Virus record (IMG/VR): IMGVR_UViG_2547132077_000001
Coordinates: 1 to 38,217 of that record
Direction: 5' to 3' (one strand)
Origin: a virus
Lineage: Duplodnaviria; Heunggongvirae; Uroviricota; Caudoviricetes
Length of the DNA stretch: 38,217 nt
In this document: positions 1-38,217 of the stretch, one piece after another
Layout of the letters: each line of letters begins with the position of its first letter
Position numbering within the stretch: the first letter of the stretch is position 1
Notes under the pieces: model-generated
Database searches by the model: none
Seen by the model: the letters and a program-made list of their open reading frames with translations, nothing else
What the model was told of the DNA's origin: nothing
Program-made: the position numbers and the translations under genes

Positions 1-290
1 GGTGGAGTGATACACCTTAACTATCGAATAGCACAAAGTCTTGCAATCCAGTGCAAAGCTTTGTTTGTCTCAGTTTTGTCTCATCAACCACAGCAAGTCA
101 TAGATCGATTAAGGCTTGGATGATAGACTTCATGCTTTTGATTACTGAGTTGCTTCATGCAGTCATTAATTGCGCCTTGCACATGCTACCTATGTGTCTA
201 TTCTAGGTGTTTACAATCATGCACAGCATCCTCAGCATTACAATTTCACCCAAATAACTTAACATGTGTTATACATTATGAGGAGCTTTA

Positions 291-1302
291 ATGAGCGAGC
301 GAAATAATTCATTTGATATAATTAGACATATCGCCGCCTACATGGTTTTATTTTCTCATCACTTCAGGTTATCTGGTGATCATGAGCCTTGTTTTTCTTC
401 AATGGGATAGTTATGGTGCGGTCGCAGTTGCAATTTTCTTTTGTTTATCTGGTTTCTTAATGCCAAAAAGTTTTAATTCATCTGGTTCGTTTATCGAGTT
501 CATGAGGAAAAGGTGTCTGCGTATATTTCCTGCATTATTTGTATGCTCTGTTGTTATGTATTTATTTGTCGCAGTAGAATTTAACTCCAATAATAGTTAC
601 GCATATTTATTTTCTTCCCAGCCATACTTAAATATCATAAGAAATACTGTTTTCCTGCAGAGTTATGTGGATGGAGTGTTTTCTGATTACTTTTACCCTC
701 ATGTTATTAATGGAAGCCTTTGGACGCTGCCTATAGAATTTTCATGCTATCTAATAATTGGCCTTGCGCTCTCTATATCGTTCACATGGGTCGGGCCTGC
801 TTTATTATTAGTTACATGCATACTTTCCACAATAATTTTCAACTTCTATCCTGAAAATTACACATATTTTAGTGTGCCTTTTAAATCATTATCATTATTT
901 GGCATGCCATTCTTTTTTGGTGCTTTATTGTCAATGACTACTGAGTCATGGTTGAAGTATAAAAAGCAAGTGTTAATTACTGCCTTATTGTTGCTTATTG
1001 CCGTGACTGGTAAGCCGGAAATACAAATTGTAGCGCCACTATGTTTGTCGGTTATAGTTATTGTTCTTGGCCTAACCATTAAAGACAGGGTTATAAACGG
1101 AAGGATTGATATATCTTATGGTTTGTATATATACGCATTCCCAGTACAACAGATTATTATAAATAATATAACTAATAAATTCATCCCATCCATAGCTCTT
1201 AGTCTTTTTGCAACTACATTACTGGCGACTGTTTCTTATTATTATATCGAAAAGCCGTTCTTAAGAAGAAAGAGAAAAGAAATTATAGTAGCTGAAGGTT
1301 AG
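291..1302 (+). pseudogene. oac: Acyltransferase-3 family membrane protein (O-antigen acetyltransferase-like), split by a frameshift: N-terminus in frame 291..410, remainder in frame 376..1302
   Basis: ATG at 291 preceded by AGGAG (281-285) encodes MSERNNSFDIIRHIAAYMVLFSHHF, a typical acyltransferase-3 N-terminus, then hits a stop at 408-410. The 308-aa track ORF in the +1 frame carries the rest of the polytopic membrane protein (AVAVAIFFCLSGFL motif) but has only a GTG start. The switch maps near a T5 run at 391-395. The symbol is inferred from position next to the tailspike. Confidence 0.55.
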
Positions 1303-1313
1303 TGTTGTTTACT

Positions 1314-1338
1314 GGGGGGGGTATTGCCCCCTTTAATT
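1314..1338 (+). terminator. Intrinsic terminator downstream of the acyltransferase gene
   Basis: GGGGGGG-tattg-CCCCC hairpin followed by TTTAATTTA, directly after the stop at 1302. Confidence 0.5.
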
Positions 1339-1799
1339 TATACTTGTTCTTACAAAAATATTTATAATAAATGAGTGCCATATTTGATAATGTCTCATCA
1401 AATTATAAAGCATATCGCCATGCATTGCTATAATTATCACTAGTTGTTAGTATAGTAAAATACTCTTCGATCATGACATATATAAAATTACCATGATTAT
1501 CATATAAAAATTGCCAATCAAATAAAAAAGCTATTAAATACATGGGTATCTAGCTCATTCAGCACTGACATGATACTTTTAAAAATCACTGAAACATCCA
1601 TTTAAAGTGACATGTCTCCAGATGGATGAAAATATTTACGTCGTGTTTTTAACATGTTTCTATTAGTATAGAAATAAGATAGTTATAACATAAACTACGT
1701 GCAGGAATAGCGATTACATCATTAGATTTTTCGAAAAAATCAAGAAGATCTAATCTAACTATTCCCACATCATTTTTGTTCTTATTCTTCAGTTAGTTT

Positions 1800-3860
1800 C
1801 TATGGGGTTATATAATCATAATCCGACTTCATCCTTTCAGTTTCAGCGTAGCTAAAAGTATTAGCCGCTCCGCACAGGCCAAAGCGACCTCTGTTCATGC
1901 GATGCCCTGTGACAAAAATATTAGTAGAGTATGGTGTTGTGGCTCCGATCTCTACAACTATACATGATTTAGTATTTTCAACCCCTGAAACTCCAACCGT
2001 AAAGGTCATTTCCTTCCACGAGCCTCCACCTACTAATGTTTTTGAAAGTAGTGTAGTTCTTGCTCCATTGTCATTTGCTACATATATGTGCACTAAAAAT
2101 GTTAGTTCAACATCAGCGTTAAACAAAGCCTGGACTGTCACTGCCTCACCATTCACCAAGTCGGCTCGTGGATGTTCGAATATAATCGATGTCGTTGCAC
2201 CAGCATCACTAAGAACAGATGCAATATAACGACTCATTCTCAATGCATTGTTTGGAATCCCTGCACCACTCCTAGTAAACACTGTATTAGATGTTGATCT
2301 TGCAAACCATCCAGGAGCCACAGCAGTTGATGAGTTGGGAGGAATACTTACTGTGCTGTTCTCTATATAAATAATGTCACCATTCAGAGCTGGTATATTT
2401 GCATTGTATTTATCAATAACAGAAACATGGTTAGATGTTAACGGAAGAAGCGGCATATTTTCAGCGACAATCCTTCCGGCAACAATCTTTTGATATGGCA
2501 AATCGTTAATTGATATTATTGGCTGAATAAAACCTGACCCTGGAATATTTGAAATAAATACCTTGTCAACCTCCAAATAGTTCATTATCACATCATCATT
2601 CCCAGCAACAATTATTCTGTTTGAGTTTATGCCATGTAAATTAGCATAAACATCATTTATAGTGATGTCAGTCAGTATCTGCTGCGATGTCGTTTCTGAA
2701 TCGCCAATTTGTACGACTTGTTGGTGTCCAAATGCCATCTCGCAATAAAGTCCATCAACTGAAGAAAACGTTGATGGATATCCAAAAATAACGCATGTTT
2801 TTGCATTCTGTGCGGAGTTGTCTTTTATTCTCGTTGCGACAGCAGATGTATATGACATAATGCCAGTACCGACAGCGCTACCACCCTGCCATGCACATCT
2901 ATTAAATGCAATAAAAAGCCTACTATTTCCTGAATATCTATCTGTTGTGTTACCGCCATCATCAATTGCCTTGACAAAATTATTGGCGTGATCGTTATAT
3001 TCCATGTATGTATTATTTATAATATGTGGCCACCAATTTTGTGCTTTAAAATTAACTACCCACTCGTTGCTATCTTCAGGATTGATAACACGACATTTCT
3101 CTACTGTTGCCATATGAGATGTCCACGGCTCAAATTCAACAAGCTTTGCCGTGCCACCATCCATCATTACATTTCTAATTTCATAGCTGTCTTGAGAAAA
3201 AAATGCTGATCGCTGATCTATACCATCCATGCCCATAGAAAATATTGGTCCAATGTCACTATTTATTGGATCGCATACAAACTGAAAATCAACATGCGTT
3301 GGAGTTTTAAACGTATATCTGCCAAGTTGAAAACCATCTTCATGAATCGGGTTCCAGCGCTTATACCCTGAATATCCTTCTGTAGGTGGTGGATTTGGCC
3401 TTTCATCCAAACTTTGGATTAGTTCAAACTCATGTTCCAAGCTTCTTAGCGAATCGCTTACAGTTCCTGCGCCATCTCCAATATATGTCGAACCTTCGTT
3501 CCCTGTCAGTAAAACTTTGAACTGATCCGGGTCATACTTCAGCACATTCGGAAAATAAAACTGCTGCGCCCCATACGCATCATAAACAGCCATGGAATGG
3601 CCTTGCACAGTTACGAACTTGGCAATCTGTCCGTTATATACCGGATATCCGGCAGCGTTAATGATGATTGGTTGCGATACAGGAACATGAGAGCCGTCTT
3701 CGTTCTCCACATAAACCTGAATCTGGTTTTCAGGGTTTACCGGGTCAGTGTCAATTTTACCGATATAAATTTTGCCATTGGCTACGGCTTTAAAAGAACG
3801 AGCCATAGTGAAGAGTTGCGAAGGCATCGATACGATCACATTGGCTGTAATGTCTGTCAT
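1800..3860 (-). CDS. Tailspike protein: P22/Sf6-type N-terminal head-binding domain fused to a divergent receptor-binding domain
   Basis: First ~115 aa ([46 protein letters not shown]...VLKYDPDQ) match the conserved head-binding domain of P22-like tailspikes as I recall them. The remaining ~570 aa I do not recognise. Position at the end of the virion block next to ant is as in P22. Confidence 0.9.
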
Positions 3861-3918
3861 TTAATTTGCTCCAGATACAAGGAATCGCCGCAGCGTAGCT
3901 ACGGTGAATTTTGGGCAT

Positions 3919-3942
3919 AAAAAAACCCAGCCGAAGCTGGGT
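3919..3942 (-). terminator. Intrinsic terminator between ant and the tailspike gene
   Basis: On the minus strand: ACCCAGC-ttcg-GCTGGGT followed by TTTTTTTA. Confidence 0.7.
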
Positions 3943-3960
3943 CGTTGCGTTGGTTATCTG

Positions 3961-4839
3961 TCAGTAGTTATGTACTGAAGGAGGCAATTCTTTATTCTTA
4001 AGTCTCATCCATGCGGAAAGATTCGTTGGTCCGTCTGGCTCATTAATATCAACATCTCGTGTGTGGTTTATTAAAACGTCTCTCGCCATTCCGATAACAT
4101 ACGAGAATTCATGACCGTAGTCGTAGCATCTGCCGGAATAGTTCGATTGAATTTGTTTTAGCGCCGGATACAGTTCGCGGAATAATGCCTGTGAGCGGTT
4201 GGCATAATCCCATAACCATACAAGGCTGTTTGCTTCTTTTGCAGAAAGCTCGTTGGTTTTCTTCTCTTGTTTACCAATGAACTCACCTTCAAGCACTACC
4301 CTGTGGATGTACTCTACGGCCAGCGGGATTTGTTCAATTGAAAGTTCATCAATGCTGTCAATACCAAAACGCTGATGAACCATATTGTATGCATCGTCAT
4401 AGCGAAGTCCTTTCTTTCCTACCAGCATGTTTACTGCATCGCGTAGCGGTGTTCTTTCCTCAACAGTGGTTTTCTTTCCTTTTACATACTCGCCATGTTT
4501 GCGAATTGAAGGCAGAACTTCTGCTGTTACCCACTTGCGGAATTTGTGCGGGACTGAACCTTTATTGACTGCATCGCGGCAGCGCAGAACCAATGTATAC
4601 ATACCTGATTCGCTCACAATGCTTAGATTCTGCTCACCACCAAGGGTGTAACTTAAAGTTACTCCCTTTTCATCGTCATCAAGTGCAGTAAGCGCCTTGC
4701 GTGAGTTAGTCAAATCTAAAGCATCACAAACATCTTTAGCTACAAACCACGGCTCACCGCACTTGTTGATGACGCGGATTTCACTGTCGCCGAATTTGAA
4801 GATGGTGAAATCGTTTTGTGCCTTTGCTATACTTTTCAT
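3961..4839 (-). CDS. ant: Antirepressor Ant (BRO-N/KilA-N type N-terminal domain)
   Basis: 292 aa, N-terminal [16 protein letters not shown] motif typical of phage antirepressors; sits immediately downstream of arc as in the P22 immI region. Confidence 0.85.
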
Positions 4840-4907
4840 GTCAATATTTCCTAATCCGATTTGTTGATGCCGAAGCCCTGACTGTTACAGCAGTTGGGGC
4901 TTCAACT

Positions 4908-5069
4908 TTACGCACCAATGCGCCCTTCCTTCTTAAAGCTTTCCATTACTCGCTGATAAATCTCAGAATTAACAGACCGACCATTTTCTTCCGCCACCTT
5001 GCGTACCAAATCCAATACTTCTTTAGGCCACCGCAAATTGAACTGTGGCATTTTGCTCATTCCTTTCAT
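4908..5069 (-). CDS. arc: Arc repressor (ribbon-helix-helix)
   Basis: Internal Met of the track ORF gives MKGMSKMPQFNLRWPKEVLDLVRKVAEENGRSVNSEIYQRVMESFKKEGRIGA, 53 aa, essentially the P22 Arc sequence as recalled. RBS GAGGTG upstream. The extra N-terminal residues in the track ORF are read-through of the operator. Confidence 0.95.
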   Translation of the reverse strand: MKGMSKMPQFNLRWPKEVLDLVRKVAEENGRSVNSEIYQRVMESFKKEGRIGA

Positions 5070-5085
5070 GTTCACCTCACAATAT

Positions 5086-5102
5086 AGGTCCACGGTGGAC
5101 CT
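5086..5102. promoter_or_regulatory. Mnt operator (17-bp palindrome AGGTCCACGGTGGACCT) within the Pant region
   Basis: Perfect palindrome seen directly, matching the P22 Mnt operator as recalled. Confidence 0.85.
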
Positions 5103-5111
5103 ATTGAGAAT

Positions 5112-5132
5112 ATAGTAGAGTGCTTCTATCAT
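5112..5132. promoter_or_regulatory. Arc operator (21 bp, ATAGTAGAGTGCTTCTATCAT)
   Basis: Sequence matches the P22 arc operator as recalled (reverse complement ATGATAGAAGCACTCTACTAT), between arc and mnt. Confidence 0.85.
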
Positions 5133-5159
5133 GTCAATACACTAACTTGGAGTGATGGC

Positions 5160-5408
5160 ATGGCTAGAGATGATCCGCACTTTAACTTCCGTATGCCTTT
5201 GGAAGTAAGAGAAAAATTGAAATTAAGAGCCGAGGCTAACGGAAGGTCAATGAACTCTGAGTTATTACAAATCGTTCAGGATGCACTATCAAAACCATCA
5301 CCGATTACAGGATATCGCGACGAAGCTGAACGCTTGGCTGATCAGCAGGCTGAGCAGTTCAAGGCTATAGTGTTTGAGACACTTAAAAGATTTATGAAAA
5401 GGATTTGA
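5160..5408 (+). CDS. mnt: Mnt repressor (maintenance of lysogeny; represses Pant)
   Basis: 82 aa, MARDDPHFNFRMPLEVREKLKLRAEANGRSMNSELLQIVQDALSKPSP... matches P22 Mnt as recalled; divergent from arc. Confidence 0.95.
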   Translation: MARDDPHFNFRMPLEVREKLKLRAEANGRSMNSELLQIVQDALSKPSPITGYRDEAERLADQQAEQFKAIVFETLKRFMKRI

Positions 5409-5409
5409 A

Positions 5410-5745
5410 ATGAGATTTCTATCACTGTTCTTGTTAGCAGTTGTCTCTTCTTCCAGTGCTGAGCTGCGCGAGCTTCAAACGGGTAATGACCTTCTTTACA
5501 ACATTCAACAAGGTAAAAAGGGTGATGATTTTTCATCGCTTTACATTACTGGATATTTGCGCGGAGTAACTGACTCATTGATACTAATTGGTTCTCTATG
5601 TCCTCCTGATGGCGTTGACATGTATCAATACACCGATATCGTTGAGAAATATCTAAACAAAAACCCAGAATCAAGAAATGAGAGTGCAGTTATACTAACC
5701 GCCCTAGCAGTAGGAAAAACATTTCCGTGCAAAAAGAATCAATAA
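5410..5745 (+). CDS. Small secreted protein of unknown function (signal peptide, two Cys in mature part), translationally coupled to mnt
   Basis: ATG at 5410 lies 1 nt after the mnt stop. N-terminus MRFLSLFLLAVVSSSSA is a signal peptide. Occupies the slot between mnt and the ejection-protein genes where P22 carries sieA-type exclusion genes. Confidence 0.7.
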   Translation: MRFLSLFLLAVVSSSSAELRELQTGNDLLYNIQQGKKGDDFSSLYITGYLRGVTDSLILIGSLCPPDGVDMYQYTDIVEKYLNKNPESRNESAVILTALAVGKTFPCKKNQ

Positions 5746-5760
5746 CAATAAGGGCTTAAA

Positions 5761-6150
5761 ATGAAATTGATTATAGCAATGGCTTTCCTTGTCTTCTCGT
5801 TTTCTGTCTCAGCAGAGTGCTGGGTCGTTGGAGATATGCACGGAATAAGCTATTCAGAACGAAATAATTTTCAACCGGAAGAAGATGGTTTTAGTGGAAC
5901 ATTCATCATTAAGACAAACGGTGAAGATGCCAGTATCACATATTCTGGGACGGATGCGGGCGGCATGGCTTACAAAGCATTGTCTAAAAACTCCATCATT
6001 GGAATCGGCGCGAATGGCGAAACTCAACGAGTTATCGACTCATGGGTAATACATCCTAATGGAACAGTTTTAATGTCGAAAACCATTTCTGGTTATGGGA
6101 ATATGGATTCAACCAAAGCTTTTGTTGGAAAAGTAAAAAGAAAATGTTAA
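5761..6150 (+). CDS. Small secreted protein, paralog A (mature form starts ECW, ends with Cys)
   Basis: Signal peptide MKLIIAMAFLVFSFSVSA, then ECWVVGDMHG; C-terminus TKAFVGKVKRKC. Clear paralog of the ORF at 30827..31231. RBS AAGGG upstream. Confidence 0.7.
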   Translation: MKLIIAMAFLVFSFSVSAECWVVGDMHGISYSERNNFQPEEDGFSGTFIIKTNGEDASITYSGTDAGGMAYKALSKNSIIGIGANGETQRVIDSWVIHPNGTVLMSKTISGYGNMDSTKAFVGKVKRKC

Positions 6151-6174
6151 CGATTGAATCCAATTCCCCATACG

Positions 6175-8016
6175 TTACTGCTGTGTTGCCTCAGTAGCAA
6201 GCAGCGGCCTGATGGCATTTGCAGCGTTACTCAACGCTCTTTCATAGGCTGGCGTTCCAGCTTTAGTGTTTGCCAGACGTAAGAGAGCATTCCTTGCTGC
6301 TTTGGACTCATACAAACGCATCATTGCACCAAAGCCAGCCTCAAGCCCCATTGATACACCAAGAGTCGCAGTTGCGCCAATCGTCCTTATCCTGTTGGCT
6401 TGTGATTGCCCCGTCTGAGTTACTACATTTGCGGTGTCTGACCTTGCTGTTTGCTGTAGAACTTCATGAAGAGCATCAAGCTCTTTCATGTGCTTTCCAG
6501 AAAAAATAGTGTTGTAAATTTCACCGCCTGACTGAGATTTCAGCTTATTAACTTCAGTGATGAACTTGGCTGGAGAGTCACCGGCCTTTTCCGCTATTTT
6601 GCTGACGTAAGCTGCACGCATAGCATCTTTCCCTTTATCATCCAGGGCGCTCCATATTCGTTTCACGTCAGATGGTTTTCTGCTTAATACAACGGTATTT
6701 ATAAGTTCAGGACTGGCTTCACTGCTTGCCTTGTTGAGCTTGTTAGCAATGTTTTTATTAAGCACCTTATTATAAACGTTTGCATAATCAGAATTTGCTT
6801 TAAGGTATTTTGCTGCGTCTGATGCACCGAGGTTTTTAGCAACTGCGTTACGAAGGTCTTTTGACATTGCATTCTCTACCATATTGGTAGCTGCTTTTGC
6901 CTGGTTGGGGAAGACCATAGCATCTCCCTGAACATTAGATCTAAATGCTGTTCTGTGCTGACGCAAGAGATCAAACGTAACATCCAAATCAGTTGCAGGG
7001 TTTGCTAATTCTTCACGTAGGTTACGCAAGGATGTAAGCAGGCTTTGATTGGCAGACGTCCCAAGCCGTTCCTGTCTTGCGATCGCTGTATTCAGAGCAT
7101 TCATGGTATTTGTGGTATCAACTGCGGCATTACCCATTTTATTGGTGACGTCATTGATAACAGCGCCAGCGGCATCCTTCCGCCCCCTTAACGTGGTGGT
7201 AAGAGATTTCACCACATCATCAGGGTTGTACTCACCAAAACGGTCAAAATAATTACTTACCAGCTTACTACGCGTTGCATATTGCTCCGCTCGCTTTGAG
7301 CCTGTCCCGAGCAAAGCCCCCTCGGCATCCTGAGTTAGGCCGCGAGTGAAAGCATTTTTCGGCGGGATAACATCAGATGTCATTGGTGTCACGCCCATCG
7401 ATTCTGATGTGGCAATTTTCTTCGCCACTTCTGGCGCAATATCACCTTTTATAGCCGTTATTCCACGCCCTATTCCCTTTGCTGCTGCGGAAAGAACACC
7501 CTGAGTGGCAAGGTTAACTCCGGCATTTTTAGCTGCATTTTGTGCGAAATCGCCTTTCTGATTTGCGGCCTCTGCCAGTGATCCAATAGCCATGCTTCCT
7601 GCCGTTCCAACTCCTGGAACTAAATACCCACCAATTGTTTCACCGGCTTGCGCGTAGGGGTCTGTCGGTCTGTCTACTGGACGATAAACATCATCCAAAA
7701 CCTTGGGTCCACCAAGCCCCTGACTGATTGCATTAATCAGACTTGCGCCGCCCTGCAATACGTCAAATGGTATGTTTACCAGACCACGACCAGCCTGTTC
7801 TGCAATTTGCCCTGCACTTTGACCACCAGTGAGCCAATCGCCAGCTTGTTGCATCAATGATGGTTCTTCCCGTGTTGGTGCATTATTGGCCTGATTAACT
7901 GTTTGTTGCTGAACAGCCTGACCAGCAAAATACTCATCAATGGCGGTGCCAATATCTTCGGTGCTCGTACCATCAGGAAAGGTAAATGTCTTACCGTTTG
8001 CAGTTACTTTCATCAT
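6175..8016 (-). CDS. Ejection (internal virion) protein, P22 gp16-like
   Basis: 613 aa, N-terminus [15 protein letters not shown]; last gene of the gp7-gp20-gp16 ejection trio by synteny. Confidence 0.85.
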
Positions 8017-9428
8017 TCCACCGTAAATTGAATGCCTGATTTTGAGGTATATGATCCAACCTGATTCCGTGGTTCTCCTGAAGGTGTCGAATCTTGTGCT
8101 GGCGCTGCGTCAGTATTCATTGACATATACCGCTTAACGGCACTCCCCAATGATTCACCTTTTTTAACATCCAACCCCAATATCTGACCGCCATTACGCG
8201 ATTGTCCAGGGTTGCCATTCGCGCTCATCCACTCGGCTTTAAACTCATTAAACTGCGCGTTTCGTCGCTCAAGGTTTGCCATTGCATCAAGCCATCTTGC
8301 GACCGTCTCAGGGTTATCCATGTCAGTTGGCGCACCCTGTCGAACGATCTCAACGTCTTTATCCGTTGCTGGGCCGGGAGGTAGGAATTTAAGAACCTGA
8401 CTGTTAACAAGGGCATTTTGGCGAATGCGCAAATCACGCAATGTTGTATCGCTTCCGGTAAGTTTTGCGAACATGTTCTGTGCGTTACCGAACAAACCTG
8501 TCGTTGGTTTTTCTGCTCTGAACTGTTGAGCAAGAGCACTCATAGAATTGGCTGAGTTTGATGATGCTGTAGCATTGTTTACAGCCGTCTCGATGCCTTT
8601 TTCCATGTTTACCGACAGCTTAGGTGCTTCGCTAATCAACTGCTGAGCCTTTTCCTGCGCTTGCTGCATCTTAAACCCGAACTCTTGCTGATCCAGAGCC
8701 AAGCGTTGTGCTGCGATATTGTGCCCAGTCATTGCTGACTGATAGGAAAGGTTTTGCCCTCTCGCCTGAAGTGCTTCACCAGCCTGATTGCTGCGGATTG
8801 TCTCTGCCAGCCTGCCTCGGTCAATCTCACGACCAGCCATCTTGTCCTGAACAGCAAACGCCTTTTCTGGTCCAAGCGCACCGAGAGACATAGTAGTCAG
8901 CATGTGTGATAGCTGCTCTGGATTCTGGATACCTGTCTGAATCATCCAGTCAGCATTAGCACCAACGCGATTTAACCTGTCCTTGTTGTCAGTAATGAAT
9001 TTACTGTAGGCTTCCGGTCCCTGAGAAAGAGCGACGTTAGCCCTCATGGCTAAATCGCCCATATCGTTGCGTTGCTGATCATTAAGACCGGAAAACGCCT
9101 GTTGTGCCTGTGCAACAAACGCTGGATTTTCCTGGGCAAACTTAAATAGTCCCGATGGATCACCAGAAGCCCATGCATCAGCGTGAACCTTATTGAACGC
9201 ACTAATAGCTTTCTGTTGCTGTTCCTGATTGTAAATATCAGCAACTCCAGCCAGACCACGTAACGCGGTCAGGCCAACGTTATTTGCACCTGAGCGAGCC
9301 AGTTCATTGTTTTCGCGGATCAGACCAAGCGTTGCGTTAATGTCGCTTGCCTTTGGCGCATTCTCATTTTGCGTACCGATGCCAGCCAGAAAACCACCAG
9401 AATTAATACCCTGTCGCCACGTAGCCAT
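8013..9428 (-). CDS. Ejection protein, P22 gp20-like
   Basis: 471 aa; synteny between gp7-like and gp16-like; 4-nt overlap with the downstream gene. Confidence 0.85.
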
Positions 9429-9438
9429 TGATTACCCC

Positions 9439-10134
9439 TTAATAAAGCAGTGAACCAAGCAGACCGATACCAGCACCGATACCAGCACCCCACGGAGTTG
9501 ATGAACCAATTAATTTCGCAAGTCCAGCCCCAGCAATAGCACCAGACGCACCTCCGCCAATAGCAGATTGCATTGCTGATGGTCTGTTGGCATTTGCCGC
9601 TGCAAGAGCCGCACTTTGCTGCGAAATCTGACTCATGTTGTTGGCATATGTCTGCCCGGCGTTTGCCTGACCTTGCAGTGCGCCAAGACCAATATTTGCC
9701 AGATTCTGGTAGTTGTTCATCTGACCAGATAGCCATTGCTGACCAAGCGTTGGTGCGATTGTTGCTAACTGATTACCGGTTGCAGTGGAACCCAATCCAC
9801 CTGTTGCTTCCGCTGCCGCCAGACTCTGATAGCGAGCCTGACCAGCAAGATCTTTGTACTGCTGAGAGTTGTAATACTGGTTAAGTGCCTGACCTTGCCC
9901 TTCCAGAGACGATAAGTTCTCGAGGCTGCCGACATACTTATCAGCCAGAGGAGTAAACGGCTTCAGGTTGTTCATGATGGTGTTGAACTGCTGATTTTGC
10001 AGGTCTGCGGCATACTTCTGAGATTCTGCTGCATACTTTGCGCTTTTATCAGAGCTGCCACCTTTCCCGCCTTTTTCAGGGCAATAAGGTTCCTCGCCGC
10101 GCAGTTTTCTGCCCAGCTTAAATGCATATAACAT
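9439..10134 (-). CDS. Ejection protein, P22 gp7-like
   Basis: 231 aa with Gly/Ala/Gln-rich low-complexity C-terminal part; synteny. Confidence 0.8.
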   Translation of the reverse strand: MLYAFKLGRKLRGEEPYCPEKGGKGGSSDKSAKYAAESQKYAADLQNQQFNTIMNNLKPFTPLADKYVGSLENLSSLEGQGQALNQYYNSQQYKDLAGQARYQSLAAAEATGGLGSTATGNQLATIAPTLGQQWLSGQMNNYQNLANIGLGALQGQANAGQTYANNMSQISQQSAALAAANANRPSAMQSAIGGGASGAIAGAGLAKLIGSSTPWGAGIGAGIGLLGSLLY

Positions 10135-10136
10135 GG

Positions 10137-10595
10137 CTATCTCCCGTGATTCAGGAAGTCGATTAGTTCTTCGCGTGTGGCGCTGTAAAACGTTACGTTA
10201 TCCACGCCTTTGAAGTATTTCTTGATGGTTCCTACACGCTTAAGGCCAATCATTGCGCAGTAAATCTGCCCGTGGCGGAATTTGCGTGCGGCGAACGATG
10301 TGACGCACTGAACGGTGGTGTTAGTCAGAATGTATCGCCAGAACGCCAGCCCGATTTCCTTGCTGAAGCCGCGAATCTCTGGCAGGTACATGGCGTGGCA
10401 ATCGAATGTCAGCGGCTGAATCTCCTGATAGTAAACAATGCCGCCGAACTGCCCGTGCACGTTCACCTCAAAGTAACGGCAATCAGGTTTGTAGTCGTAT
10501 CCATCACCGTTGTTGCTCCCGGCGATAATGTCGGGGTGATTTCCCACGGCTTCTATCAGGTCGATGTTTCGCGTTGGTTTGAACTGAATCATCAC
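10137..10595 (-). CDS. P22 gp14-like virion assembly protein
   Basis: 152 aa; position between tail needle and gp7-like genes, 4-nt overlap with tail needle gene. Assigned by synteny only. Confidence 0.65.
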
Positions 10596-11440
10596 TGCTC
10601 CGCGATTATCTTGATGATTGTGGCAGTAAACGCCGCACCATTTGACTGAATGGTTAACGTACTGCCATTTGTGGCAAGAAAGCCGTCTTTATCCACGCTG
10701 AAGAACGTAGCTAACAGGATGTTGTCGGTTGTTGTCGCCGAGTTGCGACTGCTTACCAGTGTGTCAGGAACAGAACCGGAAAATGTTAGCTGCATTGACC
10801 TGTTGGCGGTTCCGCTGGGCCAAGTCCCGACAATCGACAGCTTGAAGAACAAGGTTTTGTTCTCGTTGAACACAACCATCTTGTTGTTAACAGTGTCGAA
10901 GAATGGTGCCAACGTCCCGGATGACGGCGTGAGCGTTTTCAGCAGGCTAACAAGGTTGGTCGGCGCTGTCGGGATGGTTACAGATACGCCAGAGTAAACA
11001 ACCTCCGACTTCTTGCGAGTAGTGGCATACTCCAGAGCATCGATGCGCGTTTCATGGTCTGAAACCTGCGATTCCAGCGACTGAACTCTGGTATCAAGCG
11101 ACGCAATATCGCTTTCATTCTGAGCGATTCGCGTTTCATGTTCCTGAAGAGTTGATTCTGCCTGGCTGATTCGCTCCTCATGATTAACAAGCGTTGCTTC
11201 CGCAGCAGAAATTCGCTGCTCATGGTCAGCGAGAATCACATCCTGCTCATCGTTCCTGACCTGTGCATCATAAGCGCCCTGTCCGGCCTCGTTGGCTTTG
11301 TTAGCCACGTTACCAACATCAGTGCCCTGTGCGATAACGTAAAGCAGATACGACTGCGAGAAGATATTGCGTGGAAGGACTGATGTGTCGAGCCGTGTAG
11401 CCTGAATGATTACTGGCACATTGAGATTCGAATCCGCCAT
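10592..11440 (-). CDS. Tail needle (P22 gp26-like) with extended C-terminal knob domain
   Basis: N-terminus [43 protein letters not shown] matches the P22 gp26 N-terminus as recalled; heptad coiled-coil middle; 282 aa is longer than P22 gp26, consistent with a knob. Confidence 0.85.
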
Positions 11441-12858
11441 TACTCAATCCTTATCTGGCAGCCAGACAGAGTGACAGGTGACTTCGTGATAACGCGCAAT
11501 TTGAAGCCAATGTTTTTCCTGATGCGCCCTACTCGCTTCCACAAAACGCGTTTGTCGTAAACGAACGGTTCATTCTGCTCAATCATCTTTTCACGCCCGT
11601 AATTTATGCCGTCAGTGGTTGCAGAGAGAAAAAGGCGGTCAGCGTACTGCGCAACGCCAGTGGATGATTCCACCTCCAGATCGAAGCATCTGGCGTTATC
11701 CGCTTTGAACAACGGAGTAAACAGCAGGTGTTCCTGCTGCTTGTCGTACTGGCTGCTGATATCGAACTGCAATTTCCCGGTCACGGATTCCAGCTTATCG
11801 CCGCACGTTATCTGATTGCCTTCGTAAATGAAATCGATAGCGCGGTACACATCGTCATACAGGCCTGTTTTCAGCACACACCATTGCGGACCATTGGCAC
11901 TTGAAGATGCGTCGTACACGAGTACATGGCGCGGAAGGTGGATAATCAGCAGCTCATGAGCATCAAACCGCAGCGATTCCATCACACCATCAGCCAGTTC
12001 ATCAGCAGTGTAGGAGCGGAGAATTTTCTCAATGCTCGCGCTGGCGATTGGTGACACCTGACCGGAGCCGATGATATATACAGACGGTGCACCTGTTGCC
12101 GGATTGCTGATGAAAGCATAGGAATCAGCAAACGGCGTTTTGCAGTAAGTCCCGGCGATGCCTTTTTGCACCATCAGTGATGGCTGCGCGACATACAAAG
12201 CAGCACCAACGGTGGTTGCGCCAGTCAGGGAGAAATATTCAATAGTCGATGAACCAAAGCAGACGATGAAGTCTCGCCATGTTCCGATGCCGAGGATACC
12301 GTCCGGCTGCGATTCTGCGCGATATTGTGCGCTGTAACGGTCAGGATGCGATTCGTCTTCAAGGTCAGTGATAAACCATGAATCAGAGCCGTCTTTTGAC
12401 CACGCATAACGCCCACGTAAGCGCGTAATGTCACGAACAGAACCTAACTCATACTGAGTGAATCCGCTGTCTGTAGGCCAGTTTGAGACGGTTTTAACCG
12501 TACCATCATAGCGATACTCGACCAGTTGACCATTAACGCCTACCGCCTGTGATGTTCGACCATGCGCCATTGATACGCGACCACTTCCGGCAACATTACC
12601 GACTTCGCTTTCTCCTTTGTACAGCTTGCCACCACACACGCGATAAACAGCATTCTGCGCCATGTTGTACTCGACGCCGCGCGATACACCGTTCACATCA
12701 GAGCGTTTGGCAATGCCCGGGAATGAGCGAAGATATCCGCTGCTGTTGAGGATTTCTTTGGGTGTAGCCAGCATATTCACTGGCAGATAGTCGATATAGT
12801 CGGCGTTTCGAAAGTCTTTGCCGACACCTTTCATAAGCGGAAGTTGCTGAATCGGCAT
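11440..12858 (-). CDS. Tail hub / portal-closure protein, P22 gp10-like
   Basis: 472 aa; synteny between gp4-like and tail needle. Confidence 0.8.
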
Positions 12859-12866
12859 TTATTCAC

Positions 12867-13349
12867 CTATGCGTTTGGGATATCGCCATCAATCATAGGG
12901 AGATCGCCTGGATAATATCGGTCAGATGTAAACACGTCATATTTATTACCCTGTCCTACAGGAAAATCTCCACGTCGTCGCATTGAAGGAACAACCAGAG
13001 TGTCGGTCATCAAGGCATCATATGAGCGTTGGGCGTTACTGAGAACTTGCGGAGTTGGCTCAAGGCTGTAATCAGATAGCATTCTCAGCAATAACTGATA
13101 GCCTACTGCGTGTTTGTATTTTCTTGGAAGACCTGACTCATCATCTGGTAATGGCTGCTCATCTCCAGTTGCGAAAGCGTAACCAATGTCGCCGGGGTTA
13201 ATCATCCACTCGGACATCATATCTTCCAGATCATTTACACCATCTTCAATTGATTGCGGCTCAACATCAGTCAGCGATGCATTAGAAGCAATAGCAAACT
13301 TACGAAGCGCAAAAAGGACGATCTCACCCTTTGTCAGTACTGTTGCCAT
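12867..13349 (-). CDS. Head-tail adaptor, P22 gp4-like
   Basis: 160 aa; N-terminal ALRKF..AS.A.LTDVEPQS motif matches P22 gp4 as recalled. Confidence 0.8.
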   Translation of the reverse strand: MATVLTKGEIVLFALRKFAIASNASLTDVEPQSIEDGVNDLEDMMSEWMINPGDIGYAFATGDEQPLPDDESGLPRKYKHAVGYQLLLRMLSDYSLEPTPQVLSNAQRSYDALMTDTLVVPSMRRRGDFPVGQGNKYDVFTSDRYYPGDLPMIDGDIPNA

Positions 13350-13509
13350 TGTCTGCCGCCTTACTAGCTCGCTTACTGGTCGGTTTCAATTCATCAACTG
13401 AGGCAACAAAGCCCAACTTTTCGAAAAACTGGAAGTCTTTTTCTGCGATAACGGCCTGTACATGCCCGGATTCGTTATCTGCGGCAAGGAATACACTCAT
13501 GCGATCCAT
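13324..13509 (-). CDS. Small hypothetical protein between the coat and gp4 genes
   Basis: 61-aa ORF with RBS AAGGAAA before the ATG at 13509, just downstream of the post-coat hairpin; overlaps the gp4 start in another frame. Confidence 0.4.
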   Translation of the reverse strand: MDRMSVFLAADNESGHVQAVIAEKDFQFFEKLGFVASVDELKPTSKRASKAADNGNSTDKG

Positions 13510-13516
13510 ATTGTTT

Positions 13517-13547
13517 CCTTAAAACATAAAAGGGGCGTAAGCCCCTT
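13517..13547 (-). terminator. Intrinsic (probably partial) terminator after the coat gene
   Basis: On the minus strand: AAGGGGC-ttac-GCCCCTT followed by TTATGTTTT, immediately after the coat stop. Confidence 0.55.
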
Positions 13548-13551
13548 GTTA

Positions 13552-14823
13552 TTACGGATTACCGAAGAACTGACCGCCCATGTGAGGGTTAAAGCACACA
13601 TATGCAGGCAGTAAGTCGAAGCGCATTTTTTGCACGTTGGCATCGCCATCTGCGTATTTATGTACGCGGATGGAGAAACCTTCATATGTTGCAACAGCAG
13701 AATCAATACTGTGCAGTTTCGGCAGTGGGATAGAGCCAAGTCCACAGAAGAACTTGTTATAGAACAGGTTTGGCTTCATTGTCTGGCTAGCAGTGCCTAC
13801 TACAGATACGGCATCGCCTGCCGCTACCTGACGACTTACAGAGTTGTACTGCGGGTTTGTAGTGTCATAAATCGGAACACCAGAAAGCGTAACCGTCACA
13901 TCGCCACTGCCGTCTGAATCAGCATCAGCAGTAACCGTTGCAGTGAAGCTAATTGGTGTGGCTCCGTTATACAACGCCTGTTTGGTCTGCTGTTGCAGCC
14001 AGTAGGTATTGGTGAATTTAACCTGATCACCAGCTTTCAGAAAACCTGTAACGCTGGCTGTCGCTCCGGTCAATGTTACAGTGAACTGGTATGAGTCTTT
14101 AACTGCGTTATAGGTAACATTTGGCTGTGTTTTGACTGTCAGTGTTCCGCCAAATGCCCCCTGCGTACGAGAGGCAAGCCCATTAGACATCAGTGCGCGA
14201 ATGCCGCCAAAATTGGTTGGGATCTGTGCATTCTCCCATGCAGTACGAACCAATTGATCTGAAGCGTGCAAACCAGTCTGCGCATCAGCAAGTCGCTGTG
14301 CAGACCATGGATCCATTACAGCATAGTTTTCACCTTCATTAACGCCGAGGTCTTTCAGGAAAGATGCCGTCTGCGCAACATCAGACCATTTGGTGATTGG
14401 AGTATTGGGGCTACCAAGTGACAACGCACCGTTATTCATCATGAAGTGAGCAAGCTCTGTTTCAAGGTCGGTAACGATTCGCTGGCGAACCGGCGCGAGA
14501 ATTTCTTCCAGCTGGTTAAGCTTGATCGCTTCCTCCAGTTGCTGATATTCAACAGCAACAGTGATGTAGTTACCTACACGCCCCGTAGCTTTACCTGAGA
14601 TCAGGTTGTTTTTATTTTGCCCTGAAATATCACCAGTGGGAGTACGGAGGGATGAGAATTGATGCGGACGTTTAAAGCTAACGCTATCGCCAGTGCTGGA
14701 GTTGATTTCACCTGCCAGCAACTGACGGTCTACGGTTTTCGCCAGAACTAAATCTGACATAAAACCCGGAAGGAATTTTTTCAGAACGATTTGACTGACG
14801 TTACTGTCGAGATTGTTAGGCAT
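13552..14823 (-). CDS. Major capsid (coat) protein, Sf6-type
   Basis: 423 aa; position downstream of the scaffold gene. Sequence unlike P22 coat, so the Sf6-type label rests on length and context. Confidence 0.85.
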   Translation of the reverse strand: MPNNLDSNVSQIVLKKFLPGFMSDLVLAKTVDRQLLAGEINSSTGDSVSFKRPHQFSSLRTPTGDISGQNKNNLISGKATGRVGNYITVAVEYQQLEEAIKLNQLEEILAPVRQRIVTDLETELAHFMMNNGALSLGSPNTPITKWSDVAQTASFLKDLGVNEGENYAVMDPWSAQRLADAQTGLHASDQLVRTAWENAQIPTNFGGIRALMSNGLASRTQGAFGGTLTVKTQPNVTYNAVKDSYQFTVTLTGATASVTGFLKAGDQVKFTNTYWLQQQTKQALYNGATPISFTATVTADADSDGSGDVTVTLSGVPIYDTTNPQYNSVSRQVAAGDAVSVVGTASQTMKPNLFYNKFFCGLGSIPLPKLHSIDSAVATYEGFSIRVHKYADGDANVQKMRFDLLPAYVCFNPHMGGQFFGNP

Positions 14824-14834
14824 TTATCTTTTCC

Positions 14835-15719
14835 TTATTCGATTTTTGCGCCGGGGCATAATTTGTTGAATTCGTCTTGTTTCGCATCAGCACCGCCACC
14901 ACGTACTTCCGGCTCTGGCTTGATGGCTTTCTTTGGTTTTGGAGCAAGGCTTACCTGTTTGCTAATCTGCCCCAAGAGGAATGCTGCGCGAATTGGATCT
15001 GTCTCAGCGGCTACACGCTGGCGTAATTGCTGACTCTTACCTAAGCCATAGGCGAGTAGTTCAGAGCCTTCGTCTGCACAGTGAATGATGATTTCCTGCT
15101 GAATTGGTGGTAGCTCACTAAGAACAATGGCTTCCATTTCCTGATAATCTTTCACAGGAAGTTTGGCTGCCCGTTGTTTATGCGCTTCTACCCTTTGCTG
15201 GAAACGCTGCTGGTATTCCTGTTGCTGACGTAGTTTTTGTTGCTGCTGCTGTTCGACACGGCCTTTTTTCTCATGCCAATCAGTCAATGCCTGTTCAAAC
15301 GCCTGTTCGTCATAATCACACGACTCAAGAGTCGGTTTTGGTGGAATAGCGTCTGGTTGTGGTTGCTGATGTTCCGCTGGCTTGGCTAATGCTTCCTCAA
15401 GCTGGCGGCGCAACTCACGGTTTTCTTTCTGTGTTTCTTTGAAGCCTTTGCGAAGATCTTTCACCCATTGCGGTGCAGGTTGCCCGTCAATGTGATCATC
15501 ATCGTCAGCGTTAAGCTGAATTTCTTCATCACCAATACGCAAGGCGTAATCTTCTGGTGTCTCTTCGGTTTTTTCAGGCTCAGTTGCCACCTCTTTACCG
15601 TTGTCATCCTGGCTTTCATTCTCAGGCTGTGACTCTGTTTGGATGATGGTTTCTTCTGCATTTTCCTGTGTTTCAGACAGGTCAATAACCTGACCGTCGA
15701 TGATCAGTTCGTTTTCCAT
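14835..15719 (-). CDS. Scaffolding protein
   Basis: 294 aa, highly acidic and Gln/Glu-rich, predicted coiled coil; located between portal and coat. Confidence 0.8.
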   Translation of the reverse strand: MENELIIDGQVIDLSETQENAEETIIQTESQPENESQDDNGKEVATEPEKTEETPEDYALRIGDEEIQLNADDDDHIDGQPAPQWVKDLRKGFKETQKENRELRRQLEEALAKPAEHQQPQPDAIPPKPTLESCDYDEQAFEQALTDWHEKKGRVEQQQQQKLRQQQEYQQRFQQRVEAHKQRAAKLPVKDYQEMEAIVLSELPPIQQEIIIHCADEGSELLAYGLGKSQQLRQRVAAETDPIRAAFLLGQISKQVSLAPKPKKAIKPEPEVRGGGADAKQDEFNKLCPGAKIE

Positions 15720-15732
15720 TGATTACTCCTGG

Positions 15733-17859
15733 TTAACTCGGCATTAAGTCTGCCGGTGACTGTGGTGGTGACTGGAATTGCTGTTGTTGTGACTCGGCGA
15801 CATCTTTCAGAAGGCGTATTGCCTCCATCACTGCTTTGTCATCGATGTTTCTGGCTTGAGCCAGTTTATAGACAGTGTTTGCCTGACTCTCCATCGCATC
15901 CTGCTGGGCAGTAAATGCTTTGATTTGAGTTTGAGCAGTTTCGTTAGTTGCTTTTTGCGCTTCTGCCTGCGCTGCTACCATTTGCGCCTGAGCGAGAACC
16001 ATTTCAGGATTTGGCTGGCTTTGTGCTGCCATTTGCGCCTGTTGAACAATCTGCTGCTCTTTCTCATTGCGTGGTTTTGCAATGCCAGATATCAGCAGTT
16101 GGTTTCGGTTGTACTCTTTGAAGTCATCAAGGCCTTCGCCATCGATATTGTCCAGAATAATACCCTGAATTGCCGGACGCATTGGGTCTGTTGGAAGCAT
16201 AGAGCTAAGGACATTTGTCAGTACAGAAACCGTTGCATCACGTCGTGCTGTGTAGCTTGGTCCAACATCAACCGTCACATCGTATCGACCGACAGAAAGG
16301 TCATTTAACGCAACAACAGCCCCTGTTTGCCTGTCAACAACCTGTGCGCTCAGGACAGCGATATCATCACTTCCATCTTCGTTAACGATGCGCACTTCAC
16401 GCTCTGAACCGTACACTTCACGAGCCATTGACAGCCATACTTCACCAGCTCGTTTAAGACTTTTCGCCATATTGTCCAGATAGATAAACGAAGCCATATC
16501 TGCTCTGTTCATCAAGTTGTTAACCGTTTCCTGAGCAATATTACTTGGCATCTGCTGCATGGCCTGACTGCCGCCTGTAACCTCCTGAATATCTGCACTG
16601 GTTTGCTGTAGTAATGCAGCCAATGCCTGATTCATAACCGCAGGCTGTGTATATCCTGCCGGGGTAGCTCCAGCGATAATGTTGCCAGATTTATCTCTCA
16701 CTTCGCGCAACGGCAAGAACGCTGGGCGTTTCTTGTTGCGAGCCTCCCAGTGCTTCTCAAGTCCACGAATTTGCTCCATGCCAACTATAGGAATCTGACC
16801 GGGGTCTTGCGCTGCAGTATCAGCCAGCATTGAAACCTGAAGGTTGTACAAACGCTGTGGATCCATTGCTTTTGCAATGTGCCCTTCGACACGCTCAATG
16901 TCATCAATGAACCAGCGTTTTCCATAAACCGGGATGAGGGGGATATGCTCACCAGGAATACGTCGAGGTTTCTCAAGGAAACCATCACCATCCACTACGG
17001 ATACATACACACGACGGCGCTTCACTGAGCGCCTTGCCACTTCATGAAATCCAGCTATTGCCAGTTCATCTTCAATATCTTCAACCTGATCACTGTCGTA
17101 TGTTGCAATCTCTCCAGTGATTGGATGTCGATAACTGATGACGTCAACAGACTCTTTACGAACTTCGTAATACTTCGCTATGTAAATAACATCTGCACCA
17201 AACCAGTTATATTCCCAACTGGTCATAGACGTTACATCCAGAGAAGTAGGAGGTTTCTTTCCGTATTCAGCCTCATATTTTTCTGGTGACAACGAATACA
17301 TACAGAACGCCCACAACGCGTCAGATTTGTCGTACTTCTTAGCGTCAGGGTCAAACCACACAGAGCGCGACGGGTCGTATATTGGTTCAATAGCAATACG
17401 CTGACGATCGTCCATGGGGTCGTATTCATTGACCAGCATCGACGTCAAACGGAAGCAACCGAAACCACCAGTAGCAGCGTCGTCAAATGCATTATCGCAA
17501 GCCTCACCGCCATCAGTTTCTTCGTAGTCAGCACGGAACAGACCATTTAATTTATTGGCTAACTCTTCGCTTGCCTCTCTGTCACCAGGACGAAACTTAA
17601 CGGTGATTCTGTTATTGCGGTATTCTGCAATGATGCGGTTAAGTTCAGTTGCTACCTTATTGATTTCAAACTTAGGATACTTCTCGAACTGCTCATCAAG
17701 CTTAGTTCCAGCCGCCGTTGCTCCTTCCCATTGACCTCCGGGGACACGAGCAAACCTCGTAGCTTCAATGCACTTTTCGCGCACTTCCTTCTGTGGAGAA
17801 TAGGCGCGGTCAAACCTGAGCATGATCCGCTCATGTTTTTTCTCTAATGTCTCTGCCAT
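15733..17859 (-). CDS. Portal protein
   Basis: Start placed at the internal Met (MAETLEKKH...), 2 nt after the terminase stop, giving about 708 aa. The longer track ORF would overlap the terminase by about 70 nt. Confidence 0.9.
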   Translation of the reverse strand: MAETLEKKHERIMLRFDRAYSPQKEVREKCIEATRFARVPGGQWEGATAAGTKLDEQFEKYPKFEINKVATELNRIIAEYRNNRITVKFRPGDREASEELANKLNGLFRADYEETDGGEACDNAFDDAATGGFGCFRLTSMLVNEYDPMDDRQRIAIEPIYDPSRSVWFDPDAKKYDKSDALWAFCMYSLSPEKYEAEYGKKPPTSLDVTSMTSWEYNWFGADVIYIAKYYEVRKESVDVISYRHPITGEIATYDSDQVEDIEDELAIAGFHEVARRSVKRRRVYVSVVDGDGFLEKPRRIPGEHIPLIPVYGKRWFIDDIERVEGHIAKAMDPQRLYNLQVSMLADTAAQDPGQIPIVGMEQIRGLEKHWEARNKKRPAFLPLREVRDKSGNIIAGATPAGYTQPAVMNQALAALLQQTSADIQEVTGGSQAMQQMPSNIAQETVNNLMNRADMASFIYLDNMAKSLKRAGEVWLSMAREVYGSEREVRIVNEDGSDDIAVLSAQVVDRQTGAVVALNDLSVGRYDVTVDVGPSYTARRDATVSVLTNVLSSMLPTDPMRPAIQGIILDNIDGEGLDDFKEYNRNQLLISGIAKPRNEKEQQIVQQAQMAAQSQPNPEMVLAQAQMVAAQAEAQKATNETAQTQIKAFTAQQDAMESQANTVYKLAQARNIDDKAVMEAIRLLKDVAESQQQQFQSPPQSPADLMPS

Positions 17860-17861
17860 GT

Positions 17862-19274
17862 TTACCAACCGGAGGATGAGGGAACGTATATTTCTGTTTC
17901 TTCGCGGACCAATGCCGGGCAATGCATACACATCATCAGCGCATCAGCCAGGTTAGGAGATGGAATACCGAGCTTCTGCTTCATTTCGACCTTAGTCATA
18001 AGCTCCAGCTTCCCGTTATTATTGAATTTGCGCTGAATCTGCGTCAGTTCTGCAAACAGCTTCTCCAGCATCTTCTCGCCTATCGCTTCTTTGTCGAAAC
18101 TCAGCATGTCGTCGGGGTCTGCATACTCACCGTAGACAACCGCCCGATATGTCAGATACAGCCTGTCAGCCAGCGCGTAATAGAATTGCGCTCGCTTATT
18201 GCGGAACACATCACCAATAGTGCGAACGTTGTCTCCCTGTACGACTTCATCAGCCCATGCTCCGGCCTGATATGGTGCATCTTCATCAAATGGCGATTCG
18301 CTGCCCTTGAACATCGTGGCGGTGATTTTCTTACCGGAGAATGCTTCCGTTGTCTGTCTGCGTAGCCCTGCCCCGACACCATCACCATCCCACAAGTAGT
18401 GGTCAGCGCCGTCTTCAATCGCCAGCGAAGTTGCCCAGTCAGCACCCTCGTTGATGTCCATCAGCAGACCTTCGGCAATGCGCTTAACTACCGAACCGTG
18501 ACGCGATGCATAACCTTTAGCATCTGGCCCTGTATCTGACGGGTCATGTGCAGAAACAACAGCGCCTTTCGCTTTCCATCCGAGTTTCTTGTGCGCATCG
18601 GTTGCAGCTTCAAGCCATTCACGTTTGATGATTGCCATATCACTTGCGCTTACCGGCTCACCCAGCCAGATGTGACGATACAGTGTCGGATTTCTGCGTT
18701 TGCACTCTTCCATCTCCAGACGGAGAACTTCAGGAAAGTGCGGGTTGTCGGTGTAGTTCACCGTCAGCAGACAAATATCATCAGGAGGATTTACGACGAA
18801 TCGCTGATAGGTATCGTCGAGGATGTTTTTCGGGTTAAAGCTCACCCATATTTCGGAAAACGGCTTGCGGATGGTTGGTATCAGGATATCCCATGATTCC
18901 TTCGTTACCGCTTCCGCTTCTTCAACCCAGCAGATATCAATGCCTTCGAGCGATTTAATCTTCGTCGGGTTGTTTTTTATGCCGTAGAACATGAATTCAG
19001 CATTCGTTCCGAGATGACGAATCATGGAACGCTGAATTTCAAACTCAGCCGAATACCCTTCCCGCTCTATGGTGTCTTCAAGCAACCGGATTACCGAATC
19101 GCTGATACTGTTTTGCAGTTCACGAGCGCAGAGAATACGCACAGGCTGCCGGCGCGCCGCTTCAACAAGCAGCCTCGCTATTGCCCATGATTTACCGCTA
19201 CCTCGACCGCCTTTGGCAACTTTGTAGCGATGCGCCTCAATGAACGGTTCAAAGATAGGATTAATCGAGGTCAT
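17862..19274 (-). CDS. Terminase large subunit
   Basis: 470 aa; Walker A VAKGGRGSGKS near the N-terminus; ATGA overlap with the small subunit gene. Confidence 0.95.
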   Translation of the reverse strand: MTSINPIFEPFIEAHRYKVAKGGRGSGKSWAIARLLVEAARRQPVRILCARELQNSISDSVIRLLEDTIEREGYSAEFEIQRSMIRHLGTNAEFMFYGIKNNPTKIKSLEGIDICWVEEAEAVTKESWDILIPTIRKPFSEIWVSFNPKNILDDTYQRFVVNPPDDICLLTVNYTDNPHFPEVLRLEMEECKRRNPTLYRHIWLGEPVSASDMAIIKREWLEAATDAHKKLGWKAKGAVVSAHDPSDTGPDAKGYASRHGSVVKRIAEGLLMDINEGADWATSLAIEDGADHYLWDGDGVGAGLRRQTTEAFSGKKITATMFKGSESPFDEDAPYQAGAWADEVVQGDNVRTIGDVFRNKRAQFYYALADRLYLTYRAVVYGEYADPDDMLSFDKEAIGEKMLEKLFAELTQIQRKFNNNGKLELMTKVEMKQKLGIPSPNLADALMMCMHCPALVREETEIYVPSSSGW

Positions 19275-19696
19275 TTTACGAATAGAGTGCTCATCGGTGA
19301 TGTTTCAATCTGGATTGCGCCGCCGTCTTTGCCGACAAGCTCGTTAGTTACCTTGTCGCCATACTTACGGGGATTCATTCGGGCCAGCGCCCATTTGCGG
19401 GTATCAACGCGAAGTCTTGCCTTTGCCACCTCAGCAGCATCTGGAATCGCAGTGTCAGCAATTTCGAATATCTCTTCGAAAACAGAATCAGCTCGCGCCT
19501 CAGTTGCCTTCGCGTACTTGTCTCTAAAGTCGTCATGCTCTGACAGCCAGCGAAATACAGTAGCCTTTGCTGGCATGCCGGGGCGCTTGCAAACCTTAAC
19601 CAGACTTTCCCCGGAGGCAAGCAGCGCACAGATATCATCAGCCACCTCCGGCAGGTAATCCGAAGGGCGACCGACATTCTTTTTCTCAGTCGCCAT
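19271..19696 (-). CDS. Terminase small subunit (Sf6 gp1-like)
   Basis: 141 aa; GRPSDY..EVADDIC...GESL.KVCKRPGMP motif matches Sf6-type small terminase as recalled; immediately upstream of TerL. Confidence 0.85.
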   Translation of the reverse strand: MATEKKNVGRPSDYLPEVADDICALLASGESLVKVCKRPGMPAKATVFRWLSEHDDFRDKYAKATEARADSVFEEIFEIADTAIPDAAEVAKARLRVDTRKWALARMNPRKYGDKVTNELVGKDGGAIQIETSPMSTLFVK

Positions 19697-19775
19697 ATTG
19701 ATTATTTCCCTTCTGCTTGCTTATCCCATTCATCGCGGAATTTGGATGGGTTGTCGAAACCTTGAGTTGCCATGT

Positions 19776-20018
19776 TTATGCTCCGGTAGTGAACAGGTCT
19801 AACGCTTCCTTAGATTTACGCACCGCTTCAAGTGTGCGGATCGTGATATCTGAATTAGCGCCGCCTGACTGGAAGTGAATTTTGAATAGCTCAAGCTTCA
19901 GTTCGTCAGTGCCAATGAACTGAAATGCTTCCTCCGCGGCTGCGTTCTGGTTCATGACCAGTTTGTAAATCTCTAACTGGAATTTCTGTTCTTCAGTCAT
20001 GGGAATAATCTCTGCCAT
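19776..20018 (-). CDS. Hypothetical protein
   Basis: 80-aa ORF upstream of the terminase genes in the same orientation. Confidence 0.5.
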   Translation of the reverse strand: MAEIIPMTEEQKFQLEIYKLVMNQNAAAEEAFQFIGTDELKLELFKIHFQSGGANSDITIRTLEAVRKSKEALDLFTTGA

Positions 20019-20121
20019 TGTTGGCTCCGTTTATCCGTTAAAAGGGATATCAGTTAAGTTATCCCGTGTAGGGTATAAGCCATTGTCAAAGCCACTCTGT
20101 AGGGAATGGCTTTTGTAATAA

Positions 20122-20478
20122 CTACTGTTCGCTTAGCTTCTGCTTCAGCAAGTAACCTTCGAGCATCCAGATTTTGTTTACAGCATTCTGCCGGGCAATC
20201 TTCCGACCAATTTCTGCATCAAAATTTTCCGGACTTGCACAGGCACTCTCTCCGGTGACGGTGAAGCCATTCTTCAGCACCAGTACGCAGAAAGTCAGGA
20301 GGTCTGTAGATTTATGCGCTGTCCATGAATCGCCAACGCCCATATTGGCAGCACGAATGCCGTCATAAGCAGTAAAGAAATGCTCTTCAAGAATGATGCT
20401 TTCGATATATTGAGGCGTAACGCGCGGTGCCGTTTTGCCTTTCTCAACGATTTCTTTTTCGATTTGCTGGTCGTTCAT
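20122..20478 (-). CDS. Hypothetical protein
   Basis: 118-aa ORF between rha and the terminase genes, co-oriented; no family recognised. Confidence 0.55.
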   Translation of the reverse strand: MNDQQIEKEIVEKGKTAPRVTPQYIESIILEEHFFTAYDGIRAANMGVGDSWTAHKSTDLLTFCVLVLKNGFTVTGESACASPENFDAEIGRKIARQNAVNKIWMLEGYLLKQKLSEQ

Positions 20479-20761
20479 AATTATGACCCTGTGGAGTGGT
20501 TGCTTGATTAGGATGTCTTTCCATCAGTCCGCCACCACAAAGAATCTTTTTTGCCATAAGGCAGGAGGTTCATCTTTCAGTGGCTGCCAGTGTTATTTCC
20601 CCACTTACTGGCTTGGGTTGTTTCGCTGTACTGCCGCAACTGGTGGTGCACAGATTTAGTTAAATCTGTTCTCGCCTGAACTATCTTTTACATACCCGGA
20701 TTGTGGGGATGTAAATCACGGTTTCATTATCAAGCCCACCCGTAGATGGGCTTTGGAATGG

Positions 20762-21280
20762 TCACTTTGGCAGTCCGGGGATCGATATTTGCGCCTGCTG
20801 CTCAAGCCTTTCGATTCTTGCTATGAGTTGCGGTTTTTTGATCCTGCCCCAGCGGTTTAGCAAGCGTCCTGACATACTGGCAACATCCTTTTCCTTCATG
20901 AACTCCAGCATTAACTCGTTGTGCTCTCTTTGGTATGAGTGAGCCATCTCCATCAGCCTGTCACGCATCCAATTAAATGCTTTGATAAACGCCTCTTTGA
21001 TGGCGGCAGCTTTTTTGCCGGTAAACGACATGATGATGTACATCGCGCCGTCTTTGGAAATTTCATATTCAACATACTGATTACCCTTGTGTTCATAGGT
21101 AACCCGCGAAAAGTTGCTGGTTAGAAATTCATCCGAACAGTCTAGCTTTTCGATTTTCTGAATGATGTGGTGATGCTGCTTGTCGAAGTAAGCTGCTACC
21201 TTGCGGGAGGTTGTGATCACGCGATCACCAGAAACAACCACCATGTCCCGGAAATCGAGATTAGCCAATTGATGATTCAT
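20762..21280 (-). CDS. rha: Rha family phage regulatory protein
   Basis: Internal Met gives MNHQLANLDFRDMVVVSGDRVITTSRKVAAYFDKQHHHIIQKI, a typical Rha N-terminus; located between lysis genes and terminase as in P22. Confidence 0.8.
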   Translation of the reverse strand: MNHQLANLDFRDMVVVSGDRVITTSRKVAAYFDKQHHHIIQKIEKLDCSDEFLTSNFSRVTYEHKGNQYVEYEISKDGAMYIIMSFTGKKAAAIKEAFIKAFNWMRDRLMEMAHSYQREHNELMLEFMKEKDVASMSGRLLNRWGRIKKPQLIARIERLEQQAQISIPGLPK

Positions 21281-21486
21281 AGCGTCTTTACCTTTTAGAA
21301 AGTGAGCCTGTCTCACAGAAAAGCCGCCCCGAGATGGTCGCCACCATATACGGCAGTTCTCAGGCTCAACTTTCTGAAAGGCTCGGGTGATGTAATATGC
21401 GCGTGAGATGCGCTGTGAAATTCAGATGTAAAAAAAGCCCCGCATCGCGAGGATCATTAAATTGACTTTGTGATTTGCAAAAAAAA

Positions 21487-21924
21487 TTATTTCAGGCATT
21501 GCGTCCTGATGTACTCCTGCAGGTAGTTAACCTGCGCGGTTATCTTGTCGATTCCACTTCGGAGACGGTAATAATTGAGTTCAGCATCTGCTGTAAGTCT
21601 TGGGCTTTCTCCATCGCCCATGCCGCTGGCTCCGGTCGTTGACTTTGCACAGGTGGCGGCGACTTGCAGGCGCTTACGCCCAGCAGAAACATCAGCACGG
21701 AGACTTTCGATAGTCGCGTTAGCATCAGCAAGCTCCTTTGTGTATCTTGCGTCGAGTTCTGCTACATCACGTTGACGCTTCTGCATATCAGCGATGATGG
21801 ATGTGGCTTTATCGCGCTGCTCTTTGTAGGTCATGGCGTTATCACGGTAATGATTAACAGCCCACGACAGGCAGACGATGATGCAGATAATCAGAGCGGA
21901 GATAATCGCGGTTACTCTGCTCAT
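21487..21924 (-). CDS. Rz: Rz i-spanin
   Basis: 145 aa, N-terminal transmembrane segment, coiled coil; follows the endolysin with a 4-nt overlap. Confidence 0.85.
21540..21731 (-). CDS. Rz1: Rz1 o-spanin lipoprotein, embedded in the +1 frame of Rz
   Basis: Signal sequence ending in lipobox-like VSAC, then a proline-rich stretch ([16 protein letters not shown]); entirely nested inside Rz as in lambda. Confidence 0.75.
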
Positions 21925-22397
21925 GCCTCAATCTCTCTTACCGTTCCGCCAGCTTCTTTGAATTTTGCAATCAGGCTGTCAGCCTTATGCTCGAACTGAC
22001 CATAACCAGCACCCGGCAGTGAAGCCCAGATATTGCTGCAACGGTCGATTGCCTGACGAATATCACCGCGATCAATCATCGGTAAAGCGCCACGCTCCTT
22101 AATCTGCTGCAGCGCAACAGCGTCCTGGCTTTTGGGAGAGAAGTCTTTCAGGCCAAGCTGCTTACGGTAAGCATCCCACCAACGGGAAAGAAGCTGGTAA
22201 CGTCCGGCTGCTGTTGATTTGAGTTTGGGGTTTAGCGTGACAAGTTTGCGAGGGTGATCGGAGTAATCAGTGAATAGCTCTCCGCCAACAATGACGTCAT
22301 AACCGTGATTTCTGGTTTTCTGTCGTCCGTTATCTGTTCCCTCTGACCACGCCAGCATATCGAGGAACGCCTTACGTTGATTATTGATTTCCACCAT
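21921..22397 (-). CDS. R: Endolysin (lambda R lytic transglycosylase)
   Basis: 158 aa, [42 protein letters not shown]..., essentially identical to lambda R as recalled. Confidence 0.95.
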
Positions 22398-22704
22398 CTT
22401 CTACTCCGGCTTTTTTAGCAGCGAAGCGTTTGATAAGCGAACCAATCGAGTCAGTACCGATGTAGCCGATGAACACGCTCGTTATATAAGCGAGATTGCT
22501 ACTTAGTCCGGCGAAGTCGAGAAGGTCACGAATGAACCAGGCGATAATGGCGCACATCGTTGCGTCGATTACTGTTTTTGTAAACGCACCGCCATTATAT
22601 CTGCCGCGAAGGTACGCCATTGCAAACGCAAGGATTGCCCCGATGCCTTGTTCCTTTGCCGCGAGAATGGCGGCTAACAGGTCATGTTTTTCTGGCATCT
22701 TCAT
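22381..22704 (-). CDS. S: Holin/antiholin (lambda S, dual start MKM)
   Basis: 107 aa, [45 protein letters not shown]..., essentially identical to lambda S as recalled. Confidence 0.95.
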
Positions 22705-22995
22705 GTCTTACCCCCAATAAGGGGATTTGCTCTATTTAATTAGGAATAAGGTCGATTACTGATAGAACAAATCCAGGCTACTGTGTTTAGTAATCAGATT
22801 TGTTCGTGACCGATATGCACGAGCAAAACGGCATGAGGTTGTTAGCGCAACCTCATGCCACCCGCTTTCACGAAGCCAGCCATTGCGCTGGTTTTCTTTT
22901 ATGCAAAGCACACCGCACCGTAGCCACAGCGGATAAGGTGATTATTTTTGTCTGTCTGGTATTTGGTTTGATGTGCTTTCAGAAAGGTCGTGATT

Positions 22996-23030
22996 AAAAC
23001 GCAAAAGCCCCGAGCTATTAACTCAGGGCT
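22996..23030 (-). terminator. Candidate tR'-like terminator of the short PR' leader RNA
   Basis: Imperfect hairpin (GCCCCGAG/CTCAGGGC with bulges) followed on the minus strand by TTTTGCGTTTT, about 30-60 nt downstream of the predicted PR' start. Confidence 0.45.
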
Positions 23031-23065
23031 TTATTTAACGAGTGCATTTATCCATCGTTGGGTCA

Positions 23066-23094
23066 AATTTACCCAACTTTATTCAAAAAGTCAA
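23066..23094 (-). promoter_or_regulatory. Late promoter PR' (-35 TTGACT, 17-bp spacer, -10 TAAATT) with the Q-utilisation region
   Basis: On the minus strand: TTGACTTTTTGAATAAAGTTGGGTAAATTTGAC, closely matching the lambda PR' region as recalled; lies between Q and S. Confidence 0.8.
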
Positions 23095-23136
23095 TATCAT
23101 GCCGTAAAGATGTTGCCATCCGTGGCAATCATGCTG

Positions 23137-23760
23137 CTAACGTGTGACTGCGTTCAAAATGTTGTCTGCGATTGACTCTTCCTTGTGGCATTGCACCACC
23201 AGAGCGTCATACAGCGGCTTAACAGTGCGTGACCAGGTGGGTTGGGTAAGGTTTGGGATTAGCATCGTCACAGCGCGATATGCTGCGCTTGCAGGCATCC
23301 TTGAATAACCGACGCCTTTACATCTTCCGCACTCTTTCTCAACAACTCTCCCCCACTGCTCTGTTTTTGCTATATCAACCGCACGACCTGTACCGTGGCA
23401 ATCTCTGCATCTTGCGCCCGGCGTCGCGGCACTACGGCAATAATCCGCATAAGCGAATGTTGCGAGTACTTGCAGTACCTTTGCCTTAGTATTTCCTTCA
23501 AGCTTTGCAACGCCACGGTATTTCCCCGATACCTTGTGTGCAAATTGCATCAGATAGTTGATAGCCTTTTGTTTGTCGTTCTGGCTGAGTTCATGCTTAC
23601 CGCAGAATGCAGCCATTCCGAATCCGGCTTGTGATTGCGCCATCCCCATAGCAGCCATCACATCAGTACCGGAAAGAGAGTCAGAAGCCGTAGCCCGTGG
23701 TGAGTCGCTCATCATCGGGCTTTTTGGCGAATGAAATTTAGCTACGCTTTCGAGTCTCAT
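23137..23760 (-). CDS. Q: Late antiterminator Q (lambda-type)
   Basis: 207 aa; matches lambda Q as recalled (Cys/His zinc motif CRDCHGTG...CGRCKG); directly upstream of PR'. Confidence 0.9.
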   Translation of the reverse strand: MRLESVAKFHSPKSPMMSDSPRATASDSLSGTDVMAAMGMAQSQAGFGMAAFCGKHELSQNDKQKAINYLMQFAHKVSGKYRGVAKLEGNTKAKVLQVLATFAYADYCRSAATPGARCRDCHGTGRAVDIAKTEQWGRVVEKECGRCKGVGYSRMPASAAYRAVTMLIPNLTQPTWSRTVKPLYDALVVQCHKEESIADNILNAVTR

Positions 23761-23945
23761 GGCCTTCCCCTTTTGCCCTGTTTGACCATCAGGACGCCGT
23801 TAACTATTACGTGACGCTCGCCTTTGCTGTCTCGGTTGTACTTGAGCACTGTTCCTCTTGCGCAGGAAAGCATCCTTGCCACTTCGGTCTGATTGCCTCG
23901 TGTCTGGATAAGAAGCTCTGGTATCGTTTGAATTGTGGCGTTCAT
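23757..23945 (-). CDS. ninH: NinH
   Basis: 62 aa; TIPE...GNQTEVARML.C.RGTV.KY motif matches lambda NinH as recalled. Confidence 0.8.
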   Translation of the reverse strand: MNATIQTIPELLIQTRGNQTEVARMLSCARGTVLKYNRDSKGERHVIVNGVLMVKQGKRGRP

Positions 23946-24304
23946 GCGTTCTCCAGTTCGGTGATTTTTATTCCAAGCCTTCCACCTGGTACTTTCACAC
24001 CACGAATTACGCGAATGTCATCGAATTGCTCGTCGTCTTCCGCAAATCCGGCGTGGATAAGGGAGTCGAGTAAACCTTTCAGGATGTTGTCGAGGTCGCG
24101 GCGGCGGGAGTCCGGAACGTCTGCGATTACTTTGATGCGGAGTCGTGATTTGGTGAAAATGTCTAACTTAAGTTGGCGGATGATTTGCTGAACGTCTTTT
24201 CGGTATTTCTGGCCTTTATCGCTGATGTAGTATTGGCTTCCCCGTCTTCGCCAGTAGGTATTCACCGACGGCGGGTATGGAAGCACAAACTGATATTCGT
24301 TCAT
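23942..24304 (-). CDS. rusA: RusA-type Holliday junction resolvase
   Basis: 120 aa; PPS.N.YWR...DRRRRDLDN...G...D.Q motifs match E. coli RusA as recalled; sits where lambda has ninG. Confidence 0.85.
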   Translation of the reverse strand: MNEYQFVLPYPPSVNTYWRRRGSQYYISDKGQKYRKDVQQIIRQLKLDIFTKSRLRIKVIADVPDSRRRDLDNILKGLLDSLIHAGFAEDDEQFDDIRVIRGVKVPGGRLGIKITELENA

Positions 24305-24579
24305 TGGACAAACACCCTCCCATTGTTAACCAATTTTTTAAGGGTAAGCACAATGGCCCGATCCATTTCAGCCCTTCGCTCTTCCCTGCTCATATCTCTC
24401 CCATTATCAATTCTTGAATGACAATCAACACATAGCGCAGCAGTAAGGCAATCATCTACTTTAATCCCAACCCCCTTCCCTTCATTTCTGTGAGCGGCCT
24501 GAACTCCGTATCTTCCGCAAAGAACGCAAAATTCAATATCCCTGACTGCCTGAAGCCATTTTTTGCTTCTAAACATCAA
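24301..24579 (-). CDS. YbcO-like DUF1364 protein (Cys/His-rich)
   Basis: 92 aa with CVLCG...H and CVDCH motifs; located immediately upstream of rusA, as ybcO is in DLP12-type prophages. Confidence 0.6.
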   Translation of the reverse strand: MMFRSKKWLQAVRDIEFCVLCGRYGVQAAHRNEGKGVGIKVDDCLTAALCVDCHSRIDNGRDMSREERRAEMDRAIVLTLKKLVNNGRVFVQ

Positions 24580-25078
24580 TCCCCTCCAAAAAACGTCGGT
24601 ACGCTGATTTGTTTTTTATGTTGCACACTGTCTGCGCACAAACACCAAATTCTTTGGCTATATCTCTGTATTTGCCTTTTGATTTATATATTGATTTCAC
24701 TTGTTCTGGCGTTAGTTTGCAGAAGTGATGATTAAACCCATGAACAAGCAACCCGGAATCAAATCCATGTTTCGCATTTTCTGTTCGCGTTACCCACTCA
24801 AGATTTTCAACTTTATTATTAAGTTTATTTCCATCCTTGTGATTAACTTCCGGTTTGCCATCTGGGTTATCAATAAATACTTCTGCAACAATTCTGTGAA
24901 CCATTTTATATGATGGTCTTTTCCCGCCACCTGGATACAGACCGACAAATGCATATCCTCCTGGTTTAATGCCATGAGATAATTTTTTTGATTTACGGCA
25001 TGAAATGATGTCTCCATTTTCAGTTACTTTATATATACCCTCAAAGCCGGGGATATCTTTTTCTTTAACATCACTCAT
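24569..25078 (-). CDS. Free-standing HNH homing endonuclease (NUMOD4-like N-terminus plus HNH motif)
   Basis: 169 aa; IPGFEGIYKVTENGDIIS (NUMOD4-like) and VNHKDGNKLNNKVENLEW (HNH); overlaps the stops and starts of both neighbours. Confidence 0.8.
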   Translation of the reverse strand: MSDVKEKDIPGFEGIYKVTENGDIISCRKSKKLSHGIKPGGYAFVGLYPGGGKRPSYKMVHRIVAEVFIDNPDGKPEVNHKDGNKLNNKVENLEWVTRTENAKHGFDSGLLVHGFNHHFCKLTPEQVKSIYKSKGKYRDIAKEFGVCAQTVCNIKNKSAYRRFLEGIDV

Positions 25079-25241
25079 CGTCTTCTTCCTCGTACATTGA
25101 GCTATTCGGATCGCTCATCAGTTCTGCGCAGCAGTGCTCACACACGTGAACTTCCAGCACATGCTGCTTCTGACCGCAGTTAACGCACGTTAAAGCCCGC
25201 TCGACGCTTTGTTGTTCGTAACTTCGATTTGGGTCAATCAC
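25071..25241 (-). CDS. ninF: NinF
   Basis: Not in the ORF track (under 60 aa). My translation from a GTG start (RBS GAGGA) gives ...[45 protein letters not shown], matching lambda NinF as recalled; GTGA overlap with the ninE stop. Confidence 0.75.
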
Positions 25242-25420
25242 CTTGTTTTCCTCGCACGTTCTCTAAGCCACCGGATATCCCACAGGTGAGCCGTGTAATT
25301 GAAGGTTTTTACGTCAGATTCTTTTGGGATTGGCTTGGATTTATTTCTGGAGCGTTTCGTTGGAAGGTATTTGCAGTTTTCGCAGATTATGTCGGTGATA
25401 CTTCGTCGCTGTCGCCTCAT
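25238..25420 (-). CDS. ninE: NinE
   Basis: Internal Met of the track ORF gives [60 protein letters not shown], 60 aa, matching lambda NinE as recalled. Confidence 0.85.
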
Positions 25421-25944
25421 GCCGCCCTCCTGACGCCCTGCCCGATCGCCATCAATGCCGCTTTGGATACGGTAGTAAACATCCGTCGAGGACTGATGAA
25501 CGGTCGCCAAATCAGTAGCATGGAGCCTTTGCTGTTTCCCTTCTTCTCCAGCCCTGTCGATGGTTCGATAAAATTAATCCGTCCATCAGTGATAATGCGA
25601 ACTTCGTCGACACTCTCCAGAGCCTTGCTGAACCATCCGACTGACATATCCTCTGGCACAAGCATAACTACCGTCTGTCGCTGTTGTATGCACTGCTCAG
25701 CGGCTTTTTCCACCCACGGCCTGATATTGCTGTACGGTGGGTTATTCCAGATTGCACCGTGGCTTACCCACTCAGAATTGAGCGCGTCGTCGGCCTCAGT
25801 TAGCCAGTGAGCACACAGAGCATTTTTGTCGCTCGCTGCCGAATCCAGCCAGAATCCAAACTCAATATCCAGTGCATCAAAAAGCCAAAGCGGCGTTTGC
25901 CAGCAGTCCTTGTCGTGTGCTGGCGTATTTGATTTGATAGTCAT
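25417..25944 (-). CDS. Phage Dam-like DNA N6-adenine methyltransferase
   Basis: Start placed at the internal Met ([23 protein letters not shown]...) overlapping the ninB stop; NPPY catalytic motif (WNNPPYS); about 175 aa. Confidence 0.8.
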
Positions 25945-26381
25945 GCAGCCCGATCTCCCCATCGCGCTTTCCACTCCAGAGCCAGTCGCGCTTCGTCTGA
26001 CCACTTAACGCCACGCTCTGTACCGAATGCCTGTATAAGCTCTAATAGCTCCGCAAATTCGCCTACACGCATCCTGCTGGTTGACTGGCCGATTACCACA
26101 AAGCCATTCCCGGCAAGGTTAGGAACAACGTCTTGCTGCTTTAATGCTGCGGTAAACACACACTTCCAGCTTTCTGCATCCAGCCAGCGACCATGCCATT
26201 CAACCTGACGAGAGACGTCACCAAGGCAAGCCCAAAGCTTTCGATTCTGGTCTAAGCTGCGGTTGCGTTCCTGGATGGTCACTACGATTGGTTTGGTTGG
26301 GTCTGGAAGAATTTGCTGTACTGCGTGAATAGCGTTTTGCTGATGTGCTGGAGATCGAATTTCAAAGGTTAGTTTTTTCAT
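25941..26381 (-). CDS. ninB: NinB (Orf family recombination mediator)
   Basis: Internal Met gives MKKLTFEIRSPAHQQNAIHAVQQILPDPTKPIVVTIQERNRSLDQNRKLWA..., matching lambda NinB as recalled. Confidence 0.9.
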   Translation of the reverse strand: MKKLTFEIRSPAHQQNAIHAVQQILPDPTKPIVVTIQERNRSLDQNRKLWACLGDVSRQVEWHGRWLDAESWKCVFTAALKQQDVVPNLAGNGFVVIGQSTSRMRVGEFAELLELIQAFGTERGVKWSDEARLALEWKARWGDRAA

Positions 26382-26458
26382 GACTTCCCTCTCCCCCAAA
26401 TAAAAAGGCCTGCGATTACCAGCAGGCCTGTTATTAGCTCAGTGATGTAGATGGTCAT

Positions 26459-28339
26459 TTAATACTCCGTCACGTTTTCCTGTCGCCACGCCTCGTCATA
26501 TTCCGATTTCGGCATATTGGCGATGTAGCTATATGGCGATCCTGATTCAAGTTGCAGGAACTGGTGCGATTGCTCGTCAAGGAACAACGGGACACCACCC
26601 TCCCAACCTTCGCCGTTACGTTGTTTTTCAAGCATCAAAACAGATGCCGGAGATGCCAGTAGCTGTTCGTCCTTCTCTGACATCTTTTCACCACTCTGAA
26701 CTCTCTGTAACGCTCTCTCGCGAGCCTTGTTACGCCAGATGATGAAAAGGTTGTCTGTCAGGTCTGTTATCGCTCCAGAGCCTTTTACGTCCATTTTCCC
26801 GGTTGGTTTTTCTTCGCTGTCTCCTTTTCGCGAGTGAGTAACGAGAATGACGTGGGAGTTTGTTTTGTTTTTGAAGTCGCAAATCGAGTCAACAAACGCC
26901 TTCTGCCCGTTATAGTCATCGTCGCCTATGCCACATTTCATCAGGCTGTCGATGATGAATAACTGGATCCCGTATCGGCGGCGAGCGTAGTCGAATATTT
27001 CGATCAGCCTGTCGGCTTTCGCCGTTCCGGTCAGGCCAAACACCCAAAGTCTTTCGTCATAAAATTTAAATGCAGAGTCAATTTCCAGCACTGGCGGCAT
27101 CTTGCAGCACGTCGCCTGACGGGTAAGGCGCTTAAGGAGAATACCAGGCTTCAGCTCAAGTGACGCGATGCACGTCTTCACACCCTGACGCATTGCCTCA
27201 AGTGCCATATGCCCGACAACCTCCGTTTTTCCGTGACCGTTCACACCATTGACCAGCGTCAACTCGGCCTCACGGAACTGGAATTTATCTGCCAGAGATT
27301 CCCACGGTGGATTAAACAGATACTGCTGCTTGCCGTAGAAAGCGTTGATAGTGTCCTGGTAAAACTCTCGCGCGCTGTAGAGTTCTTCAGGGTCGAAGTA
27401 GGATGCCGTGCCGATGTACTGCCAGATTTCATCCTCGGTAACACCGTTCATCAGGCATTCGTTGATGTCTTTGTACGGCAGAGTAACAAGACGGCAACGA
27501 TGTTCACCGAGTCGGCTTGCGATTTCCCTTGCGGCCTCACGACCAACATCATCAACGTCCATCGAGATGAATATTTCCTCAAACCTGTCGAGGTTGTGAT
27601 ACTCAAACTCAATCCACTGTTGCTTAGCGCCTTTCCCGCCACCAAACGGCACGGATAACGCCGAGATGCCGTATTGCGCATAGCTCATACAATCAATTTC
27701 GCCTTCGCAAAGTACAACCGCCCTCACGCCAGCGTCCAGAGCCTGCCATCCGAACAGACAAGGTTCGCAATCACCTTCTGCCATAATGACTTTCTTCCCG
27801 TCCGGGCGCTCAGTGCTGATTCGCTTGACCTGCAACAACTCACCATCGCGCTTGTACGGAAGCACCAGTGCATCAAGTTCTCGTTCTCCATTCCACACCT
27901 TGCCGCTGACAACCTCGTAGCGCTTTACGACTTCTGGCGATATGCCACGCGATTGCAGGTACTCAAGATGGGATTCTGTTCTGGTAACGTAGCGGGCGAT
28001 TTTCTTGCGGTCAGGTCTGGAGAATTTCTTCTCACGTTTGGCATCGAAATGGTGATCGTCATCCTTGATTCCGAGAAAGGCTTTCGCTTCCTGCATAGCC
28101 TGATGCAGGTTAATTCCACGACATGCCATCCACAAATCAAGCATGTCACCGCCGTCTCCCTCAGCGAAATCAGCCCATTTTTTCTTGCCGCTAAGGTTGA
28201 CCTTAAGGCTGTTTCCCTTGTCACCGTTGACGTTACCGGCAACCCACTCATGCCCCTCTTTCTTGCCGTTTGGCAACAGGTGCGGAGCCACCCTGTCAAC
28301 CTGCGCCCAAAGCAGGTCACTGAGTTCACTTGGCGTCAT
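26459..28339 (-). CDS. Bifunctional replicative primase-helicase (TOPRIM-like primase domain plus DnaB/RepA-like P-loop helicase domain)
   Basis: 626 aa; Walker A-like VNGVNGHGKT and Walker B-like LFIIDSL in the C-terminal half; central acidic metal-binding-like motifs; follows the initiator gene. Confidence 0.8.
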   Translation of the reverse strand: MTPSELSDLLWAQVDRVAPHLLPNGKKEGHEWVAGNVNGDKGNSLKVNLSGKKKWADFAEGDGGDMLDLWMACRGINLHQAMQEAKAFLGIKDDDHHFDAKREKKFSRPDRKKIARYVTRTESHLEYLQSRGISPEVVKRYEVVSGKVWNGERELDALVLPYKRDGELLQVKRISTERPDGKKVIMAEGDCEPCLFGWQALDAGVRAVVLCEGEIDCMSYAQYGISALSVPFGGGKGAKQQWIEFEYHNLDRFEEIFISMDVDDVGREAAREIASRLGEHRCRLVTLPYKDINECLMNGVTEDEIWQYIGTASYFDPEELYSAREFYQDTINAFYGKQQYLFNPPWESLADKFQFREAELTLVNGVNGHGKTEVVGHMALEAMRQGVKTCIASLELKPGILLKRLTRQATCCKMPPVLEIDSAFKFYDERLWVFGLTGTAKADRLIEIFDYARRRYGIQLFIIDSLMKCGIGDDDYNGQKAFVDSICDFKNKTNSHVILVTHSRKGDSEEKPTGKMDVKGSGAITDLTDNLFIIWRNKARERALQRVQSGEKMSEKDEQLLASPASVLMLEKQRNGEGWEGGVPLFLDEQSHQFLQLESGSPYSYIANMPKSEYDEAWRQENVTEY

Positions 28340-28446
28340 GATTCCCTCAGATTGAGATTTTTAAACCAGAAATCGACAAACGAAATACTTAACCAGCCGT
28401 GGTTATAACCAGCGACCAGTAGCGATTTGATTTTTGATTTCATGGT

Positions 28447-29307
28447 TCACCTGTCGAAAAACACGTAGCCAGTTTTCGATACGGTGATTGCGGATGATGG
28501 TTTGGATTGTGGTTGAATAGTTTCTGGCTTCTCGTCGTTCCAGCGCTGACCGTTCAGGTAGCTCGATGGTAACAACCTGTCGAATCCGAACTGCTTACCA
28601 TTCCTGCATGCGATGTCTTCTGCCAGCATCGTGGCAAACTCGCTTGCCGTACCCTTGGTAGTTTTACGCCATTCCCTGAACTGTGTTCTGAATGCTGAAG
28701 CTGCGTTTTTCTTCCCGGCTTTCCGCATGCCTGCACACCAGAATATTTCCTCGAATGCCTTGTCGGTTTCTTCGTGACGGTCAGATGATTTTTCACACTC
28801 CGTCCGAACACTTTCGGACATAGTGTTTTTATTATTTCTTTTTTCTTTTGTAATAGTTTCTTTTGTGTGTCCCTGTTTTGGTGACAGCGCTGTCACCGTT
28901 TTGGTGACACTTTTTGTCACCAATGCAGTGACATTATCACCAGAGTAGTGACACCCTTCGATTTGCCATTCCTCGATGTTCTTGTTAGGCCCGATTTGCT
29001 GGCCTTCGCGAAGGATTACCTTCATCGCGATAAGCTCATTCTTGGCCTTGTTTACCTTCTGTCTTGGCAGCCTGGTAATTTGAGCTAACTGACTATCAGA
29101 GATGCGATCCATCTTTTTACCGTAGCCGTATGTTTTACGGCATATGGCGTGGGCAACCTTGCTCTGATTTTTCGTTAAATCTGCGCCGATAAGCTCTTCA
29201 TACAGGGCATTTGCAAGACGGGTATAACCATCTTCAACTTCTGCCACACGACGCTCCACAGGCCGTTGTGAAGGCCTTAAATGTGTTACGGTTGCAAGAT
29301 TACTCAT
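28447..29307 (-). CDS. Replication initiator, lambda O-like N-terminal domain
   Basis: 286 aa; N-terminal region resembles the origin-binding domain of phage O proteins; iterons lie inside the gene; position after cII. Confidence 0.75.
28875..28955. repeat. Candidate replication origin iterons (GGTGACA / TGTCACC repeats) inside the initiator gene
   Basis: GGTGACAGCGCTGTCACC (perfect 18-bp palindrome), GGTGACActttttGTCACC, then further GTGACA copies within about 80 bp. Confidence 0.65.
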
Positions 29308-29446
29308 GACCTTTCTCCTTCTGCATCAGCTTCACTTTTTCCAACTCAGCCCGGAATCGACCAGGCTGCTTGAAGCTGGACAGGAAGCGATCACGTAGTA
29401 TGTGTTTGTGAATTTTGTCCTGGTAAGGACTGAGTTGTTTTGTCAT
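29300..29446 (-). CDS. Small hypothetical protein between cII and the initiator gene
   Basis: 48-aa ORF not in the track; RBS AGGAG before the ATG at 29446; its stop overlaps the initiator ATG. Confidence 0.35.
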
Positions 29447-29480
29447 AATGACTCCTGTGGATTGATCCAGTCTTTCTACA

Positions 29481-29762
29481 TCAGGCCTCGAAGAATTCGC
29501 CGTTCTTCGGGGCTTTTTCTTTTGTCAGGTAATTGGCAAGCCGCTTAGTCAGCTCAGCCATTTCATCGTCTTCGATTCCGTATTCCAGAACAGCCAGCAT
29601 CATGCTTACCTGCGAGAAGAAACCATTCTTCCAGCGGCTTACCTGATATTCAGGAACCCCCATTGCTCGAGCGAATGTCTTCTGCCCCATCAGTGCCAGT
29701 TTGTTCAGCAAGGCTGACTCGATGCGAGCCGCTTTCTTGCTTTTAGTTGCAATAGTACCCAT
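29481..29762 (-). CDS. cII: CII-like transcriptional activator
   Basis: 93 aa; RIESALLNK...SRWK...LAVLE motif matches lambda CII as recalled; downstream of cro and nutR. Confidence 0.85.
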
Positions 29763-29838
29763 AGATAATTTCCTTAATGATTAGATAGAGTTGGCTTCGC
29801 AAAGAAACGCAAAACCATAGAGATTTGTTTCTGGTAAT

Positions 29839-29870
29839 GCCCTTTTTCAGGGCTGGGATGTGTAAGAGCG
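29839..29870 (-). promoter_or_regulatory. nutR (boxA CGCTCTTACACA, boxB GCCCTGAAAAAGGGC)
   Basis: On the minus strand boxA precedes the boxB hairpin, matching lambda nutR as recalled; between cro and cII. Confidence 0.85.
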
Positions 29871-29878
29871 GGAATGTC

Positions 29879-31231
<1,353 letters not shown>

Positions 31232-31281
31232 TCCCCACCTCAATCTCAGTAACCCAAAAACAAACTATTTTCCGTTTAAAA

Positions 31282-31349
31282 ACAATGGAGTTTGTTTTTT
31301 GCACCTCCATTTACAATATTTCTTGTTTACAACATACAATCTTTCTTGT
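31282..31349. promoter_or_regulatory. Left operator OL with PL (three ACAA-N6-TTGT sites)
   Basis: ACAATGGAGTTTGT (31282-31295), ACAATATTTCTTGT (31313-31326), ACAATCTTTCTTGT (31336-31349), upstream of nutL and N. Confidence 0.8.
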
Positions 31350-31393
31350 AATTTTAAGCCATCAGCAGGACGCACTAACCACCATGAAGGTGA

Positions 31394-31424
31394 CGCTCTT
31401 AAAAATTAAGCCCTGAAGAAGGGC
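31394..31424 (+). promoter_or_regulatory. nutL (boxA CGCTCTTAAAAATTAA, boxB GCCCTGAAGAAGGGC)
   Basis: Matches lambda nutL as recalled; lies between PL/OL and N. Confidence 0.9.
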
Positions 31425-31534
31425 AGCATTCAAAGCAGAAAGCTTTGAATAGCGCGAAATGCAGCTGCAAGACAGCAACCGTGGAGATAAGCATCACGGC
31501 GCGTTACTCAAAGCTAACTGACAGGAGAATCCAG

Positions 31535-31861
31535 ATGGATGCACAAACACGCCGCCGCGAACGTCGCGCAGAGAAACAGGCTCAATGGAAAGCAGCAAAT
31601 CCCCTGTTGGTTGGGGTAAGCGCAAAACCAGTTAACCGCCCTATTCTCTCGCTGAATCGCAAACCGAAATCACGAGTAGAAAGCGCACTGAATCCGATAG
31701 ACCTTACAGTGCTGGCTGAATACCACGAACAGATTGAAAGCAACCTGCAACGTATTGAGCGCAAGAATCAGCGCACATGGTACAGCAAGCCACGCAGTGA
31801 AATGGGTGTGACTTGTGTTGGTCGCCAGAAAATGAAATTAGGCAGCAAACCACTTATTTGA
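31535..31861 (+). CDS. N: Antiterminator N (lambda type)
   Basis: Internal Met of the track ORF gives MDAQTRRRERRAEKQAQWKAANPLLVGVSAKPVNRPILSLNRKPKSRVESALNPIDLTVLAEYH..., matching lambda N as recalled, including the arginine-rich motif. Confidence 0.93.
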   Translation: MDAQTRRRERRAEKQAQWKAANPLLVGVSAKPVNRPILSLNRKPKSRVESALNPIDLTVLAEYHEQIESNLQRIERKNQRTWYSKPRSEMGVTCVGRQKMKLGSKPLI

Positions 31862-31869
31862 GGTGAGAT

Positions 31870-32121
31870 ATGGAGTTTCATGAAAGTGCGATTTGTGATT
31901 TTCGCGCTAACGCAAATTCAGTAAAACCACAGCCAATTGCAGTTCTTTTTAAAACAATGGGTGCGTGGGCTGTTTTATGCTTTGCCTCTGATGACACTGA
32001 CGCAAGAATGGCAATAGGCCAAGAGATGGAGATGGACCCGACAAACGATGAATTCATAATTTATGGCGCTCCATCTAATTACTTACTTGATACCTGCAAC
32101 ATTTACAACAAGGCTGCCTGA
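31870..32121 (+). CDS. Hypothetical early protein
   Basis: 83-aa ORF with RBS GAGGTGA, immediately after N. Confidence 0.55.
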   Translation: MEFHESAICDFRANANSVKPQPIAVLFKTMGAWAVLCFASDDTDARMAIGQEMEMDPTNDEFIIYGAPSNYLLDTCNIYNKAA

Positions 32122-32160
32122 TGGAGGCCTTTATTTTTGGCATAAACAACAGAGGCTAAC

Positions 32161-32457
32161 ATGGAATTTAAAGGTACTGAAGGTAAGTGGGAAATAATGA
32201 TGGATGGCGATGAGATTAAAATCATCCAGGCAGACTCACTTGAAAATGGCGCAGGCTGGCGTTCGTATATTGCAATCTGTGAGGAAGTTCAATGCATTGA
32301 AGATGCCAATCTAATAGCGGCAGCACCTGACCTTCTCGAAGCACTTCAGTTATTACTTAAGCAAACCAAAAATAGAACAACGACAACATATCCAGAATGG
32401 TATGGAGCTGTTAATAAAGGTCTCGCAGCAATAAGAAAAGCTCTTGGGGATAAGTAA
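32161..32457 (+). CDS. Hypothetical early protein
   Basis: 98-aa ORF with RBS AGAGG, co-oriented in the PL operon. Confidence 0.55.
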   Translation: MEFKGTEGKWEIMMDGDEIKIIQADSLENGAGWRSYIAICEEVQCIEDANLIAAAPDLLEALQLLLKQTKNRTTTTYPEWYGAVNKGLAAIRKALGDK

Positions 32458-32740
32458 TGAAAGTAAAAATAACTGCTTCTAATACCAGTTTGTTAGTGTT
32501 GGTGATATTACAGAAGTAATAACAAACCATGATGGAACACAAGTTATGTGGTCTGATTTTTGTAAAAGATATGAGCGAGTCACTTGGTGTAAACTCGTAT
32601 GGGGCGTCGAATACGAAGAATTACCTTGAAATGCATGACGAATAAGCACTGTGTATTCATTCCAACGAGTGAATACACGGAGCAATGTCGCTCGTAACTA
32701 AACAGGAGCCGACTTGTTCTGATTATTGGAAATCTTCTTT

Positions 32741-32768
32741 GCCCTCCAATGTGAGGGCAGTTTTTTTT
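32741..32768 (+). terminator. Intrinsic terminator in the PL operon (tL-like)
   Basis: GCCCTC-caatgt-GAGGGC hairpin followed by AGTTTTTTTT. Confidence 0.7.
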
Positions 32769-32781
32769 GACGGAGTAAACG

Positions 32782-33030
32782 ATGATAAAAACTGATTACC
32801 CTGCAGAGCTTAAACAAAAAGTAATAACAGCAATTAAATACTCTTTTATCTCATGTCGTACAGATGAAGAACGATATGTCGTTGAGTGTGCAATTGTCGA
32901 GTTTCTCACAGCGATGGAATTTACCGCTGCAGAATCAATAGATGTATTAAAGCAATCAGACGGAAATGATATTGAAACGGATGATGTTATTGACCGACTA
33001 ATAAAATCATTCGAAGAAGAAATAGAGTAG
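32782..33030 (+). CDS. Hypothetical early protein (acidic)
   Basis: 82-aa ORF with RBS GGAG, just after the terminator. Confidence 0.55.
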   Translation: MIKTDYPAELKQKVITAIKYSFISCRTDEERYVVECAIVEFLTAMEFTAAESIDVLKQSDGNDIETDDVIDRLIKSFEEEIE

Positions 33031-33113
33031 CCGCCTGAGCGCGGCTTTACCGCATACCAATAATGCTTCACGAGAGGCATTTTCGTTATGCAATCAAATA
33101 TAAGGAGTTACCC

Positions 33114-33248
33114 ATGATGCACTTTCAGCTCGCGGGTAGCGGCGTCATGTCCGCTTTCTACCCGCACGAATCTGAATTATCACGCCGAGTTAAACAATTA
33201 ATCAGAGCAGCAAAGAAACAACTGGAGGCGTTATGCGCAATGAAATAG
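33114..33248 (+). CDS. CIII-like protein (candidate FtsH inhibitor)
   Basis: Start at the internal ATG after RBS AGGAG; MMHFQLAGSGVMSAFYPHESELSRRVKQLIRAAKK loosely resembles the lambda CIII / P22 C3 core (..AG....ESLL.RITRKLR..); precedes the kil-like ORF as in P22. Confidence 0.5.
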   Translation: MMHFQLAGSGVMSAFYPHESELSRRVKQLIRAAKKQLEALCAMK

Positions 33249-33385
33249 CCATCAATCACCAGATGCTTCGTGCAGCACAAAACAAAGCAGTAATAGCCAG
33301 ATTTATTGGTGATTCCAAAATGTGGCTTGAAGCAAATAAAGCGATGAAATCAGCGATCAACATTCCGTGGTATCGCAGGAAATGA
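33233..33385 (+). CDS. Kil-like small protein (candidate cell-division inhibitor)
   Basis: 50-aa ORF not in the track; RBS GGAGG; IARFIGDSKMWLEANKAMKSAI resembles lambda Kil IATFIGDEKMFREAVDAYKKWI as recalled. Confidence 0.5.
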   Translation: MRNEIAINHQMLRAAQNKAVIARFIGDSKMWLEANKAMKSAINIPWYRRK

Positions 33386-33460
33386 GTTTTACAGATAACT
33401 GGTCAGACGAAGAATTCATTCGTCAGATGAAAGAATTAATCGGTAACGAAGGAGATATTC

Positions 33461-33631
33461 ATGTCACTTGCAACCACAGTGAAGGAGAGCAAGTTACAGA
33501 GACGCATGTACACGCAGAAAGCTCTCTGGTATCGCCATAATGGCGACCGCGAAGGAATGCGGGTATGCCTTAATTTGTCCCGAGTCGAAGTATTAAATCA
33601 GCGTTATTTCCTTGGGCCGTGTCCATTCTGA
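33461..33631 (+). CDS. Small hypothetical protein
   Basis: 56-aa ORF not in the track; strong RBS AAGGAGA 7 nt before the ATG; lies just upstream of the annealing-protein gene, where P22 has arf. Confidence 0.4.
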   Translation: MSLATTVKESKLQRRMYTQKALWYRHNGDREGMRVCLNLSRVEVLNQRYFLGPCPF

Positions 33632-33639
33632 GGTGAATT

Positions 33640-34347
33640 ATGGATTTGAACAAATTCGATGAGCCATTCTGCCCTGAAGATATCGAATGGCGAATACAGC
33701 AAAGCGGTAAAACACGCGATGGCAAGGTATGGGCTATGGTGCTGGCTTATGTAACGAACAGGGCAATCATGAAACGCCTGGACGATGTTTGTGGCAAAGC
33801 AGGATGGCGCAATGAATACCGCGATATTCCCAACAACGGCGGAGTTGAATGCGGCATATCAATAAAGATTGATTCCGAATGGGTAACCAAATGGGATGCT
33901 GCTGAAAACACGCAGGTAGAAGCCGTCAAAGGTGGTCGTTCCGGTGCAATGAAGCGCGCTGCCGTTCAGTGGGGAATCGGTCGGTATCTGTATAACATTG
34001 AGGAAGGTTTCGCACAAACATCTCTCGATAAAAAGCAGGGATGGCACAGGGCAAAACTCAAGGATGGAACAGGATTTTACTGGCTCCCTCCATCGCTGCC
34101 GGGATGGGCAATCCCAGCATCAGATAACAAACCATCACCAGAAAATACCAACCAGAAATCTCCATCGGTTGACTGCGAGCAAATCCTGAAAGACTTCAGC
34201 GATTATGCGTCAACAGAAACTGACAAGAAAAAACTCATCGAGCGTTATCAGCGTGACTGGCAATTAATGGCTGGCAACGAGGAGGCGCAGGCTAAATGCG
34301 TTCAGGTAATGAACATCAGAGTTAACGAACTAAAACAGGCGGCATAA
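33640..34347 (+). CDS. Rad52-family single-strand annealing protein (recombinase)
   Basis: 235 aa; KGGRSGAMKRAAVQWGIGRYLY resembles the conserved Rad52/Sak DNA-binding motif; directly upstream of ssb. Confidence 0.75.
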   Translation: MDLNKFDEPFCPEDIEWRIQQSGKTRDGKVWAMVLAYVTNRAIMKRLDDVCGKAGWRNEYRDIPNNGGVECGISIKIDSEWVTKWDAAENTQVEAVKGGRSGAMKRAAVQWGIGRYLYNIEEGFAQTSLDKKQGWHRAKLKDGTGFYWLPPSLPGWAIPASDNKPSPENTNQKSPSVDCEQILKDFSDYASTETDKKKLIERYQRDWQLMAGNEEAQAKCVQVMNIRVNELKQAA

Positions 34348-34821
34348 ATGGCAAGCAGAGGCGTAAATAAGGTGATCATTATTGGTCGCCTTGGGCATGG
34401 TCCAGAAATCAGATATTCACCATCAGGAACGGCATTTGCAAACCTTACCGTTGCTACGTCAGAACAATGGCGTGATAAGCAAACTGGAGAGCAAAAGGAG
34501 CAGACGGAGTGGCACCGCGTGGTAATGAGCGGGAAACTGGCAGAAATTGCCAGCGAATATCTGCGAAAAGGCTCTGAGGTTTATCTTGAAGGAAAATTGC
34601 GGACAAGAAAATGGCAGGATCAAAGCGGACAGGATCGGTTCACTACCGAAGTTATCGTAGGCGTTGGTGGAACCATGCAAATGCTTGGTGGCAAGCAAGG
34701 AGGCAATGAACAGTCTTCACCTCAGCGAAATAACGGTCAGCAACAAAGACAGCAACCTCAGCAGCATGGAAATCACAGCGAACCACCTATGAACTTCGAC
34801 GATTCGGATATTCCGTTCTAG
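34348..34821 (+). CDS. ssb: Single-stranded DNA-binding protein
   Basis: 157 aa; OB-fold N-terminal part, Gly/Gln-rich linker, acidic C-terminal tail DDSDIPF. Confidence 0.9.
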
Positions 34822-34830
34822 GAGCTGAAT

Positions 34831-35310
34831 ATGAAAATCTGCTCAAGATGCCATCAACAGAAGGAAGAAAGGGACTTTCAAATCAGAAGAGCATCCAGAG
34901 ATGGATTAACTGCCGCTTGCCGGGCTTGCCTGGCTGAATACGACAAAGAACGCGCTGGATTGCCACATCGAGTATTAGCAAGGAGAGAATATCAATCATC
35001 GGAACGCGGCAGAGAACGGTGTAACGCAGCCAAAAAGCGATTCATTCAGAGCAACCCATGGAAAAGAAAAGCCCACATCATCGTGGGTAATTTTTTGCGC
35101 GACGGTAAGCTAATCCGACCACCACAATGTGAGTGCTGCGGATCAGAATGTAAACCACAGGCGCACCACTGCGACTACAGCAAACCAACCGATGTGATGT
35201 GGCTCTGCAAGTCATGTCATGTCGAGTGGCACAAACATAACAAACCTATCTACCCAGACGAGGAACCAGTAACTCTCCCCTTCCCTCGTCACGCTATTCA
35301 CGCAATTTAA
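34831..35310 (+). CDS. Cys/His-rich putative HNH-type nuclease
   Basis: 159 aa with CxxC pairs and AHHCDYSKPTDVMWLCKSCHVEWH (HNH-like); RBS AGGAG. Confidence 0.6.
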   Translation: MKICSRCHQQKEERDFQIRRASRDGLTAACRACLAEYDKERAGLPHRVLARREYQSSERGRERCNAAKKRFIQSNPWKRKAHIIVGNFLRDGKLIRPPQCECCGSECKPQAHHCDYSKPTDVMWLCKSCHVEWHKHNKPIYPDEEPVTLPFPRHAIHAI

Positions 35311-35323
35311 TCAGGAGAAAATC

Positions 35324-35620
35324 ATGCCAGCGCCTCAGTATGGTGCGGATGACCCGCGCCGCTGTTCCGGCAATTCCGTATCGGAGGTGCTGGATAAATT
35401 CAGAAAAAACTACGATCGGATAATGTCTCTACCGCAGGAAACGAAAGATGAAAAGGAATTTCGCCACTGTATATGGCTTGCAGAGAAAGAAGAGCGCGAG
35501 CGAATTTACCAGACATCAATCCGACCATTCCGCAAAGCCACATATACCCACTTCCCTGAATATATCGACCCGCGCCTGCGTAATTACCGCTCACGCTATG
35601 GCGCTATCAGTAATGACTGA
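35324..35620 (+). CDS. Hypothetical early protein; possibly P22 Abc2-like anti-RecBCD protein (tentative)
   Basis: 98 aa; RBS AGGAG; size and position downstream of the recombinase and ssb match P22 abc2. Assignment is by synteny and size only. Confidence 0.6.
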
Positions 35621-35630
35621 GGAATTTACC

Positions 35631-35795
35631 ATGAGAGGACTTGCATACAATCCCGGCATTCTTCCGGCAGAAATGATTATTCGCCAACGCGTAAAGCCAA
35701 TGCCATCGAGAGAGGAATTGCTTAAGAGAAATTCTTTTCCATCAGTGAATCAAAACAAATATCTGAATGCGATGTGGCGGAGTGGGAAAAAATGA
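35631..35795 (+). CDS. Small hypothetical protein
   Basis: Start at the internal Met (MRGLAYNPG...) with RBS GAGGA; the upstream part of the track ORF overlaps the previous gene in another frame. Confidence 0.45.
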
Positions 35796-36313
35796 AACAA
35801 ATGTCACTAATTGAGATGGATGGTTTTCTGAAAGGTAAATGCATCCCAAGTGATTTAAAGGTTAACGAAACAAACGCTGAATATCTTGTCCGTAAGTTCG
35901 GTGAACTTGAATCAAAACTCAACGAGCAGCGTGAGTATTACGAAGGTGTTATCTCGGATGGGAGTAAGCGTATTGCTGAACTGGAGAAAAGCGAAGAGCA
36001 ACTCATCAGCGAGCGTGATCATGCTGAGTCTGCTTTAGCTGATATGTATTTTGCAGCAACCGGGGATAGGCCGGAGTGGAGCAACTTGTTCGGCTTTTCA
36101 GATGCTGTAGATGCCGTGGTTGACAGAATTGCTGATTTAGAAGCTAAACAGCCATCGCCAGTAGTACCGGAAGGACTGATTAAAGCGGTGCGTTTTTATG
36201 AGCAGGTAAAACGTGAGAACCCGCCAGTCGAAACCGGAGCATGGAAAGACGCTGTTGACTGGGTGCTCAAAGAGGCTTGCCCGGCTGTAAACATTGGCAT
36301 CAAAGGAGAGTGA
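35792..36313 (+). CDS. Hypothetical early protein
   Basis: ATG overlaps the previous stop (ATGA); about 173 aa, predicted coiled coil in the middle. Confidence 0.55.
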
Positions 36314-36314
36314 T

Positions 36315-36524
36315 ATGGCTATCGCTGCAAGTTACACCATGCATCTCTATTGTGACTGCCGCCAGTGTACGGAAGGTGTATATCCAGTGCCAGACTTCGG
36401 TGAGTATATCGGTACGTCATGGTCTGGTTGTGCAAAAGAGGCCCGTAAAGACGGGTGGCGAATAAGTAAAGACAAAACACGTGCTTTTGCGCCCGGGCAT
36501 AAAGTTTTGAGGATTAACAAATGA
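36315..36524 (+). CDS. Small Cys-rich hypothetical protein
   Basis: Start at the internal Met (MAIAASYTMHLYCDCRQC...) preceded by RBS AAGGAGAG. Confidence 0.5.
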   Translation: MAIAASYTMHLYCDCRQCTEGVYPVPDFGEYIGTSWSGCAKEARKDGWRISKDKTRAFAPGHKVLRINK

Positions 36525-37291
36525 CCACTATTACCAAAGAGCGACTGCTGACAATCAAGCAGTGGCACGAAACATACGGACCTGGTAGCAACGTTGTACT
36601 GCCAGCAGAAGAAGCGGAAGAACTGGCACGAATTGCTCTGGCAGCGCTGGAAGCAGATCCAGTTGCTTATATTTTCAAACATCCGGCCGGGAAATTATTC
36701 TGGGCTTTAACGGATGAAAGCAATAAAGATCAATCGGACGTTATTCCTGTTTATGCCGCCCCTCCAGTGCCAGTAGTACCTGAAGAAAAACCAATGCCTA
36801 ACCCTCTTAAAATGTACGCGGTCGATGCTGTTGCCGCTATTGCAGAGGTGAGAGGCTGGAACTCCTGCCGCGCCGCTATGCTTCAGGGTAGCCAACCTGT
36901 AAGCCAAACTTACAAGTTTCCAGTTAATACACCTTGCCAAGATGCGCCAGCCCATATCTGGCTGCAAACAGCTGGAGTATGGCCAGAAGATGGCGAGTTA
37001 AGCGAATTAACGTGGTGCAGCCACAATCAGCACCATGATGACACGCTATATGTTCGAGCTGACTTGGTAAATGGCAATTCTCCGGTAACTCCGGATAGTT
37101 GGATAAGCTGTAGTGAGCGAATGCCCCCTCAAGATGATTGGATTTTAATTTATTCAAAGCACGGCGAGTATATGGCAGGACAGGTACAAGGGGAATACGT
37201 GGAGTTGAGCGACGGCACTTTATCGTGGTTAGGGAACGCCTTGTTCTGGATGCCGCTACCGGAACCGCCGCAGGAGGTTAACCGTGGCTAA
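36521..37291 (+). CDS. Hypothetical protein with a C-terminal DUF551-like region
   Basis: 256 aa; ATGA overlap with the previous gene; C-terminal WISCSERMPPQDDWILIYSKHGEY resembles the DUF551 motif common in enterobacterial prophage early regions. Confidence 0.6.
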   Translation: MTTITKERLLTIKQWHETYGPGSNVVLPAEEAEELARIALAALEADPVAYIFKHPAGKLFWALTDESNKDQSDVIPVYAAPPVPVVPEEKPMPNPLKMYAVDAVAAIAEVRGWNSCRAAMLQGSQPVSQTYKFPVNTPCQDAPAHIWLQTAGVWPEDGELSELTWCSHNQHHDDTLYVRADLVNGNSPVTPDSWISCSERMPPQDDWILIYSKHGEYMAGQVQGEYVELSDGTLSWLGNALFWMPLPEPPQEVNRG

Positions 37292-37565
37292 CCTGCAACT
37301 TGCCGTCAAAGGTGAATACTTCGATGCCATGATTCGCAGAGAGAAAACGGAAGAGTATCGCCTGTGTAATGACTATTGGAATAAGCGCCTCGTTAACCGT
37401 AAGTATGACCGCCTGATTATCACAAAGGGATATCCGAAGCGCGACGATTCCAGCCGCAGAATTGACGTTCCGTATGGCGGCTATGAAATCAAGACAATCA
37501 CACATCCGCACTTCGGCGATAAACCGGTAAAGGTGTACGCGATAAAGGTGAATATTGATGGCTAA
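37284..37565 (+). CDS. ASCH/DUF3850-like small protein
   Basis: GTG start with RBS AGGAGG; 93 aa; pattern YFDAMIRREKTEEYRLCND resembles ASCH-like beta-barrel proteins. Confidence 0.5.
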   Translation: MANLQLAVKGEYFDAMIRREKTEEYRLCNDYWNKRLVNRKYDRLIITKGYPKRDDSSRRIDVPYGGYEIKTITHPHFGDKPVKVYAIKVNIDG

Positions 37566-37676
37566 ATTAGTAGCATAGCATAAAGATGCTTGCATTAATG
37601 AAGTGTGTATAATAACGCCTCATCAATAGTAAACTACTGAAATAGCAAAAAATGCATATTAAAGAGGATTCGAAAA

Positions 37677-37868
37677 TTGAAAATGTTCATGCAAATAGAC
37701 AGACGCATAGATATTAATGGCAATTCATACTTAGTTAGATGCGAAGAGAGGCCTAACGGTGAGTGGCGTGTATATGATATTGACCGTAAGATCAATATCA
37801 GCACCATGAACAAAGACACTGCCTTTGATGAATGGAAAGCTGAAGCTAAAAAACAACATAATTCGTAG
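37677..37868 (+). CDS. Small hypothetical protein
   Basis: 63-aa ORF after an AT-rich intergenic region containing TATAAT (37608-37613); start ambiguous (TTG at 37677 or ATG at 37683). Confidence 0.4.
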   Translation: MKMFMQIDRRIDINGNSYLVRCEERPNGEWRVYDIDRKINISTMNKDTAFDEWKAEAKKQHNS

Positions 37869-37948
37869 AATTACAAATACCCTAACCAATTGATGGATTT
37901 CTTTTATCTGAACTCGCTACGGCGAGTTTTGTTTTATGGAGATGATAA

Positions 37949-38116
37949 ATGCACTTCCGAGTTACAGGTGAATGGAATGGAGAACCATTCAACAGAGTTA
38001 TCGAAGCAGAGAACATCAATGACTGCTATGACCACTGGATGCTGTGGGCGCAGATAGCACATGCAGAAGTAACCAATATTCGAATTGAAGAACTGAAAGA
38101 ACACCAAGCCGCCTGA
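37949..38116 (+). CDS. Small hypothetical protein
   Basis: 55-aa ORF not in the track, followed immediately by an intrinsic terminator. Confidence 0.4.
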   Translation: MHFRVTGEWNGEPFNRVIEAENINDCYDHWMLWAQIAHAEVTNIRIEELKEHQAA

Positions 38117-38128
38117 TGGCGGTTTTTT
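38107..38128 (+). terminator. Intrinsic terminator
   Basis: GCCGCC-tgat-GGCGG hairpin followed by TTTTTTT. Confidence 0.65.
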
Positions 38129-38217
38129 TGGGGGTAGTAGATGGATGCAATTCACATTGTATCAATAACATGCAATGCAATTCAGATAGTTTCTTGCATT
38201 ATCTTTGTTTTCTCAAT

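Follow-up and report, generated by a model that had tools for sequence, protein, structure and literature searches.

The locus studied here raises the question of whether a phage gene predicted to modify the O-antigen has been inactivated beside a tailspike gene, or whether its recorded sequence is at fault. It lies near one end of the window, by which we mean the whole stretch of 38,217 nucleotides that was analysed. The window is itself a complete contig, with a run of 100 N adjoining either end, in the draft pseudo-chromosome of Escherichia fergusonii ECD227 (CM001142.1), a gapped assembly of about 2011. Beyond this locus the window consists of a P22-like (Lederbergvirus) genome, a prophage of the P22/HK620/Sf6-like kind, and its virion and late genes share 96-97% DNA identity with those of HK620, N7 and Sf6. 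The case is an ordinary one: a P22-like prophage has a conversion gene of the Oac type in which one extra base marks either a recent knockout or a mistake in the consensus.

Reading frames, homologues and gene identity

As listed in Table 1, the acyltransferase gene is divided between a short upstream ORF and a longer ORF in the +1 register. The initial annotation had described these two frames at 291..410 and 376..1302; both sets of coordinates hold, and tblastn comparisons agree with them. Each intact homologue aligned with the window in two pieces, residues 1 to ~35 in the register of position 291 and residues 34 to the end in the register of position 391. The N-terminal piece gave E values of 3e-13 to 7e-14 for proteins that are 44-58% identical and of 8e-8 for Sf6 Oac. 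Judged from the sequence, the split is present and lies far beyond chance resemblance.

Table 1. Features of the acyltransferase locus, its neighbours and the contig boundaries. Positions are those of the window unless another locus (L003, L004) is named.
Feature	Position	Strand	Description
Shine-Dalgarno AGGAG	281..285	+	5 nt 5' of the ancestral start ATG 291; read from the sequence
5' fragment ORF	291..410	+	39 aa, ATG to TAG 408-410
GGTGATC	375..381	+	directly before ATG 382; 7-nt complement of the 16S rRNA 3' end (GAUCACC)
3' body ORF	376..1302 (GTG 376, 308 aa) or 382..1302 (ATG 382, 306 aa)	+	+1 register
Frameshifting lesion	389..390	+	TT where intact alleles have one T; +1 insertion; from DNA alignments with L001, L002 and L086
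T5 run	392..396	+	391 is G; run unchanged in the window, L001, L002 and L086; not the indel site
Terminator	1313..1335	+	G8-TATTG-C5 hairpin with T-rich tail, between the convergent acyltransferase and tailspike genes
Tailspike gene	1800..3860	-	686 aa; PF09008; convergent to the acyltransferase gene
111-aa gene	5410-5745	+	just 3' of mnt, same strand, immI region; precomputed Pfam match PF18602
100-N gaps at window ends 1 and 38217	L003 9520-9619; L004 11698-11797		
Scaffold neighbour, one side	L003 4013-9472		end of O-antigen cluster: wzz, ugd, gnd, acetyltransferase-like gene, GT2 gene
Scaffold neighbour, other side	L004 11798-20771		cut-off lambda-J-like gene, then lambda-like tail operon

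The upstream ORF contributes 33 homologous codons, which encode the first transmembrane helix (TMH1) with R12-X10-H23; six out-of-frame codons and a TAG follow. The downstream ORF, read from ATG 382, is homologous to intact proteins from residue 34 (nucleotide 391) onwards and bears FFCLSG (residues 49-54) and R74-x-x-R77. Its 306-aa product is annotated as EGC95629.1 / WP_002432305.1 (ECD227_1867) and named 'acyltransferase' in RefSeq. Both registers are open over positions 322-407, and the T5 run falls inside this stretch. The AGGAG element before the upstream ORF is largely conserved in intact Escherichia coli alleles, being identical in prophage locus L001 and altered by one A-to-G change at 284 in prophage locus L002. 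The GGTGATC heptamer before ATG 382, which presumably pairs with the 3' end of 16S rRNA, may by chance serve the 306-aa ORF as a ribosome-binding site; in intact alleles the same bases are plain coding sequence. A promoter scan gave matches no commoner than in shuffled sequence.

In all homologues examined, close and distant, neither a split nor a frameshift was seen. The best 120 database homologues listed were almost all 318-418 aa long and their alignments, which take in the N-terminus, covered 90-100% of the repaired protein; the coverage was 80-81% for two that are shorter. Similarly, 79 of the 80 listed IMG/VR relatives matched residues 1-5 to ~327-336 in one segment. Intact 336-aa alleles are recorded on about a hundred contigs (29, 32, 24, 7 and further ones within the cluster). 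Those from E. coli (P0133, P0001 and P0122-P0124) are 98-100% identical in protein to the repaired product, carry a single T at the site in question and encode one 336-aa protein. The prophages that carry intact alleles occupy two or more different chromosomal sites in E. coli, L001 lying by ybhB/bio and L002 by hldE/ibs. These two loci, which are carriers of P0001, share 97-98% DNA identity with the window over the acyltransferase gene and the tailspike sequence present in them, and their upstream region and terminator are the same as in the window.

Some short members that are not marked as partial were also present in the 90% cluster of P0001. P0125, found in at least four NCBI accessions (MCV5254396.1 and related), is 71 aa long and ends in ...SFIEFR, and P0131 (EFN9660849.1) is 280 aa long and starts at M57. 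Each may reflect a separate event that disrupted this gene in E. coli.

Profile searches establish the identity of the gene. The repaired protein matched PF01757 (AT3, Acyl_transf_3) with 72.3 bits against a cutoff of 31, over positions 1-325 of the 326 in the profile; the 308-aa ORF alone scored 62.1 bits and matched profile positions 42-325 only. The repaired protein also matched PHROG 3333, 'O-acetyltransferase', with an E value of 1.6e-41, and NCBIfam returned no family for it. The R/K-X10-H motif of TMH1 is present as R12-X10-H23 and is invariant in 36 aligned homologues. The FFxxSG motif is FFCLSG at 49-54 and the RxxR motif of loop 2-3 is R74-C-L-R77, with F49, F50, S53, G54, R74 and R77 all invariant (alignment A2). 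With 336 aa in all and Pfam coverage of residues 5-316, the protein has no room for an SGNH domain. In a crude hydropathy scan eight hydrophobic segments stood out clearly, but TMH1, which is charged, was missed; the family has about ten transmembrane helices. By these features the repaired protein is predicted to be a membrane acyltransferase of the AT3-only kind and of Sf6 Oac type.

Sf6 Oac (gene 15) is 333 aa long, compared with 336 aa here, and aligned over residues 3-331 with 36-37% identity (E 5e-51). The two proteins have the same R-X10-H, FFxxSG and RxxR motifs at matching positions. The setting also corresponds. The window gene sits beyond the tailspike gene, on the margin of a temperate, P22-like genome, in the gene order of Sf6; there oac, a terminator and a convergent tailspike gene form the same layout, and the Sf6 genome, also P22-like, has virion genes ~96% identical in DNA to those of the window. 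In Sf6, Oac transfers an acetyl group to the O-antigen, the polysaccharide that is recognised by the tailspike. The initial annotation had read the window gene as an O-antigen acetyltransferase-like AT3 gene beside the tailspike; the PF01757 and PHROG 3333 matches, the homology to Sf6 Oac and the gene order all bear this out, and homology and position together point to the O-antigen as its probable substrate. The sugar and the position acetylated need not match those of Sf6 because the identity is only about 36%. There are two differences at the locus. Sf6 oac is intact whereas the window copy is frameshifted, and in Sf6 int lies directly 5' of oac, whereas in L001 and L002, the relatives of the window prophage, host DNA begins within ~0.6-0.7 kb upstream.

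Other conversion systems resemble the window gene in part. P22 gtrABC sits in the same slot beyond the tailspike gene, and in HK620 that slot, convergent to and just past the tailspike gene, is taken by hkcF, which is O-antigen polymerase-like. The gtrABC products (glucosylation) and HkcF (polymerase) are unrelated to the window gene in protein and in chemistry. OafA and OafB (GtrC family II) of Salmonella have the same AT3 domain with the TMH1 R/K-X10-H and RXXR motifs, but they are AT3-SGNH fusions in which a periplasmic SGNH domain does the final transfer, while the window protein is predicted to be AT3-only like Oac. Mutagenesis has shown both motifs to be essential in OafA and OafB (PMC7448272).

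The extra T and its predicted consequence

An alignment to intact homologues, which the initial annotation had proposed as a check, placed a single +1 indel at 389-390. Where the window reads GAGCCTTGTTTTT, intact alleles read GAGCCTGTTTTT. The copies used were L001 and L002, which are E. coli prophage copies encoding the intact protein, and L086, a human-gut metagenome contig. In the alignment, GAGCCTTGTTTTTC of the window stands opposite GAGCC-TGTTTTTC in all three, and this is the sole indel within the gene. The switch of frame had been assigned in the initial annotation to the vicinity of a T5 homopolymer at 391-395. The lesion is indeed close by, but the homopolymer itself occupies 392-396 and is unchanged. 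An indel inside the T5 run was accordingly rejected, the run having the same length in intact alleles.

Deletion of one T yields a 1011-nt ORF that encodes 336 aa, with 100% identity to the intact E. coli protein P0133 (ENK3129898.1). The repaired ORF differs from the coding sequences of L001 and L002 by 15 and 14 nucleotides, respectively; these correspond to 10 and 9 synonymous codon differences, respectively, and to five non-synonymous ones in each comparison. No second defect was found in the repaired gene when it was compared with L001, L002 and P0133. If the extra T arose by mutation, the neighbouring base would have been duplicated, and very recently, secondary decay having yet to begin.

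As written, the window copy lacks the intact reading frame expected of an enzyme of the Sf6 Oac type. The extra T would shift the frame after codon 33, so that translation from ATG 291 would reach the stop at 408-410 after 39 residues. What remained would be the 306-aa ORF from ATG 382, whose product would be without transmembrane helix 1 and the R-X10-H motif. The conserved residues lost from that product can be named. N6, F8, R12, A16, V19, H23 and P33, which are invariant in 36 homologues of 33-98% identity, are encoded only in the 39-aa fragment. The R/K-X10-H motif was common to all bacterial AT3 proteins examined in a study in which OafA retained 0.07% of its activity after R14A and 0.33% after H25A (PMC7448272). 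Because the 306-aa product starts after TMH1 and is without R12 and H23, the counterparts of which are essential in OafA, the allele is, as it stands, very probably null, a loss of function that we deduce by homology. The O-antigen of the lysogen would then be left unmodified by this gene (window 291..1302).

The distribution of the two alleles was examined in several collections. Exact-pattern scans of IMG/VR and of the GTDB species representatives gave no match for either the T or the TT allele, and the same scan of JGI/ENA metagenomes gave one match, to the intact allele. The exact 306-aa product was found on one record only, CM001142.1. The gene was absent at 80% identity or above from 50,697 phage records, in which only window bases 1-144, att-proximal non-coding DNA, were matched, and no near-identical DNA was present in 5,426 complete E. 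coli genomes.

Mutation, consensus error and other readings

We give about an even chance to the reading that the extra T is a real and very recent mutation in ECD227, which would make this a null allele of an Oac-type conversion gene. That the extra T is a sequencing or assembly artefact, present only in the draft consensus of a strain that has an intact 336-aa gene, is a serious competitor to which we give somewhat less than an even chance. An artefact would fit a gap-flanked contig of a draft pseudo-chromosome, but consensus indel errors are rare here. About two dozen HK620 proteins, of 89-100% identity, aligned at full length with a sole gap in the terminase small subunit gp3; the tailspike and gp16 showed no indels relative to L001; and the called genes on ~20 kb of neighbouring contigs showed no obvious truncation other than that of a J-like gene cut at a contig end. 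Since no other frameshift was detected in comparable genes over the ~38 kb contig and the ~20 kb of neighbouring contigs, the frameshift rate of this assembly is at most ~1 per 58 kb. The extra base lengthens a same-base run two positions before the T5 run, a site prone to overcalling if the platform was 454. The sequencing method is not stated in the papers that mention the strain or the accession; 454 pyrosequencing was probably used for the ECD227 genome. With 454 chemistry, carry-forward in the context T-G-TTTTT can inflate the first T flow. Yet an overcall from one base to two is uncommon at the consensus level, and the five runs of at least five identical bases in the gene (T5, A5, T6, A5 and T5), all of them longer than the affected run, are correct. 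The allele is otherwise pristine, reaching 100% identity to an intact E. coli protein once a single base is removed, and TT is unique to one record as against intact alleles on roughly a hundred contigs and in the sole metagenome match, all of which suits an artefact. For a mutation, on the other hand, it can be said that duplication of an adjacent base is a common spontaneous event, and the 71-aa and 280-aa members of the cluster suggest occasional disruption of this accessory gene in nature. We lean slightly towards a real mutation over an assembly error and so infer that the strain itself carries the extra T.

The remaining readings accept the split and give it a function, or deny that it is a lesion. 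Activity of the split gene, either by reassembly of the 39-aa TMH1 peptide with the 306-aa body or by a +1 slip on U5 that gives a full-length protein with V34C, is improbable. The two ORFs do together encode every homologous residue (1-33 and 34-336), and each is preceded by a Shine-Dalgarno-like sequence, in the case of ATG 382 the GGTGATC that directly adjoins it; however, no homologue examined has a split or a frameshift, so there is no sign of selection for such an arrangement. The shared open stretch around the T5 run would permit a slip, and at 393-396, the only such place, tRNA-Phe could move from UUU to UUU and pair anew in the +1 frame. The next 0-frame codon after UUU is, however, an ordinary UCU, neither a stop nor a rare codon, and five T are too few for slippage to be efficient. 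At the prfB +1 frameshift site the Shine-Dalgarno spacing is 3 nt, against 11 nt between the Shine-Dalgarno-like element and the slip site here. Programmed frameshifting is very unlikely, as the split is not conserved among homologues and the site has no slow codon or stop and no properly spaced stimulator. Overall, the chance that the gene is still active by one or the other route is slim; if it were, the O-antigen of the lysogen would be acetylated, though to a lesser extent. Still less credit is due to a phase-variable (contingency) switch, in which slippage at a repeat tract would turn the gene ON and OFF. Surface-modification genes, some AT3 genes included, are phase-variable in other bacteria, and the lesion does lengthen a same-base run. 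The tract is nevertheless only T versus TT, the T5 run shows no variation across the window, L001, L002 and L086, and the OFF state occurs in a single record; a hypermutable tract with both ON and OFF alleles was not found. Least credible of all is a native arrangement of two genes, in which the family would start downstream and the upstream ORF would be a separate small gene. The RefSeq entry for the 306-aa ORF, an ordinary 'acyltransferase' (WP_002432305.1), would agree with it, but it is refuted by full-length coverage in the listed homologues, by the single-segment matches of 79 of the 80 listed IMG/VR relatives and by conservation of the N-terminus. The initial annotation had named homologues that start downstream, with a small ORF upstream, as a finding that would overturn a frameshift; the listed homologues are single full-length ORFs, which excludes that scenario.

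The significance of the locus depends on which of the two main readings applies. If the T is real, the P22-like prophage of ECD227 has lost O-antigen conversion very recently, an event of a frequent kind, as natural inactivation of surface-modification genes is common, and one that bears only on the serotype of the strain and on whether its own phage re-adsorbs. Should the T be an error, the matter is one of annotation hygiene: the 306-aa 'acyltransferase' WP_002432305.1 would be an N-terminally truncated artefact, or else a pseudogene product. The suggestion in the initial annotation that an inactive conversion gene in an O-antigen-altering phage is biologically notable carries little weight, as null alleles of accessory conversion genes are commonplace and the source is a gapped draft assembly.

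Tailspike module and prophage setting

Residues 1-116 of the neighbouring tailspike form a P22/Sf6-type head-binding domain, with Sf6 gp14 and P22 gp9 as solved relatives; no solved sequence relative was found for its receptor-binding part. Casjens et al. (PMC4424284) count a tailspike of an ECD227 prophage, which may or may not be the one encoded at 1800..3860, as one of the nearest relatives, at 33-45% identity overall, of Det7 tailspike receptor-binding domains. The tailspike module of the window is 97.6% identical in the E. coli prophage L001, and in E. coli prophages, which occupy two different chromosomal sites, the tailspike and the acetyltransferase travel together at ~97% identity. 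Because it is shared in this way, the module of tailspike and acetyltransferase is a reasonable candidate for finding the O-antigen that the pair targets.

Between the two genes, the homopolymer runs of the terminator hairpin differ among the copies, being G8/C5 in the window, G9/C6 in L001 and G7/C6 in L002, so that homopolymer length at 1313-1335 varies, whether naturally or by error. A similar difference was seen at window position 3926, between the tailspike gene and ant, where the window has A7C3 and L001 has A7C2. Four of the five indels that separate the first 4 kb of the window from L001 are intergenic, and three of these four are one-base differences in run length. As most of them are of this type, the intergenic indels relative to L001 are unhelpful for judging assembly quality.

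The immI genes arc, mnt and ant were found in the window; int, xis and att were not found in the contig. The integration site and the completeness of the prophage are thus unreadable from the window, a contig without integrase, excisionase or att that is bounded by gaps. Insertion of the prophage in the O-antigen cluster was considered, as gnd and a GT2 gene lie to the left of the window in CM001142.1, and was rejected: a 100-N gap intervenes and the window is a whole contig. The neighbours across the N gaps, suggestive at first sight, reflect scaffold order and are no evidence of linkage.

Two minor features were noted. Window positions 1-144 are non-coding and are 89-94% identical to short stretches in HF4s, N7, Gally, mEp234 and Stx phages; in these lambdoid and P22-like phage records the matching stretches have no annotated feature. 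This segment may be a shared recombination or boundary sequence, which is a possible reason why the assembly broke there. In the immI region, the 111-aa gene that follows mnt matches PF18602, that is Rap1a, a type VI secretion immunity-protein fold, and PHROG 3870, whose function is not assigned; it is possibly a moron.

Follow-up and report, generated by a model that had tools for sequence, protein, structure and literature searches.

The window, as we call the whole stretch of DNA that was analysed (38,217 nt), is a P22-like prophage with a gene order reversed relative to the standard P22 map. The region running from its tailspike gene to its gp16-type ejection gene holds the following genes, among which rap denotes the gene under study:

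1800-3860, minus strand: tailspike gene
3961-4839, minus strand: ant
4908-5069, minus strand: arc
5160-5408, plus strand: mnt, encoding an 82-aa Arc/Mnt-family repressor (Pfam Arc, 4e-28; Repressor_Mnt, 1.4e-9)
5410-5745, plus strand: rap, predicted to encode the 111-aa precursor of a Rap1a/Tai4a-family immunity protein (Pfam, PDB profile, AF2/Foldseek and RefSeq name)
5761-6150, plus strand: ORF2, third gene of the presumed operon
6175-8016, minus strand: gene for a DNA ejection protein of the P22 gp16 type, which converges on the operon and ends 24 nt from the ORF2 stop

The genes are closely packed, with 1 nt between mnt and rap, 15 nt between rap and ORF2, and 24 nt between ORF2 and the gp16-like gene. 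Past ORF2, the gp16-, gp20- and gp7-type ejection genes are all on the minus strand. These coordinates and gaps bear out the layout proposed in the initial annotation, of three genes (mnt, rap and ORF2) converging on the ejection-protein genes. In E. coli 631, the prophage that carries rap adjoins tRNA-Arg and intS.

The signals expected to govern expression of these genes lie in the intergenic region upstream of mnt and at the mnt 3’ end:

5104-5132, plus strand: Pmnt-like sigma-70 promoter (TTGAGA-17-TATCAT, 10/12), the presumed start of the mnt-rap-ORF2 transcript
5109-5137, minus strand: Pant-like promoter (TTGACA-17-TATATT, 11/12), divergent from and overlapping Pmnt, driving arc and ant
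5385-5388, plus strand: A4 run in mnt, which is A5 in the aligned E. coli 631 copy
5399-5403, plus strand: AAGGA ribosome-binding site (Shine-Dalgarno-like), within the mnt 3’ end and 6 nt 5’ of the rap ATG

The position of the Pmnt-like site agrees with the overlapping Pmnt/Pant pair in the P22 annotation. According to the same annotation, the P22 Pmnt transcript carries mnt and orf59a, the latter located before t_mnt. A scan of the window found no terminator-like site from mnt to the end of ORF2. Downstream of ORF2, the candidates for an intrinsic terminator were unconvincing: a weak hairpin (z -1.66) that lacks a T-run and is located within the 3’ end of gp16, and a single consensus match at 6246-6263. 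A promoter-like site was also noted within rap, at 5615-5642. Both the anatomy of the locus and the P22 Pmnt transcript fit co-transcription of mnt, rap and ORF2, which we infer here.

The rap reading frame begins 1 nt after the mnt stop, as had been noted from the sequence: the TGA occupies 5406-5408 and is followed by a single base at 5409 and the ATG at 5410. Among relatives, the mnt stop and the rap start overlap as ATGA in intact copies, and each of the 24 full-length E. coli matches is 1 nt longer than the window sequence. Comparison with E. coli 631 and P22 placed the difference in the A-run, where a 1-nt deletion frameshifts the last Mnt residues (KIYEKDLK-stop becomes RFMKRI-stop) and converts the usual ATGA overlap to the 1-nt spacer.

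The rap product has the organization of a small exported protein:

5410-5460, plus strand: Sec-type signal peptide, residues 1-17, with predicted cleavage between SSA and EL (heuristic n/h/c reading)
5461-5742, plus strand: mature four-helix domain (model helices 25-36, 40-59, 71-84 and 93-104)
5599-5601, plus strand: Cys64 codon
5728-5730, plus strand: Cys107 codon; the two cysteines align with the Cys78-Cys122 disulfide of Rap1a

The N-terminus, MRFLSLFLLAVVSSSSA followed by ELRE after the predicted cleavage site, has a basic n-region, a hydrophobic core (9-residue Kyte-Doolittle means of up to 3.0), Ser at -3 and Ala at -1. AF2 confidence is low at residues 1-20 and ~97 beyond, the Pfam domain described below starts at residue 24, and the N-termini of homologues vary in sequence while keeping their hydrophobicity; all three observations agree with the heuristic assignment. 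The signal peptide that had been read from the sequence was in this way upheld. Among the relatives described below, a possible lipobox is present in the 65%-identical E. coli variant and in the copy from Silvania. The word “secreted” had also been applied to this protein, and the predicted leader supports the export that it implies; “exported to the periplasm” is the better wording. The mature part should comprise 94 aa (about 10.5 kDa, pI about 5), in line with an earlier estimate of about 95 aa with two cysteines, and it contains exactly Cys64 (in LCPP) and Cys107 (in FPCKK).

We compared rap with its relatives from five genera to assess the selective pressure on the gene. Synonymous sites were saturated and dN ranged from 0.12 to 0.48, with dN/dS of 0.11-0.13 among the pairs for which it could be computed. 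Saturated dS with low dN indicates that rap is a real gene under purifying selection; the small opposite-strand ORFs at 5342-5536 and 5546-5674 are without this constraint support. The composition of rap is AT-rich and moron-like and the gene is rare (see below), as might be expected of a hitch-hiking gene without current function. Such a gene would not be expected, however, to saturate its synonymous sites while its protein stays 50-80% identical, to keep its start coupling and Cys pair across genera, or to be retained intact in a decayed prophage, and we regard hitch-hiking as extremely improbable.

Several independent comparisons placed the protein in one family. It matched Pfam PF18602 (Rap1a immunity proteins) over the entire profile (positions 1-90 of 90) with 55.3 bits against a GA of 27.7 (E 9.7e-15), and PF18602 was present in 32/32 homologues recovered by protein search. 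A PDB search with the single sequence gave only a marginal match to Tai4 of A. tumefaciens (E 0.08). A profile built from 33 sequences matched A. tumefaciens Tai4 (6IJE/6IJF, 1.2e-7) and S. marcescens Rap1a (3ZFI/4BI8, 2.4e-6), in each case with both cysteines aligned; the Cys pair is kept in at least 90% of the 33 family sequences. AF2 modelling on the 33-homologue alignment gave an all-helical model (pLDDT 89.5, pTM 0.78). When this model was searched against the PDB with Foldseek, ranks 1-7 were solely Rap1a (3ZFI, 4BI8) and A. tumefaciens Tai4 (6IJE, 6IJF), at probability 1.00 and target-normalised TM of 0.72-0.74; the next match had a probability of 0.44. In PHROGs the protein falls in phrog_3870, which has no functional annotation, and neither rap nor ORF2 had a match in NCBIfam or PADLOC.

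On these sequence and model comparisons, we are nearly certain that Rap is a member of the Rap1a/Tai4a (PF18602) family. The assignment is not new, since the identical E. coli protein, WP_001211768.1, is entered in RefSeq/PGAP under the name “Rap1a/Tai family immunity protein”. The initial annotation had proposed profile searches and structure prediction as checks and had named homology to a known structural protein as an outcome that would speak against its reading. Both approaches retrieved Rap1a/Tai4, and the homologies detected did not include any structural protein of the virion. Its suggestion of a periplasmic inhibitor or immunity-like protein, offered there as speculation, is now supported by sequence, profile and structural placement.

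The solved members of the family provide a frame for interpreting these matches. Rap1a, the founding member of “Tai4a” in the terminology of its discoverers, has a cleaved N-terminal signal sequence and forms a periplasmic dimer, by way of helix 2, with a Cys78-Cys122 disulfide; it sterically blocks the active site of Ssp1, a T6SS-delivered gamma-D-Glu-mDAP endopeptidase, and Rap1a-type proteins co-occur with Ssp1-like effectors (PMC3852654). Rap resembles Rap1a of S. marcescens Db10 (SMA2260; 3ZFI, and 4BI8 for the Ssp1 complex) in its PF18602 domain, small all-alpha fold (TM 0.73-0.74, target-normalised), N-terminal signal peptide, aligned Cys pair and mature size of ~10 kDa. The two differ in that they are only 23-25% identical, that the Ssp1-contact residues are altered in Rap, and that rap lies in a prophage immI region, without an effector neighbour or T6SS cluster; the Rap1a crystal structure has five helices, whereas the Rap model has four long ones. 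A. tumefaciens Tai4 (6IJE; Tae4-Tai4 complex, 6IJF), the best profile match, is 25-26% identical (TM 0.72-0.73) and shares the C-terminal FPC motif as well as the Cys pair. It is chromosomal and paired with Tae4 in a T6SS locus, whereas rap is a phage-borne orphan. The canonical Tai4/Rap2a proteins of S. Typhimurium and E. cloacae are also periplasmic, dimeric, disulfide-containing helical inhibitors of Tae4 (PMC3695027), with a fold structurally unrelated to Rap1a (PMC3852654); proteins of this type were not retrieved by the sequence profile of Rap or by Foldseek.

Conservation within the Rap clade peaks in three segments: the C-terminus, the Cys64 loop and helix 1. Of these, helix 1 and the region of the Cys64 loop/helix 3 correspond in the alignment to the positions at which Rap1a contacts Ssp1. 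The Rap1a contacts themselves are not kept in the profile alignment, Gln84, the residue that bonds to the Ssp1 catalytic His, being replaced by Asp70 and Tyr50 by Ile32 (Rap1a numbering from PMC3852654). Since Rap has other residues at these positions, its partner is not expected to be S. marcescens Ssp1 itself. Contact segments that are conserved and carry altered residues would fit a conserved but different partner.

We then surveyed the distribution of rap. Among complete E. coli genomes, 26 of 5426 carry the gene (27 matches, all chromosomal). The hosts come from varied sources; in 24 of the 26 genomes the gene is at least 99% identical to that of the window, and the other two are 98.8% identical. 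No close counterpart was present among 50,697 deposited phage genomes, and when 185,579 species-representative genomes were searched with a 14-sequence alignment, just 3 loci were recovered. The whole family is large, numbering 1848 representatives at an E value of up to 0.001; in clustering at 50% identity the Rap clade makes up one cluster, and the relatives next to it share ~40% identity.

The genomic position of the close clade is well defined. Every relative of at least 50% identity with a readable neighbourhood lies directly 3’ of an mnt homologue or an mnt fragment, and with a single exception these relatives belong to the immI region of P22-like prophages or relics of such prophages. 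These relatives are found in E. coli 631, a 65%-identical E. coli variant, Serratia fonticola, two Tatumella species, Silvania confinis and Buttiauxella agrestis. In Silvania confinis, a 25-residue mnt fragment is followed by rap and a homologue of ORF2, without a match to any further gene of the prophage; this locus is probably a prophage relic. The Buttiauxella agrestis prophage has decayed to an mnt fragment, an intact Rap1a-like gene and a C-terminal fragment of gp16. In Serratia fonticola prophages, the mnt slot is occupied by a tandem of two Rap1a-family genes that differ from each other, resembling an immunity array. The second of these Serratia genes, tested for closeness to solved Rap1a, had no PDB match at E up to 1.

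Neither rap in the window nor the relatives at 8 close-clade loci had a Tae4-like effector gene alongside, and a Tae4 neighbour was likewise lacking for the 9 more distant family members whose surroundings could be read. This effector search covered the flanks of 17 loci, a sample biased towards sequences resembling the phage query. At least 5 of the 9 distant members lie in phage or integrative elements. One is encoded by a lake phage and was annotated “Tai4” by its authors; others are situated in a lambdoid immunity region adjoining a cI-like repressor, in an integrase/primase element, in a phage with ERF/SSB/Cro, on a contig with a small terminase, and at a site adjoining smpB. Related genes also occur on conjugative Pseudomonas syringae plasmids. 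The distant family members that could be placed are mostly on mobile elements. A record labelled “Bacillus phage” that contains a Rap1a-like ORF also annotates an outer-membrane lytic protein, and its host assignment is doubtful.

An immunity-family gene that lies on a mobile element without a linked effector has the arrangement by which orphan or acquired immunity genes are recognized. We somewhat favour the reading that Rap is a prophage-expressed orphan immunity protein of Rap1a type that blocks incoming Ssp1-like amidase effectors. The gene would be transcribed from Pmnt together with mnt, whose product is the repressor that keeps the antirepressor off in the lysogen, and its translation would be coupled to that of mnt, so that the protein should be made in the prophage state. 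Rap would then be exported by Sec to the periplasm, where Cys64 and Cys107 would be oxidised to a disulfide and the protein would dimerise. [quoted passage not shown] Lysogen and prophage alike would survive the T6SS attack, a form of lysogenic conversion for interbacterial defence.

Four observations favour a benefit at the level of the host: the strong purifying selection on rap, the Buttiauxella relic, in which an intact copy has been kept though most of the prophage has been lost, the Serratia fonticola tandem with its likeness to an immunity array, and the conservation peaks of the clade with their alignment to Ssp1-contact positions. Counting against the T6SS-immunity reading, Rap shares no more than 23-26% identity with the Rap1a and Tai4 proteins that have been characterised, and it has not kept the key contact residues of Rap1a. 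The sampled loci are also open to a different interpretation, since none has a T6SS context and the fold and periplasmic location require only a target that acts in the periplasm. Rap might, by the same block of an active site, confer immunity to an amidase toxin that arrives by another route (bacteriocin, CDI, tailocin-associated or outer-membrane-vesicle), and the carriage of related genes by conjugative Pseudomonas plasmids would suit such a role. The solved members, Rap1a and A. tumefaciens Tai4, nevertheless pair with T6SS Tae4 effectors (PMC3852654; PDB 6IJF) and our results point to no alternative toxin family, which leads us to consider a non-T6SS toxin unlikely.

The main rival to T6SS immunity is superinfection exclusion or another anti-phage role, in which Rap, acting in the periplasm, would bind some component of the incoming phage and protect the lysogen as SieA does. 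Its candidate targets would be a virion-associated NlpC/P60-CHAP (papain-like) peptidoglycan hydrolase or the trans-periplasmic conduit of ejection proteins. One link to such a role is location: rap shares the P22 sieA/orf59a locus, being 3’ of mnt, in the same orientation and convergent with gene 16. SieA, the best-studied occupant of this slot, has an anti-phage function, which counts against the T6SS-immunity reading, as does the finding of the clade of at least 50% identity only in P22-like prophages and their relics. The CHAP-amidase fold class also occurs in phage lysins. Tae4 effectors, for their part, resemble CHAP amidases (PMC3852654). P22 sieA is a prophage-expressed exclusion gene whose product acts on gp16/gp20, and sieA/orf59a, expressed from the prophage, protect the lysogen (PMC10883804). 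Distant family members are frequent in phage genomes that lack effectors, and because no Tae4 neighbours were found and at least 5 of the 9 distant members lie in phage or integrative elements, the phage-borne lineage may instead have a phage-related target.

Other features of Rap do not match this role. BLASTP detected no similarity to P22 SieA (E 6.7) or orf59a (E 9.5), so the shared position is not accompanied by shared sequence. The predicted fold is soluble and has no membrane topology, its sole hydrophobic segment being the cleavable leader, and rap is without a PADLOC match. We know of no Rap1a-fold protein that acts on phages, and we count this against superinfection exclusion too. The phage’s own endolysin, moreover, is a lambda R-type transglycosylase and not an amidase. 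On balance we judge superinfection exclusion to be rather unlikely.

The identity of the endolysin bears on two further possibilities. Inhibition of this enzyme by Rap is unlikely because it is of the lambda R transglycosylase type (1AM7, 5e-105) and does not belong to the Tae4/CHAP-like amidases. More broadly, Rap could be a modulator of cell-wall enzymes of the host or prophage, such as housekeeping NlpC/P60 endopeptidases or those that set lysis timing, with no part in defence. A periplasmic inhibitor fold that acts on papain-like peptidoglycan endopeptidases would be suited to this task, and the gene does adjoin lysogeny-control genes. With an endolysin whose lytic transglycosylase fold is unlike that of Tae4, an inhibition by Rap1a that is highly specific to its cognate effector (PMC3852654), and no result supporting a host target, we consider modulation of cell-wall enzymes very unlikely.

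A second repressor gene of the prophage has a comparable arrangement. ORF2 (5761-6150) encodes a protein with a clear leader, invariant Cys20 and Cys129, and a confidently modelled small beta-barrel, for which fold searches returned only generic barrels. It belongs to phrog_2651, the family of Sf6 gp38, and is a paralog of phage 434 Hex at 29% identity. The window itself contains a paralog of ORF2 at 30827-31231 (31% identity), which is 96% identical to 434 Hex. This Hex-like gene overlaps the stop of the 434-type cI repressor gene (30198-30830) as ATGA. As had been stated in the initial annotation, Rap is unrelated to this pair of paralogs: both are predicted beta-barrels, whereas Rap is all-alpha. 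The 434 Hex protein is reportedly a cytoplasmic protector of repressor against RecA. Hex is co-transcribed with cI from PRM in lysogens (PMC3564112). Both repressor genes, mnt and cI, are then followed by tightly coupled genes whose small products bear leaders, which strengthens our inference that the mnt-linked genes are cargo expressed in the lysogen.

These proteins, namely the Tai4a protein and the Hex-like beta-barrel after mnt and the 434 Hex coupled by ATGA to cI, make up a proposed shield set, and all three have a predicted signal peptide and a conserved cysteine pair. A broader reading, which we offer tentatively and consider rather unlikely, is that Rap1a-fold proteins are widespread cargo of temperate phages and that the repressor operons of this phage have been wired with a small “periplasmic shield”.

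That mobile elements carry orphan T6SS immunity genes is already an established idea. Known examples are ESA_03939, an orphan Rap1a of Cronobacter sakazakii (PMC3852654), SAIDI-1, an islet in Salmonella Typhi (PMC7400221), and the AID clusters of gut Bacteroidales (bioRxiv 10.1101/471110). Like rap, these genes are effector-less and horizontally acquired, and are proposed to act as a shield against the T6SS of other species. They reside in T6SS clusters, on genomic islets or in conjugative elements and frequently form arrays, whereas rap is a single gene (two in Serratia), coupled to a repressor and wired to the lysogeny-maintenance operon of a temperate phage. We found no description of a Rap1a-type immunity gene as cargo conserved in P22-like prophages, coupled to mnt in the sieA slot, in a literature search that lay outside most subscription journals, and this phage-borne, mnt-coupled context appears to be undescribed. 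Rap is a divergent, phage-restricted member of a known family that automated annotation has named correctly, and what our analysis adds is its context and predicted biology.

For a specialist, the T6SS-immunity reading is plausible more than startling, and it is directly testable. The system is simple, calling for a single gene of 336 bp, attacker strains that are already known and isogenic lysogens that either carry or lack the gene, and it would reveal the movement of an orphan immunity gene between Escherichia, Serratia, Tatumella and their relatives. If the target of Rap proves to be a phage enzyme, a T6SS immunity fold would have been reused for superinfection exclusion. Should the broader shield reading be true, the phage-borne Rap1a lineage may neutralise T6SS amidases, phage virion lysins or tailocin-associated enzymes, and Hex would need to be re-examined as an exported protein. 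If Rap does protect against T6SS attack, a common enterobacterial prophage type would be a vehicle that spreads interbacterial immunity, and defence against bacterial weapons would join the traits of lysogenic conversion. Such protection would, in addition, account for the interval between mnt and gene 16 being a hot spot of variable genes that the prophage expresses.

The Rap1a/Tai4a-family gene and the ORF2 gene that follows it (window 5410-6150) are AT-rich, with a G+C content of 39.0% and 39.7%, respectively, against 46.1% over the whole window and 47-49% in the neighbouring ejection genes; at third codon positions their G+C fractions were 0.32 and 0.35. This is a moron-like composition. 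Towards the end of the prophage, past the tailspike gene, is another gene of possible relevance to the lysogen:

376-1302, + strand: Acyl_transf_3 family ORF, 308 aa

This ORF is a candidate O-antigen acetyltransferase, and for that reason a candidate for another lysogenic-conversion gene.

The slot between mnt and the gp16-type ejection gene was occupied differently in other prophages. A Serratia fonticola prophage (L002) carries tandem Rap1a-family genes of 112 aa and 119 aa with ~29% mutual identity, the second being:

L002 8356-8715: second Rap1a-family gene, Serratia fonticola prophage

The tandem pair stands in place of the Rap1a plus Hex-like barrel combination of the window. In another P22-like prophage (L026), mnt is followed by a 150-aa ORF of no assigned function and then by an ORF2 homologue. 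The post-mnt slot behaves as a small array of exchangeable cargo. The Rap1a-like proteins also vary in their leaders. A variant 65-67% identical to the target protein is encoded by another E. coli prophage (L004 6001-6342) and by Silvania confinis (L015 6001-6342), with leaders ending in cysteine (FASAC-G and FASSC-G, respectively). These are possible lipoboxes, so some members of the clade may be lipoproteins and not soluble proteins of the periplasm.

At the 3' end of mnt, the window reads A4 at 5385-5388, versus A5 in the aligned E. coli 631 copy, and all 24 E. coli matches of full length, at 99.2-99.9% identity, exceed the query by 1 nt. This 1-nt deletion shifts the reading frame at the very end of Mnt, giving ETLK-RFMKRI* in the window versus ETLK-KIYEKDLK* in the unshifted form; the corresponding C-terminus of P22 Mnt is DTLKDLYKKTT*. 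The same deletion converts the usual ATGA overlap between mnt and the downstream gene into a 1-nt spacer. Either a homopolymer sequencing error or a genuine mutation in the Mnt tetramerisation tail could account for it.

The RefSeq start of an ORF2 homologue (L001 6738-7052) is an internal Met, yielding 104 aa and losing the signal peptide (the missing part is equivalent to window 5761-5835). ORF2 homologues are mostly 129 aa with a conserved leader, and the ATG at 5761 has a good AAGGG ribosome site ahead of it; the correct start is probably the longer one. One promoter-like site lies within the target gene, ~120 nt upstream of ORF2:

5615-5642, + strand: TTGACA-16-TATCGT, 10/12, consensus match only

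By analogy with PsieA, which serves sieA in P22, this site could allow independent expression of ORF2.

A paralog of ORF2 (29% identity) was found in the imm434-type immunity region, where its start overlaps the stop of the cI-like gene (ATGA):

30198-30830, + strand: cI-like repressor, 210 aa, HTH_3 plus Peptidase_S24
30827-31231, + strand: Hex-like ORF, 134 aa, 96% identity with phage 434 Hex ('repressor protection protein')

In both Hex and ORF2, an invariant ECW motif comes after a predicted Sec-type signal peptide. The first-to-last cysteine pair is invariant throughout the ORF2 family, the Hex cysteines align at the equivalent positions, and the predicted ORF2 structure is a beta-barrel. 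The role published for Hex, inhibition of RecA-stimulated autocleavage of the repressor with a 6-kDa fragment, is a cytoplasmic one, and that study nowhere mentions a leader on Hex (PMC3564112). The predicted signal peptide and the published cytoplasmic role are two pictures in tension.

The Buttiauxella agrestis chromosome retains a remnant of the mnt-to-gp16 arrangement, flanked on both sides by ordinary metabolic genes:

L006 5774-7206: prophage relic, Buttiauxella agrestis chromosome

In this relic the Rap1a-like gene (60% identical) is intact, mnt is present as a fragment, and gp16 as a 61-residue C-terminal fragment. In Buttiauxella agrestis, the Rap1a-like cargo gene appears to have outlasted its phage.

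Follow-up and report, generated by a model that had tools for sequence, protein, structure and literature searches.

A second Hex-family gene in the sieA slot of a P22-like E. coli prophage and the predicted export of Hex proteins as periplasmic barrels

Introduction

T4 Sp (spackle), which inhibits the gp5 tail lysozyme, and P1 Sim are soluble periplasmic exclusion proteins that carry signal peptides. SieA of phage P22, a multi-pass inner-membrane protein, blocks DNA entry through its action on the gp16/gp20 conduit (PMC10461980). Other accessory defence genes are carried on the PRM transcript: lambda rexAB and 933W stk occupy the slot that hex occupies in phage 434 (PMC3564112), although their products are unrelated to Hex and cause abortive infection from the cytoplasm or inner membrane.

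Hex is encoded by one of the few lysogen-expressed genes of the model phage 434 besides the repressor. In 1980, as cited in PMC3564112, Susskind and Botstein reported that P22 is excluded by Salmonella lysogens of lambda imm434 unless these are hex-. Shkilnyj, Colon and Koudelka (2013) then showed by RT-PCR that the PRM transcript extends through hex in 434 lysogens, that spontaneous phage release rises 30-fold when hex is deleted, provided that the cells are recA+, and that a leaderless, plasmid-borne form, sHex, complements partially, with phage release down about 7-fold (PMC3564112). In vitro, 5 µM sHex (6 kDa) inhibits RecA-stimulated cleavage of the 434 and P22 repressors and is without effect on the cleavage of lambda cI or LexA (PMC3564112). 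The resulting model is that of a cytoplasmic Hex, translated from an ATG inside cI, which binds 434- and P22-type repressors, shields them from RecA-stimulated autocleavage and thereby makes lysogeny more stable.

Here we analysed a 38,217-nucleotide stretch of DNA (IMG/VR record IMGVR_UViG_2547132077_000001, positions 1 to 38,217; hereafter the window), which is a complete P22-like E. coli prophage with tailspike, ant, arc, mnt, ejection-protein, head and lysis genes, a nin region and a 434-type immC. It carries two members of the Hex family, hex itself and a paralog that we call hexA. The gene hex was known; what is new is the conservation of a leader and a cysteine throughout the family, the predicted barrel fold, and the observation that the published sHex fragment starts at the predicted signal-peptidase site.

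Results

Two Hex-family paralogs in one prophage

A first-pass annotation of this DNA had proposed that the ORFs at 5761..6150 and 30827..31231 encode homologous small secreted proteins. Both ORFs are present, and BLASTP aligned their products end to end at 31% identity (E=3e-15). Both also match PHROG 2651 ('unknown function'; 2e-60 and 8e-59, respectively), while sequence searches of Pfam, NCBIfam, PADLOC and the PDB returned no match for either. The annotation did not recognise the family, yet the second copy is phage 434 Hex, also Sf6 gene 38, a gene known since 1980, and the Emek GenBank record already notes the similarity of a hexA-type gene to Sf6 gene 38. The two products occur in the same prophage in E. 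coli 1368KP, and both paralogs are found together in at least four IMG/VR contigs. Tandem copies were looked for at the loci of family members and none were found.

The hexA gene lies in immI, for which the earlier map had to be corrected: Arc is encoded at 4908..5132 on the minus strand and Mnt at 5160..5408 on the plus strand. The translation of mnt matches P22 Mnt (RefSeq labels it an Arc-family DNA-binding protein), and the mnt/arc/ant DNA is 88% identical to that of P22. A consensus scan gave, as pattern matches, a Pmnt-like sigma-70 promoter (5104..5132, plus strand, TTGAGA-17-TATCAT) face to face with a Pant-like promoter (5137..5109, minus strand), a position that matches the divergent Pant/Pmnt arrangement of P22 immI. 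From Pmnt the gene order is mnt, a 111-aa gene and hexA. The middle gene, at 5410..5745 on the plus strand, encodes a T6SS amidase-immunity protein of the Rap1a/Tai4 family that carries a signal peptide of its own (Pfam PF18602, E=9.7e-15, 55.3 bits, cut-off 27.7; 'Rap1a/Tai family immunity protein' in RefSeq), and we refer to it as rap1a. Beyond it, hexA (5761..6150, plus strand) encodes a 129-aa precursor and is convergent with a P22 gene 16-type ejection protein gene at 6175..8016 on the minus strand (PHROG 770 'DNA transfer protein', E=7e-280), which lies 24 nt from the hexA stop. This neighbour marks the position as the sieA slot, where P22 carries sieA (PMC10461980); the window has no sieA. 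The first-pass placement of one copy after mnt, in the P22 sieA slot, stands, and this copy is the last gene there before the gene 16-type gene; the first-pass description of the mnt slot, however, missed the Rap1a/Tai4 gene directly 5' of hexA.

Only 1 nt separates the mnt stop from the rap1a start, and 15 nt, with an AAGGG Shine-Dalgarno sequence, separate the rap1a stop from the hexA start. This spacing suggests that mnt, rap1a and hexA form one operon, with mnt as its first gene, read from the Pmnt-like promoter. From that operon structure we infer that hexA is expressed in lysogens. The exact hexA sequence is found on 790 public contigs. It is a new, uncharacterised member of the Hex family, in the same PHROG as 434 Hex, that occupies a different lysogeny slot from hex, after mnt in immI rather than after cI.

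The second copy lies in immC. A PRM-like promoter at 30105..30134 on the plus strand, found by consensus scan, corresponds to the annotated pRM of phage 434 and is followed by the cI repressor gene of the 434 immunity type (30198..30830, plus strand; HTH and S24 peptidase), whose product is identical to the 434 repressor at 209/210 positions (99%). The hex gene (30827..31231, plus strand) encodes a 134-aa precursor that is 96% identical (128/134) to 434 Hex. The hex ATG and the cI TGA share bases as ATGA, a junction that implies translational coupling and is shared with phage 434. As the first-pass annotation described, this copy is joined to the cI stop where lambda has rexAB. Over the cI-hex region the DNA is ~97% identical to the immunity region of phages 434, Sf6, HK446, HK633 and Sf101. 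The annotation had also held both slots to be transcribed in lysogens; this agrees with the RT-PCR result for hex of 434 (PMC3564112), and for hexA it stays at the level of the operon structure.

An in-frame extension of the hex ORF (30755..30826, plus strand, from the ORF list) reaches upstream into the cI coding region. The start at 30755, which gives a 158-aa 'Hex', is probably not the real start of hex, since the family members begin with a signal peptide and the curated GenBank note of phage 434 (CPT_434_50) reads 'repressor protection protein' and 'wrong start codon inferred'. The phage 434 record annotates hex from the same ATG as the window gene. Both paralogs are real genes, as purifying selection indicates: dN/dS is 0.11 when hex is compared with 434 hex, and hexA gives 0.24-0.44 in comparison with its alleles.

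A leader and a cysteine conserved throughout the family

Heuristic scoring predicts a signal peptide at the N-terminus of each product: the n-region is basic, a hydrophobic core follows, and the residues at -3/-1 are small. In HexA the leader is MKLIIAMAFLVFSFSVSA, followed by ECW; the predicted signal peptide spans 5761..5814, the predicted signal-peptidase site is SVSA|ECW, and the mature protein (ECW...KRKC) would be encoded by 5815..6147. For Hex the corresponding regions are 30827..30880 and 30881..31228, with the predicted site SANS|ECW. Each product contains exactly two cysteines, C20 and C129 in HexA and C20 and C132 in Hex, so that one lies near the mature N-terminus and one at the C-terminus.

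These features were compared across the family. Searching 1.84 billion representative proteins with an HMM recovered 175 relatives, nearly all of them single-domain proteins of 120-140 aa, whereas a word-indexed homolog search found close relatives only, even with a 121-sequence profile. In the alignment of 121 full-length members, every sequence has a hydrophobic leader and every sequence has a Cys at the C20 position, two residues after the predicted cleavage site. The n-region contains Lys or Arg in 119/121, the -3/-1 rule is satisfied by the same heuristics in 102/121, and two glycines, G28 and G123, are almost invariant (120/121 each). The C-terminal Cys was counted among 127 full-length representatives and is present in 119 of them; a second pair of cysteines occurs in 74 of the 121 aligned members (~60%). 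The Hex family therefore bears out what the first-pass annotation said of the two window proteins, namely that each has a signal peptide and a cysteine near either end of its mature chain. A lipoprotein reading of the invariant Cys was rejected, as there is no lipobox and the residue before the first Cys is mostly Glu. Judged from the family alignment, the Hex proteins appear to be exported to the periplasm.

A predicted eight-stranded barrel

AlphaFold2 (AF2) models of both proteins are all-beta. The Hex model, built with 121 sequences in the alignment, has a pLDDT of 92.7 and a pTM of 0.82, and the HexA model, built with six, has a pLDDT of 85.0. In each the leader is a helix, and the two cysteines lie on the first and last strands. 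The high-confidence prediction is a small, soluble barrel of eight strands. A conserved Glu and Trp (E94/W96 of Hex) are on one strand face.

Foldseek gave no match below E=0.02 and returned only generic small barrels, among them weak resemblances to FABP/CRABP, the avidins and the barrels of TbpB, NHBA and HpuA. When hydrophobicity averaged over the family was followed along the strands, no strand had a lipid-facing hydrophobic strip of four or more residues, and the hexA and hex products contain no hydrophobic helices beyond the leader. The lack of a lipid-facing belt and of an aromatic β-signal at the C-terminus indicates that the predicted barrel is soluble rather than embedded in the outer membrane.

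Loci of relatives

The hexA-type gene abuts a gp16 homolog in 77/80 IMG/VR loci, and these gp16 homologs are very variable, with 29-100% identity. The arrangement in the window, with rap1a between mnt and hexA, is found in only 13 of the 80. Most commonly, a lipoprotein gene on the opposite strand separates mnt from hexA, and in those loci hexA must have a promoter of its own. The hex type, for its part, lies directly 3' of a 434-type cI in all 79 IMG/VR loci with upstream sequence. In diverged imm434-like modules the repressors are 81-86% identical, as against 50-59% for Hex.

Lysogeny slots recur for distant members of the family. One follows an S24 cI with a 4-bp overlap (P0031), one follows a non-S24 repressor, also with a 4-bp overlap (P0125), and in a third locus (P0094) the order is S24 repressor, lipoprotein gene and homolog. 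Elsewhere a member adjoins the terminase (one locus), lies in a mobile element with DotM and DnaB, or stands beside a P4-type integrase, and others are found singly in chromosomes. Sites outside phages, in non-enteric Proteobacteria, include one between asd and leuB, one beside smpB, and one in a toxin/immunity islet; a distant member in Arsukibacterium is 1.5 kb from a Tse2/Tsi2 pair. The contig scan for such contexts used the four-Cys subgroup and yielded 4 loci, a thin survey. Given these occurrences outside phages, a role tied to P22-like phages cannot hold for the family in general. In E. coli 631, a similar prophage has a different gene after the repressor, which encodes an unrelated multi-pass membrane protein and does not belong to the Hex family.

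The published sHex fragment

The 2013 study took as Hex the 158-aa ORF that starts inside cI, at window position 30755 (PMC3564112). The fragment used there, sHex, was identified by MALDI-TOF and starts at E43 of the 158-aa numbering (PMC3564112). Its cloned DNA begins GAATGCTGG, which encodes Glu-Cys-Trp, and E43 falls exactly at the predicted ANS|ECW signal-peptidase site. [quoted passage not shown] Its last residue, N103, corresponds to residue 79 of the real precursor. The fragment thus spans E19-N79 and, by the model, holds strands one to four of eight, about half of the barrel, without the C-terminal Cys. It was recovered from the insoluble pellet via 4 M guanidine (PMC3564112). With half of the strands, no C-terminal Cys and recovery through guanidine, sHex cannot have the native fold.

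PMC3564112 makes no mention of a signal peptide, the periplasm or a membrane, and our literature search found no paper that mentions a Hex signal peptide or re-examines the Hex mechanism. Hex is named again in subsequent work of that group on the stability of lysogens.

Discussion

Proposed function

We propose that hexA and hex each encode a Sec-type precursor that signal peptidase I probably cuts before Glu-Cys-Trp. The product would be a soluble periplasmic up-and-down β-barrel of eight strands and ~111-116 residues. A disulfide from the Cys at mature position 2 to the one at the C-terminus would probably lock the barrel seam. Both would be accessory genes placed for expression from the prophage, hex by translational coupling to the imm434 repressor on the PRM transcript and hexA as the last gene of the apparent Pmnt-mnt-rap1a-hexA operon, between mnt and gene 16. 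Hex and HexA may then serve as heterologous superinfection-exclusion factors that protect the lysogen from the periplasm. Their binding partner could be something that an incoming phage deploys in that compartment, such as its ejection-protein conduit or a virion peptidoglycan hydrolase, and binding would block DNA entry. By analogy with SieA, T4 Sp and P1 Sim, the candidate target is the gp7/gp20/gp16 conduit or a virion murein hydrolase.

Three observations lead us to favour superinfection exclusion: the early genetics of hex, the position of hexA in the sieA slot, and the speed at which Hex diverges compared with the repressor. The first-pass annotation had likewise suggested superinfection exclusion, and this agrees with the sole recorded genetic phenotype, the exclusion of P22 by 434 hex as cited in PMC3564112. 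Taken as a whole, the proposal that Hex and HexA are exported periplasmic lysogen-defence barrels, most likely for superinfection exclusion, has in our estimate about an even chance of being right; export, the disulfide, the role of hexA and the target are the parts that we infer.

P22 SieA and hexA share the slot between gene 16 and the immI/tailspike region, and both are presumed to be made by the prophage. [quoted passage not shown] The logic proposed for Hex would be that of T4 Sp and P1 Sim, each a periplasmic protein that stops an incoming phage after adsorption, although T4 Sp is helical and the sequences of Sp and Sim are unrelated to Hex. HexA and its Rap1a/Tai4 neighbour are both small, predicted to be exported and apparently co-transcribed from Pmnt. 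However, the Rap1a fold is helical, unlike the all-beta Hex and HexA, and neither the hexA nor the hex product has a Pfam match to PF18602 at E<=1. The MliC/PliC lysozyme inhibitors (including Brucella PhiA) showed neither a profile match nor a specific structural similarity to the Hex proteins.

Alternative readings

The Rap1a/Tai4 neighbour raises the question of whether the Hex-family barrels are orphan immunity proteins against a periplasm-acting T6SS effector or bacteriocin, protecting the host from competing bacteria much as Rap1a neutralises Tae4-type amidases; this is the main rival to phage exclusion. Periplasmic immunity proteins are typically small, exported and disulfide-bonded; hexA lies 15 nt 3' of a bona fide immunity gene with which it appears to be co-transcribed, and members are found near Tse2/Tsi2 in Arsukibacterium, singly in chromosomes and at island edges, as is the case for orphan immunity genes. 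Against this, no candidate cognate effector directly adjoins any member examined (within a thin non-phage survey), no T6SS immunity family in Pfam, NCBIfam or PADLOC matches, rap1a is absent from most hexA-type loci (present in 13/80), and the sole recorded genetic phenotype is phage exclusion. We consider this reading unlikely, though worth keeping in view. The scatter of the family over Proteobacteria on assorted mobile elements would suit an envelope protein that benefits the host without any part in defence, for example a small calycin-like ligand-binding barrel of the periplasm with effects on stress tolerance, virulence or the physiology of the envelope, in the manner of the lambda bor/lom morons. 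Such a protein would fit the weak resemblance to FABP/CRABP, the avidins and TbpB/NHBA/HpuA, and E94/W96 of Hex, on one strand face, could line a pocket. The structural matches are non-specific, however, with nothing below E=0.02 in Foldseek, and such a role would account neither for the reported exclusion of P22 nor for the strong association, seen repeatedly, with repressor genes and the sieA slot, which makes it decidedly unlikely in our view. A miniature outer-membrane β-barrel of the OmpX/PagP/Lom kind, masking or perturbing a phage receptor, is suggested by the GenBank record of phage Huey, in which the gene is labelled PagP. BAM substrates carry a terminal aromatic β-signal, but the Hex proteins end in Cys and a variable polar tail. 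The mature protein has only 111-116 residues, several of its strands are 4-9 residues long, and no strand has a continuous lipid-facing hydrophobic strip. On strand length, the missing hydrophobic belt and the C-terminus we rejected this possibility, which seems to us extremely improbable.

The published cytoplasmic model comes from the only biochemical study of Hex, yet it sits poorly with the family. Mnt, the repressor that precedes hexA, is not known to be a RecA substrate, and the leader and Cys pair are conserved family-wide, including in members that follow unrelated repressors or none. Hex also diverges far faster than the repressor that is supposed to be its partner. In favour of the model are the 30-fold induction seen in hex- recA+ cells only, the ~7-fold drop with plasmid sHex, and the inhibition in vitro (PMC3564112). 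The sHex fragment, though, was recovered from a guanidine-treated pellet, is missing half of the eight strands as well as the C-terminal Cys, and begins at the predicted signal-peptidase site, and export was never considered in that study (PMC3564112). The RecA-dependent phenotype could conceivably arise from a polar effect on cI expression, since loss of sequence at the 3' end of the PRM message might lower repressor levels and so also give such a phenotype. It is therefore unlikely, in our view, that the native function of Hex is a cytoplasmic one against RecA, and the model as a whole, with its start inside cI, is very unlikely. The 158-aa cytoplasmic protein of the published work differs from the exported barrel predicted for the family, and the export signals predicted across that family contradict both the published mechanism and the start codons in databases.

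A wider reading extends the superinfection-exclusion proposal to all relatives. The Hex family may be a widespread, hitherto unrecognised class of soluble periplasmic defence barrels, coupled to the maintenance repressors of temperate phages and other mobile elements of Proteobacteria, and in the periplasm they would stop either superinfecting phage or peptidoglycan-targeting weapons that arrive from outside. The cytoplasmic anti-RecA role would then be an artefact of a wrong start and a misfolded fragment, and the two copies in the window, with different specificities, would form a periplasmic defence set together with the T6SS immunity protein. We offer this reading tentatively, as one that falls somewhat short of an even chance. 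If Hex is exported, its published mechanism needs re-examination and the P22 exclusion of 1980 needs a periplasmic explanation. The second copy, in the sieA slot beside a T6SS immunity gene, suggests that P22-like prophages assemble periplasmic protective sets.

Annotation and occurrence

The Hex family is known but mis-annotated. In RefSeq the two paralogs begin at an internal Met and are 104 and 103 aa long, so that the leader and the invariant Cys are lost, and public databases label members of the family 'hypothetical protein' or 'prophage protein'. Public contigs that carry the exact paralog sequences number from hundreds to over a thousand. Of 5426 complete E. coli genomes, 334 have one copy or more, and 29 genomes have two matches.

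Accessory genes between mnt and gene 16

The upstream neighbor of hexA is rap1a (5410..5745, + strand), which starts 1 nt downstream of the mnt stop codon. Its product carries a signal peptide and matches PF18602 above the curated cut-off, placing it in the Rap1a/Tai4 family of type VI secretion amidase-immunity proteins. This makes rap1a an orphan type VI secretion immunity gene, with apparent expression from a prophage maintenance operon. Twenty-five complete E. coli genomes have both rap1a and hexA, as do 13 of 80 IMG/VR loci. Among GenBank phage genomes, tblastn returned only two weak partial matches to rap1a, both below 60% identity.

In the commonest hexA arrangement, the position held by rap1a in the window is occupied by an opposite-strand gene for a 143-aa lipoprotein (2464..2895, - strand, in the related locus L039), with an LLSGC lipobox and a weak match to a PEGA domain. 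In another related locus, L007, a 150-aa protein of PHROG 6067 takes the mnt-hexA position, and its N-terminus is weakly similar to the Cor exclusion lipoprotein. Accessory genes with envelope-targeted products seem to accumulate between mnt and gene 16.

The gene 16-type ejection protein itself is encoded at 6175..8016 (- strand). Two PHROG matches fall in its N-terminal half (residues 1–331): the whole half hits a family labelled “transglycosylase” (E = 3e-123), and residues 31–216 hit another whose label is “lytic tail fiber protein”. If that activity is real, the protein would act as an enzyme in the periplasm, the sort of target open to a Hex-like inhibitor.

The post-repressor slot and Hex divergence

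A prophage of E. coli 631 (L012) carries the same mnt-rap1a-hexA module as the window with a different immC. There, a LexA-family repressor gene is followed by an unrelated gene for a 122-aa multi-pass membrane protein (9917..10285), and the post-repressor slot is therefore a site of variable cargo. Within diverged imm434-like modules from IMG/VR (L175–L181), the Hex homologs are only 50–59% identical to Hex of the window, while the adjoining repressors retain 81–86% identity to its cI. The accessory gene is diverging much faster than the regulator to which it is coupled.

Annotation of hexA and hex

Both paralogs, hexA (5761..6150) and hex (30827..31231), are given an internal Met start by RefSeq/PGAP, in the records WP_002432306.1 (104 aa) and WP_001383907.1 (103 aa); the related loci concerned are L002 8437..8751 and L013 35587..35898. 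As annotated, both proteins have lost the leader and, with it, the invariant Cys. The opposite error was made in the 2013 description of Hex, which puts the start 72 nt upstream, within cI (PMC3564112). The hex ortholog of phage Huey (GenBank PQ850609.1) is labelled [quoted passage not shown], which is probably a mislabelling of a small barrel; our guess is that it came from a structure-based pipeline.

Follow-up and report, generated by a model that had tools for sequence, protein, structure and literature searches.

A probable leaky terminator and a conserved small gene at the coat-adaptor junction of an Sf6/HK620-like phage

A G+C-rich hairpin and a small open reading frame (ORF) of 61 codons lie between the major coat protein gene and the head-to-tail adaptor gene of the phage studied here. 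The question raised by this locus is whether these two features are functional parts of the late operon and, if they are, what they contribute to it. We examined this question in a window of 38,217 nucleotides, the whole stretch of DNA analysed, which represents an Sf6/HK620-like phage of the P22-like group (Lederbergvirus) whose late genes are encoded by the minus strand. Approximately 2.1 kb around the hairpin and small ORF share 99% identity with Shigella phage Sf6 and coliphage HK620.

The finding is an ordinary one because the records of the reference phages Sf6, HK620 and P22 already annotate both features; partial termination is also already in print for phage L. Mildly new are the structural covariation of the hairpin, the breadth of the family to which the small protein belongs and the probable unification of this family with the P22 orf69 group. 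What the analysis contributes is a comparative case for selection on the structure of the hairpin, a demonstration that the small ORF is a real gene under constraint whose family is wide, and a probable link between two "hypothetical protein" families that occupy one position in different members of the P22-like group.

The coat-adaptor junction and its hairpin

All coordinates are given as plus-strand numbers, and the features are read on the minus strand. The scaffold gene (15719..14835, minus strand; Pfam Phage-scaffold, E 1.6e-9) is followed by the gene for the major coat protein (14823..13552, minus strand; 423 aa), which is of the Sf6 gp5/HK620 gene 5 type, matches Pfam PF11651 P22_CoatProtein at E 6e-142 and ends in the tandem stops TAATAA (13554..13549, minus strand). 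Farther downstream lie the head-to-tail adaptor gene (13349..12867, minus strand; homologue of P22 gp4 and Sf6 gp7; Pfam PF11650 P22_Tail-4, E 1.7e-74), with which the head-completion genes begin after the hairpin, and the gp10 homologue (12858..11440, minus strand; Pfam Phage_stabilise, E 2.7e-300). The coat and gp4 identities assigned in a first-pass annotation of this DNA agree with the two corresponding Pfam matches.

The hairpin (13547..13530, minus strand) begins 4 nt past the coat stop. Its 7-bp stem, with five G-C pairs, is formed by the 5' arm AAGGGGC (13547..13541) and the 3' arm GCCCCTT (13536..13530), which enclose a 4-nt loop TTAC (13540..13537), and the hairpin alone has a dG of -11.6 kcal/mol. 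A T(U)-tract, TTATGTTTT (13529..13521, minus strand), adjoins the stem. The first-pass annotation had described a GC-rich hairpin with a U-tract after the coat stop; the element shows all the anatomical hallmarks of an intrinsic terminator, namely a G+C-rich stem with a short loop and a U-rich tract 3' of the stem, and is conserved at the level of structure, and the identical sequence carries a terminator annotation in the GenBank records of Sf6 and HK620. The loop is UUAC in the window, Sf6 and HK620 in place of the extra-stable UUCG, which most relatives carry as a C(UUCG)G tetraloop, and the U-tract is interrupted, though 7 of its 9 nucleotides are T; both of these details count against a leaky terminator.

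Within a 12-kb scan of the late genes, the hairpin ranks first among the terminator-like sites, although the number of such sites (18) is not clearly higher than in shuffled sequences (12.3 +/- 3.9). The z-score of the local fold over 81 nt is only -2.46, and Rfam has no match at the hairpin. It is the covariation of the stem that places the hairpin above chance, as purifying selection does for the ORF.

Comparison across relatives included 23 loci, among them the window, Sf6, Salmonella phages NM-3 and MS2 LVA, APSE-1, P22 and epsilon34, with the remainder drawn from prophages of Atlantibacter, Erwinia, Yersinia, Yokenella, Arsenophonus and Proteus, a Vibrio phage and eight uncultured viral contigs. 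A hairpin follows the coat gene in all 23 loci with a dG of -9.3 to -17.1 kcal/mol, 4-31 nt after the coat stop, and is followed in every case by 4-8 T within the 9 nt after the stem. The distance from the end of the hairpin to the ATG of the small ORF is 15-23 nt in 22 of the 23 loci and 30 nt in the Vibrio phage. CUS-3, which represents a third P22-like coat type, has GGGGC-TTCG-GCCCC followed by ATTTTTATT at the same position. On this comparative evidence, the combination of hairpin and T-run is kept in all three P22-like coat types, as represented by the 23 loci and CUS-3, and in uncultured phages.

The stems themselves vary by lineage and include GGGGC/GCCCC, GGGCGC/GTGCCC, GGGAGC/GCTCCC, GGGGGC/GCTCCC, AAGCCTCTC/GAGGGGCTT, AAGGGAC../..GTCCCTT and GAGGGGCGA/TCGCCCCTT. 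Covariation was evaluated in a modest alignment of 11 real sequences in register and 7 pairs, with the Vibrio hairpin row, which had been misaligned by MAFFT, excluded from the count. Pairing is retained in 92.2% of stem cells in these 11 sequences, sliding the partner columns lowers this to 35-70%, and two of the seven stem pairs change on both sides, one between A-U and G-C and the other among G-C, A-U and C-G with a G.U intermediate. The observed covariation score was reached by none of 500 shuffles of this 11-sequence, 7-pair alignment. These comparisons argue that the hairpin is a structure under selection, from a sample that is small and a signal whose direction is clear.

The small gene and its product

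The small ORF (13509..13324, minus strand) starts at an ATG at 13509..13507, 20 nt downstream of the hairpin end, and is preceded at a distance of 4 nt by the Shine-Dalgarno sequence AAGGAAA (13520..13514), which begins right after the U-tract. Its 3' end overlaps the 5' end of the adaptor gene by 26 nt (13349..13324), with the adaptor in the +1 frame. The first-pass annotation had reported a 61-aa ORF from 13509 with a ribosome binding site and a 26-nt overlap with gp4 in another frame, and all of these details are correct. The ORF corresponds to gene 6 of Sf6 and hkbT of HK620. Its length alone is unremarkable, and Pfam gave no match for it at E <= 10. Residues 1-61 match PHROG 3251 across the entire profile (1-61 of 61) at E 7.7e-42, a PHROG listed as of unknown function.

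Homologues with 42-97% identity are found in Sf6, HK620 and other coliphages, in Salmonella phages, in all APSE phages of Hamiltonella and in Vibrio phages, and further homologues are encoded by prophages of Serratia, Klebsiella, Citrobacter, Salmonella, Yokenella, Symbiopectobacterium, Providencia, Proteus and Arsenophonus; an intact homologue is also present in a Yersinia phage or prophage. A first scan of viral contigs returned only copies that were 95-100% identical and added no diversity. When 1.84 billion representatives were searched with a profile, 98 clusters (50% identity) were identified at E <= 1e-3, nearly all with proteins of 48-150 aa. Two candidate remote relatives, from Competibacteraceae (L096) and Saprospiraceae (L097), were rejected as chance matches inside unrelated large genes. 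Wherever genomic context was available, the small gene has a P22-type coat gene on one side and a gp4-type adaptor gene on the other, and it is kept by every P22-like phage examined.

The pattern of substitution is that of a protein under constraint. For unsaturated pairs, dN/dS is 0.04-0.20 over the conserved core (codons 1-43), where variation affects 42 of the 43 third positions, as against 24 in first position and 18 in second. Each of the five other frames is interrupted in at least one relative. It is the first ATG that is conserved as the start, position 4 being M in the window lineage and K in others, and Shine-Dalgarno-like purine runs are visible in the spacers of the compared loci. 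The first-pass annotation had proposed to judge the ORF by its conservation, free of stop codons, in P22-like phages; intact homologues across many genera, together with the low dN/dS, bear it out. Taken from comparative sequence data, these observations identify the 61-codon ORF as a real protein-coding gene.

The 6.6-kDa product is predicted to consist of an acidic core (residues 1-43), composed of a beta-hairpin and a helix, and a basic disordered tail (residues 44-61). AlphaFold2 with a 33-sequence alignment modelled the core confidently (pLDDT 87-92): two strands (residues 3-9 and 16-22) lead into a helix (23-31), and a short turn comes near 38-40. Residues 47-61 were predicted to be disordered. 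Invariant residues are S5, F7, G15, Q18, V20, I21 and G33-F34-V35. Among 199 family members the core is acidic, with a median charge of -3, and the tail is basic, with a median charge of +2 and 27% K+R. The last eight codons overlap the conserved N-terminus of the adaptor (M-A-T-x-L-T-K-G-E), and conservation at the end of the tail is therefore partly imposed by the adaptor frame. An AT-hook was considered for the tail and rejected, as the window tail KPTSKRASKAADNGNSTDKG contains no GRP; the strict R-G-R-P core occurs in 5 of the 199 family members and looser RGR- or KRGRK-like motifs in 69.

The same slot between coat and adaptor genes is occupied in other P22-like phages by P22 orf69, epsilon34 gp6, the 62-aa protein of CUS-3 (ECRS218_0017) and phage L orf186. 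In orf69, gp6 and the CUS-3 protein the outline is shared: the N-terminal module closes with D-G-W-[LV]-x-H/T-P, and the basic tail behind it terminates within the adaptor gene. BLASTP produced no alignment between P22 orf69 and the window protein, and a comparison of narrow profiles by hhalign with the orf69 family was insignificant (probability 2.8%). With a broad profile of 65 sequences, residues 19-43 of the window protein aligned to residues 22-46 of orf69 with a probability of 70.8% and E 3.8e-5, and the CUS-3 protein aligned in the same register at E 9.7e-4. A local HMM gave the orf69 family 16-20 bits (18.5) compared with at most 3.6 bits for 300 shuffles, and the reciprocal local HMM search selected members of the "GFVDHPDRL" type. 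A model of the P22-type protein, of lower confidence, places a helix at residues 26-34 and a turn at 41-43, exactly as this register predicts. The small protein of the window is likely a distant homologue of the P22 orf69/epsilon34 gp6 group.

Solved and predicted structures offered no functional lead for the small protein, and Foldseek against BFVD returned no match at E <= 1e-3. The paper on the cryo-EM structure of the Sf6 tail does not mention gp6; a literature search for hkbT returned nothing relevant, and matches to "orf69" referred to ORF69 of other phages. A passage in PMC2629481, citing Eppler et al. 1991, states that in P22 the corresponding gene is non-essential in the laboratory, and any role of the small gene would therefore be subtle. 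Our best guess is that the protein is a dispensable accessory factor that acts late, in head completion or DNA packaging. More tentatively, and with clear reservation, the post-coat proteins of three coat lineages (gp6/HkbT; orf69/gp6/orf186; CUS-3) and of approximately 98 uncultured-phage clusters may constitute one ancient family that has co-evolved with the coat-terminator-adaptor junction and serves a conserved but dispensable step between packaging and head completion. If this is true, the acidic beta-beta-alpha core and basic tail would possibly bind nucleic acid or the portal or adaptor, as a functional counterpart of lambda FI.

Role of the junction in late expression

The window carries a Q-type antiterminator gene (23760..23137, minus strand; Pfam PF03589 Antiterm, E 1.3e-57) and a pR'-like promoter site (23094..23066, minus strand) that is followed by a strong hairpin, and this region maps onto the annotated Q/pR'/qut region of HK620. 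In the HK620 annotation a single late operon starts at pR', takes in the lysis genes and then 3, 2, 1, 8, 5, tGP5, hkbT, 4, 10, 26, 14, 7, 20, 16 and 9, and ends at tR'. A scan of the interval from the hairpin to the adaptor start found no promoter-like site. Given a single late operon and no promoter in between, the head-completion and ejection genes have to be transcribed through the hairpin, and as the operon is Q-antiterminated, termination at this site would be partial at most. Polymerase modified by lambda Q resists intrinsic terminators. The corresponding expectation that Q-modified polymerase ignores terminators, such that termination could be negligible, counts against a leaky terminator. 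The P22 virion contains hundreds of copies of coat and scaffold compared with about a dozen or fewer of the head-completion proteins, and the placement of the hairpin matches this stoichiometric step from coat and scaffold to head-completion proteins.

The phage L genome paper notes the same predicted intra-operon terminator, placed where the procapsid module of a single-promoter operon ends, and partial termination or the halting of transcripts that are not antiterminated are put forward there as its possible roles (PMC8022706).

On the strength of the sequence comparisons, we consider it probable that the hairpin acts as a leaky terminator and 3'-end stabiliser at the boundary between procapsid and head-completion genes, followed by a real small gene that is coupled to the adaptor. 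The hairpin and its U-tract would form a leaky intrinsic terminator inside a Q-antiterminated late operon, at which a fraction of transcripts would stop, with the stable hairpin shielding the 3' ends of those transcripts. Coat and scaffold mRNA would thereby be kept high and the mRNA for adaptor, plug and ejection proteins low, while polymerases that read through would supply all of the downstream essential genes. The small gene would be translated from its own Shine-Dalgarno sequence, and its translation probably opens or feeds the adaptor start. Anatomy, conservation, covariation, coding constraint and synteny are shown by the sequence data; what we infer in this scheme is partial termination or 3' stabilisation, translational coupling and any function of the protein.

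The hairpin itself could serve as a partial terminator, as a stabiliser of 3' ends or as a stop for unmodified polymerase only. Of the explanations that differ from the scheme above, the one that survives best, and which we hold to be possible though on balance doubtful, is that no termination occurs in late transcription: Q-modified polymerase would read through fully, and after endonucleolytic cleavage downstream the hairpin would block 3'-to-5' exonucleases and stabilise scaffold-coat mRNA. Such a barrier fits an operon that is Q-antiterminated, and most relatives carry the very stable C(UUCG)G tetraloop, a hairpin that is an mRNA-stabilising element in intercistronic regions of phages; the P22 record likewise says only "stem_loop" and likens it in location to those of HK97 and lambda. 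The 4-8 T that follow the stem in all 23 loci, however, are unneeded by a barrier to exonucleases and form the defining half of an intrinsic terminator. Because the T-run is conserved everywhere and would be needless for a pure exonuclease barrier, we favour a partial terminator with a protected 3' end.

The relationship between the small ORF and the adaptor start raises a second alternative. The small ORF overlaps the adaptor start (by 26, 20, 17, 11 or 8 nt) or abuts it (with a gap of 1 or 4 nt) in every locus, and all of these overlaps and gaps equal 2 modulo 3, with the adaptor always in the +1 frame; this constancy of frame may be due to nothing more than inheritance accompanied by in-frame indels. 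An AAGG inside the small ORF of the window (13362..13359, minus strand) is located 9 nt upstream of the adaptor ATG. As the stop of the small ORF sits 26 nt inside the adaptor gene, the overlap is probably the site of translational coupling between the two genes. The role of the hairpin could then be mainly translational, insulating the downstream cistrons from ribosome traffic on the coat gene and fixing the context of the Shine-Dalgarno sequence, with the ORF chiefly a coupling leader that sets the dose of adaptor. The tight hairpin-to-ATG distance (15-23 nt in 22 of the 23 loci) and the invariable overlap or abutment in the same relative frame are in keeping with this explanation, but a mere leader would not show the constraint on amino acids that is evident from dN/dS and the invariant residues, nor a core that folds confidently in AlphaFold2, and the spacing between coat stop and hairpin is loose, at 4-31 nt. 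We judge it unlikely. The same range of gaps speaks against masking of the hairpin by a ribosome that has stalled on the coat stop, which we regard as unlikely to be a conserved mechanism.

That the hairpin is a safety stop, halting only spurious transcripts without Q modification that arise from weak internal promoters or read-in and leaving real late transcription unaffected, is among the roles proposed in the phage L paper (PMC8022706). It would leave unexplained the constant placement between coat and head-completion genes in every lineage and in three coat types, and the scan of 12 kb of late genes revealed no other convincing intra-operon terminator; we find it quite improbable. Finally, that the ORF is merely a chance open frame in the spacer, encoding no protein, draws on the abundance of ORFs of this size in the window and the lack of a Pfam match, but is effectively refuted, and to our minds almost certainly wrong, given intact frames down to 42% identity across many genera, strong purifying selection with its codon-position pattern, alternative frames that are broken in relatives and a Shine-Dalgarno-like run that is visible in the compared loci.

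Comparison with known systems

The closest counterparts are Sf6 and HK620. The Sf6 record (AF547987) contains a terminator, "t coat", described as a stem-loop that is likely a transcription terminator, followed by gene 6 (similar to HKbT), and the HK620 record (AF335538) contains "tGP5", a consensus termination sequence after the major capsid transcript, followed by hkbT, listed as "unknown". Both phages are identical to the window in the hairpin, T-tract, Shine-Dalgarno sequence, 61-aa length of the ORF and 26-nt overlap, whereas the window protein differs from theirs by 2-3 residues and has the tail KRASK in place of KRGRK. The rest of the window genome is mosaic relative to HK620.

In P22 a stem_loop after gene 5, annotated as "putative" and likened in location to the stem-loops of HK97 and lambda, precedes orf69, whose overlap with gene 4 measures 17 nt. 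P22, epsilon34, phage L and CUS-3 share with the window the order of coat gene, hairpin with T-run, Shine-Dalgarno sequence and small gene overlapping the adaptor. The P22-type hairpins (AGGGGC-TKCG-GCCCCT) are near-identical to that of the window, and the proteins resemble the window protein in having a small N-terminal module ending in G-[FW]-[VL] and a basic tail. They differ in belonging to PHROG 1175/3769 rather than 3251 and, in epsilon34 (gp6, 186 aa) and phage L, in an extra inserted domain of approximately 110 aa. Coat proteins of these P22-like lineages are reported to be only 14-28% identical (PMC2629481).

A well-characterised analogue is known from T7, in which T-phi adjoins the capsid gene and read counts fall downstream (PMC6938266). 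T-phi, after capsid gene 10, resembles the hairpin described here in that it separates many capsid subunits from few downstream parts, and differs in that T7 employs its own RNA polymerase and many late promoters, whereas the window would depend on host polymerase, a lambda-type Q and a single late promoter. The post-capsid stem-loops of lambda and HK97, as cited in the P22 RefSeq annotation, are alike in position only. The lambda gene after the capsid stem-loop is FI, which encodes a small non-structural packaging accessory and is a positional analogue of the small gene described here.

Frame and overlap at the junction with the adaptor gene

The coat gene of the window terminates in tandem in-frame stop codons, TAATAA (13549-13554, minus strand), and is followed by the 61-codon small ORF and the adaptor gene, a homologue of P22 gp4. 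We compared the reading frames of these two genes in the window and in loci L001-L007, L088-L095, L098-L109, L111 and L112. At every junction (13324-13349 in the window and the equivalent positions elsewhere) the adaptor gene is read in frame +1, with the frame of the small ORF as reference. The overlaps are 26, 20, 17, 11 or 8 nt and the gaps are 1 or 4 nt, all of which correspond to 2 modulo 3 when a gap is taken as a negative overlap.

The small gene is also conserved in APSE-1 (L004, 2501-2692), where it is unannotated in record AF157835 and lies on the strand opposite to the annotated ORFs; the record instead places P25, P26 and P29 as opposite-strand ORFs over the coat, small-gene and adaptor region (2118-2785 and 3413-3703). 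In a Symbiopectobacterium MAG (L090, 2380-2686), both the small ORF and its adaptor neighbour occur with neither a coat gene nor the terminator-type hairpin upstream, and this locus probably stems from a prophage that has decayed or been rearranged.

Variation in the small protein and in its probable homologues

The basic tail of the window protein reads KRASK (codons 46-49; 13363-13374, minus strand) as compared with KRGRK in Sf6 and HK620. Through these two nonsynonymous changes the tail loses a Gly-Arg where it most resembles an AT-hook. An IMG/VR contig (L008) encodes an identical protein. In epsilon34 gp6 (L111, 1902-2462), an insert of ~110 aa with a high content of W, H and E separates the N-terminal module from the basic tail, whereas P22 orf69 (L098, 6135-6344) lacks this insert. 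The small protein has 115 aa in Vibrio phages 234P9 (L005) and 340E47.2 (L007), at 2489-2836 in both, where a long acidic, helix-like extension (EEAELAELEALKAEAKALGLKGYG...) separates the core from the end; similar extensions occur in several metagenomic members.

Late promoter and immI regions compared with HK620

A match to the sar antisense RNA (RF00262 in Rfam; 65.6 bits, E 1.5e-11) at 4841-4907 on the plus strand implies that the window carries a P22-type immI (ant/arc/mnt) region, of which HK620 retains only remnants. The late promoter regions also differ: at 22929-23094 the window has only 74 nt in place of ~667 nt in HK620 that include its annotated tQ terminator. Standing instead of that stretch is a hairpin with a 13-bp stem and a T-run (23032..23004, minus strand), just downstream of a pR'-like promoter (23094..23066).

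Follow-up and report, generated by a model that had tools for sequence, protein, structure and literature searches.

A probable free-standing HNH homing endonuclease gene and its YbcO-like neighbour in the nin operon of a P22/Sf6-like lambdoid prophage

To our knowledge, free-standing homing endonucleases have been studied almost exclusively in lytic T-even phages. The free-standing mob and seg genes of these phages are read from an upstream operon, lie at the junction of conserved genes and are patchily distributed, and the DNA flanking them is co-converted (PMC2790892, PMC2988022). T4 mobE is promoter-less and nicks a neighbouring gene (PMC2790892; PMC2988022). In the P22-like Salmonella phage epsilon34, gene 31 encodes a putative HNH homing endonuclease that is fused in frame to the N-terminus of a resident gene (PMC2629481). 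[quoted passage not shown]

We analysed a window of 38,217 nucleotides, the whole stretch of IMG/VR virus record IMGVR_UViG_2547132077_000001. A preliminary description of this DNA had placed an HNH homing endonuclease gene between ninF and a YbcO-like gene, and an ORF with Pfam matches to HNH_3 and NUMOD4 was found exactly there, at 24569-25078 on the minus strand. We refer to this gene as HNH and to its downstream neighbour as orf91. Judging from sequence comparisons, HNH is likely to be a free-standing homing endonuclease gene of the I-HmuI type, linked to a co-moving neighbour of the YbcO/DUF1364 class. The genes and junctions of the region are as follows.

25941-26399, minus strand: ninB
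25417-26004, minus strand: dam, longest ORF
25238-25510, minus strand: ninE
25071-25241, minus strand: ninF, the neighbour upstream of HNH (Pfam NinF, E=1e-9)
24569-25078, minus strand: HNH ORF, ATG to TAG, intact, 169 codons encoding 169 aa
25078-25076, minus strand: HNH start codon ATG, 8 nt inside the end of ninF
25071-25078, minus strand: 8-nt overlap of ninF and HNH, ATGAGTGA, with the HNH start codon within the final codons and stop of ninF
24569-24587, minus strand: 3' end of HNH, which includes the orf91 Shine-Dalgarno sequence GGAGGGG (24581-24587) and the orf91 ATG (24574-24576)
24571-24569, minus strand: HNH stop codon TAG, 8 nt inside orf91, whose ATG is at 24576
24301-24576, minus strand: orf91, downstream of HNH, 91 codons with the start taken at the ATG at 24576
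23942-24304, minus strand: rusA, Holliday-junction resolvase, the conserved right flank (Pfam RusA, E=1e-16)
23757-23945, minus strand: ninH
23137-23760, minus strand: Q

The overlaps that had been described, with the stop of ninF and with the start of the next gene, were read directly from the sequence and measure 8 nt each, and lambda indeed has no gene at this position, as it runs directly from ninF to ninG. A separate observation concerns ninB and dam, whose longest ORFs overlap by 64 nt (window 25941-26004). As dam is annotated shorter in phage Dewey (528 bp), the true dam start in the window is probably an internal ATG, which would give the usual 4-nt overlap.

HNH is a free-standing gene in the sense that it forms a separate ORF between ninF and orf91, outside any detected intron, and no Rfam intron family was found in the window. 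The comparison of GC content with the flanking genes, proposed in the preliminary description, gave 0.37 for HNH (0.36-0.40 across the gene) versus about 0.50 for the flanks (0.47-0.53), with 0.44 for orf91. In scans of positions 23800-25600 no promoter or terminator rose above shuffled expectation, so that HNH, having no promoter of its own, is a cassette transcribed from the early-right operon. A reading as a transposon or IS element was dropped, because a repeat search around the gene found terminal or target-site repeats no more than by chance and Pfam found no transposase domain in the ORF.

Based on Pfam analysis, in which the HNH_3 and NUMOD4 scores both exceeded the gathering cut-offs, and on a structural model, the following parts of the protein were located.

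24935-25060, minus strand: NUMOD4, N-terminal beta-sheet DNA-binding region, aa 7-48 (Pfam NUMOD4, E=1e-6)
24773-24907, minus strand: HNH_3 catalytic domain, aa 58-102 (Pfam HNH_3, E=6e-11)
24839-24844, minus strand: codons of N79-H80, verified in the sequence
24776-24778, minus strand: codon of N101, verified in the sequence
24581-24709, minus strand: C-terminal helical/helix-turn-helix DNA-binding region, aa 124-166 (helices 124-166 in the model)

The protein falls into phrog_59 'HNH endonuclease' (E=8e-51), a search of a large protein database returned 1,427 homologs, and its sole solved sequence relative is I-HmuI of phage SPO1 (1U3E; E=9e-19, residues 6-121). Together with the Pfam matches, this means that HNH is not a chance ORF. 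With PADLOC, the protein matched 'homing endonuclease' models only. An AlphaFold model built on 40 homologs reached a pLDDT of 92, and its only significant fold match in the PDB was again I-HmuI 1U3E, over 165/169 columns with a probability of 1.0. The NUMOD4 region aligns with the N-terminus of I-HmuI and is modelled as beta strands (residues 6-59), and the C-terminal region, which gave a weak Pfam match to the CENP-B_N helix-turn-helix, lies within the I-HmuI fold match. As modelled, the protein has the three-part design of I-HmuI, namely an N-terminal beta-sheet, the HNH site and a C-terminal helix-turn-helix. In the 40-sequence alignment, which extends down to 39% identity, N79, H80, N92, N101 and H104 are invariant, and H80 aligns with the catalytic His of I-HmuI, H75. 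The residue before the catalytic His is Asn in the HNH protein versus Asp (Asp74) in I-HmuI, and this Asn is invariant within the subfamily of the HNH protein (40 homologs).

HNH is annotated already in GenBank/RefSeq as 'HNH endonuclease' or 'NUMOD4 motif-containing HNH endonuclease'. Our literature searches found no paper on the gene, and the genome announcement of phages Dewey and Louie does not mention it. It exemplifies a well-known kind of selfish gene and not a new kind, and as a sequence feature it is not surprising.

Far from being universal at this position, HNH was found in 2 of the 425 phage records that match the 1.7-kb region including its flanks. These two are the Escherichia phages Dewey and Louie, HNH-carrying phages that are in culture (PMC12243541). 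Among 5,426 complete E. coli genomes the gene was present in 34, with an identity of at least 98.2%. Relatives with 58-75% protein identity were found in E. coli, Salmonella, Klebsiella aerogenes, Citrobacter koseri, Superficieibacter and Morganella, always followed by a 91-aa orf91 homolog with an overlap of 8-14 nt. The genes upstream of these pairs vary (ninF, roi, unknown small genes, a DNA methylase, DUF1367), and downstream lies either rusA or a Q of the DUF1133 type. The prediction that the 91-aa form of orf91 marks HNH-carrying loci held in Morganella. In Salmonella prophages (L013-L016, 1528-3504) HNH and orf91 stand directly behind a gene for a 658-aa DNA cytosine methylase, with an ATGA overlap; the context, rem-DUF1367 ... 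Q(DUF1133), is unlike that of the window, whereas the junction of HNH and orf91 is alike.

In the preliminary description the tight overlap was regarded as typical of homing-endonuclease insertions, and this part did not hold up. The same slot is occupied by roi in HK97, by gp60, a 70-aa gene, in mEp043 and by gp51, an 89-aa gene, in mEp235, and all three start at the ATG used by HNH, within GATGA(G/A)TGA, and likewise overlap ninF by 8 nt. Because alternative genes of the slot start at the same ATG in the ninF stop region, the tight fit is not diagnostic. All nin genes in the window overlap their neighbours. When the window was aligned with HK97, mEp043 and mEp235, similarity ended at the ninF stop and returned at the rusA ATG, and in the closest phages without HNH the downstream gene was also a different allele, with only ~50% DNA identity. 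Therefore, the foreign block comprises HNH together with orf91 and extends from the ninF stop to the rusA start.

24305-25070, minus strand: foreign block of HNH and orf91, as compared with HK97/mEp043/mEp235-type phages

Thus a free-standing HNH gene is lodged in the nin region as had been proposed, but it is not inserted between two resident genes.

The slot behaves as a general mosaic hotspot in which other cargo begins at the same junction, and the edges of the block of HNH and orf91 fall on gene boundaries. Ordinary lambdoid module exchange would yield the same picture, and the main rival explanation is that nothing more than general or illegitimate recombination where genes meet spreads HNH and orf91, as with roi or other nin-region genes. 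The nuclease would then not drive its own spread but be kept as helpful to the phage, for instance by attacking DNA of competitors or of the host or by promoting recombination in concert with orf91 and RusA. An independent recombinant found in QML220601, L091 and L092 agrees with such an exchange. It carries roi, 29 nt of the 5' end of gp66, the last ~12 nt of ninF, HNH and orf91, and its upstream junction is an illegitimate join of the gp66 5' end with the ninF tail at imperfect microhomology. Selection on the gene can be read in the same direction, though equally in favour of homing, as the HNH protein is under purifying selection. The 22 intact copies of the window lineage contain 16 synonymous versus 5 non-synonymous polymorphisms, and dN/dS values between lineages are 0.03-0.16 in the comparisons that allowed an estimate, dS being saturated and most pairwise values not computable.

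Other observations speak against exchange as mosaic cargo alone. The protein is built throughout like a site-specific homing enzyme, HNH is very rare among the phages that share its flanks, and its exact position relative to orf91 is kept in at least six genera and in diverged lineages. Furthermore, decayed copies of HNH were found beside intact neighbours. An in-frame deletion of aa 55-165 is identical in strain AH19B041 and in the viral contig L082, and strain EA7 carries a truncation, orf91 being intact in each case. In 23 loci with HNH, the block of HNH and orf91 is 99-100% identical, as compared with 95% for ninF and 96.6-98.6% for rusA; the flanks are 95-98% identical or unrelated, and the outer genes are common to only 8-20 of the 23 loci. 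Such a near-clonal block within diverged flanks fits recent spread across backgrounds. We consider it unlikely that mosaic exchange by itself accounts for the locus.

The deletion alleles were located at L008 2769-2948, from an E. coli blood isolate, and at about 1540-1701 of L082, an IMG/VR contig, and end in ...GGGKREGID*. As the same deletion occurs in both, the decayed allele has itself been inherited or has spread. In the prophage of E. coli EJN001 (L168, 19733-20510) the HNH copy is 100% identical and orf91 99.6% identical to the window. Among its structural genes this prophage has a baseplate and a tail sheath-like DUF3383 gene and nothing related to the P22-like module found in the window, which illustrates the exchange of early regions between phage types.

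The preliminary description had also called for a comparison with relatives that lack the insert. The closest HNH-less allele of orf91 was found in the E. coli prophages RM8082, DETEC-S565 and NCTC9104, where it abuts a NinF-family gene that belongs to a different ninF family from that of the window. Compared with this empty allele, the orf91 of the window differs at 7 of its first 15 nt, and from there to the end of the gene (~260 nt) identity is 98.9%. The comparison thus gave a right edge.

24562-24576, minus strand: first five codons of orf91, the right edge of the HNH-linked sequence

On the other side it gave no empty site with both flanks matching, as an HNH-less orf91 directly behind a P22-type ninF was found at none of 150 loci. 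HNH-less alleles begin with M(A/T/R)-I-(Y/F)-R-S-(S/N)-K-W-L and start two codons further upstream, overlapping the tail of the ninF-family gene. In every allele with HNH the Ile codon ATA is replaced by ATG, which is the start of orf91. The GGAGG Shine-Dalgarno sequence of orf91 sits in the conserved C-terminal RFLE codons of HNH, and the arrangement TT(C/T)TGGAGG...ATG is kept in all lineages with HNH.

Under the homing reading that we favour, HNH would be a functional, promoter-less passenger gene in the early-right (nin) operon of a lambdoid prophage of the P22/Sf6 type, and its 3' end would supply the ribosome-binding site and start codon of orf91. During replication beside a related phage without HNH, the enzyme would nick or cut the HNH-less version of the locus. 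A candidate target is the 5' end of the orf91/gp66-class gene, or else the junction of that gene with ninF. Repair by recombination with the HNH-carrying genome would then leave the recipient with HNH and its neighbour orf91. In favour of this reading are the fold and the invariant catalytic residues, the patchy distribution with HNH-carrying alleles scattered in the orf91 tree, the fixed position relative to orf91, the decayed copies, the foreign GC content and the near-clonal block. On the other side stand the Asn before the catalytic His, the largely parallel divergence of HNH and orf91, and the different ninF family beside the three empty alleles. That HNH is a nuclease, where it cuts, and that it homes actively and is not merely recombined are inferences on our part. 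As to the target, an HNH-less orf91 might be cut at the doubly coding junction of ninF and the orf, the insertion itself destroying the site.

It is also conceivable, if rather doubtful, that the enzyme cuts gp66-type genes and brings orf91 along as an uncuttable functional substitute. In that case homing would swap the recipient's gene for HNH and orf91, and the phage would keep the function. Fusions to gp66 in at least four lineages hint in this direction. The HNH genes of L010/L011, L096/L163-165 and L034, and in degenerate form those of L013 and L018, start with MANLRKEARGRECQV, which corresponds to the first 15 codons of the HK97-type gp66 with ~90% DNA identity and is always joined at the same point. 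The 29 nt of gp66 before the cassette in QML220601, L091 and L092 are a further hint, as is the P22-type ninF background, in which none of 150 loci showed orf91 without HNH.

Several other HNH genes were observed close by in related prophages. Strain AH19B041 has a further, different HNH of 170 aa between Q and the holin gene (L008 735-1247), and L011 has a different HNH_3 gene of 182 aa (2496-3044) ~450 bp upstream of the cassette. L165 (3325-4455) encodes a 376-aa protein that consists of HNH_3 and a Q-antiterminator-like domain. HNH genes seem to accumulate in the nin/Q region, which would make it a hotspot for them.

The product of orf91 gave only sub-threshold Pfam matches, to YbcO and DUF968, and shares phrog_131 with HK97 gp66. 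The best fold match of its model was a weak one to E. coli YbcO (3G27), followed by the HNH domains of TagI, Cap5 and McrA; a search of its profile against PDB sequences gave nothing meaningful, so that the fold search alone produced these weak YbcO/HNH matches. Searches of NCBIfam gave no match for the HNH protein, orf91, gp66 or the empty-allele protein. It is fair to describe orf91 as a small Cys4/HNH-fold protein of the YbcO/DUF1364/DUF968 class, and the earlier label 'YbcO-like' is accordingly a fair one. Like YbcO, HK97 gp66/HkbD (DUF1364) and the DUF968/RecA-dependent-nuclease-like proteins, it is predicted to be a small Cys-rich protein with an HNH fold, and like the YbcO/gp66-class genes its gene directly precedes rusA or Q in lambdoid prophages. 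It differs from YbcO and DUF968 in that the Pfam matches are below threshold, and from gp66 in that identity is 29% over 55 residues only.

The HNH-like fold of orf91 raises the alternative of an obligate module of two nucleases, in which HNH and orf91 cooperate, for example by cutting one strand each or by one controlling the other. The invariable adjacency with its 8-14 nt overlap and the position of the orf91 ribosome-binding site and start inside HNH would suit such a module. In addition, HNH and orf91 distances are broadly correlated, so that the two genes largely co-diverge, which is also compatible with a functional pair. The orf91 allele of the window occurs in 37 E. coli genomes and has HNH directly upstream in 34 of them. 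However, the orf91 family is widespread without HNH, which was absent from 55 of 56 orf91-family loci in species-representative genomes and present in one. It was likewise absent from 59 of the 60 non-identical viral contigs listed, with an orf91 75-81% identical, and present in one, in a viral scan that took in 80 of at least 547 loci. At most of the HNH-less loci the orf directly adjoins, or overlaps with, a gene of the NinF family, and HNH-carrying alleles are polyphyletic, branching at five or more separate points of the orf91 tree. The existence of the 98.9%-identical orf91 without HNH, the decay of HNH beside an intact orf91 and the more distant HNH relatives (52-58% identity), which adjoin other YbcO or DUF968/RecA-dependent-nuclease-like genes on either side, argue against the module as well, and we regard it as quite improbable. 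HNH and orf91 travel together and orf91 does not need HNH; the dependence could be one-way, with HNH needing orf91.

Some lambdoid phages require HNH proteins of the HK97 gp74 type, but a role of HNH as such a terminase helper is scarcely credible and was rejected on position and packaging type, as ~5 kb separates HNH, in the early nin operon, from the terminase genes (17862-19696), the P22-type portal and Sf6-type small terminase indicate headful packaging, the protein belongs to the I-HmuI type and has sequence-reading domains, and most close phage relatives are without HNH.

The phage in the window is P22/Sf6-like. Its portal is that of P22, its small terminase is of the Sf6 type, and over 25 kb, 60% matches Sf6 with 97.5% identity. 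A full-length Rfam match to sar RNA (65.6 bits) was found at window 4841-4907 on the plus strand. It adjoins a Bro-N/P22_AR_C antirepressor gene (3961-4839, minus strand), and the window therefore has an immI region of the P22 type. Near one end of the window, a gene of the Acyl_transf_3 family (376-1302, plus strand) stands beside the tailspike gene.

1800-3860: tailspike gene, with P22 head-binding domain

The Acyl_transf_3 gene probably serves lysogenic conversion by encoding an O-antigen acetyltransferase, like its counterpart in Sf6.

The locus offers a tractable system, as the nin region of temperate lambdoid phages is well mapped and cultured carriers, HNH-less alleles and decayed copies are all at hand. 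It raises the question whether homing contributes to the mosaicism of lambdoid phages, how HNH spares its own operon, where orf91 takes its ribosome-binding site and start codon from within HNH, and whether a resistant replacement for the cut gene can travel with the endonuclease that targets it.

Compared with the known systems, the HNH protein shares the three-part architecture of I-HmuI (1U3E) over its full length (169 versus 174 aa), and differs from it by an identity of 29% and by the Asn that takes the place of Asp74 beside the catalytic His. With MobE and the other mob and seg genes HNH has in common that it is promoter-less, stands at a junction of conserved genes and is patchy among relatives, and the near-clonal block of HNH and orf91 would correspond to the co-conversion of flanking DNA seen there. 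It is unlike MobE in its sequence subfamily and in the type of its host phage, and the activity of MobE is known from experiment whereas HNH is known from sequence. Moreover, the neighbour that travels with HNH is a whole, strongly diverged allele, as opposed to the short co-conversion tract of the MobE type. The resemblance to gene 31 of epsilon34 lies in the first 15 codons of a gp66-type gene that several of the present HNH lineages carry; gene 31, in contrast, is located in the early-left operon, is fused to eaE and belongs to a different HNH lineage, related to enzymes of Lactobacillus phages.

Follow-up and report, generated by a model that had tools for sequence, protein, structure and literature searches.

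A predicted lambda-type replication origin with TGTCAC iterons inside the O-like initiator gene of a tailed phage

The replication origin of phage lambda lies within the gene for its own initiator, the O protein. The O proteins of lambda and the Stx phages bind iterons of the kind described here, and mutation of the iterons abolishes plasmid replication (PMC7466680). Work cited in PMC2629481 assigns origin binding in lambda to the 162 N-terminal residues of O. The origin of phage P22 is annotated as 'similar to phage lambda' (P22 record; PMC8022706). In phage ES18 (GenBank AY736146), a rep_origin described as 'similar to lambda ori' is found in gene 59, upstream of the gene for gp61, a 'putative primase/helicase', and the pairing of a lambda-like origin with a primase-helicase is already known from that record and is not new. 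The Stx phages 933W and P27 resemble the locus described here in having an O-family initiator with iterons and an A/T tract inside O, but differ from it in their six iterons of lambda specificity and their P-type partner. The origins of iteron plasmids are built from direct, non-palindromic iterons of 17-22 bp, and their Rep_3-family initiator is encoded beside, not around, the origin. In satellite phage P4, the alpha primase-helicase recognises TGTTCACC repeats in the P4 origin.

Here we describe a locus of the lambda type in a stretch of 38,217 nucleotides from a virus of the Caudoviricetes (IMG/VR record IMGVR_UViG_2547132077_000001, positions 1 to 38,217), the whole of which is referred to below as the window. 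Positions 28802/28820-28953 are very probably a theta (bidirectional) replication origin on the lambda plan, predicted within the linker-coding part of the initiator gene (Table 1). The assignment is based on the anatomy of the region, its homology to lambda ori, selection at the DNA level and the co-inheritance of modules. In the searchable literature we found neither a mapped origin nor a binding experiment for this or any other phage with TGTCAC iterons, and no description of the origin in connection with GGTGACA/TGTCACC iterons or with the replication of Sf101 and mEp043; older or subscription work, such as the comparisons of the lambda, phi80 and 82 origins made in 1979-81, may mention the class.

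Table 1. Features of the predicted origin and its surroundings, in window coordinates; a dot marks features assigned to neither strand.
Feature	Position	Strand	Basis
Primase-helicase, 626 aa, Toprim and DnaB-family ATPase, partner replication protein	26459..28339	-	Pfam, PHROG
ORF of 35 aa separating O from the primase-helicase, counterpart of ES18 gene 60	28336..28443	-	ORF
O-like replication initiator gene, 286 aa, with the predicted origin inside	28447..29307	-	ORF, Pfam and PHROG
O C-terminal domain (residues 166-286), proposed to recruit the primase-helicase	28450..28812	-	Co-occurrence and AF2
Dyad GTCCGAA-AGTG-TTCGGAC, possible third origin element	28802..28819	.	Inverted repeat, conservation, compensatory changes
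A/T-rich tract with strand asymmetry (gene strand rich in A), probable DNA unwinding element	28820..28867	-	Composition, stability, lambda homology
Iteron D (lambda iteron 4 by position), TGTCACCAAAACAGGGACA	28868..28886	.	2 mismatches to consensus
18-bp perfect palindrome GGTGACAGCGCTGTCACC	28880..28897	.	Where iterons D and C meet
Iteron C (lambda iteron 3 by position), TGTCACCAAAACGGTGACA, perfect dyad	28891..28909	.	0 mismatches
Iteron B (lambda iteron 2 by position), TGTCACTGCATTGGTGACA	28915..28933	.	1 mismatch
Iteron A (lambda iteron 1 by position), TGTCACTACTCTGGTGATA on the gene strand	28935..28953	.	2 mismatches to consensus
N-terminal origin-binding domain, Phage_rep_O, predicted winged helix	28966..29250	-	Pfam match and AF2 model
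Putative recognition helix, 10 residues, aa 80-89	29041..29070	-	Alignment against iteron table

Residues 20-114 of the initiator match the Pfam family Phage_rep_O (PF04492; E = 1.1e-37; score 128.9 bits, cut-off 28.7), Pfam reports no other family for the protein at E <= 0.01, and its PHROG category is 'replication initiation O-like'. It is 99% identical to the 'replication protein O' of phages Sf101, mEp043, SEN22 and vB_EcoP-720R6. An AF2 model built on a 16-sequence alignment is of medium confidence (mean pLDDT 59), whereas the single-sequence model (43.7) was unusable. In the former, the N-terminal domain is predicted to contain helices at residues 46-60, 71-78 and 82-94 and a beta-hairpin at 98-107 (pLDDT 66-85), and a helical domain is predicted at residues 179-258 of the C-terminal part (pLDDT 66-83). 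No solved relative was found in the PDB by sequence searches with O or with a profile of the N-domain. A Foldseek search of the PDB with the model brings mostly winged-helix regulators to the top, all as weak, non-significant matches (E >= 0.06), and this list is consistent with the model but counts as no evidence for it. Residues 117-175, the peptide encoded across the iteron region, are predicted by AF2 to be disordered (pLDDT 30-34), so that the origin DNA would be free to act as a site.

The downstream partner was initially annotated as a primase-helicase rather than a helicase loader, and its domains agree: it matches Toprim_2 (E = 3e-12), AAA_25 and DnaB_C in Pfam, which detects no extra DNA-binding domain in it, and PHROG 239, 'DNA primase/helicase' (E = 2e-171). 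A small ORF is also annotated at the position of the intervening 35-residue reading frame in ES18, epsilon34, g341c and LMessi. The gap from O to the primase-helicase gene is ~110 nt in eight of the nine diverged relatives with downstream flank, and ~20 nt in the ninth, L104.

The iteron unit is a 19-bp dyad, TGTCAC-N7-GTGACA, of which four copies, A to D, lie between the parts of the gene that code for the N- and C-domains, spanning codons 119-147 with start-to-start spacings of 20, 24 and 23 bp. The initial annotation had described GGTGACA/TGTCACC units packed inside the O-like gene; exact copies indeed stand at 28880(+), 28891(-), 28903(+) and 28915(-), with further GTGACA at 28928 and 28948, and chance does not come near to explaining their clustering. 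The window has 25 TGTCAC/GTGACA hexamers, six of which fall within 86 bp, where 0.056 would be expected (Poisson P = 4e-11, or about 2e-8 when corrected for window position). The longer motif TGTCACC-N5-GGTGACA, at up to 3 mismatches, has six matches in the window against 1.14 expected, a number reached in none of 100 shuffles; four of these matches make up the cluster (with 2, 0, 1 and 2 mismatches), and the window contains no second iteron-like cluster. The right arm of iteron D is degenerate, as it also is in lambda iteron 4, and merges into the family-wide ACACAAAAGA motif. The cluster had been placed at 28875-28955, which is correct as to location but begins too far to the right, the actual start being at 28868, 7 bp further left. 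The 18-bp perfect palindrome that had been singled out within it exists at 28880-28897 but is incidental, since it consists of the right arm of one iteron and the left arm of the next. Its 4-bp GCGC centre varies in 12 relatives that keep both arms (ACCC, GCCC, CAGC, GCCA, GCGA, GAGG and GGGG), and because the centre is not conserved the palindrome was rejected both as a unit and as a cruciform or restriction-like site.

An AT-rich region suitable for unwinding had been proposed as something to look for next to the repeats, and one is present directly past the iterons, at 28820-28866/7. This tract comprises about 47 bp at ~17% G+C (+ strand T32 A7 G5 C3), with a 40-bp section of 15% G+C and an AT skew between -0.6 and -0.8. 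Its duplex stability is the lowest of any 40-mer in the window (z = 3.4) once a low-GC island at about 1.1-1.7 kb, the only less stable DNA, is set aside. The tract is nearly identical to the A/T-rich region of lambda ori and starts with ACACAAAAGA, a feature common to all 14 O-family phages in the comparison. By these features it is a probable DNA unwinding element.

Conservation at the DNA level was assessed on two sets of genes. A search of IMG/VR with the whole O protein gave only genes that are 99-100% identical, which served for a polymorphism test and were useless for covariation. Among 68 such near-identical alleles, 1 of 104 positions in the half-sites and A/T tract is variable, compared with 88 of 757 in the rest of the gene (Fisher P = 1e-4); restricted to third codon positions, the comparison gives 0 of 36 against 59 of 251 (P = 2e-4), and within the A/T tract 0 of 48 sites vary. 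In 12 genes with 67-85% protein identity, third-position identity at the codons of invariant residues is 0.93 in the iterons and 0.95 in the A/T tract, compared with 0.64 in the N-domain and 0.57 in the C-domain, a freeze of synonymous sites that would be compatible, too, with a different role of the DNA or RNA at the same place. The consensus of 52 iterons is again TGTCAC-N7-GTGACA, the left arm being conserved in 51-52 of the 52 and the centre and inter-iteron spacers being variable. Throughout the 14 O-family phages, the iterons keep the same ungapped register upstream of the conserved ACACAAAAGA motif.

The lambda arrangement, with ori inside O, had been invoked for this locus from the outset, and the comparison is borne out by the same number, length, dyad symmetry and spacing of iterons and by the homologous A/T tract. 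The spacings are identical to those of the lambda iterons at 39034/39054/39078/39101, the iterons start at about codon 117 in lambda and at codon 119 in the window, and in both cases the origin is found inside a Phage_rep_O gene, between the domains, with an A-rich tract beginning with ACACAAAAGA followed by a palindrome. The N-domains of the two O proteins are 53% identical. The differences lie in the half-site, which is TCCCTC/GAGGGA in lambda as opposed to TGTCAC/GTGACA, in the putative recognition helix, which in lambda is LPVKRCNEAK, unlike residues 80-89 of the window protein, in the C-domain, which is unrelated, in the palindrome beyond the tract, which has another sequence, and in the partner, which in lambda is P together with host DnaB and DnaG instead of a phage primase-helicase. 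The window thus agrees with a lambda-type origin in gene location, O family, iterons, A/T tract and the correlation of iteron sequence with N-domain. A strict lambda replicon has TCCCTC/GAGGGA specificity and a P-type loader, and the window has neither.

Other phages share parts of this plan. Gene 18 of P22, also of the O family, has its four dyad iterons in register with those of the window, and ACACAAAAGA and an A-rich tract come after them, but its half-site is TTTACC/GGTAAA, its partner, gene 12, is a DnaB-type helicase, and the palindrome past the tract reads CCCCCTTACCCCC..GGGGG. In ES18, the origin is annotated at a position equivalent to that in the window, and the C-domain of gp59 and the primase-helicase gp61 are 96.7% and 94.2% identical to their counterparts; ES18, epsilon34 and g341c all share with the window the distal A/T tract, the GTCCGAAAGTGTTCGGAC dyad and the small intervening ORF. 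The window therefore carries an ES18-type replication module, made up of the C-domain, the 35-aa ORF at the position of gp60 and the primase-helicase. ES18 differs in its lambda N-domain (54.5% identical to that of the window) and its TCCCTC iterons, the mosaic joint being at window position 28880. Iteron-plasmid origins (Rep_3/RepA/pi) are of another kind, as the units in the window are internally palindromic and lie inside a Phage_rep_O initiator gene.

Comparison within the O family also points to the part of the protein that may read the iterons. Residues 80-89 are identical where the half-site is the same and different where it differs, and the alignment columns that vary between iteron classes, while staying invariant inside each class, are concentrated in residues 81-90. 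The helix found in the window goes with TGTCACC in the window itself, in PhiR12, in Proteus vB_BPM-V3 and in 11 diverged relatives. Helix ISRSKANIAK pairs with the half-site TGTTACC/TGTATCC, LSRQNVNKAK with TGTCTCC, LPVKRCNEAK with TCCCTC (lambda and ES18), IHHTHVC(T/A)AK with TTAGCC, and MAPTKCSTAK/ILPHKCSAAK with TTTACC. Iteron sequence thus appears to match the specificity of the cognate N-domain, both changing together across the family, in a correlation that covers 14 phages and 11 further diverged relatives of the window's class; the roughly six specificity classes among them are not independent of one another in phylogeny. On the alignment and the model, residues 80-89 are the putative recognition helix.

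Natural recombinants separate the modules from one another. The PhiR12 phages (PV340549-54) have an identical N-domain, iterons and proximal A/T tract but lambda P as partner, Proteus vB_BPM-V3, with an N-domain 68.6% identical to that of the window, combines the same TGTCACC iterons with a DnaB-type helicase, and ES18, epsilon34 and g341c join lambda-type iterons to the C-domain and primase-helicase of the window. It follows from these swaps that the iterons go with the N-domain and the partner with the C-domain. PhiR12 and V3 differ from the window in C-domains and post-tract palindromes that match their own partners, and neither record carries an origin annotation. A C-domain of at least 86% identity is accompanied by the primase-helicase in 31 of 31 phage records, and more distant pairs also occur together in Fraca, LMessi, CharmingMan, ValSw3-3 and 1.135.O, a co-occurrence that could partly reflect simple linkage. 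Eight Salmonella phages (the SI8 group) pair this primase-helicase with another initiator, of which only the final 17-18 residues are shared. The mosaic boundaries are found where homology begins in PhiR12 (from 28835) or ends in the Stx2 phages, NM-3 and phiKp_30 (to 28831/2) and in the ES18 type (to 28880).

The dyad past the A/T tract behaves differently from the iterons in that it follows the C-domain/partner module rather than the iterons. Its arms are invariant in the 68 alleles. In 16 diverged sequences 89% of cells are paired, with a compensatory switch from T:A to C:G (8 versus 7 sequences), a covariation score that is reached by none of 500 shuffles, while slid controls are 2-48% paired; the switch requires paired substitutions of Ser/Thr to Pro/Ala in O. 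Modules of the P, DnaB and primase-helicase types each carry a palindrome of their own at this position, and the dyad persists in Fraca and LMessi, although the N-domain of their initiators is unrelated. The GTCCGA dyad does not extend to every member of the wider C-domain family, being absent from the Vibrio phages PVA1, D65 and ValSw3-3 and rearranged in Min27. We offer as a tentative and rather doubtful proposal that the dyad is a partner-specific signal at which the C-domain assembles the primase-helicase, permitting initiation without host DnaB, DnaC and DnaG, and possibly without DnaK/DnaJ.

A scheme for initiation, in which iteron binding and unwinding by O are carried over by analogy from the lambda family, can be outlined as follows. 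Dimers of the O-like protein would bind the four 19-bp iterons, about two helical turns apart, through the winged-helix N-domain and its helix at residues 80-89. The resulting nucleoprotein complex (the 'O-some') would strain and open the adjacent A/T tract at 28820-28867, and rightward early transcription from a 434-type pR, crossing the origin region, would probably aid the opening. The C-domain, unrelated to the P-binding domain of lambda O, would bring in the T7-gp4-like primase-helicase, which would load on the opened DNA and prime synthesis, replacing the P-mediated hijacking of host DnaB and DnaG seen in lambda; we infer that recruitment would be direct and that the enzyme would load itself.

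Other readings of the repeats deserve consideration. They might be binding sites of the primase-helicase itself, as in satellite phage P4, with O having another role; TGTCACC resembles the P4 type-I repeat TGTTCACC, and the primase-helicase gene lies about 500 bp downstream. This very unlikely reading was rejected on inheritance patterns, since the iteron type is inherited with the N-domain of O and not with the helicase: identical iterons accompany lambda P in PhiR12, the same type accompanies a DnaB-type helicase in Proteus V3, and primase-helicases 94-95% identical to that of the window accompany TCCCTC iterons in ES18, epsilon34 and g341c. The protein is, moreover, T7 gp4-like (Toprim_2 plus DnaB_C/AAA_25), with no extra DNA-binding domain found by Pfam. 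It is improbable, too, that the sites bind O for autoregulation, copy control or incompatibility and that replication starts elsewhere. Plasmid iterons do also act in copy control, but a homologue of the experimentally defined unwinding region of lambda adjoins the iterons and is invariant in the 68 alleles, the curated ES18 and P22 records put the origin at the equivalent spot, and the window offers no other iteron-like cluster, the less stable island at 1.1-1.7 kb being devoid of such repeats.

The region encodes V-T-rich peptide repeats, and the units could in principle lack a DNA-level function, having arisen as a side effect of a repetitive linker peptide (VTK/VTA), through internal duplication or by chance. 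We give this hardly any credence, as the four units are read in three frames (0, 2, 2 and 1), their 20/24/23-bp spacings are not all multiples of 3, each is an inverted repeat that a coding repeat leaves unexplained, synonymous positions are nearly frozen (0.93 versus about 0.6), and the hexamers cluster at P of about 2e-8. Equally far-fetched is the view that the region is mainly a recombination joint, conserved because a shared lambdoid A/T tract lets N- and C-domain modules shuffle. Three independent mosaic boundaries, at 28831/2, 28835 and 28880, speak for such shuffling, but it would be a consequence of origin function and not an alternative to it, and it leaves unexplained both the dyad iterons that change with the DNA-binding helix and the frozen half-sites.

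Read as a lambda-type origin, the element is an ordinary one, and a clear further example with a different binding-site specificity. The pair formed by the helix at residues 80-89 and TGTCAC extends a series of about six O-family specificities that occur in nature in one and the same structural register, a series that is handy for learning how proteins of the winged-helix O family recognise DNA and for the design of orthogonal replicons of the lambda type. The same iterons are combined in nature with three helicase solutions, namely P, a DnaB-type helicase and a primase-helicase, and these combinations are ready-made constructs for asking how opened DNA passes from an O-type initiator to a primase-helicase that is self-contained, and whether the dyad is involved. 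This kind of element is textbook material, and the main value of the assignment therefore lies in correct annotation. The origin type is present and unannotated in phages Sf101, mEp043, SEN22, vB_EcoP-720R6 and PhiR12, and likewise in 175 of 5,426 complete E. coli genomes.

The element inside the O-like gene is, to judge from its sequence, a lambda-type origin that has a different iteron specificity and is joined to a primase-helicase module of the ES18 type. The repeat motifs recorded there by the initial annotation are found in their places, and the repeat unit is a 19-bp iteron, internally dyad-symmetric and present in four copies. Six of the 25 TGTCAC/GTGACA hexamers of the window fall inside 86 bp, where 0.056 are expected (P = 4e-11, about 2e-8 when corrected for position), and TGTCACC-N5-GGTGACA (up to 3 mismatches) has six sites in the window against 1.14 expected, a number reached in 0 of 100 shuffles; four of these six make up the cluster. 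The iteron cluster is not due to chance. The 18-bp perfect palindrome described earlier (28880-97) does exist but is not a unit: it forms where the right arm of one iteron meets the left arm of the following one. It is incidental, since its 4-bp centre differs (ACCC, GCCC, CAGC, GCCA, GCGA, GAGG or GGGG) among the 12 relatives that retain both arms. Peptide repeats are ruled out as an explanation because the four iterons are read in frames 0, 2, 2 and 1, and the repeats are therefore a feature of the DNA.

The iteron starts lie 20, 24 and 23 bp apart on the gene strand, exactly as in lambda, where iterons 1-4 are at 39034, 39054, 39078 and 39101 in the annotation of NC_001416. Directly past the last iteron the window reads CAGGGACACACAAAAGAAACTATTACAAAAGAAAAAAGAAA and lambda reads CAGGGGGACACAAAAGACACTATTACAAAAGAAAAAAGAAA, and the A/T tract of the window (28820-28867) is homologous to the lambda unwinding region. 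An A/T-rich tract of this kind had been proposed as a check on the origin; it includes a 40-bp interval of 15% G+C that is strongly strand-asymmetric, and is the least stable 40-mer of the window apart from a low-GC island at 1.1-1.7 kb (z = 3.4). The identical spacing and the homologous tract support the earlier suggestion of a lambda-like ori within the O-like gene. The island (window ~800-1700; 40-mers of 10-23% G+C, including the five least stable in the window) harbors no iteron-like repeats; it probably represents a region of accessory genes gained by horizontal transfer.

The genome itself is that of a P22-like lambdoid phage or prophage. Sf6, HK620 and Sf101 share long stretches with it at 96-98% identity, and a phage 434-type immunity region is found at 29879-30830, with a cI N-terminal domain similar to the 434 repressor of known structure (E = 9e-38) and a cro ORF that we take to resemble 434 Cro. 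The downstream partner had been called a primase-helicase, and its domains bear this out. A DNA methylase-like ORF and the end of NinB share about 60 nt (window 25417-26004 and 25941-26399, minus strand), as is annotated in Sf101.

Features of the probable origin and its neighborhood; genes are in leftward order on the + strand, the direction of early rightward transcription
Feature	Window position	Strand	Remarks
cro			first in order
cII			after cro; Pfam Phage_CII
48-aa DUF2740-like ORF			between cII and O-like gene
O-like gene	28447-29307	-	Phage_rep_O at aa 20-114, E = 1e-37
Iteron	28935-28953		
Iteron	28915-28933		
Iteron	28891-28909		
Iteron	28868-28886		
Dyad GTCCGAA-AGTG-TTCGGAC	28802-28819		just past A/T tract
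35-aa ORF	28336-28443	-	between O and primase-helicase; position of ES18 gene 60
Primase-helicase, 626 aa	26459-28339		Toprim_2 + DnaB_C/AAA_25
NinB			next after primase-helicase

O-family genes were taken at falling N-domain identity and their origin regions aligned on the motif ACACAAAAGA. All 14 phages have dyad iterons upstream of this motif in one ungapped register, four in each and five in PhiR26_1, and the half-site varies in step with aa 80-89 of the N-domain, a segment of ten residues. Columns that are invariant inside an iteron class yet variable across classes are concentrated at aa 81-90. An AF2 model from a 16-sequence alignment places the segment in helix 82-94 (pLDDT 66-85), the third helix of a helix-turn-helix that is followed by a beta-hairpin wing. 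The segment may thus be the recognition helix, an assignment kept tentative because the model is of medium quality and its similarity to winged-helix regulators in fold comparison is weak.

Half-sites and aa 80-89 segments of O-family initiators
Segment	Half-site	Phages
window type	TGTCACC	window, PhiR12_1, Proteus vB_BPM-V3
ISRSKANIAK	TGTTACC / TGTATCC	Midgardsormr38, phiEt88, Omnitron
LSRQNVNKAK	TGTCTCC	Pocitis76, Bas106
LPVKRCNEAK	TCCCTC	lambda, ES18
IHHTHVC(T/A)AK	TTAGCC	Yen21.09, mEp213
MAPTKCSTAK / ILPHKCSAAK	TTTACC	P22, PhiR26_1

Selection on the DNA is seen at two depths. Among 68 alleles, including the window, from 80 IMG/VR loci, 89 sites of the O gene vary, and they occupy 1 of 104 half-site and A/T-tract positions versus 88 of 757 others (Fisher P = 1e-4) and, at third codon positions, 0 of 36 versus 59 of 251 elsewhere (P = 2e-4); within the cluster, iteron centres or inter-iteron spacers account for four of the five variable sites. 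The window-type segment and iterons are also retained in all 11 diverged relatives (67-85% protein identity) from Salmonella, Pseudescherichia, Citrobacter, Klebsiella, Pantoea and metagenomes. Of 52 iterons, 51-52 keep each position of the left arm TGTCAC, and the right arm GTGACA is kept at 51/37/52/47/41/51, around a variable centre. In codons for invariant residues, mean pairwise third-position identity reaches 0.93 for the iterons and 0.95 for the A/T tract; the N-domain has 0.64 and the C-domain 0.57. A disordered structure is predicted for the peptide encoded over the origin (aa 117-175; pLDDT 30-34), which accounts for the DNA being able to carry a second function.

Megablast reveals the O-like gene as a mosaic with its joint inside the origin. 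The PhiR12 phages are 99.8% identical over 28835-29307, encompassing the N-domain, iterons and proximal A/T tract, past which, unlike the window, they have a lambda-type C-domain and lambda P. Homology covers 28447-28880 in ES18, epsilon34, g341c and Oslo, and 28447-28831/2 in Stx2 phages, NM-3 and phiKp_30. ES18 differs from the window in having lambda-type iterons, with a rep_origin annotated "similar to lambda ori", and its gp61 is annotated "putative primase/helicase; similar to phage T7 gene 4". Three independent mosaic boundaries lie within the origin: the PhiR12 start and the Stx2/NM-3/phiKp_30 end (28831-28835), and the ES18-type end (28880). The conserved A/T tract appears to be the crossover point between N-domain+iteron and C-domain+partner modules.

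The primase-helicase is present in all 31 phage records that have the window C-domain at at least 86% identity, and more diverged pairs also stay together in Fraca, LMessi, CharmingMan, ValSw3-3 and 1.135.O. A Toprim_2/AAA_25 gene or a homologue lies downstream in all nine diverged relatives whose flank is long enough, at a distance of about 110 nt in all but one, where it is about 20 nt. From the 31 records and the swaps it follows that iterons go with the N-domain and helicase type with the C-domain, and this separate inheritance argues against the alternative that the primase-helicase itself reads the iterons. In lambda O, the N-terminus sets origin specificity and the C-terminus sets the partner, the same division of labor as in these modules. 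The mechanism is most likely that of lambda, adapted: by analogy, O dimers would bind the four dyad iterons, the complex would open the A/T tract, and the C-domain would, we infer, bring the primase-helicase to the opened DNA.

The dyad past the A/T tract goes with the C-domain/primase-helicase module, whereas lambda and the other P-type modules carry another palindrome, GAGAATTCTGGCGAATCCTC, at its position and DnaB-type modules have CCCCCTTACCCCC..GGGGG. Its arms are invariant in the 68 alleles and carry one mismatch in most relatives. In Fraca and LMessi, where the initiator's N-domain is unrelated and its C-domain just 54-59% identical, they again form a perfect 18-bp palindrome; the dyad is not present in the Vibrio relatives and is rearranged in Min27. 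Complementarity is kept at 89% of positions in 16 diverged sequences, and one pair is T:A in eight and C:G in seven, a switch for which the protein has to change from Ser/Thr to Pro/Ala in a coordinated way. The covariation score was reached by 0 of 500 shuffles (slid controls, 2-48% pairing), in sequences that are mutually related and for a dyad defined on the window's own sequence. The dyad is probably part of the origin.

Experiments on lambda, P27 and 933W have established that O binds the iterons and that they are required (PMC7466680); the iteron classes of these phages are other than that of the window. O-type "specificity types" have been described (PMC2629481; PMC8022706), and lambdoid P22-like phages with distant O homologues and an ES18-like primase-helicase are already on record (PMC10307801). 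The iteron specificity of the window origin is apparently undescribed: no account of a TGTCAC class turned up in the openly searchable literature, which excludes older and subscription works.

In the SI8-group phages a primase-helicase of 93.8% identity is paired with an unrelated HTH initiator (Salmonella phage SI8, L098, 1761-2393), the last 17 residues of which are identical to the C-terminus of the window O (window 28450-28503); this common tail is either a recombination joint or a minimal helicase-contacting peptide. In the Stx2 phages 24B, F403, F451, Xuzhou21 and Stx2_16002 and in phiKp_30, the primase-helicase homologue aligns in two pieces (2,904 nt versus 1,878), suggesting that the gene contains an insert of roughly 1 kb, whether an intein, a homing endonuclease or something else; in Min27 its first part is annotated 'replication protein P'. 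The initiators of Min27, Fraca and LMessi combine a window-type C-domain with other N-domains. Min27 has its own repeats, GGGGCAGGAGCTGCCC three times, at the equivalent place (L102, ~1380-1445), and Fraca and LMessi have four to five copies of AAGGGGCT (L095/L096, gene offsets ~185-205 and 450-478). Since these phages carry their own repeat sets there, an origin within the linker-coding region may be general beyond the Phage_rep_O family.

The window's variant is common, going by complete E. coli genomes: its 161-bp origin segment occurs in 175 of 5,426, with no annotation other than that of the "replication protein" gene that contains it.

Follow-up and report, generated by a model that had tools for sequence, protein, structure and literature searches.

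The distal early-left operon of a P22-like temperate phage: probably the end of a recombination module and an adjacent array of swappable cassettes

Do the small genes that follow the annealase and ssb genes of a P22-like phage form an anti-defence region? The question is raised by a stretch of viral DNA of 38,217 nucleotides (the window; IMG/VR record IMGVR_UViG_2547132077_000001), in which positions 34831-37868 are filled by eight plus-strand ORFs. An initial annotation described them as a tightly packed, partly overlapping cluster of uncharacterised genes in a P22-like PL operon and as a candidate anti-restriction and anti-RecBCD region. The interval probably forms the distal half of the early-left operon in a temperate phage of the P22/Sf6/HK620 kind, and it consists of two adjacent things and not of one system. 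The first part, 34831-35795, would complete a Rec module composed of a Rad52-type annealase, SSB, an HNH nuclease and Abc2, with the always-linked DUF2737 gene next in line. The second part, 35792-38116, would be a hypervariable array of swappable, translationally coupled cassettes, the counterpart of the P22 ea and lambda exo-xis regions, with members that were presumably assembled through domain shuffling; its boundaries would be the conserved anchors abc2-DUF2737 on one side and ORF55-terminator-xis on the other.

Each of the eight ORFs matches a conserved phage protein family in PHROG, with E values from 1e-36 to 1e-72, and they are therefore genes and not chance ORFs. Their spacing agrees with the packing that had been described. 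The ssb and HNH genes are separated by 9 nt, the HNH gene and abc2 by 13 nt, and abc2 and the DUF2737 gene by 10 nt. The DUF2737 gene is joined to the coiled-coil gene at 35792 by an ATGA overlap, the coiled-coil gene and the 69-aa gene meet at TGAtATG, and the 69-aa gene and the DUF551 gene share another ATGA overlap. The ASCH gene, which features a GTG start and the ribosome-binding site AGGAGG, overlaps the DUF551 gene by 8 nt and is separated from the 63-aa gene by an AT-rich gap of 111 nt. Homologues were used to correct the start of the DUF2737 gene (35631-35795, replacing a 115-aa ORF from 35448) and of the coiled-coil gene (ATG at 35792, replacing GTG at 35774), and to set the start of the 69-aa gene at 36315. 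The cluster continues beyond 37868 with a ninth gene, ORF55, and an intrinsic terminator. The plus-strand order is cI-N-cIII-kil-annealase-ssb, and HK620, Sf6 and Sf101 are mosaic matches to the window. The initial proposal that 34831-37868 belongs to the distal part of a P22-like early-left (PL-type) operon is supported, and synteny suggests that these genes are transcribed from PL under N antitermination.

The Rec module starts directly upstream of the cluster with a Rad52-type annealase gene (33640-34347, plus strand; Pfam PF04098) and ssb (34348-34821, plus strand; Pfam PF00436), each 98.7% identical to its Sf6 counterpart, genes 28 and 27, respectively. The genes in 33640-35620 as a group are 98-99% identical to Sf6 genes 28, 27, 26 and 25. 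The ES18-type lambdoid module is composed of SAP, SSB, nuclease and anti-RecBCD protein (Genome Res 2025, PMC12315714), and 33640-35620 is of this functional type, as its annealase, SSB, nuclease and anti-RecBCD genes stand side by side in the early-left operon. A recombination module of the Sf6/ES18 type thus ends in the interval 34831-35795. The word uncharacterised does not fit the whole cluster, since the HNH, Abc2 and DUF2737 genes form the end of a lambdoid Rec module that has been described.

The abc2 gene (35324-35620, plus strand) encodes an anti-RecBCD protein of 98 aa, predicted to bind RecC and hijack RecBCD. This protein had been listed as possibly Abc2-like, and the identification is now certain. 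It matches Pfam PF11043 over residues 1-98 of 98 (E 1.1e-60, 202 bits against a cut-off of 25), matches P22 Abc2 in PDB 8b1t (E 2.6e-55), and falls in phrog_656. Its identity to P22 Abc2 is 90.8%, and the PpiB site, Pro68, is kept within IRP68FRK. Because it shares 91% identity with the structurally characterised P22 protein, it most likely binds host RecC at the Chi-recognition domains, and this binding would turn RecBCD from a phage-degrading nuclease into a helper of the phage annealase. The constant companion of abc2 is the gene for a very basic (pI 11) DUF2737 protein of 54 aa (35631-35795, plus strand; Pfam PF10930, E 1.8e-30), which corresponds to P22 orf56 (75% identity), Sf6 gene 23 (96% identity), HK620 hkaI and HK446 gp28. 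The phage collection holds 223 full-length DUF2737 records and 225 Abc2 records.

The gene between ssb and abc2 (34831-35310, plus strand) is an optional cassette for an HNH (His-Me finger) endonuclease-like protein of 159 aa, identified by motif, fold and homology. A zinc ribbon (CxxC...CxxC) at the N terminus of the protein is joined by a helical linker to a beta-beta-alpha domain at the C terminus. The AF2 model has strands at residues 110-113 and 122-125 and a helix at 127-136, which is the beta-beta-alpha-metal arrangement of His-Me fingers. In such enzymes a catalytic His closes strand 1, a His or Asn in the helix serves as metal ligand, and two CxxC pairs often brace the fold. The family shows no variation at C100, C103, H112, H113, D115, H130 and H134 and almost none at C126 and C129. 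The BFVD matches carry the names HNH endonuclease or HNHc, and the protein is 99% identical to Sf6 gene 26; no significant match to a curated HNH sequence model and no strong match to a solved structure were found. The invariant motif residues, the fold and the homology bear out the earlier description as Cys/His-rich and HNH-like. I-KsaII, an endonuclease encoded in a group I intron of Staphylococcus Kayvirus polA, is 35% identical over nearly the full length and has in common with the HNH protein the N-terminal zinc ribbon and a C-terminal CxxC...HH.DY...CxxCH core. The I-KsaII gene lies inside an intron, whereas the window gene is free-standing at the ssb end. HNH relatives span Vibrio to Staphylococcus phages.

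The HNH gene ends in a conserved 45-nt junction (CCAGTAAC...CAATTTAA; 35266-35310, plus strand), exact copies of which are found at at least 120 IMG/VR loci. The junction forms the final 14 codons and the stop of the upstream gene, which is ssb in 93 of these loci and the HNH gene in 27, and the gene that follows it is abc2 in 72 and a DnaQ-like exonuclease gene in 48. Presence or absence of the HNH gene at this invariant junction (120 loci) is independent of the downstream gene. The cassette occupies one precise site at the 3' end of ssb, between the ...IPF codon and the junction, and its insertion decides whether SSB ends in the canonical ...IPF tip or in a 15-residue extension. Occupied and empty sites at an identical junction (27 and 93), together with relatives in unrelated contexts, fit the pattern of a mobile homing endonuclease gene. 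A second HNH type, 47% identical, uses the same slot. Of 25 occupied sites, the 24 that have a type-1 HNH gene and a readable SSB tip all encode DDSDIPF, and the 25th, with a type-2 HNH gene, encodes NFDDEIPF; among 91 empty sites none encodes DDSDIPF and most encode DDDIPF. This association may reflect target-site immunity or plain haplotype linkage.

There are two ways to read this gene. It is somewhat unlikely that the HNH protein is a true Rec-module nuclease, making or processing ends for the annealase, and not a selfish homing endonuclease. Such a nuclease would be expected to be packed between ssb and abc2, as the gene is, with short spacers and good ribosome-binding sites; the ES18 HNH protein has been counted as a legitimate member of the Rec module (Genome Res 2025, PMC12315714), and a distant HNH homologue in Vibrio phage K228 also adjoins ssb. 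However, the same authors caution that HNH genes are mobile (Genome Res 2025, PMC12315714), the cassette is present in just 27 of the 120 junction loci and in 98 of 5426 E. coli genomes, compared with ~300 that have the empty site, and otherwise identical modules work without it. Additionally, homologues are found in unrelated contexts, including the Kayvirus polA intron, and at one locus (L007) another HNH type (Pfam HNH_3) has entered the annealase-ssb junction. The preferred reading is that the protein would be an I-KsaII-family His-Me-finger endonuclease in an optional cassette at one precise site, most likely a selfish homing-type nuclease that may double as the break-making nuclease of the module. 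The HNH protein, which counts an intron-encoded endonuclease among its family members, behaves as an optional mobile cassette and not as an anti-restriction protein.

Beyond DUF2737 lies a hypervariable stretch that is flanked by conserved anchors. Among 58 related IMG/VR loci, Abc2 is found in 58 and DUF2737 in 57, while the ASCH gene is found in 10, the coiled-coil gene in 4, the 69-aa gene in 2 and the 63-aa gene in none, and the junction and ORF55 lie 1.4 to 5.3 kb apart. An accessory region in the sense of Silas et al. has conserved flanks around content that varies from one related phage to the next, and this region is of that kind, with Abc2/DUF2737 and ORF55 enclosing genes found in 0-10 of 58 loci. 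The right-hand anchor, ORF55 (37949-38116, plus strand; 55 aa, phrog_676), is common to phage 434, CUS-3 and many other lambdoid phages. An intrinsic terminator read from the sequence, CCGCC-TGAT-GGCGG followed by seven T residues (38109-38129, plus strand), overlaps its stop codon, and the equivalent site in the phage 434 record M60848 is annotated 'terminator'. The distal genes most likely encode early-expressed host-interaction proteins that act in counter-defence and/or in the lysis-lysogeny choice. The term host-interaction cassettes is a class label and not a mechanism, because functional evidence covers only two of the nine genes.

The first cassette (35792-36313, plus strand) encodes an acidic coiled-coil protein of 173 aa and lies in the 'Oad2 slot', as indicated by the ATGA overlap with the DUF2737 gene and a shared leader. 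The leader of 43 aa (35792-35920) is followed by a payload that consists of a coiled coil and a phrog_26213 C-terminal domain. HK446 gp27 (Oad2) was shown by experiment to inhibit the P2 OLD abortive tRNase/nuclease, and its locus was termed an anti-defence hotspot by the authors, who assign OLD binding to no particular part of Oad2; a homologue at 54% identity failed to inhibit OLD (preprint, bioRxiv 10.64898/2026.07.10.737580). Residues 1-43 of the coiled-coil protein are 93% identical to Oad2, and the two are alike in their slot right after DUF2737, in the ATGA overlap and in size (173 and 175 aa). The protein thus has the locus and the N-terminal leader MKQMxLIEMDG... of Oad2/EaE proteins. 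Residues 44-173, however, show no similarity to Oad2 by BLAST or hhalign (probability 0.2%), and the TPATDAFLAEVRAQ motif and the QLRKGGNQ tail are absent, whereas HK446 Oad2 and P22 EaE (tail QLRKGVQS) carry both motif and tail. Among 49 proteins with this leader, TPATDA is found in 29, most have the TPATDAFLAEVRAQ motif and the QLRKGGNQ tail, and the payloads of 46 are unique. The match to Ead/Ea22 (Pfam PF13935) reaches 22.2 bits, below the cut-off of 27, and covers a 37-residue coiled-coil stretch only. OLD inhibition by the coiled-coil protein cannot be inferred from its sequence.

A more far-reaching reading, which we consider doubtful, is that 35792-36313 is a locus with a constant leader and a swappable payload, in which different payloads neutralise different abortive-infection guards that sense RecBCD tampering, this one acting on a guard other than OLD. 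Oad2 against P2 OLD would be the one known case of such a payload, the guard of the window payload would respond to the Abc2 and Gp33-like proteins that this phage itself encodes, and one or more of the ASCH, DUF551/EaA and 69-aa cassettes could be further counter-defence modules. If this were true, the locus would be a ready-made library of inhibitors against RecBCD-guarding defence systems. The gene is the best candidate for a new specificity, located in the slot of a freshly shown immunity inhibitor.

The next gene (36315-36524, plus strand) encodes a 69-aa protein of phrog_926 (E 1.3e-36) with 4 Cys and 2 His, for which Pfam, NCBIfam and PDB searches returned nothing. Two loci, L001 and L004, share the order coiled-coil gene, 69-aa gene, DUF551 gene. 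The product of the last of these (36521-37291, plus strand) is a mosaic, EaA-like protein of 256 aa whose C-terminal part holds a DUF551 domain (residues 193-251, nt 37097-37273). The match to Pfam PF04448 (40 bits against a cut-off of 22), which is present in all close relatives, confirms that it is DUF551-like, as had been noted. The protein is 29% identical to P22 EaA over the full length and has a P-VVPE linker repeat in common with the preceding coiled-coil protein. Its mosaic relatives number more than 8000, and Escherichia fergusonii ECD227 carries a copy that is 100% identical.

The gene at 37284-37565 (plus strand) encodes a basic, single-domain ASCH (PUA-like) protein of 93 aa, which has the ASCH beta-barrel fold. 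Iyer et al. are said to have given the ASCH signature motif in 2006 as GxKxxExR. The family consensus of the window protein is G-E-K-T-E-E-Y-R with invariant K21, E24 and R26; the motif glycine of ASCH proteins (G19) is arginine in the window copy, and likewise in 2 of 30 sequences. The ASCH-like assignment made earlier is upheld by fold and motif, while no match was found in Pfam or among PDB profiles, and hhalign against YqfB was negative. Compared with E. coli YqfB (an ac4C amidohydrolase), ZmASCH and the TRIP4 ASCH domain, it is a minimal domain with no detectable similarity. The rare cassette at 37677-37868 (plus strand) encodes a 63-aa protein of phrog_16329 (E 8.5e-49) and sits in an AT-rich segment with 35-38% GC in the GC profile. 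One Stx2a phage record spans this gene and its flanks. A terminator-like hairpin followed by a T-rich run (37910-37929, plus strand) lies 3' of it.

The initial proposal of an anti-restriction and anti-RecBCD region is upheld by abc2, by the hypervariability and by the Oad2 slot, and fails for the HNH gene, which reads as a mobile cassette. Anti-defence is established by homology for Abc2 only and is plausible for the other genes. The stronger version, in which several of the small genes that follow abc2 would each block some host immune system (restriction-modification, RecBCD guards like OLD or retrons, or others), is unlikely. Abc2 is a real counter-defence gene, and small, early genes that are hypervariable between anchors carry the signature used for finding counter-defence genes; the slot and leader are those of the OLD inhibitor Oad2, a homologue of the OLD trigger Gp33 (33382-33540, 88% identical) is also in the window, and the gene at 32782-33030 belongs to a PHROG family labelled 'anti-restriction protein'. 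Against this, the coiled-coil protein is unlike Oad2 outside the leader, and even an Oad2 homologue can fail to inhibit OLD. With the exception of abc2, none of the genes has a match in Pfam, PHROG or NCBIfam that covers the functional part of a characterised anti-defence protein, and functional-region homology to Ral, Lar, Ocr, ArdA or Gam was not found in Pfam or NCBIfam. The sole match to an anti-restriction family, between HNH residues 1-68 and a 'Lar-like' PHROG (E 1e-6), is at the zinc-ribbon level, and none of the proteins has the extreme acidity of DNA mimics. The accessible part of the supplement text of the accessory-gene screen by Silas et al. holds none of these gene sequences and no abc2 entry.

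It is similarly improbable that the distal genes tune lysis-lysogeny, prophage induction, or host replication and stress rather than block immunity, even though they are positioned between the recombination genes and xis, as is the lambda exo-xis region. The architecture of the 173-aa protein is that described for Ea22, with an N-terminal segment, a coiled coil and a variable C-terminal domain in addition to the sub-threshold Ead_Ea22 match, DUF551 also occurs in YfdS, a protein linked to tolerance of oxidative stress, and in Ea22 variant V2, and lambda Ea22 is pro-lysogenic. The studied lambda proteins show weak homology or none, however, PDB sequence searches were negative, and cassette turnover this extreme typifies arms-race genes more than it does core developmental regulators. 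The modulator and counter-defence roles are not mutually exclusive. The two-part reading of the locus makes it a mosaic member of a well-populated, already catalogued kind of phage region, and its value is a precise map that tells the recombination and anti-RecBCD module apart from the truly variable cassettes.

Among the closest known systems are Sf6 genes 28-23 and the ES18-type lambdoid Rec module (Casjens 2004; PMC12315714), and Sf6 has the same order of annealase, SSB, HNH and Abc2. Sf6 features an extra gene 24 between abc2 and DUF2737 that the window does not have, and its distal cassettes differ, with gene 22, an Ead/Ea22-like gene 21, a Lar-like gene 20 and gene 19. The abc2-orf56-ea region of P22 (eaE, eaF, eaD, eaI, eaA, eaG, eaC) has the same position, from the recombination genes to xis. 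P22 uses Erf with Abc1 and Arf and is without SSB and HNH, whereas the window has annealase, SSB and HNH, and in P22 the gene directly after orf56 is that of EaE, an Oad2 relative; its counterpart in the window is a gene of the same kind with a different payload. The lambda exo-xis region (Ea22, Ea8.5, orf60a/61/63; lambda and Stx phages) is alike in position, in small mosaic genes and presumably in early expression. No significant sequence match to the lambda Ea22 CTD or Ea8.5 was found among the window proteins. The phenotypes of the lambda region concern lysogeny, and its proteins, including Ea22, are the nearest studied analogues and act on the lysis-lysogeny choice. Both lambda exo-xis and the window encode coiled-coil proteins with swappable C-terminal domains, including DUF551.

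The interval at 34831-37868 (+ strand) carries eight tightly packed genes, as the initial annotation had described, and each of them matches a conserved PHROG family (E between 1e-36 and 1e-72). The first three spacers measure 9, 13, and 10 nt; the next four junctions are coupled (ATGA, TGAtATG, ATGA, and an overlap of 8 nt, where the second gene starts with a GTG preceded by AGGAGG), and the eighth gene is preceded by an AT-rich gap of 111 nt. Three + strand gene starts were corrected from homologues, those of the DUF2737 gene (35631-35795), a 173-aa gene (ATG start at 35792), and a 69-aa gene (start at 36315). The 38.2-kb window is a mosaic match to P22-like podophages (genus Lederbergvirus): the virion genes resemble those of HK620, N7, and Sf6 (95–97% identity), in the early region the similarity is to Sf101, mEp043, and Sf6 (97–98%), and no record reaches at least 80% coverage of the interval. 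One interval protein is 100% identical to a protein from Escherichia fergusonii ECD227, which suggests this as a source. On the + strand, genes for a cI-type repressor and for an N-like antiterminator with the arginine-rich motif of lambda N are followed by cIII and kil, and then by the gene for a Rad52-type annealase (33640-34347) and by ssb (34348-34821). Because the same gene order is annotated in Sf6 and Sf101, the interval is assigned to the distal early-left operon, and synteny suggests that PL drives transcription of its genes, with antitermination by N.

The array runs beyond 37868 on the + strand with a terminator-like hairpin (37910-37929), ORF55 (37949-38116), which is the conserved right-hand anchor of the variable region, and an intrinsic terminator (38109-38129). 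Phage 434, CUS-3, and many others likewise have both ORF55 and this terminator. Rfam searches (E ≤ 1) over 30000-38217 returned no RNA family, and a promoter scan gave fewer sigma-70 matches than chance, with none 5' of the 63-aa gene. The Chi count (0 observed versus 0.9 expected) is uninformative. Just 3' of the ORF55 terminator, the region at 38145-38206 features direct repeats, ATGCAATTCACATTGTATC and ATGCAATTCAGATAGTTTC, spaced 30 nt, and a TTGC-N6-TTTG element (38193-38206); these could be control sites in front of xis, either of the cII/C1 type or related to Int/Xis.

A 2025 survey of lambdoid phages described contiguous Rec modules made up of an annealase, an SSB, a nuclease, which may be Exo, RecE, DnaQ-like, or HNH, and an anti-RecBCD protein; the ES18 type carries all four functions (PMC12315714). 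The module in the window fits the ES18 type, and its genes at 33640-35620 are 98–99% identical to Sf6 genes 28, 27, 26, and 25. The identity of Abc2 (35324-35620, + strand) is unambiguous from its sequence, with matches to Pfam PF11043 (E 1e-60) and PDB 8b1t (E 3e-55) and 91% identity to P22 Abc2. The modelled RecC-binding region (residues 3–66) features only four substitutions, and Pro68, which engages the host PpiB, is retained. The mechanism established for P22 would carry over to the window. Anti-RecBCD functions had been proposed for this part of the PL operon, and by homology this holds for Abc2 and for none of the other genes of the interval. The DUF2737 protein corresponds to P22 orf56 (75% identity), Sf6 gene 23, HK620 hkaI, and HK446 gp28. 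Its gene occurs together with abc2 in 57 of 58 related loci, full-length records in the phage collection number 223 for DUF2737 and 225 for Abc2, and DUF2737 looks like a fixed, uncharacterised partner of abc2. The annealase has a Rad52-like rather than Erf-like N-terminal core, and its C-terminal 79 residues (157–235, 34108-34347) are 63% identical to the P22 Erf C-terminus. The annealase appears to be a domain mosaic, and the Erf-like C-terminus may mark the part that talks to SSB or to Abc2-RecBCD.

The first gene of the interval encodes a protein of 159 aa (34831-35310, + strand) that is not recognised by any curated sequence model (Pfam, NCBIfam). For this HNH-like protein and the ASCH protein, Pfam, NCBIfam, PDB phmmer, profile searches, and hhalign against YqfB were all negative, and the labels were settled only by structure prediction, motifs, and tblastn. 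Among 74 HNH relatives, C100, C103, H112, H113, D115, H130, and H134 are invariant, C126 and C129 are near-invariant, and an N-terminal CxxC...CxxC ribbon is common to all. The AlphaFold2 model (pLDDT 93) features a C-terminal beta-beta-alpha unit, and a Foldseek search of BFVD gave matches that include proteins named HNH endonuclease, HNHc, or endonuclease VII, with 30 matches at E ≤ 1e-3. Tblastn identified Sf6 gene 26 (99.4% identity) and relatives in phages of Vibrio, Klebsiella, Bacillus, Pseudomonas, and Staphylococcus. One of these relatives is I-KsaII, whose annotation places it in an intron of Kayvirus polA and which aligns full-length with 35% identity. The motif, fold, and relatives bear out the Cys/His-rich HNH-like assignment. 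The gene is unannotated by RefSeq (PGAP) in the E. coli genomes checked and is also skipped in the phage N7 record, and a counterpart lies at 4001-4480 of the related locus L004. The protein nonetheless has a confident fold, and public data contain over 1200 near-identical copies of it.

The HNH gene is optional. Of 5426 complete E. coli genomes, 98 contain the full gene, and ~300 more carry only its last 46 nt, inside ssb. The 45-nt sequence at 35266-35310 is exactly conserved in at least 120 IMG/VR loci and is always in frame with the upstream gene, which is SSB in 93 loci and HNH in 27. Which gene lies 3' of this junction does not depend on the upstream gene: 72 loci have abc2 there, and 48 have a gene for a DnaQ-like exonuclease. 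The predicted RNA fold of the junction is nothing unusual (z = -1.1). A second HNH type, just 47% identical, occupies the same slot with the same tail. The SSB tips were compared using window positions 34795-34821 and 35266-35310 and the related loci L001, L010-L012, and L015-L134. When HNH is present, SSB stops at its canonical ...DDSDIPF tip (34795-34821); when it is absent, as in 93 of the 120 IMG/VR loci and in ~300 E. coli genomes, ssb reads through the junction (empty-site sequence ...GATTTTGACGACGATATACCCTTTGCACCAGTAACTC...) and SSB gains a 15-residue extension, ending in ...DDDIPF-APVTLPFPRHAIHAI and the stop. A free C-terminal Phe of SSB matters for partner binding, so the extension may alter the partners of the prophage SSB, and the extended SSB may recruit other proteins. 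The SSB tip was readable at 25 occupied sites: the 24 of type 1 encode DDSDIPF and the one of type 2 encodes NFDDEIPF, while DDSDIPF is found in 0 of 91 empty sites and DDDIPF in most. This pattern fits target-site immunity and also plain linkage.

The HNH gene is most likely an endonuclease cassette of the homing type and may be selfish. Alternatively, it may be the true nuclease of the Rec module, a role favoured by the 2025 survey for the ES18 HNH (PMC12315714). A mobile or Rec-module nuclease explains the gene better than an anti-defence role. In the related locus L007, the module holds two HNH cassettes, a Pfam HNH_3 gene of 155 aa between annealase and ssb (2560-3027) and the HNH after ssb. 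Additionally, rare chimeric proteins (P0011, P0013, P0024, P0053, and P0056) join HNH parts to SSB, a DnaQ-like exonuclease, or an HTH protein; in P0013 the two parts meet at a shared IVG microhomology. These proteins look like deletion or recombination products at this hotspot.

The region at 35792-38116 is variable. In 58 related loci with enough downstream sequence, Abc2 is present in 58 and DUF2737 in 57, while the ASCH gene is found in 10, the 173-aa gene in 4, the 69-aa gene in 2, and the 63-aa gene in 0. Between the junction and ORF55 lie 1.4 to 5.3 kb, depending on the locus, and the pattern is that of the conserved anchors and variable content of phage accessory regions. The 173-aa protein (35792-36313) is an acidic coiled coil with a sub-threshold Ead_Ea22 match, and the 69-aa Cys/His protein (36315-36524) matches phrog_926 and nothing else. 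The 256-aa protein (36521-37291) features a bona fide DUF551 domain, in line with the initial DUF551-like label, and is 29% identical to P22 EaA; its mosaic relatives number more than 8000. The preceding gene has a P-VVPE linker repeat in common with it. A 22-nt repeat (36152-36173 and 36764-36785, 86% identical) encodes P-x-P-V-V-P-E in the coiled-coil and DUF551 proteins and is likely a domain-shuffling joint. The ASCH gene (37284-37565) has the expected fold, a ribosome-binding site, and more than 640 relatives, and the 105-aa antisense ORF that overlaps it (37278-37595, - strand; phrog_20945, E 2.5e-53) was rejected on these grounds; the minus-strand ORFs were rejected as shadows. The phrog_20945 family is probably a propagated misannotation, made up of shadow ORFs that other phage records annotate on the incorrect strand. 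The rare 63-aa gene (37677-37868) lies in an AT-rich segment (37566-37950, 35–38% GC versus 44–52% in the flanks) that has a perfect TATAAT at 37608-37613 without a -35 element and the hairpin at 37910-37929, a layout that resembles a moron-like self-contained insert. The variable genes gave no match to PADLOC, NCBIfam, or known anti-defence families, and none of their proteins is acidic enough for a DNA mimic. The sequences of the interval are absent from the supplement text of the accessory-gene screen by Silas et al., and a literature search on P22 ea gene functions matched only unrelated EAE papers.

A July 2026 preprint reports that RecBCD inhibitors, as well as Gp33 of HK75 and HK446, trigger the abortive tRNase P2 OLD, and that HK446 gp27, named Oad2, binds and inhibits OLD (10.64898/2026.07.10.737580). 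Oad2 is akin to P22 EaE, with occasional fusions to HNH or EaD/Ea22 modules, and the preprint proposes recombination loci as hotspots of anti-defence (10.64898/2026.07.10.737580). The HK446 order is gp33, erf, gp31, abc2, gp29, DUF2737, Oad2, and xis, with an ATGA overlap between DUF2737 and Oad2. The 173-aa gene occupies exactly the same slot with the same overlap, and the first 43 residues of its protein are 93% identical to Oad2. Beyond residue 43, neither BLAST nor hhalign (probability 0.2%) found similarity, and orthology was rejected beyond this leader. Unlike Oad2 and P22 EaE, whose tail is QLRKGVQS, the 173-aa protein features neither the TPATDAFLAEVRAQ motif nor the QLRKGGNQ tail; most leader-carrying proteins have this motif and a QLRKGGNQ-type tail, and TPATDA is found in 29 of 49. 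These 49 proteins have 46 unique payloads and total lengths of 42 to 301 aa, and in some the window-type coiled coil is joined directly to a DUF551 end. Since an Oad2 homologue with 54% identity did not inhibit OLD (10.64898/2026.07.10.737580), inhibition is not transferable to the window protein. Within the interval, the slot is nevertheless the best-supported position in which to seek a new specificity in counter-defence. Just 5' of the annealase, a 52-aa ORF (33382-33540) with the PHROG label recombinase is 88% identical to HK446 Gp33, the OLD trigger and a possible new RecBCD manipulator (10.64898/2026.07.10.737580). Outside the interval, an 82-aa acidic protein (32782-33030) is 98.8% identical to HK446 gp36 and belongs to phrog_14587, labelled anti-restriction protein, with Pfam support absent.

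The eight genes and the HNH, Abc2, DUF551, and ASCH assignments of the initial annotation stand, and its anti-defence reading is partly supported, by homology for Abc2. The other genes are known unknowns, and recent work makes it plausible that their hypervariable region is a source of counter-defence proteins. Modulation of lysis and lysogeny by these genes is equally live, as this has been shown for lambda exo-xis proteins. Sequenced phages contain close relatives of every gene, so the interval is a new mosaic of a familiar type of region.
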